NCBI GenBank assembly: GCA_976551045.1
Contig: CDPCPM010000060.1
Location: forward strand, 22,382,001-22,446,000
Direction of reading: 5' to 3'
Source of the DNA: Glaucostegus cemiculus
Taxonomy: Eukaryota
DNA length: 64,000 nt
How positions within the stretch are numbered: position 1 is the stretch's first letter; the number at the start of each line of letters is the position of its first letter. The notes below the pieces were generated by a model. That model ran no database searches. It was not told the DNA's origin and saw only the letters and a program-made list of their open reading frames with translations. Shown piece after piece: positions 1-64,000 of the stretch. The translations under genes were made by a program, and so were the position numbers.

Positions 1-1004
1 CCATTTCTCCTCACCTTCGATCCCTTTCCCCACCCACTGGGAGAGCTTTCCAGTTGCCTAGTGACCGCCTCGACCCACTGTTAAACTCTGCAAGTTGCTT
101 CTGCCACAACTTCTCATGAGTAGCACTGGTGGTAGATGTTGGCTAAGGCAGAAGGAGGGGGGCGGTCTACATTGCAGCCCTGAGAGTCTCTCTGATTTCT
201 TGCTTTACTGTAGAAGCCTCCACAACAATGTTATATTTCTCTTCGTTTTGCATATTCACTTCCCTCCAGAAGTGTTTGCCTGTGATGTGGACCCACAGGC
301 AATGGTTTCTGTTCTGTATCTTGCCCAAATGGCCATTACTCATTCCTCTGCATGACAACAAACAAGTACTTTGCTGATTGCAGTCCCTGATGCAGTATAG
401 CGCATCTGATTTTTGATCTTTAGCATTGGCAGTAATCAGAGCCAACACTGAGTTATCCACAGATCATATTGCTCCAGGAGTGGGTTGCTTACAGAAGGAT
501 TATAAGAATTTCCAAAATATTAGTCTGATATAGCTCACGCTAACTGTCAATCTGCTTGACTGATAAAAAAGTTCAGTGGTTGAACACCTGGAGGCTTCCA
601 GAATAAAGGACAGCTGTGACCTTGTTTACATCTGACTTCAGAAGAGTGTTTCAAAGGAATCCACATTGTTAAACTTATCTCCCCTTTACATTACTCTTTC
701 AAGTTCGAGTACCTCTATGTTTTGATTACTTTTTTCAACTCCAAGTGAATTGAATTAAAGACACCAATTAAAATGTTGGTGCCAATGAACCCCTTCTGAC
801 TGAATTGCTGGCTTTGAACCCTATAAATGAACCCACAAGCAAAAGGCAAACCTATGGTTGGGAATGCACATCAGCACTAAGTGAGGTGAAAGTGAGGCTA
901 TGTCTGATCCCAAGGTTGCCCAGACTATTGAGAATAATGGATCTATCCATCTACGGATATCAGGTCCCATCTCAGTTAATTTTATTTCATAAGACACAAG
1001 GGAC

Positions 1005-1447
1005 TGAGTTATAGAGAGGGGTTGAGCAGTCTAGGAATTTATTCATTGGAGTTTACGAGATGAGGGGTAATCGTATCGAGGTGTATAAAATCATGAGGGG
1101 AATAGATAGGGTGAATGCTCAAAGTCTTTTTCCCAGAGTTGAGGAATCAAGAACTAGAGGACATTGGATTTAGGTGAGAGGGGGAGAGATTTAAGAGGAA
1201 ACTAAGGGGCAAGCTTTTCACCCAGAGAGTGGTCAGTATACAGAATCAGCTGCCAAAAGAAGAGGTTGCGGCTGGTACATTAACAACACTTAAAAGACAC
1301 CTGGACAGGTACATGGATAGGAAAGGTTCAGGGGGATATGGGGCAATTACAGCAAATGGGACTAGCTTAGATGGGAAGCTTGGTCAGCATGGTCCAGTTG
1401 GGCTAAAGGACCTGTTTCAATGCTGTATGACTCTTATGACTCTATTT
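1005..1447 (+). mobile_element. CR1 3' fragment
   Basis: Homologous to 46990-47400 (LIEVYKIMRGIDRV, ttcacccagagagtgg, gggctaaaggacctgtt) with a (ATGACTCT)-type tail. Confidence 0.85.
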
Positions 1448-2219
1448 AACTAACGTATAAGAAAATGGAGATACCATCTTCAAAAAGTAATTGCACCATC
1501 AGTTGCTGGATATAAATGTGATTACCATAAATGTTGATAGGTAATATATCCATTCGGAAACAGAATTGAGCATTAAATAGATAGAATTTGTCTGTTGTCC
1601 CTCCACTCGACATGATAGCATTTTTAATAAGCCGCAATAAACCACTGCCAAAAATAATTTAAATTCATTAAATCAAGTCTGAACCAGACTATTTTAGATA
1701 TGGAATGAAATGCAACTATTACTCATAAATGGCAATAGAAAGATTGTGGAGTTGAGATAAGTCTTAACATACACTGTTATTGTGATAGTACTTTGTCCAG
1801 ACACACTTTTGGCTTAACAAGAATTTGACGTAGATCAGATCAAGTTGCACTCTCCTAATACTGGTGCTTGAGAAGAGTCAAATGCTTTCAACCCAATTTG
1901 TGAAACCAGCAGAGACTGCCACTGAATGAAACAGCCAGGCCATTTCCTGGCATTGTAGTAAATCCATGATCTAATGCCATAAGGCCATTAGAGAAAGGAA
2001 AGCTCTCTCTGTTGATGCGGTATCTTGACCTGAAGTGCTGACCATCCCTTTGCCTCCACAGATGCTGCTTGACCCACTGAGTTCCTCCAGCAGTTTATTT
2101 CATTTGCTCCAGGCTCCGGCATCTGCAGACTCTCGTGTCTCTCTCTGTTGATATGGGTTTTGAGATCAAGATGAAGAGAATGTGATTGATATCTAATGCA
2201 TGCTGTAATCTTGGCAACA

Positions 2220-2620
2220 GTGCTGATTACAGTGTTGTGGTCAAAAAGCTTGATATCATTCAGGAAAAGGCAGTTGGCTTGATTAGTGCCCTGTCCACCA
2301 GTCTATGGATTCACTCCCTCCAGCCAGGTACAGAGTCGTTGCACCACCTACCACTCACAAGGTGCACAGTATTTACTCATCTAGACTACTCCAACAACAC
2401 CTCTCAAGAAAACCAGAACTCAAACCTGTCACCTTTACCATTTAGGAAATCTATCATTATTTCACTTCATCATTTAAATCCTGGAACTCCCTGCCCCACG
2501 GCATTCTGGGAGAACATCCCCAGGAGGACTTCAGGGTCTCAAGAGGTGGCCCATCACCATCTTCCTCAGGGTAATTAATTTACACGACATGGGCACCTTT
2601 GGCAAAGCAAGAGTCCTGTA
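2220..2620 (+). mobile_element. Old CR1/L2-group LINE 3' fragment; an opposite-strand relative lies at about 28370-28720
   Basis: Shared blocks atcctggaactccctg and gtggcccatcaccatcttc.tcaggg.aatt occur in both places in opposite orientation. Confidence 0.5.
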
Positions 2621-2739
2621 AGAGACTAAGTGAAATGAAAAACAGTCTAACTGATATCTCCTGACCACTGGAGAAACGACAAATTTCCACTCCATTCTTA
2701 AGAGTACAGAGAAAATAAACCCAACTATTGGAGGCAGAA

Positions 2740-2925
2740 GAGATTGCAGGTGCTGGAATTTGGAGCAATGCACAAGATGCCAGAGGAACTCAACAGGTCA
2801 GGCAGCGTTTGTGAAAGGAAATAGAGTCCAGATGAAGGGTCTCAACCCAAAACGTTGACTGTCCATTTCCCTCCACAGGTGCTGCCTGACCCGCTGAGTT
2901 CCTCCGGCATCTTGGTTGTTGCAGT
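2740..2925. mobile_element. Short palindromic Penelope-end-derived element with a hammerhead-like core
   Basis: Inverted arms 2773-2822 and 2865-2914 flank AGTC-CAGATGA-A-GGGT-ctca-ACCC-AAAAC-GTT-GACT. The same terminal module ends the Penelope remnant at 62790-62920. Confidence 0.65.
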
Positions 2926-3051
2926 TAGAAACTAATTCTCTGCTCAAGGAATGACTGACAACTGAAAGGAATAAATGAGGAAGGTGGTCAAGGCAAGGGG
3001 CATTAGCCTCATTTAATAAATAGGTTACTAGTCACATGGTGACTTCCACTG

Positions 3052-4201
3052 TTAGCATTGTTAAGAGGTCTCAGACCATGGTCTAATATTAATACGTACT
3101 TTAATAGCTTTTTGGATATGGTACCATCAAACCACTTTAAAGGTCGAAGGAGATTTGCATTTAGGTTAAGGTGTACAGTATCTACTGTGGAGGGAGAATG
3201 GTAGGGTTGGTATTCCAAAAAGGGAACATCAGATGAGCCTCATCCAGTAAACATAATGAAGGCAAAGTACTAGTAACAGTGGAAGTCACTACATTCCCCT
3301 GACAGTCTCTGGTTACATCCAGACAACAATGATGTCAGCCACTGGTGTCCAACTGTGCAACCTCACCCCGACTGATGGAGTAGGCATTATAGTAGAAGAG
3401 TTTCTTTTGTCACTGTCAAAGCAAATGGGCAGGCACGGGAGCACAGTGGTTAGCACAATGCTTTACAGCGCCAGCGACCCGAGTTCAAATCCGGCCACTG
3501 TCTGTAAGGAGTTTGTACATTCTCCCTGTGTCTGTGTGGGTTTCCTCCGGGTGCTGCAGTTTCCTCCCACATTCCAAAGAGGTACAGATTAGGAAGTTAT
3601 GGGCATGCTATGTTGGCGCCAGAAGCGTGGCGACACTTGCAGGCTCGCCCCCAAAATCACTACACAAAAGATGTGTTTCGATATACATGTGACTAATAAA
3701 GATCTGATCTTATCTTAAATGGAAACTGTGCCTGTGAGAGATTAGATACTTGCTTTATTCTGAATGGAGTCCAACAACTGCATAAATCATTTAGCATTTA
3801 AGTATGGCAGTTTTTGCCCTGGAATTATAAATTAACAATCCAGGAACAAGCTTTGCAATGTAATTATGCTGCATGAAAGATATGATTTACTGTGGGAAAG
3901 CAAAATAATCCTATCTTTTTTATGTACAATCTTGTACATGGTGCTGATGTACAATCTTATCTTATCTGATCATCAATGCACAGTAAACTGGAAAAACTGC
4001 CATTAGGTGCTTAATAAATACATGAATGATATATACATATGAATGGTGAGAATGTGACTACCTATTCACTTCTTCAGTGACCGGTAACCGGAATGCAAAT
4101 CTCCTCAGACCTTTGAAATGGTTTGATGATACCATATCCAAAAAGCTATTAAGGTATGTATTAATGTTAGACCATGGACCAGGACCTCTTAACAATGCCA
4201 A
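3052..4201. repeat. Pair of about 117-bp inverted repeats (3052-3168 and 4085-4201)
   Basis: gcattgttaagaggtc...ccatggtctaa.attaatac.tac.ttaatagctttttggatatggta.catcaaacca.tt.aaaggtc..aggagatttgcatt..ggtta occurs forward at 3055 and reverse-complemented at 4085-4198. Confidence 0.85.
3427..3717 (+). mobile_element. tRNA-derived V-SINE-type SINE, type A (Rex1-like tail)
   Basis: A/B-box head, V-like core gggtttcctccgggtgct.cagtttcctcccaca, tail catgtgactaataaaga(tctta)n. Confidence 0.88.
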
Positions 4202-4519
4202 AGTAGACCTTGTGAATTGTCTGCAAGAGCAGCGCACTGGATGTTGCTCAATATAAAACCATTGCATAACTTTAAAGAACTCTAATCAAAGTCAAAGTGG
4301 AGCTTATTGTCAAATGCATGTGTGCACGTATGCACAGGTGCAATGAAAAGCTTACTTGCGGCAACATCACAGGCACATAGCATTAGAGACACAATATTCA
4401 CAAGGAAAACATAGGATAACCTCACAGTGTTTACATTTCTAGAGAAGAGAATCCCACTCAGAGTTACCTTCATTTCTACATTCTTCGTTTCCATTCTCAT
4501 GAAAAATAATGTTTCCTCT

Positions 4520-4790
4520 AGTGCAGTACCTTGAGATCAAGATGACTTGCTTCTACTCCAATTCTGTAGGTCCTGAAATAACTGATGAGGCCAATTTTGG
4601 GCCCACGAAGTCTGTGCCCGGTGAACCAGGAGACACTTGGTGCAGCAGCCAGGAGGGTAGTTTGGACCTTCTGCTGATTATGATGGGCTTCTGTGTGTTG
4701 TCAACATATGGACTCAAGGTTCTCAGTGCCAGTCCAAATGTTTTTCTCCACCTTTATGTCAGGGCTACTGATTCCCAGGAGTTGGTGTAA
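4520..4790 (-). mobile_element. Short degraded RTE-like fragment
   Basis: Contains tctgtaggtcctgaaataactgatgaggccaat and gactcaaggttctcagtgcc, resembling RTE end sequences from memory. Confidence 0.35.
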
Positions 4791-4796
4791 TACATA

Positions 4797-5052
4797 TTTT
4801 TTTTAATTTAAAAAAATTATTTACAGCGTGGTAACAGGTCCTTCCAGCCCAAGAAGTCCACCCCACCCATTTTAAACCCAAATTAACCTACCTGTACGTC
4901 TTTTGAAATGTGGGAGGAAACCGGAGCACCCAGAGGAAACCCAGGCAGACATGGGAGAACGTACAAACTCCTTACAGACAGCGACGGGAATCGAACCCCG
5001 ATCGCTGGTGCTGTAATAGCATCACGCTAACCTCTACGATACCATGCTGCCC
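4797..5052 (-). mobile_element. SINE type B
   Basis: Reverse complement of the 26727 copy. Confidence 0.88.
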
Positions 5053-8000
5053 CTTTTCAAGGAGATTTTTGCCACACCCATGATTTTTCCCCCTGTATTT
5101 TCCCATGACAAAGCTCAGAGTAACTACTACTTAATAGTAGCTTTGTTTACTCATTTGCTCTCACCCTATCAGAGATATTTCTGCCGCTCTATCCACCTCT
5201 CCCCACATTTTCTTTCTTTCCCCTGTTCGAATGAAGGGACGATGAACTGAAACGTTAACTGTTCCTCATTCCATGATGCTGCAGGCCTCTTTGGGGAGTC
5301 TTGTGGTAAACACTGGAACAATGTGACCTGCTCAGTGGAGTTGACCAAGTACAGTTAACCTCAGTGCTGAAGATGTTAGCAAGTTATTTGTTAATTTATT
5401 TGCCTGTGGATCTGGAGGATTTTGCGTACACAGCTTTGATGGTATCTTTCTTGTGTCCTAGGTTAGTTTAGGTCATGGAAGTATATGGGAAGATAGGAAT
5501 CACTGCTGCTCATAAGATCATCAGTTTAGTGACGGGTTTGAGGGTTTGATCCTGAATCATTCTTTTTCTCAGGTAGCTGGATGTGATGCAGGTACATTGA
5601 AGGTGATGCCTATCTTCACTGAGGGGTGGCTCCCAAGATATAGGAGAAGGTCCATGCTTGCCATCGTCTTGTCATTCAATGAAAACAGAAAATGCTGGAA
5701 ACAGTCAGCAGGTCAGGCAGTGTACGAGGAATGAGAAACAGTCAACGTGTTCCTGAATATGTGTGCAATACTACAGAAAGAGGCAGATAAGATCATATCA
5801 ATGCTGTGCTTTCAATTGAGAATGTCATCATTGGTTCAACAATGTTTGCTTTTAAAATACTCATCTTCATTTTCATCCCTTTGACCCCTCTGCCTTTCTC
5901 CAATAATGGCCTCTTGAGGATCCCTGATGTTAATTGCTTCACCACAGGCAGCAAGGCACTGGAAATGCTATCATTAACCTATCCCCTGTTCTTCCCCTCC
6001 TTTAAGAAGCTCCTTAGAATCTACCCCTTTGACCAGACTTTTGAACATCTGCACTATTATCTCTTTCTGTAGGTCACTGTCAAAGTTTGTTCCATAGAAC
6101 AAAGGTGCCCGTGAAGGGCCTTGGAATTAAAAACATTCAGGTTGGAACAGAGCCTTGGAATATTTATTCCATTAGAAGCATTATACTAATACATGTTGTT
6201 GTTAAAAGCAGTAAAGAAAGTGTTAAATGGATTTTTTTCTTGCATTTGTGTAGTGCCTTCAACGTCCTCAAAATATCTCCAGTCACTTTAAGCCAATAAA
6301 GTCATTTTGAAATGTAGTCACTATTGCAAAGCAATAATCAATGTTCATTGAGCATTATCTCACAAACAAATAACAAAATGATATATCCTTCAGTCAGCGG
6401 CACTGAACAGAAGAGCGTTTGGTAATTTTTCTAATTATTGGTGGGACAATGCTCAATGAAAACTGATTATTGCTTTGCAACAGTGACTATACTTAAAAAT
6501 GACCTTATGCTATAATGATTAGAGGCATAGATTAGAGGATGTATCCTCCACCTCTTAAAGTACCTGAGCAGCGGATGGACGTTTTTTTAATTTCTCATCG
6601 AAATGGAAGCACCTCCATCAGTGCACCACTCCCTCAGTACTGATCGCAGTGGCAACTTTGATTTGCTCTGAAGACAAGCTTCAATTCAGTACCTTCCCAT
6701 CAGAAGCAAAAGCTCAGTCAAGGATGAAGTAGATAAGATTGCTTCTAAAGGAGGAGACTTATAGCAAACTGCTTTTGTTTGGAGACTGCCAACAGGTGTG
6801 TCCATCTCATTTCCAGCACAATGCTATTGTATAATTCTATCAAAGGCAAGCAATCTGATAATACATTTTGACACGGCTTACATAATTGCATCATGTTATT
6901 GCCAAGTGGCATTTAAATCATGGTGGTATTTCCCCTTTAAGAATTATTTTCCTTCCTCAGAGGCTTTCTTAGGGTTGATTAAATTAACCATATTCTGTGT
7001 CCAAGCAAAGCTAATTACTTGGATAGTTTGCCAGTGAAAAGTTGCTGCTCTTCGCACACTGCAGCCAACTGTGTGAAAAGATAGCCAAACATTCCTCTTT
7101 TTATTTGATCTTCAGCATACATACAGGTGAACACTATACGCGACCACATGATATAGAGATTCGTTCAGGCAAACGCGAACCAAATTTCAACAATGACCTG
7201 TTCTGGAATAGAGAGACTTGAGGTGTATCTGTCACACAAAAATGTGACCTTTTGCTGACCACAAGTTCATTTAATTATATTTTCCCCCAAGAACTTAAAA
7301 ATAAAGCCAAATCCATTTTTAGAAAAAATAAGATAAGGATTATTGAATCTTGTCCAGAATGCTAAGTTCCTCTTTTGGCCATCAGCTATTTTGCTTCTGA
7401 TTCATCAGTCAGATATATATGAATTAGTATTCCAATAAAATTTAAAAATTTCTCAAAATTCTTTGACTGACAAGTTGACTTAACCACTAATGTGGCTAAA
7501 TCTGGATTTATATCTCAACTCAGTTTTACTAACCACCAAGAATTGGTGTTGTTGTGAAGTCACATCATCAGTAACTACTTGGAGCTATTTTGTGTCTTCA
7601 AGTAGTTAAAACATCTTGAGACACAGGGGTGCAATCAAACAAAAAGCTGACATAGTGCCAAAGGAGGAAGCACCAGAGCAGGTTAACGAAAGCTTGATCA
7701 GAGATGTGCATCATAAGGAACATCTTAAAAAAGATTTAAGAAGGGAATTCCAGAGCTTTAGGGCCAAACTGCTAAAGTGAGGCCTGCCAATGGCAAGGCA
7801 AAGAAAGTGGGAGGGGAGTGGCTGCAAAAGAGGCCAGAGTAAGAATATCACTGTGTTCTTGGACTATTGTTCAACTGGAGGAGATGATTGAAATAGAGTG
7901 AGGTTTTTACATGCATTTTAAAATCAAGGTGTAGTCAGAATATATAAAATGTATTTAACAGTTAAACATCTCACAATATTAATTTTGCAATACTCTACAT

Positions 8001-8269
8001 GTTGAAACTAGAGTATGCTATTGAAATTGATGCTTAATGATATCAATCTGCCGTCTGAAATTTATTTGCTTTTCTAAGAGTAAATTTTAAAAGAGGTGGA
8101 AGATCAAAGAAAAACTTACATGGTCTTAGTCTGAAGTCTGAGTGTGGTATCAGGGGGGTTGGTATTTGTTGTAGTAAATTGTTCTCCTTTATCCTTTTTA
8201 TTCCATGTATTTATCATATGCATGTTTACTCAGGCATGCAAATGTTTTATTGCAGCTCCCTTACATGGA

Positions 8270-8470
8270 GAGTGTAATCTGTGGAATGAGAAAGAGAATT
8301 AAATTTTCAGGTCAAACAACTTTCATCAGAATGGTTCTGATGAAAGGTCATTGTCTTGAAATGCTAATTCCGTTTCCCTCTCCACAGATGCTGCTTGACC
8401 TGCTGAGTAACTGTATAATTTTCTGTTATTAATTCAGATTCCAGCACCAGCATTTTTATGCTTTTCAGAA
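8270..8470. mobile_element. Palindromic Penelope-end-derived element with hammerhead-like cores on both strands
   Basis: CTGATGA-N14-GAAA on + (8337-8361) and on - (8329-8305), head to head, followed by ccacagatgctgcttgacctgctgagt. Confidence 0.6.
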
Positions 8471-9204
8471 CCTTTGCTGTGTGAAGGAAATCTGTAAGTG
8501 CTTAAGATTCTGCAGAGTAGATTTTGTTCAATACAGCTTATTGAAAAACAGCCCTCTCTTTCAGATCTGTGATATGTTTTTTTTTATTTTTGTTAAATAC
8601 TGACCAGGGGGTGGCAATTCTGAAATGACTTGTTATAAAATCAAGGAAATAAAATATTTATTTTGTTTTAAACATTAAGGACAGCACACATTTCAACTGT
8701 AGATCCAAGTTATATATGGATTATGTGATTGGTGAATTATTTTACAGAGAAATAAGACTATTGGTTAGGAAGCCATCCTGGTGTATACACTAAACGTGCT
8801 TTATTGCAGTGTTGGCAGATTGCACTCCATCTTGATGCAAATAGAACTTTATTTCAGAGATAATGTACAATCCTCTGTCAACAACTGACCAGGAATGAAT
8901 TTCTAATGAATGTTTTTTTTTCTGTCACACATAACAAAATACTAAATTGCCTTAAATAATAAACAAAAAATTCTGGAAACACTCAGCAGGTCAGGCAGCA
9001 TCTGTGGCAAGAGAAACAGAATTAATGTTTCAGGTCCAAAAGCCTTTGTCAGAACTGGAAAAAAAGAGAAAACAAGTTAATTTTCAATAGCAGAGAAGGA
9101 GGGGGAAGGATGGGTCCTACAAAGGGACTATCTCTGACAGGATGAGGCCAAATGAGTTAATTGGTCTGTAAGAGATTGTTTTTTGTTGCATACCTATTGT
9201 AAAA

Positions 9205-9450
9205 TGAGAGATGGACTCTGACCTCACAATCTACCTTGCTGTGACCTTGCACCTTATTGCACTGCACTTTCTCTGTACCTGTGACGCTTTACTCTGTACT
9301 GTTATTGTTTTTACCTGTACTACCTCAATGCACTCTGTACTAACTCAATGTAACTGCACTGTGTAATGAATTGACCTGTACGCTTGGTATGGAAGACAAG
9401 TTTTTCACTGTACCTCGGTACAAGTGACAATTATGAACCAATACTAATAA
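9205..9450 (+). mobile_element. Rex1/Babar-like 3' UTR-only copy; similar copies at about 9780-9940(-), 29370-29620(-), 30105-30380(-), 35790-36115(-), 50295-50565(+), 51930-52205(+), 62070-62325(+)
   Basis: Near-identical to 63825-64000 (gactctgacctcacaatctacctt...ccttgcaccttattgcactgcactttctctgta). Confidence 0.85.
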
Positions 9451-11800
9451 AATCAAAACTGTACTAATTGCCTACTTACTTCTTATGACCTGAAGGTATG
9501 TGGAGAAACTCAATGGACAAAATATTATCTGTTTATAAAAGTTGAAGAGGCACAAAAGACACATTCAACTCAAATCTGCAAACGTACATCGACATCATAT
9601 CTATATCACATGGAATATGCAGCACAGAAACATCCCAATCAGTCAGTGGACGTGCGCCACAAAAATCTTCTCCCACTCACTTCTAAAGAAGTGTCTGCAG
9701 AGTTCCCATTCCAAGTATTGTCGCCTATGTTATATTAATGGTTCTCAACTTTGGTTCAAGTTGAGGAGTATCTTCTTAATGGTAAATTGGTCAATTGATT
9801 ATTATTGTCAGGTACAGTGAGGTACAGTGAAAACCTTTGTTTTGCATGCCATCCATACAGATCATATCATTACAACAGTGCATTGAGGTAGTACAAGGGA
9901 AAACAATTAACGAATTCAGAATAAAATGTTGCAGTGTTAAAATGTTCTTCTGCCAAACCCATCAAAAAAAATCAGTTTTAAAGTCCTCCATTAGCTCTCA
10001 TCTGTTCAACATTTCACAATAAGTATGACCTCCAATTTTTGGTATACTTTTTGCACCTATATCTCTATATCCATTTTGCAATCTATTTACAATTTCTTAA
10101 ATATTTAAAATCCCATGTTCTTCCTGGAAACTTTTAGACATTGCGCAAATTAGTTGCACTATTGCACTATGACAACATTGACTAGACTTAGTAAGTACTT
10201 AATTACAGTGTCCTTTGAAGCATCCTGTTCATGAAAGATGCCAATTTAATGCAACTTCCTTATTCCATCATAACTTTCTTTGTGTACATTTGTAACGAAG
10301 ACTGTCTATGTAATCATATGTTAATATAACTGATTCCTCCATTGCCTCACACCTCAACCCCCAATATTGCCATACCATCATTAACAAGAAAATATAATTA
10401 TGTGATGGCAAGTTTACACGTGTAGTTTCTGTAGAAGTTTATGAAGGAAATGCAAAAATAAGAACAGAAGATGTGACTTCAAATTGGACAAGGTTTTTAT
10501 CTGGGATCACTCTTAATCTTGACTTCTAAATTCTCTTGAAATTTACCAGGAAGCCAAGAGATCATAATGATTCTAACCGTTGGATCTCATCAAAATGTCA
10601 TGGGCTGATTTCACATATGGAATAATTTTATTTGGTCATGTTCATTTTATCCTGTGTAAACTCCTGTTCCATGATATTTTTTTGTTTACTTATTTTGTCA
10701 TAATATATTAATAAATAACTCAACTAAGTGATTGTAATATTATTGAAGTTAAAACTGTGCAAATGTTGAATTTAACCAATCCTGTTACCATTGGATAACA
10801 TACTCACAGGCACTCTTACAAGAGTATTGGGATAATACATGCAAATATCTGAACAATAATTAACACAGTCTCATAAAAGGTAAAAAGTATACTGAATAAA
10901 TTTACAGTTTGGTCAGATTTATCCACTTCAGCCTTGTTGTAACACTTCAATTTAGTGTTCCTGTGCTGTATTGTTCTATGTTCTATGTTTAGTTAAATGT
11001 AAAACTGTGGTCAAAATGCTGAAATACTCTGAAATTCCTGTGGTGCTGGCGAACTGCTTTGTTACAGATCAAACTAAACTTCTGTGATTTCTTTCCTCTT
11101 TTGTATTTTATCGAAATTTAATTCAAGAGTTAGGTTCACTGTGGAATGGATTAGAAGAGAAGACCAATATCAAAGCCAAACAAAACCTGCAGAGGTATGG
11201 AAGATATATTTTTCCCTGAACAAGATTTTTCAACATTACTGAAATACCATACACATTGCTATTAAATATTCCTTCTGCAAAGGGCAATGAATTAAAGAAC
11301 AGGATCTATGAAGATTTTTCCTGCTTATTTGACCCTAAACTTCATTTTCTTGCTCCTGAGAGATGATATTGATGCAGGATAAAGGAGTGGAAATAGGGGA
11401 TGGGACTGGGGGGGAATATGGTGGAGTGCAAGGGGACAATGGTACAACATGTCTAACTATGGGTATGAACAGGTGACAGAATTAATGGACATTCTTAGTA
11501 CTTTCCTAAGTTGATCATTTTTATGATAAAATCAGCTTCTTAATCGTGCCCACTAAATAATTATTGTTATGGAATAGGAGCTGTTGTTTATAAAGATTCA
11601 GATATATCATTTCCTTTGTGATATGGTGTATGGTTTTTGACCAGCAATGATATGTTTGACTCAAGTGTTTACAATAGTTTTGTGCACAGAAAGTCAGGAC
11701 AAATCTCTCTGTCCAGTTCTGCAACTGTAAATACAAAATAGTATCTGGGCTTGAACTTTTTTGAGGCAGTTTAGCATTTTATTCATCTGGATTAGCTGGG

Positions 11801-12078
11801 ATGGCACAGTAGCATAGTGGTTAGCACAATGTTTTACAGCGCCAGCGACCCAGGTTCAAATCCGGCCACTGTCTGTAAGGAGTTAGTACGTTCTTCCCGT
11901 GTCTGTGTGGGTTTCCTCCCACATTCCAACGACGTACAGGTTAGGAAGTTGTGGGCATGCGATGTTGGCACCGGAAGCGTGGCGACACTTGCGGGCTGCC
12001 CCCCAAAATCACTATGCAAAAAAGATGTATTTCACTGTGTGTTTCGATGTACATGTGACTAATAAAGATCTTATCTTA
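11801..12078 (+). mobile_element. SINE type A
   Basis: A box TAGCATAGTGG at 11810-11820, B box GGTTCAAATCC at 11853-11863; same body and tail as the 3427 copy. Confidence 0.9.
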
Positions 12079-12391
12079 GCTCACCTCCCATCTGCCTCTT
12101 TCCAGGCTGAAAAACCTGGAGCATTGCAATTCTTTCTCATGATCCAGGTTTTTTATATTAGGAATGAATCCCAGGACTATTTTCTGCATTGCCTTCAAGA
12201 TTTCAATCCTTTCTGTCAAGTCAACAGAACTTGTGATGGATGCAGTGAACACCAAGGACTGACTAGAATTTAGAGACTTGTTTGTGATTAGTCATCTTTG
12301 TTCTTTCCCCCCATCACACAGGATTTTCATGATTATGCTTAGATTTTAATGTCAAGGACCACACAATTTTGGAAGGTACTTTAAAATTACT

Positions 12392-12397
12392 TTTAAT
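12392..12397 (-). other. Candidate distal polyadenylation signal (ATTAAA) for FGF4; proximal AATAAA candidates at 14133-14128 and 13059-13054
   Basis: The hexamers are seen directly. 12.4-15.1 kb lacks recognisable repeats and is U-rich on the minus strand, like a 3' UTR. Which site is used is unknown. Confidence 0.35.
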
Positions 12398-15092
12398 TCA
12401 TACACTGACACATGTAAAAGATAAGCTTTCATTTATATAATTCCTTCCAATGTGCACAGCACATACATCACAATATTAAACATTAGCTGTATAAAACTAC
12501 AGACACATTCCAATGTGTTTAAAGTTTAAATATCACATGACAACTATATCAAGTAATACTTTCAAAACTCAATGCCTATACATCCCAAGGCATAACTAAT
12601 GGGGATGTGCAAGACAAACGGTCAATTGAGGAGGTTCCACCAATTTTCTACCACTGACCCAATCGCTGTACCAAGTGTCTGTTCAAAATGCTGTACTAAT
12701 CTTGACCAGAACCAAAATAGTAGCATAGAAATACAGTAATAACTGAAAGTATACTTACAAATTTTGCAACAGCATGGGTTCATCTGATATTTTTCAGATT
12801 ATAACTGATAGATTTCCAAAAGTAATGTATATTGGTATATTAACAGAATGCTAATTTGTATGAAAATAAAACTTTTACTCTGTATAGTCCTATAAAAGAT
12901 GCATAAACTAAACATTGACATGGAAAATGATACAGTAATTGGCTAAAACAAAAGACATGAATCATGTTTACTTTTCCCCTCAAAATTTTTGATTTACTTT
13001 TATGACATCTCCTGTTGCTTTTTCAGGTTTCCAATATCCTAACTCTCTATATTTTTATTCATTGCTGATAAACTAACTTTTTCATATTACAAGATCCCTA
13101 TTTCCATTGCCTCAGTTTTACCTGAATCTTAAGTTCTTACTGGCAATGTTTAAAGCCATATAAACAAATTAATCAACTTAAAGCTTTGCACGCCCTCTAA
13201 CAATCAACAGACATTTATGCCTTAGGATGATGTGACAATGGTTCAGTTTATACATATAGTATTGGAAGGAACGCATAACACCTGTAATTCAGTCACCAAA
13301 CTTTCACAAACTAACCCCACCAAGGATAAAGCAGAGGAGCAGATATGGGTGTTTTAACATGCAGATCTCTTAAATGCAGGAAGAATGAACCTGGTCCAGC
13401 AAGACTTTCCTCTGTCGCTGAATGTTTGGGTTCTGAGTAGCTTTCTTCCTCAAGGTCATTCTCGCTGAAAGATTTAGTAGCTTTAAAAGTTCGAGTAAGA
13501 TGAGTAGCAGCTTATCAAAAGGAATGTTGAAAACTGAACTAATCATTGTTATTGTCGGATCCATAAGTGTCAAACACAAGATTTAGGGTTTAGTTTTTGC
13601 CACCTTAGCAGCAATGGAAAGACCAGAAGACATTTTAACAAGGACTTTAGAATTTCTGTCTGCAATTTATGGCAGCCCCCATCTGGACCACGTAACCAGA
13701 CCCCCAACACCAACACATGATGGGATAACATTTGTTTCCTTATTTCTGCAAATTATGAAAAAGGTTTTGTTCACATTCCTCCCTCCACCCCAAACAGATT
13801 GTTTGAATTAAGTGTGCTGCTGTTTTCTCCTGCTTGGAGAGCAGAGGTATGGTTTGAAAAATATATAAAGAAAATATAGGGTTACGCAATGACCATATAG
13901 TGCAGTCTAACAGCTGTCTGCAAATATTTTCACCATGATTATCCCTACTAAAAGTAAATCACTGGGTAAAGATAGCTCAAACGTGACAAGGCTCAACTAG
14001 GATGCAATAGACGCCCTACTGGCTACTTTTGGCTACATATGGTAGCATGTTGACTTAAGATCACCAACAATATTTCAGGGGCAAACCCTCGCTCCTGAAT
14101 TCTATGCAGCTTTTGTGAGGAGACAGTTTTATTCAGGGTTCTTAAAATGAGGTAGATAATTCTTTGAATTAAGGAATGGAAAGCTATAAGAAAGCAGCTG
14201 TATGTACATCTCCTCGACAATACTGCTGGAATTAAAACCTGCTCAAGACACATAGCAAATATCTTGGCTTGATTTTCAGTGTGGATTGATTTTGTTAAGC
14301 ACATTCAGGAGTATGTGAAGTACAGTTACATGGTCCCAATCCAATTATTCTTTGACATGCCATAAATAGGTCAGAAAATCTTCCTTTAAAAGCATATGGT
14401 CATTTATAATGCTAAAATGCTGAAGCTTGTAGGTGGGTTAAGAAAAGCTTCTGACCTGAAGATCTGACAAAGATTGACTGCAGGAGAGTTCAAAGTTCAG
14501 CAGCAGCAGATCTAAAAACAGATTTGTGGGTTAGTACTTCAACACTGTACTTTCCGTAGCAGAAGTGGACGGATTCCATTGAAATTACACAGCAACACGA
14601 CACAAAGGAGGTCAGATACCAAGCATTGTTACCAGCAGACATATAAAAATTGACAGACTTACCAAACGTCATGGGTGAAGACTAAGACTTTATACTCTTG
14701 AGAAACAATTCAATAAAAACAAACATATCACGGACCTCCAGAATACAAGATTAATCAGAACAGTGCAAACCCATTGTAATATAGGAATTGTTTTTACCTT
14801 TTTAACAAATTATAACTGCACACTTACAACAAATTTCAAACACACACACACAAAAAGCACAATGCACCACTTATCTTTTGCCGGACAGAGAAATTTTAAA
14901 AAATCAGCAAAACTATAAATAAACTTTCTGAACAAAATATACAGATTTAAATATTCAGTCACAGTTAATTTAAATATATGATACACCTGTTCATCTTGCA
15001 TAAAGCTTTCCTGAAAGTGCACCGGCCGAGGCTTCAGCTCCCTCCCCACAATCTGTCTTCCCTCCTGAGGTAATTTCCGAGGCGCGCCCCTC

Positions 15093-15269
15093 TCAGATTC
15101 TCGGAAGAAAATGAGTCATTGTCATGATGGGAGACACTCTGTTTCCTTTCTTCGTTTTGCCGTTCTTGCTCAGCGCTATGTACATGCTGGGGTACGCTCT
15201 GGACTCGTAGGCGTTGTAATTATTGGGCAGGAGAATTTCGTTGAACTTGCATTCATCATTGTAGTATGC
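15093..15269 (-). CDS. FGF4: FGF4 coding exon 3 (177 nt including TGA)
   Basis: Acceptor ttaccttccAG, then [73 protein letters not shown] is FGF4-like; FGF6 has LSKYGRVKRGSKVSP. Spliced CDS is 600 nt, 199 aa. Confidence 0.96.
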
Positions 15270-16697
15270 CTGGAAGGTAAGAAGATAGTTCTTAGTGGGA
15301 CTTTCCATCTGCTGGATCCATTATTGCAAGGACATGGATATACATTTATTCCCAAAAGTTGTAGACCAGTGACCCTCGAAAAGTAACGTGGCACGCTCTA
15401 ATGGCTCAGCACACTTGCTATAAAAATTGAAGAGACGTCACTCCTCTGGTTTGGGGAGAAAAGCTCCCATAGATTTTGGTTTCTTAATTACTTTGGAACA
15501 GGCTTAACTTACTCATTACATAGCATGTAACCCATATGCAGGTTCTGGGGATTTTTGACTGGTCAGTACCATAATAGATTTCTGGGTATGAAGGGATAGT
15601 GTAGGGCAATGGCATTGAGGCAGAGAAGGAGCCATGCTCTTGATGAATGGCGTAGACCAGATGGTCTACTCCTGCTCCTATTTCCTCTGCTCTTCTGAGC
15701 GCCAGAAAGTTCACACTAATCCTCTTGACTACATTGACCAAAAAGGAGTAAATATAACGGACAATCGCAGCCCGCAGTTGGAAGTTGCCCAATTCCTAGC
15801 AGCCACTTGAGAAGTTGTTAGCCAATTTTCAGACATCGCTACAGCTGACTCCAGATTCTTATCTGCCATCCTTCTGTGCATGTGATCTCGCCTACCGTTT
15901 CCCTGAACGCAATATTCCTGCGATGTGCATTATCATCTCAGAAATGGTGTCTGTAGAGTTTAACCGGCTATTATTTGTTATTATTGTATAAAACCATCAA
16001 CACATAAAGCAGTAGCACGCATGTTAACGTCGAAATCCTCTCTGATAGTTACCGGGCGGCAAAAAGGAGAATATCCTCGTGGGGGACTGCTGTATTAATA
16101 GTTGGATGTATCATTACCATTTATACTGTTTACTCGGTGAGCTTCACGCAAGCGAGGAATTTCATTGCACTCTGGTGTATATGACAATAAACTAATCCGA
16201 TCTGATCTAACTTTGACACATTTCGGATCAGAGATAACACTCAGACTTGACAATTTGTGATATTAATACAGCCCGAAGCTATTTGAATAGTTTTCCTGTA
16301 GCAGGTAAATTATGGTGCAACATTTTCAGAAAGAAAGGCACGATTATAGACACAATTCTCCAGGGGAACAAATCACTCTATATGTGGGAAGACTGTACAA
16401 TATGGGTGGTCCACTTTGACGGATCCTATTTTACACTGGAGAGGACAGTGGATGCATGTGCTGGCTAGAAATGCAAAGAATGGTATGCACTTGAAAGACG
16501 GACAAACTGATCCATAGCATCTATCTATATTTCATCCTCCACGCACAATAAAGCGTGTACAGCGTTTAAGAATGCAGTTCGTGTCCAATGAAAATATAAT
16601 GCACAATAGATCTTCAAAGCGTCTCTTAAGTACACCCACATTTCATCAGCAAGTAACAGGAACTTTCTGACACAAAATAACTCGTTTGTATAATTAC

Positions 16698-16801
16698 CGA
16701 TCCATAAAGTTTGCCTTTGCTGTTCATGGCGACAAATAACCCACTTCTGACACCGAGAAGGCTGACGACCCCTCTTTCCACAGGAGAAATCTCCAAAAGG
16801 C
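16698..16801 (-). CDS. FGF4: FGF4 coding exon 2 (104 nt)
   Basis: Pyrimidine tract plus cacAG acceptor, then (S)LLEISPVERGVVSLLGVRSGLFVAMNSKGKLYGS, then donor TCG|GTAATT. A 104-nt exon 2 is typical of this FGF subfamily and its phases join exons 1 and 3. Confidence 0.96.
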
Positions 16802-17009
16802 CTGTGCAGAGAGAAGAGAGAAATGTCAAGAGCGCTTCCTGCGTTCGCTGCGGCATCCCCAGGCAAACCACAGCCAGCTGAAGTGTTTGATCCCGTCACA
16901 ACAATAGTCCATGATTAAAAAGCTGCTGTAAACTTTGAATGCTGGTGGTTTTAATCACCGTCCAGATATTTAGGAGGTAAGAACACCTGATTCCGTCACC
17001 ACGGCTGTA

Positions 17010-17080
17010 GGGGAGGGTGAGGGACAGGGGGGAAGAGAGAGGGAGGGAGAGAGAGAGGGAGCTAGAGAGAGAGAGAGAGA
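17010..17080. repeat. Purine-rich (GA)n microsatellite in FGF4 intron 1
   Basis: gagagagggagggagagagagagggagctagagagagagagagaga. Confidence 0.9.
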
Positions 17081-17665
17081 TCTCATTGAAGAAATAAGAC
17101 GCGTTAAGATTTCAAGCAGGAACAAGGTTGATGCAGTGTCTTATACGGGCTATCTAGACTGGGAACATTCCTCACTGCATGGCAACAAAAACAACGTGCA
17201 TTCTGTCTCTTTAAGAACATTAATCAGAACCAGCATGGTCTAACAATTCCCCAGGGACATAAACAAAAATTATATCGCTCAGTTCACAGTCCCAGCGCAA
17301 TCATTCATAACCCACGCTTCACACGTTAAGATCTATCTTCAAAGGGCACTTGTTGCGTTCTGACAAGCTATTTTTCTGCGATTTGTCTCTATGTTTATAC
17401 TAAAATAAAAATCATTTGCTTATATCCTTCCCTCCTCCTGGTACGCTGTTTGCAGTTCAATAAAACTGTTGATTGCAAAAGGCAACCAGAAATCTGACAT
17501 TTTAGTTTGTGAATGATAAATGTATATTAGATACACAATGAGTGTCCCAGAAAATAATCTCTTCTCTCAATCGATCTATAAATAAGCACTGATGTGTGGT
17601 CGGTCGGAGAGATTATACATACCATAGAATAGGGTGCAAGCAACTTTTAGTGATAGTATACTTAC

Positions 17666-17984
17666 TGTATCGATTCTCATTGTGTATGCCATTAATCCTT
17701 CCGTCGGGCAATACTTGAAGGTGAAATCCGATGCCGACGTTGCAGTAAAGCCGTCTCAGTCGTTTGATACCCAGCAGATAGTCCGTCTCCCGGCTGATGG
17801 CCTTCCTCTCCCCGGGGAGTCGAGACAGGGAGCGGGACAGGAGAGTCTCCCACCTGCGTTCCAAGGTAGCGTTGGACTGGGCAGAGAGAGGAGCGCAGCG
17901 CACCAAACCAGACACAAGCCCAAGAACCAAGATTGGCAAGGAAGCCGATTGAATTGTTGCGTTGCAGAACATCCTGATCAACAT
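17666..17984 (-). CDS. FGF4: Fibroblast growth factor 4, coding exon 1 (signal peptide and start of FGF core)
   Basis: Translates MLIRMFCNATIQSASLPILVLGLVSGLVRCAP...ERRWETLLSRSLSRLPGE...DYLLGIKRLRRLYCNVGIGFHLQVLPDGRINGIHNENRY. The RRWETL..RS..R.PGE and GIH.ENRYS segments match non-mammalian FGF4 as remembered. Donor A|GTAAGT at 17665; 319 nt, phase 1. First in-frame ATG is 17984; a second ATG with better context (aggATG) is at 17972. Confidence 0.93.
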
Positions 17985-18277
17985 GTGCACACGTGGTTGG
18001 GAATCTATTGCACTAAAAATACCTCGACTCTAGCTCCACTTTCTCGCTTTATTTTGGGAGCACATTAAAAAAAAAACAAATGCTCAAGACGAAGATGAGC
18101 TCTTCTTTACATTGGAAGACTGCATTGGAGGTTCGTCCGCGACAGTTGCCTTAAGGAAGTTTATTTCAACTTGCAATCCGCTTCAAGTGCTCAGTGTTGG
18201 AGTCAGGGCAAGAGCTCTCTGTGAAGTGTTCTTCCTCTGACAGTTACAGCCATACCAACTACCCTCTGACCACGATA

Positions 18278-18383
18278 TTTATATCCATCTGCATGCTTAC
18301 CTATTACATCATCACCTAACCCACTTTACGCTCATTCACTCCAAGTTACTGAATTCGCATCATCGTGAGATTCATGGGCCAAT
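18278..18383 (-). promoter_or_regulatory. Putative FGF4 core promoter: TATA box and inverted CCAAT box
   Basis: Minus-strand TATAAA at 18283-18278, about 295 nt upstream of the ATG. ATTGG on the minus strand (CCAAT on +, 18379-18383) lies about 100 nt further upstream. The TSS is inferred near 18250. Confidence 0.6.
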
Positions 18384-20629
18384 GATTTCACACTGAACAG
18401 ACTTGTTTTGAAGTTAACTTTTCAAACTTTGTCTGTATATGTGTTTATGCATGTGTAGAATGTCTGTGCGCACGCCTCTCTATAGCAATATATATAGCAG
18501 ACCATATAGCAGAATCGAGACAAATATTGCTCAATATACACAATATAGTCTCTCTCTGTATAGTCTCTCTCTGCATATAAACGTCTACATATTAGCCGAA
18601 TATGCATTCACAGCAAATGTTTTAATTCCTGCATTAAGATTTTACTTTGTTAAATTATAGTCTTGAAGAGTGTCATAGCGAATTGCAGCGTGCTAGCTGT
18701 TGTTTATTCCTACATGTTTATACATTTATAAATTTAGGATGAAATATCGCGCTCTGCGCTGGCTCCTAACTCGGGCAAGTTGAGAGAAAGACCGAACAGT
18801 GCGTCCTAAAATCCACCGATAGGGTGAATGCACCAAGCACAGCTCCGGAGAAGCGCAAGGTTCGGTATTTCAACTGTCTTAATATAATACATTCTCACTT
18901 AAAAGTTTCCCTTCCATTATAAAGTCGCTCTTAACCCGTGTGCAGCAGTGCCGTGAAATGCAAAGTTATTATAACAGAGAAAATGGCAATGCAATTCCAT
19001 TTTTAAAACTTTACCGTTATGTTTATGCTTGAATATCTTACATTCTGATGCACAATTAGGAATGATTCTCACCATAAGCAAGTTAGTTCAAATGAAACAA
19101 ATCCTTTCCAAATTGTCTCATATTGGTCTGCTTTGGATCAAATGTTAACACAAGTTTTAGAAGGGACCCCTCTCAGAATAATGAATTGCATTGATTTTGT
19201 TTAAAAAGCACGCCAAATGTCAGCCCCTGCGTGACAAATGCCCGGGCCGCCAGTATTTTAAAGTCAACAGGTGCCCAGATGTCAGATCGCTTGGACGAAA
19301 CGGCGAATGGACGCACAACGTATTAAAAGTGAGTCAGGTCCCTGTAACCCAGCGGTAATCCTGCCTTTTTCACTTTGAGCACAGAGCGTTTGAAGAGAGA
19401 CCTCCCGCTGCCCAGCGATATGCAGAGTAGTGCCACGGGCAAGGCGACAGCTCAGTGTAGGTGCGTAACTCAGTGACCTTCGCAAACTTGGATGCTGCGC
19501 TTTTGTCTTTTTTTAGTCCTGACATATATATCAGCGAGCGTTAGAACGTGTCACAGGGTCCCAGGGCATACACTAATTGATTGGTCTTCAGATTGGGATT
19601 TGTTGTTGTCACCTCTAACCTGCACGGGTCCCTTAACTTTGAAAGGTGTGACAGCGAAATTTGACGCACTCGGATCAATATGGTCTAGCACTCTTTCCAA
19701 GTCACCCGCTCTTTATTGGTTAGATGGAACATTGTAATCATGTGCAAATTTGGTCAAAGATTAACCAAAGGAAGTTCATATAGCTGTTTAAACGAGTGCG
19801 TCTGGTGGGGGTAGGGGCGCGGAGGGCTACAGATAGAGCAGAGTAGGCTTTATGGTCCTTTCAAAGATCTAGCACAGGAAAAGTGGGCCGAAGGGTCTTC
19901 TTCTGAGCTACGCCTTTCCAAACCCCACCGGAGTGGTTATAATCCTGATTCGTTCAACGTGCTGACTGGACAAAGCTGGTACTAGCCTTGATTTTCTGGG
20001 GAAAATGGAATAATCCAAGATAGTCCCTGATTCCCGCCTCAAAGCACCGCTCAGCCCCAGTGTGTTCCCTTTGTTTCTTTGGAAACTCTTTTAGTAGATA
20101 TTAGCCGCCAGTGGAAGATACGCCTGACAACGTTTTCTCACGTTCACGACTGGCTGATTCTGTATAATATATTTTCATAAAAACTCAGTTTACATAGTCC
20201 ACAGGCCAGCCCAGCAATGCGGGTCTCTCTCCCGGTGGGCTGGATAGAATTGCAACAACCCCTGTGGGAGACTTATTTAACAATTCCCCTTTCCCAACCC
20301 CGGGCTATTAGTATTTTTTTTATTCCACCGCCATGCGTTTTGCATATAAGTCTCCACGTCTTCATTCTGTCGGCTCATTTGCTCTATCTGTACCTTATTT
20401 GTATCCCGTTGTTGACGTTAGCAATGGTCAGAACTTGTTTGGAAATCATAACTTTGCCACGGCATTGATGTTGGGCGCACAAACTAGCGCACCGTCTGAC
20501 AAAAGTCACATGAACACCAGATAAAGGGTTAGATATGTCCAAACAGGTGTGACATCCCGGCAACTTGAGAGTGGATAATGCTATAAACAGATGGAGGTGA
20601 ATGTTAGTTGGGTAGCAAAGTATGAATGA

Positions 20630-21020
20630 TTAAATCTTCCCTTCAGTTCCCCTGCATCGGGAAAGTAGCCAAAATAGTCAAACAGCCTGGCCATTCTCTC
20701 TTCTCCCCCCTTCCATCGGGCAGAAGATACAAAAGCTTGAGAACATTTAACCATCACGCTCAAGCACAGCTCCTAACCGGTTGTTATAAGACTCTTGAAC
20801 GGATCTCTTGTTGGATAAAGATGAACTCTTGATCTCTCAATTTACCTCGTCATGGCCCTTGCACCTTATTGTCTGCCTGCACTGCACTTCATCTGTAACT
20901 GTAACAATATATTCTGCATTCTGTTATTGTTTTCCTTTTGTACTACCTTGATGTACTTAAGTATGGAATGATCTGTCTGGACAGCATACAAGCAAAGCTT
21001 TTCACTGTATCTCAGTACAT
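20630..21020 (+). mobile_element. Rex1/Babar-like LINE 3' end, with its tail interrupted by a SINE
   Basis: PGHSLFSPLPSGRRYKSLRT followed by the shared 3' UTR (ccttgcaccttattgtctgcctgcactgcact). Confidence 0.85.
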
Positions 21021-21021
21021 G

Positions 21022-21306
21022 TAAGATAAGACATCGTTATTAGACACATGTACATGGAAACATGCATCTTTTTTGCGTAGTGTGTTCTGGGGAAGCCCAC
21101 AAGTGTCACCATGCTTCCAATGCCAACATAGCATGGCCACACTTCCTAACCTGTATGTCTTTTGGAATGCGGGAGGAAACCGGAACACCCGGAGGAAACC
21201 CATGTAGACACAGGGAGAACGTACAAACTCCTTACAGATAGTGGCGGGAATTGACCCCAGTTTGCTGGCGCTGTAAAAGCATCACGCTAACCGCTACACT
21301 ACCGTG
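21022..21306 (-). mobile_element. SINE type A
   Basis: Reverse complement of the type A consensus. Confidence 0.88.
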
Positions 21307-21339
21307 ACAGAATGACTTACTGAACTCTGCTGTTCTTTG

Positions 21340-22180
21340 AGAAGGTTCTCTTGAATGTTTATCTCCATCCATTGAGCCTCCATTTAGTATCTTATCTGAA
21401 GGATGACATCTCCTGGAAAGTACTTAGGCATTCCCTTGGGATTGAGGTTCCTTACATTCTCACTAGGTTTGTGGGTTCTGAGGTGGCCAAACTCTTCCAG
21501 AGATGGGGCAGGTGGTGGTTAAAGGGGGTGGGCAGGTGGGTAGATGGGAGGTGTCAACTCCTTCTGCTGCTTCTGTGTGCTCCCAAAGCACGACCACAAG
21601 GCACTCTATACACCCCACTCCAAAAACAAACTCTTCCTCTGTCCACCTGGTAATGCTTTCCCATGACAGAGCTTGGAATAGAATGTATTGGGAGTCTGGT
21701 GTTGGACATGCAAGTGACATGGCCCACCCTTTGGAGCTAAGTGACTGTCAGGAGGACCCTGGAATTGGGGATGTTGGCTTAGGAGAGGATGCTGACTTCA
21801 CTTTGCTTATCCTTCCACTGAATTTGGAAGATTTTGTGGAGACAGTGTTAGCAGTATTTTTTCCAGTGCGTTGAGGTATCTGTTATAGGTAGTTCCAACC
21901 TCAGATGTATATGGGAGGGCAGGGATCACAACTGGCCAGCAGACCATAAATTTTCTGCTGGGTCTGAGGTCTTCATTATCAAACACTTTTTTTTCTCAAG
22001 TTGTGCTGATGCACTAAAGGCAGTGGTGAATGTCGTTGCAGTTGTCTGCCATTGCTGAGAGGTGGCTTCTGAGATATGGAAAGTGGTCCCTGTCTTCCAG
22101 TCTCTCAGAGTGAACCATTTTGTCAGAAGGCCGTGTGGTGTATGCTCAGAGTCCCAAATCCAAGCCATAGTCAATGTTTA
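21340..22180 (-). mobile_element. Degraded RTE LINE 3' fragment
   Basis: The minus strand carries remnants of RTE C-terminal coding (IPALxYTSE..., CLHKIFQIQWKDK...VL...PIP, xVxRMSNTRLP) with many frameshifts. Confidence 0.65.
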
Positions 22181-22189
22181 TACTGAAGC

Positions 22190-22750
22190 ACTTTCATTCA
22201 ATTCTGGTCATCCCATTACAGGAAGGATGGGAAGGTGATGGAGAGGGTGCAGAAGAGGTTTACCAGAACGCTGCCTGGATTAGGGTGTGTGTGTAATAAG
22301 GAGGATTTGGACAAACTTTGGTTGTTTTCTCTGGAGTGGAGGAGGCTGAGGGGAGACCTGATAGAATTTTATAAAATTATGAGAGTCACAGATAGAGCAG
22401 ACAGCTGGTATCTTTTCCCCAGGGATGAAGTGTCTAATACTAGAGGGCATGCACTTGAGGTGAGAGGGGGTAAGTTCAAAGGAGATGTGCGGGGCAGGTT
22501 TTTTTATGCAGAGAGAGGTGAGTGCCTGGAGTGTACTGCCAGGGATGGTAGTGGAGACAAATATAATAGAGGCGTTTAAGAGGCTCTTAGATTGGCACAG
22601 GACTATGCAGAGAATGGAGGGATATGGGCATTGTGTAGGCAGAAACAATTAGTTTAGTTGGGTATTTAATTATAAATTTAATTAGTTCAGCACAACATCA
22701 TGGGCTGAAGGGCTTGTGCCTGTATTGTGCTGTACTGTTCTATGTCCTAT
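22190..22750 (+). mobile_element. CR1 3' fragment
   Basis: MERVQKRFTRTLPGL...RLRGDLIEFYKIMR; ends gctgtactgttctatgtcctatg. Confidence 0.9.
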
Positions 22751-22781
22751 GGAGCAAATGAAAGGATGGGCCTTACACTCA

Positions 22782-23080
22782 AGATAAGATAAGATAACTT
22801 TATTAGTAACATGTATATCGAAACACACAGTGAAATGTATCTTTTGCATAGAATTTCTGGGGGCAGCCCACAAGTGTCGCCACACTTCCAGCATCAACAT
22901 AGCATGCCCACAGTGCCTAACCCGTACATTTTTGGAATGTGGGAGGAAACCGGAGCACCCAGAGGAAATTCACAGATACATGAATGGAGAACATACAAAC
23001 TCCTTACAGACAGTGGCCGGAATTGAATCCGGATCACTGGCACTGTAATAGCGTTACACTAACTGCTACAGTACTGTGCC
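22782..23080 (-). mobile_element. SINE type A
   Basis: (aagat)n tail on +, with body and head reverse-complemented. Confidence 0.88.
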
Positions 23081-25011
23081 AGCCTCAACATCCACAAGAC
23101 AAAGGTTCTCCATCACCCTCTCTCCCAACATGCCTGCAATTCTCTACTCTCCTCCAGTACTAGGAGTGTCAGTGCAGATCAACTACAGTAATGTCAGGAG
23201 TGGGACTGGAACTCAGGAATAATTTTGACACCTATTCAGCCCCTTTTATGTACAACCACTCAATTAACTTTGGCCTAAGTTGTACATTGATTCCATTAAC
23301 TTGCCTTTGACCCACTTCCATTGATCCATTTCCCTCACTAAAGTTTCCCAATTTCAACCTTGAAGTCACAGTTAACCCAACATTCCCAACCTCTTGTCTG
23401 TTAAGAAGCTGGTTTATTCTTTCAATTCCTGGCATGAATCTAGTGAACAATTGTTTCATCTCTTCAAGGCCATGGCACCCATTCTATTGTGGTGTCTGAA
23501 ACTCAATGCAATGCTCCAGACTGGATGTGGTCAAAGTTCTGTATGACAGGAGCACTATGTTCCCCTCATTTATTCCATATTCTTGTCCTGCTATTAACAT
23601 TTTGATTCATCTTTCATACCTCTGCCTCAGTTGATAATACTTCCGAGATACATACTTCCGAAAGACCTAAACCCCTTTGGCTTTTTACTATTTCTCATCG
23701 ATCTGCTTAGAACACAGACTGCAATCCCTTACTGCAATATTAACTTTGCACTGAACTTCACCTGACACTGTTTTCCCCATGAACTGGATCTGCTGTACTT
23801 TTTCTTCTCTTATTTATAATTCACTATGTCCCCTTGCAATGTATCATTCCAGACCCAACTTTCTTTTTCTCCAAAGCCCTTGAATGTGCTGTATTCTCCC
23901 AAATTAATGCCCACATTAAATCCCTCCAATCAGGTCCCTTCCCACATCAGTAGCAAAATCAATTTTATTGATAACACTCCTACATCATTATGATATAAAT
24001 AACCTCATCCATCTCAATGTGTCTGCAGTCTTTGCCATGGTTGATCACACCATTTTAATCTAGTGCCTTGAATCTGTTATGCCAGTGATTGGGACTACAG
24101 TCAATGATCCAATTTTTATCTGGACTTAGCCAGAGACTCAACAACTCAGCACTCTTTAGTCCTCAGTCATTCCCTTTGATATCCTCCATGTATGCATTGT
24201 TGTTCCTCAACCTACGTTGCTTGGCCTCACCAACCAAAAACATGGCATCGTGCATGATAACAGCATCCATTTTACCTCAGCACATTCTCTCTTATCCACT
24301 CCAACATTTGCAAATTGACTGTAGTCCTGTACTGGTTGAGCAGGAATTTCATTGAATGACAGTCATGGACATACAGCACGGAAACAGGCCCTTCAGCCCA
24401 TCATGTCGATACTGGCCTTCAAATACTTATCTCCACTAATCGCAATTTCCAGCACTCAGCCCTAGGGACCAGAGAGTTTCTTCCCACCAAATGTTGGGTA
24501 GACCTTTGCTAATTGCTGTTGAAAGAGCATGGCTGGGGATGAGAAACCAGGCACAGATTCAAAGGGAGAGAAACATAAATGGAAGCCAAAGGCAGAAAAT
24601 TGGTGAGAGAGAGCAAAAAAGAATTGGACAGGAGACAAAAAAAATGTCTGGCTGTGTTTCATGGTGTGGATCTAAATATGAGGAGTTTAGGGAAGAAAAC
24701 AGATGAGGAAGTGGCACCAAAAGACACGTGGAAGTATGATATCTGAACAATTCCTGAAACGTGGATTAACGAGGGCAGCTAAATATTCTGGGTTACAATG
24801 TTACAGGATTGAAAGGTGATAAAAGAAGGAAGGAGGCAGTGGCGATATTGGTGAAAGAAACATGCACATGAGAAGGATGATAGATGGATTATCATCCGTA
24901 TATGTGGCTGAACTAAAGATCACACTGCTTGGATTGTACTAAAGTCCTCCAACCAGTTACAGTAGAACAAATTTGTAAGCAAGTTTTTGGGAAGTGAAAA
25001 ATGCTAGATGA

Positions 25012-25296
25012 GATTTCTTTATTAGTCACATGTACATCGAAACACACAGTGAAATGCATCTTTTGCGTAGAGTGTTCTGGGGGCAGCCCGTAGGTGTCGC
25101 CATGCTTCCAGCACCAACATAGCATGCCCACAACTTCCTAACCCGTACATCTTTGGAATGTGGGAGGAAACTGGAGCACCCGGAGGAAACTCATGCAGAT
25201 ACAGGGAGAACCTATAAACTCCTGACAGGCAGTGGCAGGAATTGAACCTGGGTCGCTGGTGTTGTAATAGAGTTATGCTAACCACTACACTACCGT
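25012..25296 (-). mobile_element. SINE type A inserted in the degraded CR1
   Basis: Reverse complement of the type A consensus. Confidence 0.88.
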
Positions 25297-25744
25297 GGAT
25301 TTCAATTATGCTACTTAACGGGGATACAGCTGATGTAAGAACATAAAAACAAGAGCAAGAGTAAACCATCTGGTCCTCAAGTCTGTCCCCCGTTCATTCA
25401 ATATGATCATGGCTGATCTACACCAGGCCTCATCTCCTTCTCTGTGTCTGTTCCCCGGACCCCTCAACCTTCTGACCTTTCAAAAATGTAGCTACCTCCA
25501 CTTAAATACTTATAATGATGTAGAACAATCTGCAGAGATTCATCACCTTCTTTGAGAAGAAATGTTTACATACCTCAGTTTTAAATGAACGTCCCCTTAC
25601 CTTGGAACTATGTCCCCTTGTTTGAGACACTCTCCCTTGTGAAAATATCTCAACATCCACACTGCCAAGTCTCATTAGGATCATAATTGTTTCAATAAGA
25701 TCACCCCTAATTCTTCTAAACTCCAAAAAAGTGGAGATACAGGT

Positions 25745-26560
25745 AAAAATTCAGATTCAGTTTAGTTCATTGTCAAAGACACCAGGGTGCAATGAAATTC
25801 CTTGCTCACATGAAGCTCACAGAGTAAACAGAATTTATGGTACTAATAAACTCAACAATAAATACAATGATGAGTACAAAATAACAGAAAGGTGCAAAGA
25901 TTGCAGTGCAAACTGAAGTAGTGCAAAAATAAATGCTGAAGAGACAACAATGGAATAACCAAGAGAGGACGAATTAAGAGTACAGGAGAGTGGTAGCGCC
26001 ACCAGGTAAGGGATAGGAAAGAGGTGATTGGTCCAGAAGTCTGATAGCAGCAGGGAAGAACCTGTCCCTACATCTGGATGTCTGGGCTTTCAAGCTCCTG
26101 TACCTCCTCCCAGAAGGTAGGATGGACAGGGCGCCAGGCATCCTTGAAGATACAGTTGGCCTTCCTGATCCAACGCACCATGAAGATGGATTGAATGGAA
26201 GGAAATGATGAGCCAGAGATAGACTGGGCTGTCTTTAACACTCTCTGCAGGTTCCATCAGTCGCAGTTGCCATACCAGGCTGAGATGCAACCTGTCAGGG
26301 TACTTCCTGCACATCGGTAGATGTTAGAGAGAATCTTCATGGGTATGCTTAACCTTCTCAGACACCAAAGAAGGTAAACACGCTAATGCGCTTTTTTGAT
26401 CACCACATCAGCGTGAAGGGACCAGGTGAGCTTGCTGGTGATATGGATGCCAAGGAACTTGAAGGTGTTGACCATCTCTACAACGGCGCTGTTAATAAGA
26501 ACACAGTTGTATTCACCCTCCCTGCTTCCTTAGGTCAACAACCAACTCTTTTGACTTGTT
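25745..26560 (-). mobile_element. Rex1/Babar-like LINE 3' fragment
   Basis: Minus strand: FKFLGIHITSKLTWSLH..., SCISAWYGNC, PGALSILPSGRRYRSLKAQTSRCRDRFFPAAIRLL; ends with a gacaatgaactaaactgaatctgaa tail. Confidence 0.85.
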
Positions 26561-26726
26561 AAGGGCTAGGTTCTTGTTCTGACACCATGGCACAAAGTTC
26601 GTGAAGCCACAGAGATCTATAATTGCATTCAGGTGAGCCTTTTTTAGCTAGTATATTGCAAGACCAACAAGAAGTGGGGCATGTCTGAATGTAGTTTCTG
26701 TGAATGAAGCTGGGCAGATTGAAGAG

Positions 26727-26975
26727 GTGGCACGATAGCGTAGTGGTTAGCGCGACGCTGTTACAACGCCAGCGATTGTGGTTCGATTCCTGTTGCTGAC
26801 TGTAAGGAGTTTGTACGTTCTCCCCGTGTCTTCGTGGGTTTCCTCCGGGTGCTCCGGTTTCCTCCCACATTCTGAAAGGCGTACGGGTAGGTTAATTTGG
26901 GGGTTTAAAATGGGCAGCGCAGACTCGTTGGGCCGAAAGGGCCTGTTACCACGCTGTAAATAAAATTTTTAATAA
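26727..26975 (+). mobile_element. tRNA-derived SINE, type B (CR1-like tail)
   Basis: Same head and core as type A, then ggtaggttaatttgggggtttaaaatgggc...gggccgaaagggcctgttaccacgctgtaaataaaa. Confidence 0.9.
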
Positions 26976-29900
26976 AGGTGTATTAGTGGAAGAGCATTCT
27001 TGCAGTAGTGATCGTAATTCAGATAGATTTAGCATTTTATGGCAAAGAACAAAAGTGAAATAAGAGTGAATGTTCTAATTTGGCTTAAAATTAATCTTAC
27101 TGGACTAAGTGATTCAGCAAAAATCAACTGGAAACAACTAATTAAAGATGAATCTATCTCAAGAAGATTCAAGGGGTTCAGGGTAGACATGCTTTTGCAA
27201 AGAAAGAGGGTGGGACTCTCAAATCTAGAACCTCTTGGATGACAAGCTCCAGAAGAGAGGTTAGGGGAGCAATAAGGGAAGCTTAAATAAACCACCAAGA
27301 GCTTAATACATCAGAAGGTCTCAAAGAGTGCAGAAAGTGCTAAAGAAAATCCAAAGGTGTTTTACAAGTACATAAAGAGTAAAATTATGACTTAGGAAAA
27401 GACAGGGCCAATAAGGGACTTAAAAAGATAATATGAGTTTGGAGTCACAGGGTGTGGATAAGGTTCTTAATTAATACTTTGTGGCTGTCTTCACAAAAGA
27501 AGAGGGGTTATACTGATGTCACAGTTAAGGACAACAACTGTAATACATCCACTAGGATAAACATTGGAAAAGAGGGAGCATTAAGGGGTTTAGCATCTTT
27601 GAAAGTGAATAAATCATCAGGCCCAGATGAAATATACCCCTGGCTGTTAAAAAACAAAGGGAATAAATTGCAGCAGTTCTGAACATTATTTTTTAATCCT
27701 CCTTGGCTACAGGACTGATACCAGAGGATTACAGGTTTACTGGTATTGCACAACATGGAAACTGGCCCTTCGGCCCAACTTGTCCATGCCGACCAAAATG
27801 CCCCATCCAATTTAGTCCCATTTGCCAGCGTCTGGCCCATTACCTTCTAAACCTTTCCAATCCATGTACCTGTCCACCTGTCTTTGGTTTATAAAGGATG
27901 GAAGCACTAACCAAGTAATTATTCACCAATAAGTTTAATTTTGTTGACAGGCAATTTATTGATATTAATTCTGAGGGAAAATATAATCCTTCATTTAAAA
28001 AGCTTACAGATTAATAAGGAAAGTCAGTGTGGATTTGTTAAAGGAGGATCTAACTAACTTGATTACAAAGTTAACAAGGATGGTCAATAACAGTAATGCA
28101 TTTGATTTAGGTTACTTAGATTTTAGCAAGACATTTGACAGGGCCCCTTTATGTCAATGAAAGAAAACAGATATTTGCTGTCTTTGGGAGGTTTCTTTCT
28201 GTAAATTCTTGTGCTCTTTCTCTAAATTGGCAGCCGAATTTCCTACATTACGATCCCATTTCAAAATACCTCATCAGCCTTGGCCTGTCATGAGGTCAAG
28301 TAGAGAACACAGAAACATAAGTTATTATTCTTAGTCTTTTGTTTCTCATATATACTAGATAAACTTCTTTAATATTAATTTTTCAGGATGTCGGTGATGC
28401 AGGGAAGGCTCCTCTCCAATTGTCCTTGAGAAGGTTGTGTCAAGCCACCTTCTTAGATGTTTGAAGACCTTCTGGTGAAGATGCTCCTGTGGTGTTACAG
28501 GGTGTGGAGTTCCAGCATTTAGACCTAGTGATGATGAAGGGATGGTAATGCATTTCCAAGTGAGGATGGCACTGGACTTGGAAGGGAACCTACAGGTAAT
28601 GTTGTTCCCTTGGACATGGTGTGATGCTCTTGTCCTTCTTGGGGATAGAATTTGTAGCTTTGTGAGTCCCAGTCAGCTTAACCAAGTTGATTAACTGCAG
28701 TGCATTTTTCAGGTGATACACAATACAACTATGATCTGTTATTCTGTTATGTAGTTACCCAATGAGTGTGAATTGTATTCAATCTCTTGAATGTGGAAGG
28801 GCTGAGAGGAATCAAACAAAGACTCTTTTTCTTGACACTAATCCAGTGATCCCTGTCAGGAAATATGAGTGCATGTATATCACAGGCTTTTTGACTTCCA
28901 CCAGGTTAGAATTCACTATCAGTACTGTTCCAGAATATATAATCTTTTAAATTTCCCTTTGTTTTAATGTGAGTGCAAACTTGTTTTAAGCAAGTTAATT
29001 ACTCTGCTTAAGAGCACACTGACTAACTTGGATAAGCACATATCTGCAGACAGTGCTGATCATAATTTTTACTCCTTGAATCAGCAAGAAGCTCTGACTG
29101 CATAAGGTCAGCTATGATATTGACTAACAGAGCACGCTGGAAGAGATATATTGCCTATTCCTGCTCCTAAAACCAGTTGGGAATATTTTTAAAACACAAA
29201 TTAGAACAGATGCCAGAAATCTGAAAGAAAATAGAATATTCTGGAAATACTCAGCAGCTCAGACATTTGCAGAGAGGGAAATCCAGTAGAGCGGACCTCT
29301 CATCAGAACTGGGGAAAGCTTATACAAATTGATTTAAATTATTATGACCATATCAGTAGAAATCATAAATTGGTAAATTGGTTTATTATTGTCACATGTA
29401 CCAAGGTACAGTGAAAAACTTTGTTTTGCATGCCATCCATACAGATCATTTCATCACATCAGTACATCGACGTAGTACAAGGGAAAAGCAATAACAGAAT
29501 GTAGAATATAGTGTTGCAGTTACAGAGAAAGTGCAGTGCAGGCAGACAATAAGGTGCAAGGCCCTGAGGAGGTAGATGGTGAGGTCAAGACTCCATCATA
29601 TCCTACAAGGGGACTGTTTTCCTACAATGTTTACACCATTACTGTCCATAAGAAAATCTGTCCAAGTCAGCCTGTAGAGGCTGTCAAAATTCACACAGAA
29701 AGGATGGCCATTTGAGTGAGTAGCAGAATCTAACCTGTAAATAAAGAAAGGAACCTTAGCAAGTCTCTGAACATATGGAGATAAAGGAAGAAAAAATACT
29801 GAAATCAGAATTGCTGTATTTTTTTATGGGATGTGCATTGTTATTCTATTAAAATAGGATGGAAGCCTTTTGAAAAACATTACTTCTTTAGTGAACAGAC

Positions 29901-31149
29901 ATTTAAATGTTTGCATCTATAGGATTAAATACTGGAGTCTGACACATACGTTCTTCCAAATATTGATACTTAACCAGGCTGATTTTTATTATCTTAAAAT
30001 TTGTGACCTTTTTTAATCAACCTTCAACATTAACTGGTTCTCGCTCCAGAGATATTTCCAGTACTTTTATTTCACTTTTCAGGTTATTTATCTTATTGTT
30101 AAATTAAAATTGGTAAATTTGTTTATTACCGTCACATGTACTGAGGTACAGTGAAAAACTTGTCTTGCATACTGTTCATACAGATCGATTCATCACACAG
30201 TGCATTGAGGTAGTACAGGGTAAAACAATAACAGAATTCAGAGTAAAGTGTCACAGCTATAGAGAAAGTGCAGTGCAGGTAGACAATAAGGTGCAAGGTC
30301 ATAACAAGGTAGATTGTGAGGTCAAGAGTCCATCTTATTGTACTAGGGAACTGTTCAATGGTCTTAAAATGGCGGGATATTGGTAGCTGTTGTCCTTGTC
30401 ATATACAAATTGGTTTCCTACACTACACTGCAAAAATGCTTCATTGGATATAGGATATCTTGAGTTCACAAAGGCACTCTATTAATTCTAACAAAAAGAT
30501 TTACATTTAATAGTACCTTTCTTGTCCTTTGTAGCTTATCTAAATATTTACAGGCATTGCGACATGTTTGAAGTATAGCTACTGTTGTAAAATAGGAATA
30601 CAGTGAATAAAATACAGTGAAGAGTGTGCCTTTGAACATCTTTCAGAAACAGCTCTATGATAGTGGCCAGGTAATCTGCTAATCTAATAATGACTGAAAT
30701 AACAAAAAAAGTTGGGGGTGGTCAGCAGGTCAAAGTGCATCGATGAAGAGAGAAACAGAGATTGTTGTAGGTTAGTGCACCTTCGCCAGAATTGAAAAAA
30801 AAGAGATAACAAAGATGTTTCAAGTGGCAAGGGGGAGGTCTGAGAGAACAGAGGTTGGAAAGATCAGTGACCAAGGTTGTCTCGGTGACACGTTGCTTGT
30901 ACTGCCTTCTAACGTGGGGAATTAGTACTTATTCATTGTGTTTGGAGGAACGTAATAACAGGAAGATGAAAGTAAAGCATAAAAATAATCAAACTGGGAT
31001 TAGGAGATGCAGAATACAACTGCTGATGGCTCTGTGAAATAAAGAAAAAAATAGAAATTCTCAGTAGATTAAATAGTTACAGGTGGATGGCCTTACAAAA
31101 GAACTGACCATGCCGGTTATCTGAAATCATTGAATTGAATGTTGCACCC

Positions 31150-32500
31150 TGAGGGCTACAATGCGCCTTGATGCGCCCGCACTGAAGGAGGATTGAGGCA
31201 GTTTCTGGCCAGGACCCCAGGGGTAAGTCCTTGGCCTTCTTTGAAAATCAAGAAATCCTGTACCTATTGATTATTCGAATGTACCGGACCATCACCTGGG
31301 ATGTCTGCATTTCCCTTTAATTCTGTCACCGCGACTATTCGTCCCAATTCCCCCACTCGGTTCCAAATCTTTTTTGGAAGGACGAGCAGCTGCGCCTGCA
31401 CCGGTGGTGCGGCTCATGTGACGGTGCAAACATTACGGAAGTTAGTGAACTTCACTGTAACTGTTGCAGGGAGCCAGTGGCTTGGTTGACCCGTCCTGTG
31501 CTGTCTTGTCCCGCAACCCGCAGGCTTTCTGTGCAGGGACAATGCAGATGAGACTTTCAGTCAACGACTTAGAAGTGAAGTGGGGCTGAGAATTAACACC
31601 CAGCCTGTTAATTTCAGCTCTGACCGCTCGCCCTCCGAATGGGCCCCGGGAAACCTACAAAGCGGTCCCCGGGGGGAGGACGAGGAGGGAGAGGGGGAGA
31701 AGAGAGGGAGAGGACGAGGAGAGAGGATGAATGGACCTTCTCAACTCTCTTTGTCGAATTATGTCCAAAATCACTTAAAATCAAGCGCCGGCTTTCCCAA
31801 TGGTACTCTATTTCAAAGGCTTCCCGAACGTTTTTCTGCATTTATAATGGGAAGATAAGTCCTTGCGAGAGACGGTAGCAAAGGGAATGAGTCTGTATCG
31901 GCGTTGGAGGGACGAGGAACATTCAAAATTATGCAGCATTGCTCGCGGGGCGAATTAAAAAATTCTAAGTTTTTTTTTAAAACTAGAAGTCTCAGTGGGG
32001 ATTCACATGTTTCGTTCAATTTGATGCTAGTTGCATATTGATAAGAGCCAGATTTGCAGTAGTTACATGGTAGACTAGCATGCCCAGATTTACCGTAAAT
32101 TCAACAGTTTTTTTCCCCCTTCTGGAAATGGATACACAGCCCCCAGGTTCCGTTCCTGAGGACCCTGCGTAACACGAACTGCCCATAAATCGGAAATGAA
32201 CAGAAACAGCGTGTGGGAGGGGAATCACAGAAACAACAGTGGAGGGAGAGCGGCCGCTAGCCGGCCTCAGAGAGAGAGAGAGAGCGAGTCTGCTCAACGG
32301 TTCCATATTCCCAGCTCTGCTCCGGGGGAAACAGAACGCAGGGGTAAATGCCCCGTTCCCACCCAACAGAAAATGCCTGCAGCCCCACAGCAGCCAGCAC
32401 ATCCGTCCCCATCCATCCCGCCGGCCTCCCAAACGCTCCCTTATCCGTGCGGCGTGTCCATAAATCAAGTGTTGGTAACCTGGCTGGACCTACGTTCGAG
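31150..32500. promoter_or_regulatory. CpG-rich island with housekeeping-type promoter motifs
   Basis: CpG density is visibly higher than in the flanks. TGCGCCTGCA (NRF1-like) 31391-31400, TCATGTGAC (USF/MiT E-box) 31414-31422, CGGAAGT (ETS/GABP) 31436-31442. Confidence 0.6.
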
Positions 32501-32764
32501 GTAAAAATTTCTTTCTCCTCCTGTCCTCAGTGATCAATGAGGAGAATCAGCACTGGTGCATGTGTTCAGAAAAAAAACCCCTGCAGATGCTGGAAGTTTG
32601 AAATAAAAACAGAAAATAATGGAAATAGGCTGAATCTTTGTAGGTCTGGATCACTTCCTTTGGTTTACTATTGGGGATATGAAATAGGCAACTTTTGTCT
32701 TGATGGCATTGTAAGTCAAGGGTCTTGCAATAGCTGTGTTGCCTGCTGATTCCCACAGTAGTAG

Positions 32765-33135
32765 TGTCTATGCTGCCTCTGTAAAGCAGTCAACATAATC
32801 AAAGACCCCATCCACCCTGGACATTCTCTCTTCTCCCCTCTCCCATCTGGCAGAAGATACAAAAGCCTGAAAGCACGTACTGCCAAGCTCAAGTATAGCT
32901 TCTATCCCACTGTTATAAGATGTTTGAACGGACCTCTTGCATGTTAGGATGGACTCCTGACCTCACAATCTACCTCGGTATGGCCTTGCACCTGATTGTC
33001 TGCCTGCACTGCACTTTCTCTATATTCTGCACTTCCCTTGCACTGATGTGATGAACTGATCCGTATGGATGGCATGCAAAACAAAGTTTTTCACTGTACC
33101 TCAGTACATGTGACAACAATAAACCGATTTACCAG
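32765..33135 (+). mobile_element. Rex1/Babar-like LINE 3' end
   Basis: Matches the 63650-64000 copy (cataatcaaagacccca...gcagaagatacaaaagcctg...ttttcactgtacctcagtacatgtgacaacaataaacc). Confidence 0.85.
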
Positions 33136-34339
33136 TATGAACCGTCGTGGCAACTTTTGCATTCTGTATTTGCTCATTTCTCATATTACATAGAAGGAAG
33201 CCATTCAGCCCCTCAAGTTAATGCTGGGTCTCAGAGCAATTCTATCAATCCCATGCCCCATTTCTTCCAACCTAATCTCTTTCAGATGCCCATTAACCCC
33301 CACCCCCATTTCTATCTATCACAGTGTCCTTTGAGTTGTGAGGGTAACTGAGCACCTGCTGGAAACCCAGACAGACTTGGGAAGGATGTACAAACTCCAC
33401 ACCGAGAGCAACAGAGGTCAGGACCAAACCTAGGATAGGTGGATTGGTGCAACAGCAGCACTACCTGTTGCACCGCTCCCAGAGAAGTTTACACTCAACT
33501 TGGGGCTCGTTCCCATGACCCTGAGATCGAGTGTCTCGTGCTCTACTGACTGAGTGGACCAGGCCTATGGGTGCAGCAAAGAGGGATTTCTCATATAACT
33601 TTTCAAGAGGCCCAGCACTTGTTCTCTGTCATTTCAGGATTGGCCCCAGCTCCCAGTGGGAGCTCCCAGTGCATAGGCATCCTTATATTTTGTCCAGGTG
33701 TTTAATTTTGAATTGAGCACTTGGTAATTAGATTGGGGTGATCCACAGAGAATAGAGACTAAGGTGTGACAACTGGTGTTCTCCAAGGATTCATCCAGGA
33801 CCTTGCTGTCACCCTGGGATATATAACTTCCTGTACTTTCATGCCATTTTGTAGATGACATTAATTTAGAAGATGGGATTGGGCAAAATTATAGTACTTG
33901 AAGTTCACTATGGCTATCCCCTTTTGGATCTAAGAAGTTCCCCTCAGAGGTATAGATACAAATAATAATCAAAATGATTCATGGAAAGTTTGACCTTAAT
34001 TGCAAATGTCTTGGAATAGAAAGGGGTCAAAGCTGTGCTTTAGTTGTATAAAACCTGCTTGCACTTTAGGGGCACTGTGCCTTTTTGTGGGTGCACAGTA
34101 CAGATTCATCAGTACAGAATCCATTAGCATGCAGAACTCCCAAAAGAGTCCGAATACCCTTGTTCGCTTCCTACATTTTCTAATATCCCTTTTGCGTTTT
34201 GATAGATTCATTTTTCACTCAACCTAATGCAAGTAATTCATAAACATTGCAACAGGAATAGACCATTAGGTCCATTGGGCAAGATCATGAGCTTGGCTTG
34301 CTAAACAATGAGATCATGCCCCTAATGGCACCTTGTCCA

Positions 34340-35090
34340 TTACCACTAGATAATGTCCAAAACCTTGGCAGCAGCTTTACCCCTTCCAGAGACTCAGAAA
34401 GGCAGGCCTCCCTACTCCACACCTCATCACTTTTTACAGGGGCACCATTGAAAGCATCCTGACCTACTGTCTCACCTCCTGGTTTGGCAGCTGCAAGGCT
34501 TACGAACAACAGCAGCTCAATAGGATGGTGAAGACAGCCAGCAGGGTCATCGGTGCCCCTCTCCACTTTTTGAGAGCGATATATCAACAACGCTGCGTTT
34601 GCAGAGCTATGGCCATTATTAAGGATTTTCATCACCCTTCTCACAACCTGTTTTCCCTTCTGCCATTGGGGAAGAGGTATCGGATCATCTGTTCTAGATC
34701 TAGTAGGATGCTGAACAGCTTTTTCCCACAAGCAGTCAGGATCATAAGTGGAATGAGTCCCCTTCCACTTCCACCGACAAGCTCTCCCTCCACACACGTA
34801 TGTACTCACATCGACACAGAAACACTTTGACAGTTAGTTACATGATAAGTTGAACTTCATCTCAAACTGTACAAGCACTTATTAATACATAGATGCACTT
34901 TAAACAGATATGAATACGTGGTGTTGTTATGTTTTTAATTTTGGTTTTAGAGATGTTTTTAGACTATTTTAGATATTTATCTCTGTTCTTTTGTGCACTG
35001 ACGTGAACTGGCAAGAAACTGCATTTCGTTTTTTGGTGTATGTAAATAAAGAAATGACAATAAAGTGAATCTTGAAATCTTGATCTTGAA
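34340..35090 (+). mobile_element. Rex1/Babar-like LINE 3' fragment of a distinct subfamily with an (ATCTTGA)-type tail
   Basis: FYRGTIESILTYCLTSWFGSC...IIKDFHHPSHNLFSLLPLGKRYRII...SFFPQAVR; ends gacaataaagtgaatcttgaaatcttgatcttgaa. Confidence 0.85.
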
Positions 35091-35414
35091 AGGTTTACTT
35101 TTCAGTCCTGCCCGAGTGTCTAAAATATACCATCTGAGTCTTAAATGTACTTAATGACTGGGAACCTGTATCCCTATAGTGTAGAAAACTGTACAGATTT
35201 ATTACACTCTGAATAAGAATTTTTTTCCCCTCAGGAAGTTAATCATTTTACAAATGCTCCCCTCCCTTTGTTAATTGTCCAGCCTGAGGAAACAATCTCT
35301 TAGCATCTACCTTGACAAGCCCTCTCAGAATCTTGTAAGTTTCAATCAAATCACATTCTTCAAGCCAAGAATATCCTTACTTGGTATGGAAACAAGGAGA
35401 CGCCATATTTTTTA

Positions 35415-35702
35415 GGATATTATGATATTTATTTATTAGTCACATGTGCATCGAAATACACAGTGAAATGTGTCTGTTTGCGTTACTGAGAATGTGCTGG
35501 GGGCAGCCTGCAAGTGTCGCCAATCTTCCGGCGCCAACATAGCATCCCCACAGCTCCTAACCTGTATGTCTTTGGAATGTGGGAGGAAACTAGAGCACCC
35601 AGAGGAAACCTACGCAGCCACACGAGGAGAACGTACAAACTCCTTACAGACAGCGGTGGGAATTGAATCCGGGTCACTGGCTCTGTAATAGCGTTACGCT
35701 AC
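35415..35702 (-). mobile_element. SINE type A variant
   Basis: Same head and core; the tail differs slightly (tttgcgttactgagaatgtgctggggg). Confidence 0.85.
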
Positions 35703-38700
35703 AGTCTTACACAATCTTACACAGCAGCAAGGTTTTCTCACTCCTGTACTCCAATTACGTTGCAATAAAGGCCAGCATTGGAACTGTTTTATGATTGTCA
35801 CATGTACCAAGATACAGTGAAAAACTTAAGTTTTTCAAGCTGTCCACACAGATCATTTCAAAACATAAGTACATTGAGGGAAACAATAACAGAATGCAAA
35901 ATATAATGTTACAATTGCAGACAAAGTGCAGTGCAGGTAGACATTAAGGTGCAACAGCCATGTTGAGGTAGATTGTGAAGTCAAGAGTTCATCTTTACCA
36001 TATAAGAGGTCTGTTCAAGAGTCTGATAACAGTGGGATAGAAGCTGTCCTTGAGCCTAGTAGTGCCTGTTTTCAAGCCTTTGTATCTTCTGCCCGATGGA
36101 AGAGGGGAGAAGAGAAAATACTGTTTGTCTTCTGAATTTCTTTCTGGACCAGCATTTTAACACCAGCACCCCTCTGCGCACCACTGTTATTAGTTTCTCC
36201 TCTTTTTGAAAAAAGAAGTCTGTTTCTCTATTTTCCCCTTCCAAAATGAATAACCTCACATTTTCTTGTATATGGCTTTTCTTCCCCAGTTGCTTAACCT
36301 CTGACAACTATGTGCCTTCCTCATAGCTCACTTTTCCACCTAGATTTGTATTACCAAAAAGTTTACAATGCTGCTCTCTGATTTTTCTTCCAGGACATTA
36401 ATATAGATTGTAACTAACAGAGTGGTTTCCTTGCTAATCTTGTGGCAGCCTACAGTTTATATTACAGTTTGTCAAACTGAAAAAGACCTGTTTGTTCCTT
36501 GTATCTTTAACTTTTAACCAGTACTTTAATTGGGGCTGATAGATTTCATTACACTATCTCCTCTACCTCAGAGAAATTAAACATAGATGTGTGGCTACTT
36601 TGCAGGAACCCTCAGTTCAGTCCATAAGTGTGACCCTGAACTCCCAATTGCCGCTCACTTTAATTCTCCACCATACTCCCACTCCAATCTCCGTCTTTGC
36701 CAACAAAGTTCAAAGAACAACATCTCAACTTTTGACTTGAGTCATTATGACTGGATAGTTCTGATAACAAAAACACAATGATGCTGGAGGAACTCAGCAG
36801 GCCAGGCAGCATCCGTGGAGAAAAGCAGGTGGTCAACGTTTCAGGGTCAGGACCCTTCTTCAAACTCCTTACAGACAGCAGCCAGAATTGAACCCGAATC
36901 ACTGGTGCTGTAATAGTGTTACACTAACCGCTACACTACCATGCCACCCTGTTAATATATCCTTAATTATATTATGATAGATCTTAATTTTTCTTTATTA
37001 CTTATTTAATCCAATGTAAAATTATTCATATTCCCACATAATACAGTAAGGGGAATGAATAAAATATACTTTCTGCCTGTAGTTGATTATATCATTTTGC
37101 TCAGAGCAGTGTTTATACTACTTAATATACTATTTAATTATATTATACTATTTAATTTATACTATTAAATATACCAGTTTATGCTTACAAACATATTTCA
37201 GAAGGGATAAAAGCTTGTAATTGTATACACATTTTATTTCCAAGTATACAGTAAATAATCAACATATACTGTGGTTCATTGACCTGTTACATAAGTAAAA
37301 TCCAGGAATTGTTTTGTACCCTGATAAAACCAGCAAACTAGTGTGTTCGTATCTACCCAGTTAGCATATGTTCAGTTAACCTGCTTGTACCTTCTGATGT
37401 AAACTGCAGGTGAATGAATATCTGATTGAGAAATCAAAATGATAATGATAAAGGCAGGATTAAGTTTTATTTTTTTTACCTGCACATCTTGATAAATGTG
37501 AGAAGGCATCAGCTGAACACCTGGGACTCTGACCAATCAGTGCTGGGGCTGCCCAGCTTCTAGTAGGGTTTGCTCAAATGTACTGATGAACCAACGTTAG
37601 CAATCTTGTCTTGGAGCAGGATCCAAGAATTAAGGAACTGAACTGATTCAGGAATATTCCCTCAAAGTCTCAAATACACATGTGTGATATTCCTTGGTTT
37701 GCTATGTGCTCATGTAATGAGAATGGCTCAAACATATGACCACGCTAATCACAGATGTGGGCAGATCTACTGTTGTGTGTCAAGTGGGCCGGTTTTAGAC
37801 AAGGTGCGTCATGCTGTGTGAATTGGGAGTCTTTCAAAGTAATTTGTAGGTTGACAGGTTTGTGCTTTATCTTCTGAATCATTGAAATGTTTTATGTGTT
37901 TTGTAGGTTAACTCAAGAACTAAATAAAGTTGGCATCAATGGCTAAATGGGACCACATATTGTTGGAAATTCATTGATAGAAAATTATGTTAATTTATAA
38001 AGATGTTCTGGGACCTAATGTCCCCATGCATTGCCAATGGACCATAAGATATAGGAGCAAAAGTAGGCCATTCAGGCAATTGAGTCTGCTCTGTCATTCA
38101 GTCATGAGTGTTATTTTTCAACCCCATTCACCTGCCTTCTCTCTGTAACACTTAACTCTCTTAATGGAACCACAGGCATTTAGGACAAAGATGGTGGCCA
38201 TTGGCCGGCCAAAACAATGCTGATCAATAAAGAGCTATCCAATCGTCATTTGTCTTCCCACCATTTTGTCCTAGCAGTGGCCACAGATTTAAATTGGAAG
38301 TGATAGTGAAATATGACTTTGCATTTGTAGATTACCACACTTCAAAGCCTTGCCTGGAACCCTATAAAATATGGCTCAACCCTCACCTAACAAGATGCAA
38401 GCATGAATGAATTGTACAGACACTGGGTGGTCACGCATGCTGTTTTAGCACACATGAAACAGTTTCTTGACCTGATCATTAGTTATACTACCACATTGCA
38501 TCAATGTGCACACACAGAAATCAGATTTATTGGCACAAAAGTGGCTGCAGATTTAATCTTGAAATGTACTTTTGTATTTGTAGGATGAGAATTCTTTAAG
38601 GATGATCTAAATATTAATACAATAACTCTTAGATGATACCATAACATAAATGCTGCAGTCATTTCTCTGCCCAATTACTAATTTTAAAGCACAATTTAGC

Positions 38701-41039
38701 AATATTTTACCCCCCCATTTAACCCGCCCACATTTTCTTCCCCTTGGAGCAGACTCGATGGGCCGAATGGCCTACTTCTGCTCCCTTGTCTTGCAATCTT
38801 GTGAAAATAGAAAGAGAAAGTGCTGGGAATATTCAGCATGTTAAACAGCATCTGTGGAGAGAGAAATCAAGTTGGTATTTTTTTCAGGTCAATTACCATA
38901 CAACACAACTTGCAGAACTGTCAGGCTAATGTGTGTGAAACTAGCAGTACTCCCTCTTTCCTGATGCAAGATGCTGTTTGTTTTCATCAACGTATTAATA
39001 TGTTAGCATTAATGAGTCAGCAATACAGATAAATGTGCATTAAGTACAGAACTCAAAAATAAATAGAATAACGTCTACCTCTTTGATCATAATCTGCAAA
39101 ACATTACACAAAAGCAAATCACAAAATATGTTCTGTCATGTTAATGCTCCATGCTGTAGTGGATTTGAGCTTGAATCACCTTTTCTCATCTGCTCATACA
39201 ATGGTGGAGGCTATTCGGCCCATTGAATCTATGTTGTCTCTCAGCGAAAACCCATCAATTCCATTCTCTCCCACTTATTTCCCACTTATTCTCCCTCACA
39301 CATCCACCAACACGACCATGATTCCCACACTGCCCACCTACACTAGGGGTAGTATGCAGTAGCCAATTGACTTAACAACCGAGCAGATCTACAGAACGTG
39401 GGAGGAAACCCAGTTGGTGAAAAGGAGAACATCAAGTTCCACACAGACAACCACAAAAGAAGGGAACAAAAGTACACGAATTTGTATAAGGAAATTTCCA
39501 GCTCCACTTTCAACAAAATTGTTGGAGGAGAGAGGAAAAACTTACTTTTGCAATATGACATTTTGCTTTTCACTTTTCGGTATATTTGCTTTTGGATTAA
39601 TGAGTATAAAGCAACATATTACTGTTATATTTAACTAAAGTGGATAACCTACCTCACTTATATTAACTTGTGAATGCAGACACCCTGATATAAATATGCA
39701 TGATGCAGTTCAGTGCAATTAAAGATTCTAAAATTAGATGTCAAAAATAAGTCTTTTTCTGTGAAAAAGGTGGTTAAACCTGATGTAATGTTTTGCAGAT
39801 TTATTGTGTTTTTTTTATACCGCCCACTCCAGTGCAACATTTTCATACCAGTTGTGGTTACGTTGCCCCTAGCGCTAACAAGTAGTACAGAAATTCCTGT
39901 GTGTACAGGAAGCAACTACTTAAAATTTGCTTTGTGCAGGGACGGTTCTCTCCCCGTTGCTCCAGGCTATACTTCCTTCAGCAGCTGTGAGCAGTACAGC
40001 TTGTATCCTTTCCCGGAACTGGTAGAATAACTCTTTTTCTCCTGACAAAAATTTATTTCAATGATAATAGTTAATCAAGCATGCAGCATTTATTTAAATT
40101 ACAAGAGTGTTGAGGAGTATTTTCATGCCTTTTTTCTTGAAGTATTGTACTTCATTTTTAAAAAAATTTTGACACAGAGAAGACTTTCAAAGTTAACAGA
40201 AGAAAACCACAAGAATGTCCTGGTGAAGCAGCTGGAGGAGGAAGCCCACTGCCTTCTCATATGCTGCGGGAGGAAAGAACGCGGAGGTCTTTCAGAAGAA
40301 TATGCAGAAAGGATTAGCTGAAGTCGTGGGCGAGGAGGCACGTGTGGAGCACAAACACTCGCAGAGACTGGTTGGGCTGAATGGCTTTTATGTATGCTGT
40401 AAATTCTATGTAATTTTATATAATTCTATGTCTCCACTTCGACTCTTGCATGCAATAGTGTTCCATGACCTCTGCCTCTAAACAATCTCTTCAAGACTGG
40501 GAAGTGGCATTTAGAGGCCAAAAGGTGACAAAGTTTATATATTAAAACAATAAGTCAGGAATCTGAAAATATTCAAGTGCCTTCTTTATTATAAATACAG
40601 GACAGTACAGTGCACTTTGGAACCCAGTGTGTTGTAGGAAACTTGAAAACCTATTTGCAGCCAGCAAGATCCTAAAAACAGCAAAACAGTGGTAATGAGG
40701 TAGAACTTAAATCTTCAGTTAATAATGTTAAATGTGCAAGAGTATTAGCAATCTCTCCATATCTGTTTCCATTGAAGTTAATGGAAGGAACGTGCAGAGA
40801 TGTTAAGAGCTAATGAGACAGAAAAGACTGCAGATGCCGGAATCTGGAACAGAAAAAAAGGAACAGGATCCAGGATCTTGACCTGAAACTTCGACTTACA
40901 CCTTTTGCCTCCACAGATGCTGCTTGACTTGCTGAGTTCTTCCAGTGTTCTGTTAATTATAACTGTTGGCTGGTAACTTTGCCCATGTATAGCACTAGTA
41001 ACTAGATTAAAAGCTCTCTCCCCTGATCTGTTTTAGATA

Positions 41040-41280
41040 TTAAAGGATAAAGCTTGGCCAGGTCATGAGGTGACTTATCATCCTTTTTGAAATAACTCAT
41101 TGAGGTTCTTTACCTGAGAAAGGAGATATGATTCTTGTTTAATGTCTCACTTGAAGGACAGCGCCTCCAACAGTACAGCGTTCCATCAGTGGTGCACCAA
41201 AGCATCAAGCGTGAACCTGAGCTCAGATCTCTCAAAGGGGCGTGAGCCCCTGGGTCGGAGACGAGAGTTCCACAAGAGTG
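41040..41280 (-). mobile_element. DeuSINE/SacSINE-like ancient SINE remnant; related pieces at about 6230-6720 and 41730-42075
   Basis: tttaatgtctcacttgaaggacagcgcctccaacagtacagcgttccatcagt is the reverse complement of the Deu-domain sequence as remembered (ctgagggagtgctgcactgt.ggaggtgc.gtcttt.ggatgagac.ttaaa). Confidence 0.6.
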
Positions 41281-42351
41281 AATTGCCTTACATTGATAAC
41301 GGTCTGAAATTGGTCGCTTTACTCCTGGTTTTGGGATTTACAGTAATGTGCAACTTAACAGCATTAATACTTCTGCTGGCTAGAATAACCTTTCATCAAG
41401 GAACTTAATTTCAGAAAAAACAATTATCCTACTACAACATGTGGAAATTATTACAGCTGCAGTATTGGTTTGCATCTACAACCTCCTTGGATTTCCAGGG
41501 GTTCTTATGTTAGCCATATTGTTATAGGAAAGTACTAAGAAAAGGAGCCAGGTGTTTCTCAGTTTGAAAGTGAGAGTCAAGTCATTAAGTGGTGTGTGTT
41601 GATACCAGTATATACTCAGGTTTCCGAGGTAAAGCAGCAATAATGCTGGCTTGGAAAAGTCCATTCATCTGCACAGCACTTACTTGCATTGAATATAAGA
41701 GCAAGGAATGGAAGAAAAGTGGAAATAAAGATTTTGGTTTATGTAGAACCTTTCACACCCTTAGAAAATCCCAAAACAATTTCAACAAAAAGAGTATTTT
41801 CCAAGTGTAGTGTCTGTTCAAAAATATAAAAAAGCACCTGCAAATTTATGCACAACAAAGTCCTTCAAACAACAATGCAACATTGACGAGATCGTTTGTT
41901 TTTTTATAATTTTTGCTTAAGGGATAAGAGTTGGCCAAATGGTACTATAAGATCGTTTACAAACCCTTGGAAGCACAGACAGAACTATACCTCATCCGTA
42001 AAACGAGACCTTTGACATTGCAGCACACCTTCTGTATTGGTGTCAGCTGAGAACATAGGCTCAATCTCCTGATATGGTTCCTTAATCTTCTTCTATAGTG
42101 TCAAGACAGTGCATAATAATATCAGTGATGTTCTCCAGATTTACCTAGTGTGTAAATGTTATTTATTAAACTGGATTTACCAGAAGCTTAAAAAATAAAC
42201 AGCATATTTCTGGTATGGTTCACGGTTAAAGTATAAGTTAGAATGATAAAATAATTAAAGTTTGTTCATCTTTCATCTTCCAAGATGACAGCCAGGACAC
42301 TATTGAATTTTGTGCAGGCAGCTCTTTCTGGAACAACGAGACTGATTTTTT

Positions 42352-42633
42352 TGTGTAGTGTGACGGTCAGTGTAACACTATTTCAGCGTCAGCGACCCAG
42401 GTTCAATTCCGGCCACTGTCTGTCAGGAGTTTGAATGTCCTCCCCGTGCCTGCGTGAGTTTCCTCCGGGTGCTCCGGTTTCCTTCCACATTCCAAAGATG
42501 TCCAGGTTAGGAAGTTGTGGACATGCTATGTTGGCACTGGAAGCGTGGCGACACTTGCGGGCTGCCCCCAAGAACACACTACGCAAAAGATGCATTTCAC
42601 TGTGTGTTTCGATGTACATGTGACTAATAAAGA
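42352..42633 (+). mobile_element. SINE type A
   Basis: B box ggttcaattcc, V-like core, type A tail. Confidence 0.88.
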
Positions 42634-42859
42634 TACACACAGAGTGCCCAGTGGATTTTGTTACACCAATTTGAGGATCAATTTATTCATGTCTACCTCG
42701 ACTGGCTTTTCTTTCATCATCAGCAAGGTGATAGATTCCAAGCAGGAGATGTTATCATGATTGGTTTGTTTATCTTGAACATGTCATTCTCATTTTGCAC
42801 CATGTCTCAGTGTAGCTTTCCAGTTGCATTTAAAGCTTTTATTTTTAACTGACCACAAA

Positions 42860-43259
42860 ATCACTTTACATCATAAAAGATCTTCTTTGTGAATTGTCCA
42901 CCAGATATTCACAGCCAGCAGACGTAGAGTTGCAATCCAAGAATCTAATGCTTGGCCTGTCGGCCTTTTTAAGAACTACAGCATCAGTGAACTTGTTTTG
43001 CCATCTGATTGTCATTAGTTTCCTCGTACAGCTGAGGTGATCGTGATTCAGTTTCTTAATGTGGTGTGCACGTGTTGTCCAGGTTCCACAGCCACAAAGC
43101 AAGGTTGTCAGAAAGACAGCCATCCACACTTTGAACTTTGCCTGCAAGCTGATGCCTGATTGTCTCAGAGATGTTCATGGAGTTTACCAAATGCTAACTC
43201 GACCCTAACAACAATCTGCCATGAATATCAGCCTTCAAAAGATAGTTGCACCCTTCTAA
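42860..43259 (-). mobile_element. Degraded RTE (BovB-like) LINE fragment, split by the CR1 insertion and probably continuing to about 47520
   Basis: Minus strand gives LAFGKL...GISLQAKFKVWMAVFLTTLLCGCGTWT...HHIKKLNHDHLSCTRKLMTIRWQNK...VLKKADRPSI, resembling the RTE motif LLYGxETWT...HLSCLRKILxIxWQDK. Confidence 0.8.
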
Positions 43260-43267
43260 GGTCAAAG

Positions 43268-44242
43268 ATGGACAGTCAGGGGGAGGACAGGCTTGTATGC
43301 TGTAGCTGCTTGATGTGGGAGGTCGTGGACCGTACTGCGGTCCACACTGACTACATCTGCAGCAAGTGTGTGTGGCTGGAGGAACTTCGGCTCAGAGTTG
43401 TTGAGCTGGAGTCGCAGCTGCAGACACTGCGCAGCATACGGGAGGGAGAGAGCTATGTTGATACGGTTCATCAGGAGACAGTCACCCCCCTTAGAGCAGA
43501 CTCTTCTGTAGCTCAGGTATCAGACAGAATGGTGACTGTCAGGGGAGAGAAGAGGAAGAAGAAGGCAGACAAGCGGGTAGAGCAGGGCACCCTGGGGGCT
43601 GTTCCCCTCAGTAACAGGTTTTCAACTTTGGAAACTGTGGAGGGGGATAGCCTGCAGGGACCAAGCACAAGTACCCAGGTCACTGGCACCATGACCAGTA
43701 CTACTGCTCAGATGGGGAAGAAGGTGAAGAGTAATGTAGTGGTGATAGGGGACTCGATAGTCAGGGAAACAGATAGGAGATTCTGTGGAAGTGATCATGA
43801 ATACTGGATGGTATGTTGCCTCCCTGGTGCCAGGGTCCAGGATATTACTGATCGGGTTCCCCGGATTCTCAATCGGGAGGGAGAGCAGCCAGTAGTCGTG
43901 GTTCATGTTGGTACCAACGACATAGGTAGAAAGAGGGATGAGGTCCTGCAAGGTGAGTTCAGGGAGCTAGGCAGAAAGCTGAAGACCAGGACCTCAAGGG
44001 TAGTAATCTCTGGATTACTCCCGGTGCCACGTGATAGGGAAGTTAGGAACAGGGAGAGGAGGCAGTTAAATACGTGGCTGAGAGAGTGGTGCAGGGCAGA
44101 GGGATTTAGATTTTTGGATAATTGGGATCTATTCTGGGGAAGGTGGAACCTGTACAGAGAGGACGGGTTACACCCCAACCGGTGGGGGGCAAATATCCTG
44201 GCAACACGTTATGCTTGGTTGGTTGATGAGTGTTTAAACTAG
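43268..44242 (+). CDS. CR1 ORF1p (zinc finger, coiled coil, SGNH/GDSL esterase-like domain), 324 aa
   Basis: CCSC...CSKC zinc finger; LEELRLRVVELESQLQTL heptads; LSNRF motif; VIGDSIVR, VHVGTND and DGLHPN esterase blocks. ATG at 43268; the upstream part of the listed ORF is flanking RTE DNA. Confidence 0.9.
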   Translation: MDSQGEDRLVCCSCLMWEVVDRTAVHTDYICSKCVWLEELRLRVVELESQLQTLRSIREGESYVDTVHQETVTPLRADSSVAQVSDRMVTVRGEKRKKKADKRVEQGTLGAVPLSNRFSTLETVEGDSLQGPSTSTQVTGTMTSTTAQMGKKVKSNVVVIGDSIVRETDRRFCGSDHEYWMVCCLPGARVQDITDRVPRILNREGEQPVVVVHVGTNDIGRKRDEVLQGEFRELGRKLKTRTSRVVISGLLPVPRDREVRNRERRQLNTWLREWCRAEGFRFLDNWDLFWGRWNLYREDGLHPNRWGANILATRYAWLVDECLN

Positions 44243-47200
44243 TTGGGATGGGGGTTGGGAACCAGGAGGGCTGGTCAGAGGATGTAGGGATTACAGAAAA
44301 GGCAGATCTGACAAATGGAGTTGCTTTGAGGAAGGAGAAGCAGTGTACAGGCAGTAATAGTAAAAAGGTGGATAAACTAAACAGGCAAGGCAAGGGAAAC
44401 CAACATGGCTTAAAGGAGGAGGTATGCAGGATTATGTCGACGTGTACTGAAGATGGAGAGGAGTTGCATCAAGCAGGTGATGAGGCTTTGGGGAGGGAGG
44501 GGCAGGATGAGGGCTATAAAAGGGTTAAATTGGATGGGTTAAAGTGTGTTTACTTTAATGCGAGAAGTGTTCGGAATAAGGGTGATGAATTGAGGGCTTG
44601 GATAGGTATGGGGGATTATGATATTGTAGCCATAACTGAGACGTGGCTGTCGTCAGGGCAGGAGTGGGTATTGAACATTCCTGGTTTTCAGTGTTTTAAA
44701 AAGGATAGGGAGGGGGGGAGAAGAGGAGGAGGGGTGGCGATATTGGTCAGGGATGATGTTACGGCTGCGGAAAGGGCTGAGTTTGCGGAAGGATCCTCTT
44801 TCGAGTCGGTGTGGGTGGAAGTGAGGAATAGGAAAAGTGTGGTTACGCTGCTGGGAGTATACTATAGGCCCCCAGGTAGCAGTAGGGATATAGAGGAGTA
44901 GATTGGCAGGCAGTGCTTGGACAGAAGCAAAGATAATAGGGTTGTAATAATGGGTGATTTCAACTTCCCGAATATAGACTGGGACATGCTCAGTGCCAGA
45001 GGTTTGGATGGGAATGAGTTTGTTAAGTATGTCCAGGATGGATTTCTGGAGCAGTATGTTGACAAACCGACTAGAGGGAATGCTGTGTTGGATCTGGTCT
45101 TAGGAAATGAACCGGGACAGGTGAGAGATCTACTAGTGGGTGAGCCTCTGGGAGACAGTGATCATTCCTCGATAAGCTTTAGAATTGTCATGGACAGGCA
45201 TAAGTGCAGGGAGCGTAGGAAGATATTCAATTGGGGTAGGGCAGACTATGAGGCTATAAGGAAAGAGCTTGGGAGTGTAAATTGGGAAGTCCTTTTTGAG
45301 GGGATGTGTACTGTAGAGATGTGGACGTTGTTCAGGGATGTTTTACAGGATGTTGGGGACAGATATGGTCCGGCAAGACGGAGGAAGAATGGAATAGTGA
45401 AGGAACCGTGGGTGACAAGAGAGGTAGAAAGACTGGTTAGGAGGAAGAAGGAGGCTTACGTAAGGTGTAAGTGGCAAGGCTCTGATGTGGCCCGTGAGGA
45501 GTATAGTATAGTGAGAAGGGAACTTAAGAAAGAGCTGAGCAGAGCTAGAAGGGGACATGAAAAGATGTTGGCTCGTAGGGTTAAGGAAAATCCCAAGGCT
45601 TTTTTCTCTTATGTGAAGGGCAGAAGGATGACTAGGGTAAAGGTAGGGCCTATTAAGGACAAAGGTGGGAGGATGTGCCTGGAGGCGGCAGAGGTAGGGG
45701 AGGTACTTAATGAATACTTCTCCTCTGTATTCACCAAGGAGAGGGGCCTTGATGATGTGACAGTATGTGCTGACAAGGGTAATGTTCTTGAGTATGTAGC
45801 TATAGAGAGGGAGGAGGTGATGAAATTGTTAAGTAGTATCAAGACTGATAAGTCTCCGGGGCCCGATGGAATATTCCCCAGGCTGCTTCGGGAAGCGAGG
45901 GAGGAGATTGTTGATCCGCTGGTGAGGATCTTTGAGTCCTCGTTGTCCACGGGGATGGTGCCGGAGGATTGGCGAGTAGCGGATGTTGTTCCCTTGTTTA
46001 AGAAGGGCAGTAGAGATAGTCCGGGAAATTACAGACCGGTGAGCCTCACGTCTGTGGTAGGTAAGCTGTTGGAAAGGATTTTGAGGGACAGGATGTATGA
46101 GCACTTGGAGAGTCATGGACTGATTAGGGACAGTCAGCATGGCTTTGTGAAGGGAAGATCTTGCCTCACGAGCCTGATAGAGTTCTTTGAGGAGGTGACG
46201 AGGAAGCTTGATGAAGGCAGGGCGGTGGATGTAGTGTATATGGATTTTAGTAAGGCGTTTGATAAGGTTCCTCATGGCAGGCTTCTTCAGAAGGTCAGAG
46301 GTCGAGGTATCCAGGGGAGGTTGGCTGTGTGGATAAGAAATTGGCTTACCTGTAGAAGGCAGAGGGTTATGGTGGAGGGAGTGCCTTCGGATTGGAGGGC
46401 TGTGACTAGTGGAGTCCTGCAGGGATCGGTTCTGGGGCCTCTACTCTTTGTTATATTCATAGATGATTTGGATGAAGGAGTGGAGGGATGGGTTGGTAAG
46501 TTTGCAGATGACACCAAGATCGGTGGTGTGGTAGATAGTGTGGAGGACTGTAGGAGCTTACAGGGGGATATTGATAGGATGCAGAAATGGGCTGACAGGT
46601 GGCAGATGGAGTTTAATCCGGAGAAGTGTGAGGTGGTGCACTTTGGGAGGACAAACTCCAGGACAGAGTATAAGGTAAATGGTAAGGTTCTTGGCAGTGT
46701 AGAGGAGCAGAGGGATCTGGGGGTTCATATCCACAGTTCACTCAAAGTTGCCTCGCAGGTGGATAGGGCTGTTAAGAAGGCTTATGGGATGTTGGCTTTT
46801 ATAAATAAAGGGATTGAGTTCAAGAGCAGAGAGGTGATGATGCTGCTTTACAAAACTCTAGTTAGGCCGCACTTGGAATATTGTGTTCAGTTTTGGTCGC
46901 CGCATTATAGGAAGGATGTGGAGGCGTTGGAGAGGGTGCAGAGGCGTTTTACCAGGATGATGCCTGGATTGGAGGGTATGGAATATAAAGAGAGGCTTAA
47001 GGTGCTAGGGCTCTACTCATTAGAGAGGAGGAGGATGAGAGGGGACTTGATAGAGGTGTTTAAGATATTGAGAGGAATAGATAGAGTTAATAGTCAGCGC
47101 CTCTTTCCCAGAGCGCAGATGCTCAAGACGAGAGGGCATGCCTTTAAGATAATAGGTGGAAAGTATAGGGGAGATGTCAGAGGGAAGTTTTTCACCCAGA

Positions 47201-47331
47201 GAGTGGTTGGTGCATGGAATGCACTGCCTGGGGTGGTAGTGGAGGCAGATACGTTGGACAGGTTTAAGAGATTGTTGGATAAGCACATGGAAGAATGTGG
47301 AATAGTAGGATATGAGGGTGGAAAGAGTTAG
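44230..47331 (+). pseudogene. CR1 ORF2 (AP endonuclease plus reverse transcriptase) interrupted by one in-frame TAG at 44899-44901
   Basis: ORFs 44230-44901 and 44917-47331 share a frame. APE motifs: YFNARS, AITETW, GGGV, YYRPP, MGDFN, LDL, SDH. RT motifs: KSPGPDG, NYRPVSL, QHGF, DFSKAFD, QGSVLGP, KFADD. Confidence 0.93.
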
Positions 47332-47385
47332 TTTGGGAGATGTTGTAGGATGGCACAGCTTGATGGGCCGAAGGGCCTGTTCTGT

Positions 47386-47424
47386 GCTGTATTGTTCTAT
47401 TGTTCTATTGTTCTATTGTTCTAA
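47386..47424 (+). repeat. CR1 3' terminal octamer microsatellite (TTCTATTG)n
   Basis: Sequence ctgtattgttctattgttctattgttctattgttcta. Confidence 0.9.
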
Positions 47425-50400
47425 CCACCCCCTCTGAAGGGACTGTCTATCATAAGCATGAACATCAGGCCAGGGACAGGTTCACCTACCAGTCCAGAAA
47501 TTTATATCCCAGTACAAACATCCTGCTCTACACTTAGGCCTTGAATAATTCACTTTACATTATTTGTTCAATAAAGGAATTATTAAAGGTTAAAAACTTT
47601 TATTAGAGTTTGTCAAAAAACAAATATTTTGTTATTAAATTTCAGTCTCTATCAAGCACAACTAAATTGAAATAATAGAAACAGAAATTTAGAATAAGAC
47701 TGGGTTATGTAGTCCTTTGGGACTGCTCCATCATTCAACCCCATCATGGCCAGAAGTGGTTGAGGCAGGTACATTAACAATATTTAAAAGACATGGACAG
47801 ATACCTGGACAGGAAAGGTTCAGAGGGATACGTGGGCAAATAGGACTAGCTTAGATGGGCATCTTGGTCAGCATGGAGCAGTTGGGCTGAAGGGTCTGTT
47901 TCCACTCTCTATAACTCTATCCCTGCCTGTGCCCTGCTCCTGCTCTCTCTCTATGTCCCTTGATTCTCTTCTTCGAATCACTTCCTTAAAATCAGTCATT
48001 AAAGCAACTGCAGGCTAGGCCAGGCTTTCTCTTAATTACTTTCAGATAATTGCTAATCTTTTGTCCTTTGCTCCATTGCCCCCAAAACGTTTAGTCATCC
48101 GGTCTTTTTCATCACTGTCATTTCTCTGACCCACGCAAACCACCGATAATTGGGATTGGTCAGTGGTCCACAGGAATGTTTTGAAAGCTATGTGTGACAT
48201 ACTTAAAGCAGAATGAACTTAAAAAATCCTAAATTCTTCAAGTGGGATGTCCCAGATTGGGTTGGCCATTGAGGATATACGTATGTTTTCTGGTTTTATT
48301 CATTAAGAATTCAGTATCATTGTTGGATGTACTGCTGTTAAATATTACTAACAATCATCAGCATTAAGAAGTAAGCAGATTGAATAAATCAGGGATTTCT
48401 TTTCCTGCTCAGGTCTCTTGTTTAAATTAATTTTAGCTGCTTACTTAGATCAGTTATAATTAAGGCTCCACCAATATATCATGCCTTCCCTTGAAATCTG
48501 GTTTTTACCATCCATTCATGAAATAATATTAAACTGATCTAAATCTTCAACATGATATATCATTGAAACCACTAACTGTACCTTGTAACAGTAAGAACAG
48601 GAAAGAATCAAGAATTGTTCTACACCACACATCCTTCCTGTTGTTTTCTGTTAGGATAAAGGGGGGGGGGTGGATGAAATGGTGTCTTCAGAAACTAAGC
48701 CATATGGAATCCAGTAAATTATATCGTTTTATTAGTCCCTCTGGAATTAATTTGTGCCTCCCACTACCCAATTTTGTAAGCCTTCCAAAAGGCTGGTTAA
48801 TGACACCTCTCTGTGGATGTGTTTGTAATTTAAAGGGGCAGTGTTACGGGCAAGATATTTCTGCACACAGCCAGCAGTCAATTCATAGTAGCACAGACAA
48901 CAGAAGAAATGTGAGTCTGTCACAACTATTACAACCAAATTGTTGTTGGACAGTTTGAAAGATGTGTTCTTCATAATGAAGCTTTCATGTGAACCTCATA
49001 TCTTTTGAAACCACCCAAAATCCTCGTCATTGTTAAAACTGGATTCACGTTTCCACCAGCATCCACGATACTCTCAACGGACTCTTTTTTTTGTATACAA
49101 TAGCTGAGGTATGCAAGTCTTTCAGATTTATGAGGGCAACCAGCAATGTAATAGTCCCGTATGAATTTGATACCATAATATCATATTAAATTGTGTTTAG
49201 TACCATTGATGTGAAAGATGTGTTGATGGATTCAATACACATCAATGTGCCAATAAGTAATCATCTGAGCACATCAAAAAGTTGAAATGCTGACAGGGAT
49301 ATGAGATTTGTTCCAGCCTTTTGTTCTTTAAAACTGTAAATCTGTAGTCGAGGAGAGGATATGGGCTCTGGATCGATTGTGACAAAATGTCCTCAGCCAA
49401 GACCACTGTTTGAAGTCACATTGTGTTTAATGATTTTCCTCTCTTTATTCTGTGATTCTCACGTTTTTTTTAAGGTATGACAGAGGATAAGTGAACCAAT
49501 GTCGGCGTCGTCACCCAGGACAACACCACCACGGCGGCCCTGGTTACTCTTTGAACTAAGTTGGCCAGGCCACGTCATTAGTTTGCTCAACACCAAATTC
49601 CCAAAACAGACACTCTGTCATGGGAGTGGGTTACTAAACAGGCAGAAAACATTGAGGAGACACGGGCCAGAGATTCTCAGGAGTTGATGGGGATGTTGCA
49701 CTTCTTCAAGGAGTCTGATAATCTCCTCCCCGACAGAGATTAGAATAGAGGGTCTGCTTTGCCAGTCTGTGAATGATATGGCTAGCCCAATATAACTGAG
49801 TGAGAGCATCTAAGGCTTCAGTGCCGGGGGATGATGGAACATTGATTCACATATCCCTCAAGGAAATTTGGAGCATCTTGTGCAGAGAGCATAGGTGGTA
49901 TTTTCTCAGTGCATTGAGGTGGCTGTTGTAGATATCTGTATACATAAAGCATCACTTAACTGAATGACTGTTAAAATCTCGACATTATAGGCCATGTATC
50001 TTATTGAAATTCAATGCAAGTATTGATAACATATCCCAAAATGCAGGAAAATTTTTCAAAGGCCACCAATATTTTATTCTGCAATAAACAGGTTTGTTAA
50101 AAATTGTCTCAATGTGGATTTAAAAAAGTATAAATAAAGGAAAACTCATATAGTTCCTAGCATCAGTCAGGAGACTTTTTAAGATGGTTAATTTTATTTT
50201 AACATTGAGTTTTACTTATTCAAGTTTCTTTATATTACTGAATTTAGTTTGATTCATTGGTTCAATAAGGATCAATATTATAAGACTATATACAGTAACT
50301 GTTATAAGACTATTGAACAGTCCCCTAGTATAATAAGAATAGACTCCTAACCTCACAATCTACCTCATCACGGCCTTGCACCTTATTGTCTGCCTGCACT

Positions 50401-52914
50401 GCACTTGCTCTGTAACTCTAACACTTCGTTCTGCATTCTGTTATTGTTTTCCTTTGTGCTACCTTAGGGCCCTGATGTAATGAAATGATCTGTATGAATG
50501 GCATGCAAGACAAAGTTTTTCACTGTACTTCGATGCATGTGGCAATAATAAACTAATTTACCAATAAGGTTATATGTGTTGTTGAACTGCAAAATCAGTC
50601 AACATCACTGGTTACAGGAAACCTTATGAGCAGATCATAACCTAAAAATCTCTCACATCTTTCACATTAGAACTTTGAGATAGATTAACACACAGTCAGT
50701 TGAACATTTTATTAGTTATTTTAATGGTGTAATACCTACTGCACCAGTGGTGTTGAATTCAACAGTTCATCAAAATCAAGAGATAAAAAATAGTTGCAGA
50801 TATTAATTTGCCAAACAATAAAGCAACAAAAAAATTTAAACACTTCAGATGCTAGAAATGTGAAGTATAAGCAGAAAATGCTGGAAGCTCTCAGTAGACC
50901 AGGCAGACTCTGTAGAAAGACAGAAGCAGTTAATGCGTCAGTTAATGCGTCATCTGAGCAATGGAAATAGTCTTGAGAGGCATTGGCTTCTGCAGAGTTC
51001 TGTAGGCCAGTAGTTCAGTGCTGTGTGTGCATAACTTCTCCCATATTACCTCTCTTGTCCCCCATTAATCATTATTTTTCGACACCCATGCAGTGTACAG
51101 AAATTCCATATCAAAAGTAATGATTAAATTGCAAAGGTAACTTCTGGTTTTAAGTAACCCTTCATCAGTCCCACTTTCCATTCACTTGGAACACTAATGC
51201 TCAATCTTACACATGTTCTTCACTAAATTCAAATATGACATCTGTTGGAAAACCTCAGTATAACAACAAATCCAGAAAGTCTTCACAGGGAACTCTGCAT
51301 GATGTCATCATGTTTCTCTCTGTTAACTACTTCCTGCTGCTGGCTGGTGTTTCATCATCTAAGTGCAGAAACCTTGCTACAAAAATGGCAATGGGAGTCA
51401 TGACATATTAATTTTTGATAATTATTCTGCTTTTTTGTCAAATTCCAATTGCTTTTTTCTCAACCATTCATAGATAGCAATTAAACCAGATAAATGTTTC
51501 TCATACCTGTAACTGTGCATTGAGTTTTGGGTGACAGATTGATGATGGGGCCAATGCAGTTAAAGGTAAATAAAGAATCATAAAAAAAATCTGCAGCACA
51601 GTAAGATGCCATTTAGCTCATTGTCTCCATGCTGGACACAAAAGGAACTAGTAAAGTTAATGCTACTTCCCAGACCTCTATCCATAGCACTGAAAATGTT
51701 ACAGCTTTTCAAGAGGCACCCAGGAACTTTAAGTATTTTGTCTCTTACACCCTTTCAGTGACTTCCCGATCCCCACTATTCTTTATAGTTGAAAAAGAGC
51801 TCCCTCAGCTCCCCTCTAATCCTTCTACTTTTAACCTAAATAATGTTCTGTGGTGACACAAGGGACTGCAGATGCTGGAGGAGTTGAGACCTTTCATCTG
51901 GACTATAGGTAACCCAGGTTCTTGACTTTCTGGACATTCTCTCTTCTCCCCTCTCCCAGTGGGCAGAAGATACAAAAGCCTAGAATAAGATAGACTCTTG
52001 ACCTTACGATCAACCTCATTTTGACCTTGCACCTTATTGTCTACCTGCACTGCATTTTCTCTGTATCTGTGACACTTTATTCTGCATTCTGTATTGCTTT
52101 ACTTTGTACTACCTCAATGAATTGATCTGAATGAATGGTATGCAAGACAAGTTTTTCCACTGTACCTCAGTTCAAGTGACAATAATTAACCGATTCCAAT
52201 TCCAATTTCTCTGTGAACAGAAATCGGTCTTTCATTTTCACCCTGTCCAGGCCTCCAGTCATTTAATAGACCTCAGTTAAAGTCTCCTTCGTGCCAAATA
52301 AAAGAAGCCCAACCTGGCCAATCTCTCCAAGTAACTATAATTATCCAACCTTGGGAACAATATCCCTGTAGATTTGCCTTCAGCTGCTATTAGCCATCTA
52401 GATTCTCCAGCGGAGACAATGACCAATAATGTGAATTCTAACACACTTTCTCTGTTCCCATCTTAAGGTGCCCAAATCAGCTCTGTACCTGATTGTTGAA
52501 AACCACAGCAAAGGAGAATTAAATCAAAGCTTATACCCCAGGACTATATCTTATCTTAAAATCCCCAATTGATACTTGTCTTTTGTCCCTATTCTAGGTC
52601 CCTGATGTTTTTTTAGAGTTTCCCTTCAAACTGATTATATTTACAACATTTCTGTTATAACATTACATAAGCCAAAAACAATCCTGTGATGTTGGAAATC
52701 TGAAATAATAACAGAAAATGTTAGTAATAATTAATATGCTGTGAAAAAGGCAGCATCTGCAGAGGAAAGAACAATTAGCTTTTAGGTCAATGATCTATCA
52801 TCAGATCTTGGTCAAGGTTAGGGAGGTTATAAGCAGAGTGGGTGGGGAAGGGAAAGAGTACCTGAGAATATTTGTGATAGGGTAGAAGATTGGAGAGGTT
52901 AATGACATTCTCAA

Positions 52915-53255
52915 CATCTTCATGGAGGACATCTTCAAGGGTCTGTGCCTCAAGAAGGTGGAGTCAATCATTAAGGACCCTCACTGTCTGGGACATGCCC
53001 TCTTAGTGTTACTACCATCAGGAAGGAGGTACAGGAGCCTGAAGACCCACACTCAACAATTTAGGAACAGCTTCTTTGCCTCCGCCATTAGATTTCTGAA
53101 TGGTCCATGAACCCATGAACACTACCTTGTTATACCTTTTTTTTGCACTATTTAGTTTTGTAACCTATGGTAATTTTCATGTCTTGTACTGTACTGCTGC
53201 TGCAAAGCAACAGATTTCACAACATATGTCAGTGATAATAAGCCTGATTCTGAGT
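52915..53255 (+). mobile_element. Rex1/Babar-like LINE 3' fragment
   Basis: ORF 52922-53110 reads IIKDPHCLGHALLVLLPSGRRYRSLKTHTQQFRNSFFASAIRFLN. Confidence 0.85.
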
Positions 53256-53560
53256 CCAGGACTAGAGGGCACAATCTTAGAATTAGAGAGTACTACTTTA
53301 AAACAGAAATGAGGAGAAATTTCTTTAGCCAGAGGGTAGTGAAATTATGGAATTCTTTGCCATGTAGAGCTATGGAGGCCTGATCATTGAGGTGTTTAAG
53401 GAGGAGATTGATAGGTATCTAATTAGTCAAGGTATCAAGAGATATGGGGATAAGGCCGGAAATTGGGGCTAGATAGGAATAGTATTAGTTTAGCTCATGG
53501 AGCAGACTCGATGGGCCGAATGGCTTACTTCTGCTCCTTTGTCTTGTGATCTTGTGATTC
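53255..53560 (+). mobile_element. CR1 3' fragment
   Basis: ggactagagggcacaatcttagaatt...gatgggccgaatggcttacttctgctcc with a tcttgtgatcttgtga tail. Confidence 0.85.
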
Positions 53561-53759
53561 TGAATAATTTTATTTCACTGTATCTTGGTACATGTGAGAA
53601 TAATCAACCATTTACCAATAAAACCAACATGCATAAATCACCTTAAGTCTGAAAGGCACTGCACAGTGCTACCAAAGCAAAGACTAATCTTTGTTAGCTC
53701 TCTGCTAAGCTCTCATCATATTTGTAAAATGAACATTTGGGCAGGTGCCCTAAAGTTTA

Positions 53760-54355
53760 GAACATAGAACATAGAAAAACTACAGCACAATTCAGGCCCT
53801 TCGGCCCACAAAGCTGTGCCGAACATGTCCCTACACTAGAATTTACTGGGCATTCCCATAGCCCTCTATTTTACTTATCTCCATGTACCTATCTAACAGT
53901 CTCTTTGAAAGACCCTATCGTATCCGCCTCCACCACTGCTTCCGGCAGCCCACTCCACGCACTCACCACTCTCTGAGTAAAAAACTTACCCCTGACATCT
54001 CCTCTATATCTACTCCCCAGCACCTTAAACCTATGTCCTCTTGTGGCCACCATTTCAGCCCTGGGGAAAAGCCTCTTGACTATCTACCCAATCAATACCT
54101 CTCATCATCTTATACACCTCTATCAGGTCTCCCATCATCCTCCTTCTCTCCAAGGAGAAAAGGCTGAGTTCCCGCAATCTACTCTCATAAGGCATTCTCC
54201 GCATTCCAGGCAGCATCCTCATAAACCTCCTCTGCACCCTCTCTATGGCTTCCACATCTTTCCTGTAGTGAGGCGACCAGAACTGAGCACAATACTCCAA
54301 GTGGGGTCTGACCAGGGATCTATATAACTGAAGCAATACCTCCCGGCTCCTAAAT
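53760..54355 (-). mobile_element. CR1 3' fragment
   Basis: ORF 54055-54336 reads LYRSLVRPHLEYCAQFWSPHYRKDVEAIERVQRRF; the (TTCTATG)n tail appears as agaacatagaacataga on +. Confidence 0.92.
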
Positions 54356-54374
54356 TGAATAATGGAAGAAAGGT

Positions 54375-54685
54375 GATGATGCTGCCTCCCAGCTCCAGCA
54401 ACCCAGGTTAATCTTCATTATTGCTTTTGTCTCTATGGAGTTTGCACATTTCTCTATCACTGTTTAGGTTTCCTCTGGATTCTCTGGTTTCATCCCATAT
54501 CTCAGAGATGTGCTGGTAGGTTAATTAGCTACTGTTGAAGTGCCCCAGCATAGGTGGGTGATAGGAGAATGGGGCAGTGTTTGTGATCATGTGAGAGAGA
54601 ATGGGGGAAAGAGATTGATGGACTTGCTCTGAGAGCTGGTATAGTCACAATGGGCCAAACAGACCTCCTTCTATGCTTCAAGGAA
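54375..54685 (+). mobile_element. Older diverged V-SINE-like copy; related copies at about 58440-58750(+), 39200-39450(-), 33195-33480(-)
   Basis: ggagtttgcacatttctc...ggtttcctctggattctctggtttcatcccat core and a CR1-like gggccaaacagacctcctt end. Confidence 0.65.
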
Positions 54686-55649
54686 ATATGAGAGAGGTTT
54701 TAAAGAGAATCAAAGGGTGAAGGAGTGACAAAGAGGCAAAAAGGTCTGAGGGAGGGAATGCCAGAATTCCGGTGCATTTCTGCCAATGATGGAGCAATTC
54801 AAGGACAAACAAAAGATTAGAAATGCAAGTGTTTCAAAGTCTTGTACTGTTGGGAGAGATTACAGAGGTAAAAGGCCTTGGAGAGATTCCATAACAGGTG
54901 ACCATCCTGATATTTTTAAAGAAAATCACCAAGAAATGCAATAGAAAAATTTGGAAGAAAATTCTTTACCCAAAGAGCAGTAAGAACTTGAGACTTGCTA
55001 ACACAGGAACTTGTTGAAGTAAATAGTCTAGATATACTTAAGGAAGGTTGGATAAACAGGTAAAGGAGAAGGGAATAGGAAGTTACATTGATAAATTACG
55101 ACGAGGAAAGATAAGCACAAATAACAACATGAACTTGAGCTGAATGGCTTACATCTGTGCTATTTATCCTATTTCTGGCATTGTATACACAAGGGCCAAT
55201 ATAGATCAGCATTAAATGTTGGTTCAGGTGTAAGAGCTGGATTAAAATACAAAAAGAAACAAAAGTCGGGTCAATGGGAGGTGCAAATTGCAATCACAAA
55301 ATTATTGTTAAAAACTGTTGACTAAAACAAAAGTATGTAGAGGATATGCTCCAAAATTGTTGGATGAACTGAGTCCTGAAAGATATACAGTACCTAATCA
55401 AAAGATGAGGTACTATTCTTTGAAGTCTATTGGAAAGCACAAGAGGCCAAGAATGAAGTTGAAATGATATGAAATGAGCAATGACTTAGGGTCATATTAG
55501 TGGACTAAACAGAAGTACTCTGTAATCGTCCAGTCTGCTTTTGCTTCTCCAATGCAGAGAAGATTGTATTGTGAACAGTTAATGCAGAATACTATACAAG
55601 TACAAGTAAAATATACACCTTTTCTTTCAAATATACACCTTCTGTGCAT

Positions 55650-56350
55650 ACCATAAGACATAGGAGCAGAATTAGGCCATTCAGCCTATCGAGTCTGCTC
55701 CGCCATTCGATCATGGCTGATTTATTTTTCCTTCTCAATCCCATCTTCCTGCCTTCTCCCCATAACCTTTGACACCCTTACTAATCAAGAACCTATCAAC
55801 CTCCGCTTTAACTATACCCAGTGAATTCCACAGATTCACCACGCTCTGGCTAAAGAAATTCCTCCTCATCTCTGTACTAAAGCGATGTCCTTCTATTCTG
55901 AGGTTGTGCCCTCTGGTGCCACTACTGGAAACACCCTCTCCATGTCCACTCTTTCTAGGCCTTTCAATTTTCCATAAGTTTCAATGAGGTCCCCCCCTCA
56001 TCCTTCTAAACTCCAGTGAGTACAGGCCCAGAGCCATCAAACACGTTAAGCCTTTCATCCCTGGGATCATTCTTGTAAACCTCCTCTGGACCCTCCCCAA
56101 CACCAGAACATCGCTCTTTAAATACAGGGCCCAAAACTGCTCACAATACTCCAAATGTGGTCAGGCAATGCCTTATAAAGCCTCAGCATTACATCGTTGC
56201 TTTTATATTTTAGTTCTCTCGAAATGAATGCTAACATTACATTTGCCTTCCTTACAACGGACTCCATCTGCAAGTTAACCTTTAGGGAATCCTTCACTGG
56301 GACTCCCTTTGCACCTCTGATTTCTGAATTCTCTCGCCACTTAGAAAATA
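55650..56350 (-). mobile_element. CR1 3' fragment, internally deleted
   Basis: ccataagacataggagcagaattaggccattcagcc end on +; the minus strand gives CR1 C-terminal coding (PHLEYCEQFWA). Confidence 0.85.
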
Positions 56351-58865
56351 GTTATTTTGTTAAGTGCCATTGGAAGGGGAAGTTTATTGGATATGGGTGA
56401 AGGACAGAACAGGGAGGAGATGCTCTATTTGAAATGCTGAATGTGGAGGAGAGGGGAAGATATTCTTGACAATGGTATCACGCTGAGAAATGGGGGACGA
56501 TGTTCCATTAAATGTGGATGCTGGTGGGTTGCGGACAAGGGGAGACCTGTCACCATCTTGGAAGGGAGTGGTCCACATTTCTGAAATTCCTCGAGAAATT
56601 TAAAGCAGAATCATTAATGAATTGTGTGTGTGAGTGAGTAATGGCACTGACTGATTATCTTGAAAACTTCCATCAGGAAATTTCATATTGTAAAATCTAT
56701 ATGTCTTGGGCCTGGGGGTTCCTGTGGTCATTGTACATGAGCGAATTTCTTAGGAAAAATTGATAAGCTTCCAAAGAGATAATTATTGGACTTAATCATC
56801 AGGGGAGAGACGGTGTGGTTGGAACATGGAATGCGCTATGACATGAAGTGGCTATTGAATAGCTTTCAATGGAATGCAAGATAGTGCGTGAGGGAAAAAT
56901 GAAGGTTGAAATAGGGTGAGTGAAGATTGTGTGTGGAACACAAATGTAGACAGACTGGCTGGGAAAAGATGCCCACATTTATGTTGTAAATTCTATTTAC
57001 ATTTGTGTAGACTACACAAATCACCCGACTAATGCTGCTGGTTTCATCACTCTGATTGTAAACCTGATAGGCAAACACTTGTTTATTCATCATTAATTAT
57101 TTAAATACAGTGCAATTGTTCATCCAAATGAATTTAGTTCACCATCAGTTGAAATAATGGATTAAACAACCTAGTTTTTGGCTAGTGTGAGTGCATTTTG
57201 TGGTCTCTTTACTGCTTTCTCCAGTAAAGAAGACAAAATTATGTCCAAAATGAGTCTCTGTGCAGAGAGAATAACTAGGTGCAGATGGCAGAAACATCTT
57301 AGTGGTTATTATCCCTCGGTGACCTCTCTTTATGAAGATCCTGAATCATTTTTATTGGTGTTTGGAGGGTGGCCAGCATTGGAAGAACAAGAAAATCTAT
57401 ATCTAGCTTTCATAATCTAGCATTGTGCTTGGTTGAACTGACTCTAATCCTTGTGATGGTCCCCGTCAGACACTCAAAATAACCTTGACCCTGCTAAAAT
57501 TGTTGGTATTGTTGGAGATGAAATTGGGTTGGAGGGAATGACGAGAGCATTTCAAGCTCCAAAATGTGCATGCATATTTGTGGGGGTGGCTTCCTCAGAT
57601 GCCATATGGCTGAGGACAAGTTGTCATGATTCTGAGTACTGGCCCTTGATTTGGTTCCTTAGATGCCTCGTTGTACAGCACATGGATTCCATGCTGGGCT
57701 GATTTCATAATGACACACACCTGAGCCCCATCAGGGACCTAGCATAAGTACCTGGGTTTCTCTAACACTAGTTGCCAGAGGATTGGTCAACCTTCAGGTA
57801 TACTTTGGCTTCTTACTGCTTAGAGTGGTCTACTCCAGAGCAGTCCTGTGTTCTCTATTCCTGCTTGAAGATTCAGTTTGTGTTGGGATTACTACTCAGA
57901 TCTCCGAGGCAAGATTTCCTTCCAGTTGCTGCCTGTGTTTGGTCCAGAGGAAGTATCCTGACTCCAGTCTTGCACCAATGTGCTGCATTTGGGTTCTCTG
58001 TGATCTTGCTCTTCAATCAACATTGTGACACAGGTAGCTTGTCCGTGCTTAATGAAGGTCAGATAGCTCATGAAATCAACTACATCCAACACTGGTTTTA
58101 TGACACTATTGCCTTATAGGACCTCAGCTTTCCAGCTAAGGTTTATCTCAATATCTTGCAGATTGAAAACATTGCCTGTCTGCATTTCACACATTTGGCA
58201 TTCATTCACTGAGCACGAGCAAGCTACCTGCTCTCATTGAGAAAGCATCCATTGCAACTCATCTACAAATATGCACAAAGAGGAACAGGAGATGGGGCAA
58301 AAATTTTTTTACTGGAATCCCATCAGAACAGAAAGATTAAGGGTATTAGGAAATAAAAGCTGACTGTGGCTGCTTTCTCTATAAAATAGAAGCCTTGACA
58401 GAGGTCTTTGAAATTATGCAAGAGTTTGACAGTTAGTGCTGCCACCTTTTATCCTGACCTTTGGAGCTGTCTGTATGGAGTTTGCACATTCTCTCTGGGA
58501 TGGCATGGGGTTCCTCTGGATGCTCCAATTTCCTCTCATGTTCCAAAGACATGCTGGTAAGTTAACTGGCTACTGTAACTGCCTCTTAGGTGTAAGTTAA
58601 TGGCATAAAGAATCAAAAGGATTTAACAGATGTGTGCAAGAAAGAATAAGCTACAGTGGTGGAGGGAAATAGAGAGGGGGAAATAGGGCTGATATATTTG
58701 TTCCCCAGGAGCTGGCATGGATACAGTGGGCTGAATGGCCTCCTGTATCATTAAAGTATAAAGATGATCTGCAGAAAACTTTATGTAGGTTAGATCATTT
58801 GGAACTGGGCCATCATTAATTTCATAACCTGCATTTCATCACTTCAGAAATAATATACTTAGTTG

Positions 58866-59112
58866 ATAAGATATCTTTATTAGTCACATGTACATCAAAA
58901 CACACAGTGAAATGGATCTTTTGTGTAGAATGTTCTGGGGGCAGTCTGCAAGTGTCACCATGCTCCTGGCGCCAACATAGCATGTCCACAACTTCCAAAC
59001 CTGTACGCCTTTGCAATGTGGGAAGAAACCGGAGCACCCGGAGGAATCCAGGCTGACATGGGGAAAACCTACAAACTCCTTACAGACAGTGGTGGGAATT
59101 GAACCCGGATTA
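58866..59112 (-). mobile_element. SINE type A, 5' truncated
   Basis: Reverse complement of type A up to the B box. Confidence 0.85.
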
Positions 59113-59569
59113 CTTGGCAGAGGGCTTCATTGTAATTAAATGTACCAATTTCTGCTTCTTCCTGATTGTTTCTTATGCATGTTTTTACCTGCGGGAAGTT
59201 GTGAATAGTCCATAGTAACTTTTAGGAATAGATAGGTAAACTTTTGAGTTTGATGCCCTGAGATTATCACATTGGTTGGTTTTTAAATAATGAAAAATCT
59301 TGTGGGGTGCCTGAAGAAGTGGTGGAGGTGGATACTCTCAGAGCATCTTGAAGTACCTGGTTCACCAAGGCATAGAAGCCTAGCAATCTAATGTTGTTAA
59401 ATGATATTAATATAGAAAGGTACAAGTGGCATGACCATGGTGGGCCAAAGGGCTTGTTTCAGTGCTCTACGACCAGGGATATGGGAATGTCTCCTTTACA
59501 GTTCACCCTTACAAAGTATTGGTCACCTTAGAAATTTTGACTGCGTCATATATCAAATCCATAGCAAAA

Positions 59570-59858
59570 GTGTAGTGATTAGTGTAACGTTATTATAGCG
59601 CCAGTGACCCAGGTTCAATTCTGGCCACTGTCTGTAAGGAGTTTATGTTCTCCCCGTGTCTGCGTAGGTTTCCTCCGGGTGCTCCAGTTTCCTACCACAT
59701 TCCAAAGGCATATGGGTCAGGAAGTTGTGGGCATGTTATGTTGGCGCTGGAAGCGTGGCGACACTTGCAGGCTGCCCCCAGAACATAACGCATAAAGGTG
59801 CATTTCACTATGTGTTTTGATGTAGATGTGACTAATAAAGAATCAAATCTTATTTTAC
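59570..59858 (+). mobile_element. SINE type A
   Basis: Head, core and gtgactaataaagaatc tail. Confidence 0.87.
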
Positions 59859-60499
59859 CTTATCCCCTTCTGATTACGAGCTTTAAATAAAATTGCTTGT
59901 TTTTATTATTGCACCTTCCTGTCTAACTTTACAATGCCTCTTCTATTCACCACTCCTCCATCCAGAATCTAAGTAATTTGTTCTTGAAGAAAGCCACAAT
60001 TTGCTCATAATTAATTTATGCCAATTACCTACATGTGACAAAGTGGATAGGTAATTTATTAGTGAAGAGCCTTTAAGCAACAGTAAACTACTAGTAATTA
60101 GAGAAAAATGTAATCAGTGAAATATTTTAAAGTACCCTTAATTCCTATACTGATTACTCAGGGGCGGGTCTGAAAGTAAAATTCCCAACACATGCACACA
60201 AACATAAAAATATGCAGTAAGATCATTACTCTCTCAGTTACAATTTGGTGTTTGAAATCCTGTGATCTATTTGTCTCTCTGTGGGGCCAGGGATTGAACT
60301 CTGCTATATTCCTGTACTTTGCATCATCTTCCATTCCCAGCAATGTAATCTAACCAAGGAAGCTCAACCATATAATGGAAACCTAATAACAATGTTCCTC
60401 TGCACTTTAGGTCTCAGACTGCAATAGTGTCACCTGTTGCACCCCATTATGGTGAACTACAAATCCCAGAAAACTGCATTTGGCTCAAACAATCATGCA

Positions 60500-61455
60500 T
60501 AGAGTCGCAGAGGTTCACTGCATTAAAACAGGCCCTTTGGCCCAACTTGTCCATGCTGACCAGGATGTCTATCCGAGCTGGTCCCATTTACCTGTGTTTG
60601 TCTCATATTAGTCTAATCCCCTTCTATTAATGTATCTGTCCAAATGTCTTTTAAACACTGTAATTGTACCCTCCTCCACAGCTTCCTTTGGCAACTCGTT
60701 CCAAGTACCCACCACCCTCTGTATGAAAACATTTCCCCTTAGGTTCCCTTTAAACTTTTCCCCTTTCATCTTGTATCCTCCTGTTTCAGACTCCCCTTCC
60801 CTTGGATAAAGACTGTGACCACCCACTTTACCTATGCCCCTCATAATTTCATACACTTCTATAAGGTCACCCCTTCAGCCTCCTACGCTCCAGGGAAAAA
60901 AGTCCCAGCCTATCCAGCCTCTCCTTGTATATCAAGCCCTCCATTCCTGGTGGTATCCTCGTTAAACTTCTTTGCACCTTTCCCAGTTAGATGACATCCT
61001 TCCTATATCTGGGTGACCAGAACTGTGCACAATGCTCCAAGCATGGACTCACCAATGACCTGTATAGTTTTAAAAAATTTTTTAATTAATTTTAATTTAT
61101 TTACAGCGTGGTAACAGGCCCTTTCGGCCCAACGAGTCCATGCCGCCCATTTTGAACCCCCAAATTAACCTACCCATACGTCTTTTAGAATGTGGGAGGA
61201 AACCAGAGCACCCGGAGGAAACCCACGTAGACATGGGAGAACGTACAAACTCCTTACAGTCAGCAATGGGAATCGAACCCTGATCGCTGGCGCTGTAACG
61301 GCGTTGTGCTAACCGCTATGCTATTGTGCCACCATGGTGCATGTTGCAGCATGACGTCCCAACTCTTGTACTTAATATCTTGACTGTCAAATGCCTTCTT
61401 CACTACCCTGTCTACCAGGGTCTCCACTTTCAGGGAACTATGTACCTGTACACTA
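60500..61455 (-). mobile_element. CR1 3' fragment interrupted by a SINE at about 61067-61331
   Basis: YEIMRGIGKV...FIQRVVGTWNELP; CR1 coding resumes at 61335-61450 (VQVHSSLKVETLVDRVVKKAF). Confidence 0.85.
61067..61331 (-). mobile_element. SINE type B inserted in a CR1 fragment
   Basis: Reverse complement of the 26727 copy, with an A/T-rich tail. Confidence 0.88.
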
Positions 61456-61579
61456 AGATCTCCCTTATATGCACAGTAAACCAAACATGTCAGTAGTCAC
61501 AAAGGAAGTCCACAAGCATTTACTTCTTTTGTTGCATGAGTTTGGTGTGGAGAAATAAAATCCCAGTATTTTGCAGGGT

Positions 61580-61790
61580 CAATGGCACTATCCATTGGCC
61601 GCCTGGAGCTCACAGTTGCCAGCCATTTAAATTCTCCTCCCCATTCTCACACCGACATGTCTGTCTTCAGCCTCCTCTACTTCCAGGCTGAGTCTATATG
61701 CAAACTAGAGGAAAAGCACCTTGCGTTCTGCCTGGGTCGTCTACAACCTGATGGCATGACCATTGAATTCTCCAGCTTCTGATAAACTGC
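61580..61790 (+). mobile_element. Penelope-like element C-terminal (GIY-YIG end) remnant; its pyrimidine-rich 3' region runs to about 62920 around insertions
   Basis: VASHLNSPPHSHTDMSVFSLLYFQAESICKLEEKHLAFCLGRLQPDGMTIEFSSF*. Related remnants at 36590-36750(+) (PIAAHFNSPPYSHS), 31110-31170(-), 55440-55600(-), 56390-56575(-). Confidence 0.75.
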
Positions 61791-62324
61791 TCCGCTGCTC
61801 TCCTTTTTCTCTCTCCTCCTGATCTACCCAGTTCTTCCTACACTCACCCCAGCCCACATCACCCTGTATCTTTCCCCTCCTCCACCCACTCCATCTGCCC
61901 CTCACCCATACACTCCTCCCCACTGATTCTTCTCCCCCACTGTTCCCATCTGTCCTCCCCAACTCCCTCCCTTGATTCTATGCTCCACCTTCCTCTCCTA
62001 TCAGATTCCATCATCTTCAGCCCTTTGTCCCTTTCATTTATCCCCTCTCAGCTTAGAACATAGAACATACGATGAGATGGCCTCTGACCTCACAATCTGC
62101 CTTGTTGTGACCTTGCACCTTATTGTCTACCTGCAATGCACTTCCCTGTAGCTGTGACACTTTACTCTGTACTGTTATTGTTTTTACCTGTACTACCTCA
62201 ATGCACTCTGTACTGACTCAATGTAACTGTACTGTGTAATGAATTGACCTGTACAATCAGTATGCAAGACAAGTTTTTTTACTGTACCTCGGTACAATTG
62301 ACAATCTTAAACCAATAGCAATAC

Positions 62325-62650
62325 ATAGAACAGTACAGCACAGTACAGGCCCTTTGGCCCATGAAGTTGTGCCGACATTTTATCCTGCTCTAAGATTTAT
62401 TTCACCCTTCCCTCCTACATAGCCCTCCATCTTACTGACACTCATGTGTCTATCCAAGAGTCTCTTAAATGTCCCTAATGTATCTGTCCCCACATCTTTG
62501 CTGGCAGTGCGTTTCACGCACCCACCACTCTCTGTGTAAAACTAAAACAACTTCTCTCTGACATTCCCCCTATCCATTCCTCCAATAGCCTTAAAATTAT
62601 GCCCCCTGGTGTGAGCCATTTTGGCCCTGGGAAAATGTCTCTGATTGTCC
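62325..62650 (-). mobile_element. CR1 3' fragment; smaller CR1 ends also at about 24360-24460(-), 25320-25730(-), 27735-27880(-), 38040-38165(-), 40290-40430(+), 47750-47920(+), 59300-59470(+)
   Basis: catagaacagtacagcacagtacaggccctttggccc is the reverse complement of the CR1 terminus. Confidence 0.8.
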
Positions 62651-63039
62651 AACGGGAAAAAAAACTTCTGGCACTATTTCCGCTCTCACCTCCTCCATCT
62701 GCCTATCATCCTTCTTTACCTGGATCCACCTATCACCTGTGAGCTCTTGATCCACCCCTTCCCTCCACTGGCCATCTCCCCTCTACCTTTCAGATAAATG
62801 GTCTCAATCCAAAATGTCCACTGTCCATGTCTCTCTGCAGATGCTGCCTGATCTGTTGAGTTCCTCTAGCAGATTGTATGTTGCTCCAGATCCCAGCATC
62901 TGCACTCTCTTGCGTCTTCATTGCTATCTATTGTTTCGAGGTCAGGACTGTGAACTCCAGTCCATGCTTCTGCAGTCTCAGTGTAAAATAATGTAAAAGG
63001 TGTCCACTGTGAGGGTCAGGAAAGGAATCTGCCCTTGAG

Positions 63040-64000
63040 ACATGCAATGTAAGATACAGAAATGAACAAGATGTAAAGACACCTATATTACACTATTGTT
63101 TATTGACTACAGCTCTGCCTTCAATACAATAATCCCAAGCAAGCTTGTCATCAAACTCTGAGACCTAGGACTCAATATTTCCCTCTGTAAATGGACCTTG
63201 ACTTTCTAACCAACAGACCACAATCAGTGAGGATATGCAGCAATGCCTCCGGCATGATTATTCTCAATGCTGGTACCCCACAAGGCTGCATCCTCAGCCC
63301 TCTACTCTACTCCCTATACACTCATGACTGTGTGGCCAGATTCTGCTCTAACTTCATCTACAAGTTTGCGGATGATACCACTGTTGTAGGCCGTATCTCA
63401 AACAGCCACAGCCAAGAAAGCTCACCAGCACCTCTACTTCCTCAGGAGGCTAAAGAAATTTGGTTTGTCCCCTTTAACACTCACCAACTTTTATCGATGC
63501 ACCATAGAAAGCATCCTATCTGGATGTATCATAGCTTGGTATGGCAACTGCTCTGCCCAGGACCACAAGAAACTTCAGAGAGTTGTGGATACTGCCCAGT
63601 GCATCATGGACACCAGCCTCCCCTCCTTGGACTCTGTGTTTACCTCTTGTTGTCTTGGTGTAGCAGCCAGCATAATCAAAGACCCCACCCACCGGGACAT
63701 TCTCTCTTCTCTCCTCTTTCATTGGGTAGAAGATACAGGAGCCTGAGGGCACGTACCACCAGACTTAAGGACAGCTTCTACCCCACTGTGATAAGACTAT
63801 TGAACAGTTCCCTTATACAATGAGGTGGACTCTGACCTCATGATCTACCTTGTTGCGACCGTGCACCTTATTGCACTGCACTTTCTCTGTAGCTGTGACA
63901 CTGTACTCTGTACTGTTATTGTTTTTACCTGTATTACCTCAATGCACTCTGTACTAACTCAATGTAGCAGCAGTGTGTAGTGAATTGACCTGTACGATAG
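63040..64000 (+). mobile_element. Rex1/Babar-like LINE, internally deleted RT and 3' UTR, running off the window end
   Basis: [85 protein letters not shown]. Confidence 0.9.

Follow-up and report, generated by a model that had tools for sequence, protein, structure and literature searches.

A conserved T_TTA_AAC-stop signal at the ORF1/ORF2 junction of esterase-bearing CR1 LINEs as a likely -1 frameshift site

How a LINE's second open reading frame (ORF) is translated is still presented as an open question in passages of reviews, reinitiation being the favoured answer (PMC3894237, PMC5381506, PMC2881922). It was raised here by a CR1-type copy lying in 64,000 nucleotides of DNA from Glaucostegus cemiculus (the window; contig CDPCPM010000060.1), in which ORF2 lies in the -1 frame relative to ORF1. 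The matter extends beyond one ray, as CR1 is, according to part of PMC13343379, the retrotransposon group that dominates in most vertebrates. From the comparisons reported below, the T_TTA_AAC-stop signal at the junction is likely to send a minor share of ribosomes into ORF2 by a -1 slip, which would give an ORF1-ORF2 fusion.

Judged by its domains and 3' repeats, the element is a CR1-type LINE with an esterase ORF1 (Table 1). ORF1 matched Pfam Lipase_GDSL_2 (E 3e-17) and the LINE esterase of PDB entry 4c1b (E 3e-43), and its AlphaFold2 model ended in a helix spanning residues 305-323. ORF2 displayed the Pfam domains Exo_endo_phos and RVT_1, and no protease domain was found in a Pfam scan of the element. 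Copies were ~99 % identical from 43259 on, near which the window copy is truncated at its 5' side, and short tandem repeats without poly(A) closed the 3' end (47390-47424 in the window sequence, further copies being inspected as well). Of 40 places scored out of 1090 candidates, 32, the window's own included, shared the top score, with 100 % along the 361 bp of the junction region. In the window copy, ORF2 is interrupted by a premature TAG (44899-44901); this stop was missing in all 29 other copies examined, 23 of which kept the ORF2 frame open across the 562 codons compared. A search of the same genome with P0036 at E 1e-110 returned no match. One low-depth contig, from a single run of contigs, spanned the junction with no listed difference there and no joints, a result that tells nothing about expression. 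The initial annotation had described ORF1 as ending in TGT TTA AAC TAG with the heptamer in X_XXY_YYZ phase, a TGA limiting the overlap of the two frames to 13 nt, the -1 frame opening at 44230, and G runs at 44245-47, 44250-54, 44257-59 and 44268-70; all of these coordinates were confirmed. The premature TAG and the 5' truncation had gone unmentioned in it.

Table 1. Features of the CR1 copy and of its ORF1/ORF2 junction (positions within the window)
Feature	Position	Strand	Remarks
CR1-type LINE copy	43259..47424	+	belongs to a young, high-copy family; truncated on the 5' side shortly ahead of ORF1; 3' end made of short TATTGTTC-type repeats
ORF1, 324 aa	43268..44242	+	Cys cluster plus coiled coil at the N-terminus, then a disordered middle part and an SGNH esterase; C-terminus ...ECLN*
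Last -1-frame stop, TGA	44227..44229	+	read from the sequence; caps the overlap at 13 nt
ORF2 frame, -1 to ORF1	44230..47331	+	charged linker of ~100 codons, APE endonuclease, reverse transcriptase
Slippery heptamer T_TTA_AAC, likely -1 shift site	44233..44239	+	phase and conservation
ORF1 stop, adjoining the heptamer	44240..44242	+	TAG here; TAG, TAA or TGA depending on family
Four-tract G-quadruplex pattern	44245..44270	+	loops of 2, 2 and 8; confined to the window's subfamily
In-frame ATG, good Kozak context	44248..44250	+	family-specific; the conserved G run begins with its G
G5-NN-G3 run, candidate stimulator	44250..44259	+	conserved; begins 10 nt past the heptamer
5-bp hairpin ACCAG/CTGGT	44261..44275	+	MFE fold; family-specific; 21 nt from the heptamer

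Junctions were compared in 188 records, of which 153 fell into six families and 35 into small clusters or singletons, the latter including truncated copies of the window's family, metagenome loci and two old copies with TTTCAAC. Fifty-four locus-strands devoid of an ORF1 end or anchor were left out. Thirty loci were retrieved with junction-containing DNA and the remainder with LN-ending proteins, so that the sampling leans towards the signal. None of 84 candidates from viral contigs was a relative, and 18 matches in prokaryote genomes (23-29 % identity) were set aside as presumed bacterial SGNH enzymes. The accompanying tree was built on the esterase only and its deep branches are weak.

The heptamer is conserved at the nucleotide level beyond coding need and far above chance. 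T_TTA_AAC followed by a stop ended ORF1 in all six esterase-CR1 families sampled in this genome and in four amniote-type metagenome contigs (L033, L035, L036 and L045), which were only 24-42 % identical to them; L031 displayed the variant G_TTA_AAC TAG. The modal letter was invariant at all seven positions in 10/10 lineages. Exact heptamer and stop were retained by 126 of the 153 copies from the six families and missing in 27, many of which belonged to old decayed families. No other in-frame X_XXY_YYZ heptamer occurred in the 324 codons of ORF1. Although representatives of the six families were only 42-69 % identical over the 135 C-terminal residues of ORF1, the terminal Leu was modally TTA, the Asn AAC and the preceding codon T-ending in 6/6. 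Control columns that were equally invariant in protein behaved differently, L251 and L311 being TTA in 0/6 each and N268 being AAT in 5/6; since other invariant Leu and Asn columns use other codons, the constraint acts on the nucleotide letters. With background codon usage (TTA for 14 of 92 Leu, AAC for 18 of 41 Asn, T-ending codons 73/200), the joint chance of the heptamer codons was 0.024 per family and 2e-10 for six families if independent, an assumption which overstates the latter figure.

Protein homologues pointed in the same direction. Of 105 ORF1 homologues, 56 ended in LN, mostly 26 residues past the DGLH motif, with named sources among sharks and rays, coelacanth, turtles, one frog and one teleost; the other 49 were fragments, chimeric gene models and members of a fish clade. 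Ten different amino acids preceded LN, only one of the 56 being a residue without a T-ending codon, as against 30/56 and 20/56 at the two positions immediately preceding it. The structure alignment with the ZfL2-1 esterase stopped at profile position 310 of 314 and the fish clade ended about two residues earlier, without LN, which indicates that LN is not required by the esterase fold.

The frame relation was likewise preserved. In each of the four families with well-preserved copies, the endonuclease was modally in frame -1 (45/47, 25/33, 17/30 and 11/25 copies at modal length), while the two oldest families had too few intact linkers for a frame comparison. Stop-to-endonuclease distances of 110, 137, 140, 143, 155, 227, 317 and 341 nt were all 2 mod 3. 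From heptamer to endonuclease, 37 to 114 codons were counted across families; the charged linker of ~100 residues initially described was thus true of the window's family and proved specific to it, with other lengths elsewhere. Upstream of the heptamer, the -1 frame was open for only one to five codons in the other families with intact linkers, and for 17 in L045. Ahead of any ATG, the linker was stop-free in the -1 frame in seven of eight lineages (shuffle chances 0.03-0.61 each), the other frames carrying stops; the remaining one, the decayed copy L045, had two stops. The first Met of the other families stood at codon 18, 47, 48 or 181 from the heptamer. In copy L311 an unbroken frame extended over 972 codons from the heptamer, and the earliest Met stood at codon 181, which lies within the endonuclease and beyond its Asn motif (codon 50); Met 181 was also displayed by L320 and L321. 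In L302 and L303 (978 codons open), the first Met at codon 47 preceded the endonuclease Asn by one codon. A spurious early endonuclease match, produced by an ATG pattern search in L120 and L114, was left out. No conserved AUG adjoining the stop was present across the families compared. A search for longer proteins, weak in itself, gave four matches, none being a clear natural full-length ORF1-ORF2 fusion.

Counted from the heptamer, G was present at +11 to +15 in 10, 10, 10, 9 and 10 of 10 lineages, third codon positions included, and at +18 to +20 in 9, 9 and 8, while +4 to +10 were variable. An unstructured conserved motif ~10 nt downstream, as in arterivirus-type signals, is therefore present (G5-NN-G3 at +11). 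Canonical -1 signals are described in part of PMC7618472 as having an RNA structure 5-9 nt downstream; single-sequence folds of 17 junctions revealed no conserved stem-loop at that distance. Fold z-scores ranged from -2.5 to +1.3 (below -2 in 1/17), the 70 nt after the stop of the window scoring -0.24. For the 70 nt past the stop, both a local hairpin and a shared fold were rejected, no structure being common to the 17 junctions; the ACCAG/CTGGT hairpin of the initial annotation did appear in the MFE fold, with the distance and restricted distribution given in Table 1. No pairing partner of the G run at the 3' end was common to the families. A site ~1300 nt into the endonuclease-RT frame ranked among the top five G-run partners in some families, not in family 22, and one family displayed a C-rich 3' UTR.

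Taken as a frameshift signal, the junction would operate at the final Leu and Asn codons of ORF1, with tRNA-Leu and tRNA-Asn shifting their pairing from UUA/AAC to UUU/AAA. The majority of ribosomes would terminate at the adjoining stop and release ORF1p, while those that slipped would produce a fusion of esterase, linker, endonuclease and reverse transcriptase, the ratio of ORF1p to fusion being set as in Gag/Gag-Pol. UUUAAAC is an efficient slippery site in reporters described in part of PMC3919603. The pause might be provided by the G run, most plausibly as a single-stranded, protein-bound site, with some possible help from slow termination at the adjoining stop; a hairpin, a pseudoknot or a three-tier G-quadruplex appears a less likely source. 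Reinitiation at ATG 44248 may contribute to some extent in the window's family. Observations speaking against frameshifting include the missing canonical structure at 5-9 nt and, in the window's family, an ATG in good context 6 nt past the stop. A broader scheme is possible but rather doubtful, in which esterase CR1 LINEs would make their endonuclease-RT only as a Gag-Pol-like fusion, by a -1 shift older than the shark/amniote split and stimulated by a protein on the G run 10 nt downstream instead of by RNA structure, as a G-rich counterpart of the arterivirus signal; an insect-type sister lineage would achieve the fusion by UGA-C readthrough.

The main competitor of frameshifting is termination followed by reinitiation, the mode reported for L1 and SART1, at ATG 44248 or, in other families, at a codon other than AUG close to the stop, with the conserved letters acting as reinitiation signal. 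It was considered quite unlikely, even though ATG 44248 was shared by 45/45 open copies of the window's young family and although ORF2 translation of L1 and SART1 depends on ORF1 translation (passages of PMC2881922 and PMC3894237). The open linker is equally compatible with it, and since L1 ORF2 initiation is described as AUG-independent in a passage of PMC5009743, so would be a missing ATG if initiation were at a non-AUG codon. However, the position of the ATG, correctly placed in frame by the initial annotation, was not conserved beyond the window's family, some unbroken-frame copies lacked any ATG ahead of the endonuclease, and the -1-frame codon preceding the heptamer (GTG in the window) differed in other families. 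UGGGA was found 40-90 nt upstream of the stop, the criterion taken from part of PMC3542737, in only two of ten lineages. Above all, reinitiation leaves the in-phase X_XXY_YYZ match of the fixed letters unexplained. A conserved ATG beside a non-conserved heptamer had been named beforehand as the outcome contrary to frameshifting, and the families displayed the opposite. Codon-level conservation, the fixed -1 relation and the unconserved ATG thus support the frameshift and fusion initially put forward. As to the stimulator of such a shift, the four-tract G-quadruplex after a 5-nt spacer proposed at the same time is an unlikely one, and so is a weaker two-tier or intermolecular form from the G run. 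G-quadruplexes 5-8 nt past UUUAAAC gave up to ~7 % shifting in reporters, and longer loops reduced it (parts of PMC3919603), so that the loops of the window pattern count against this part of the proposal. With a G4Hunter score of 1.76, the junction ranked in the top 0.8 % of 25-nt windows across the element, and a two-tier G-quadruplex was placed by ViennaRNA immediately past the stop, for the window as well as for L036; yet the element is G-skewed throughout and two patterns further on score higher. Four G3 tracts were present at only 1/17 representative junctions, none with all loops of 7 nt or less, and 17/49 copies belonging to the window's family, which form a sister subfamily, lacked the first tract. 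The four-tract form was consequently rejected as general stimulator.

It is very unlikely that the junction was kept for protein reasons (Leu-Asn closing the esterase helix, Gly-x-Gly within the linker) or as another RNA signal, for instance a splice acceptor that would give rise to a subgenomic message for ORF2. L323 closes the well-predicted final helix, and in most families L-x-x-x-G-x-G is encoded in the -1 frame; but synonymous positions were fixed at the junction and free at other invariant Leu and Asn columns, G did not change at third positions, nor at one first position where the amino acid does, and the shifted G run of L031 no longer encoded the second Gly. An AG stood at +10/+11 in six of ten lineages, but it was missing there in the window's family and no pyrimidine tract was found. 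Chance or shared ancestry without function appears extremely improbable and, on the sequences compared, is largely refuted. TTTAAAC is common as a word, occurring 8 times per strand and 16 times in total in the window, so that its phase, position and conservation constitute the evidence and not the word itself. The families are related by descent, but +4 to +10 and the control codons diverged while the heptamer did not, being kept down to the protein identities of the amniote-type contigs.

If true, frameshifting in CR1 would be a second answer to LINE ORF2 translation, different from that of well-studied LINEs. ORF2 start sites of CR1 would be misannotated and the esterase domain would be physically joined to the reverse transcriptase. 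Slippage would set the ratio of ORF1p to ORF2p and expose the elements to host anti-frameshift factors, and a -1 signal type with an unstructured G-run stimulator would be added.

Canonical vertebrate CR1 (ORF1 type IV, CR1 subgroup 7) has the same ORF1, with zinc finger/coiled coil and esterase, and an APE-RT ORF2 (passages of PMC4120745 and PMC13343379); frameshifting comes up in neither paper, as far as the passages considered go. No report of CR1 frameshifting was found in the literature searched, which comprised papers from after the early CR1 descriptions. The legend of a review figure states that Dictyostelium TRE5-A and TRE3-A require a -1 frameshift for ORF2, and names no vertebrate LINE with such a shift (PMC5911963). 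Like CR1, these are APE-type non-LTR elements with two ORFs and with APE and RT in ORF2, as described in that source; unlike CR1, they are amoeba elements from another clade with an unrelated ORF1. L1 and SART1 share the bicistronic LINE RNA in which ORF2 needs ORF1 translation (parts of PMC2881922 and PMC3894237). Their ORF2 product is a protein of its own, started at an AUG close to the stop, whereas in CR1 the AUG is unconserved and the slippery site conserved. Viral U_UUA_AAC shifting, UUUAAAC being the coronavirus 1a/1b slippery site, and retroviral Gag-Pol resemble CR1 in the in-phase heptamer, the -1 polymerase frame and the short overlap. In contrast to these viral signals, the CR1 junction displayed no stem-loop conserved 5-9 nt downstream in single-sequence folds, its stop always adjoins the heptamer, and its host is a LINE devoid of a protease domain in the Pfam scan. 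A parallel in the downstream region is PRRSV nsp2 shifting, which involves nsp1beta and PCBP on CCCANCUCC and no RNA structure (part of PMC7618472): in both, a low-complexity motif, short and conserved, stands 10 nt past the shift site, but that of CR1 is G-rich instead of C-rich, only its -1 shift is productive, and its protein stimulator is putative.

The initial annotation had placed a candidate -1 frameshift signal, the heptamer T_TTA_AAC (44233-44239) followed by the ORF1 stop TAG (44240-44242) and a G-quadruplex, between ORF1 and ORF2 of a CR1 element, and every coordinate at this junction was correct when rechecked in the sequence. The heptamer was the sole in-frame X_XXY_YYZ site in ORF1. 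The solved structure nearest to the ORF1 esterase was 4c1b (E 3e-43). In an AlphaFold2 model, an N-terminal Cys region was predicted to be followed by a long helix, then by a disordered middle and the esterase, whose last helix would stop at residue 323. Domain search detected APE and RT in ORF2, and the best named ORF1 relatives came from rays and sharks. In the source genome (2.85 Gb; 1090 candidates), 32 of 40 scored places, including that of the window, displayed the top score with 100% identity over 361 bp, and fetched copies were ~99% identical; the family is therefore young. The window copy is truncated at its 5' end near 43259 and carries a premature stop (44899-44901) encountered at that position in none of 29 other copies, so the signal belongs to the family and not to a single copy.

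Features of the window and of the compared metagenome loci
Feature	Location	Strand or source	Basis
CR1-type LINE with ORF1/ORF2 junction	about 43259-47424	+	sequence and copy alignment
ORF1, 324 aa, SGNH esterase	43268-44242	+	domain search
Decayed fragments of LINE RT, chiefly 3' ends	998-1339, 22196-22625, 27330-28148, 53904-54372, 55795-56411, 60602-61067, 62407-62652	both strands	
TGA-CTA/TGA-CCA ORF1 ends, frame-0 stop-free linker	L041, L044, L047, L055, L058, L074, L110	metagenome contigs	

Among 105 ORF1 homologues, 56 ended in Leu-Asn, mostly 26 residues past the DGLH motif; their named sources included sharks, rays, coelacanth, turtles, a frog and a teleost. The remaining 49 were fragments, chimeric gene models or members of one well-supported fish clade, which ended about two residues sooner without Leu-Asn. 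The residue preceding Leu-Asn took ten identities, and residues lacking a T-ending codon (E, Q, K, M or W) occurred there in one of the 56, against 30 and 20 at the two positions immediately upstream; a fixed T before TTA would predict this near-absence. CR1 ORF1 sequence was also embedded in database proteins P0001, P0007, P0070, P0093, P0106 and P0107, appeared under host-gene names (e.g. ribosomal protein S24 isoform, hydroxyacid oxidase 2) and was once labelled Pseudomonas aeruginosa; the host-named and Pseudomonas-labelled entries are likely mis-built gene models and contamination.

Searches of the source genome with a DNA query and six proteins (a further such search gave no match), together with a metagenome scan, yielded 188 usable junction records, 153 of them in the six esterase-CR1 families of the source genome. 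The loci were not sampled blindly: junction DNA served as the query for the first 30, and the proteins used as queries ended in Leu-Asn, a bias toward those residues but not toward their codons. The modal codons at the ORF1 end were NNT, TTA and AAC in all six families. A stop was the modal codon after these in five of them, whereas some copies of the sixth, which is old, carry small indels that displace the alignment. The invariant control Leu columns L251 and L311 were modally TTA in none of the six families and the invariant Asn column N268 was AAT in five, background codon use being 14/92 for TTA and 18/41 for AAC. Exact heptamer and stop were kept in 126 of the 153 copies. Identical seven letters and a stop were displayed by metagenome contigs L033, L035, L036 and L045, of amniote type as judged by likeness to a turtle protein. 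The junction feature is real and conserved. It may even predate vertebrates, since three distant esterases outside vertebrate groups (P0087, P0094, P0100) likewise end in Leu-Asn and in locus L031 G_TTA_AAC TAG precedes a G run by 7 nt and the endonuclease lies in the -1 frame.

Wherever copies were well preserved, the endonuclease lay in the -1 frame relative to ORF1, at 110 to 341 nt from the stop (all distances 2 mod 3) and behind a charged, variable linker of 37-114 codons. Reinitiation at the ATG at 44248 had been considered as an alternative, and this ATG has a good context and was present in all 45 open copies of the young family. Across families, however, the heptamer was conserved while the ATG was not: elsewhere the first Met, counted from the heptamer, was codon 18, 47 or 48 or a far later one. 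Counting from the heptamer, locus L311 has 972 open codons, and its endonuclease Asn motif (codon 50) lies well upstream of its first Met (codon 181, common to L320 and L321). L302 and L303 each have 978 open codons and a first Met one codon upstream of the endonuclease Asn, so a start there would lose the first strand of the domain. The linker upstream of any ATG was stop-free in seven of eight lineages (shuffle chances 0.03 to 0.61 each). AUG reinitiation cannot serve every family. Non-AUG reinitiation near the ORF1 stop is possible but leaves the slippery letters unexplained, and a -1 frameshift at the junction is likely. Two natural copies, L162 (G000:C302:260418-261326, minus strand) and L163, contain a longer G run just 5' of the heptamer, so that both ORFs share a frame (open for 1296 codons in L162); each is a single copy and may reflect an error made during insertion or assembly.

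While the heptamer and the -1 frame of the proposed signal stood, its four-tract G-quadruplex was unsupported as stimulator, being found at one of 17 representative junctions and lacking its first tract in 17 of 49 same-family copies. The element is G-skewed, and G4 patterns in the ORF2 frame (44490-44513 and 44708-44734; G4Hunter 2.16 and 2.28) scored above the junction. Fold z-scores ranged from -2.5 to +1.3 (-0.24 at the window's junction) with no hairpin common to the 17 junctions, nor did the families share a long-range pairing partner. The 3' UTR of family 23 (L306-L308) contains a T/C-rich segment partly complementary to its own junction G run, which was absent from the other families. 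Counted downstream of the heptamer, G occupied +11 to +15 in 10, 10, 10, 9 and 10 of ten lineages and +18 to +20 in 9, 9 and 8, positions +4 to +10 being variable. The conserved positions include third codon positions and GGGGG starts at 0-7 of about 1460 downstream positions; the constraint therefore acts on RNA. The strongest candidate for the stimulator is this G run, conceivably as a two-tier or intermolecular G4.

At the end of ORF1, a ribosome would hold UUA in its P site, with AAC in its A site, and re-pairing to UUU/AAA would occur at some frequency. Quite probably, some ribosomes slip -1 in this manner, continuing as ...CLN-LVGMG... through the linker into endonuclease and RT, while the rest would terminate.

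A separate clade of esterase LINE-like metagenome loci (insect-type, by host inference) lacked the heptamer. TGA-CTA or TGA-CCA was encountered at 11 of 18 metagenome ORF1 ends located by the DGLH anchor, and of the nine loci where an endonuclease was detectable, seven had it in frame 0, preceded by an open linker, and no ATG was fixed. UGA-CUA is a known readthrough context (PMC3542737), and these features suggest candidate stop-codon readthrough as a second recoding route to an ORF1-ORF2 fusion.

A -1 frameshift is stated for Dictyostelium TRE5-A and TRE3-A (PMC5911963), one review covers a frameshift inside the HeT-A gag gene (PMC5009743), and reviews favour reinitiation for ORF2 of L1 and SART1 (PMC3894237, PMC5381506, PMC2881922). 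No description of CR1 frameshifting was found in the literature searched, which mostly excluded subscription journals, where an older remark on CR1 ORF overlap is possible. The junction is likely a variant of an established kind of recoding, in a group of LINEs for which these searches gave no earlier record of it. With a structure-free conserved motif 10 nt past the shift site, its layout resembles that of the protein-stimulated PRRSV signal (PMC7618472), although the motif here is G-rich.
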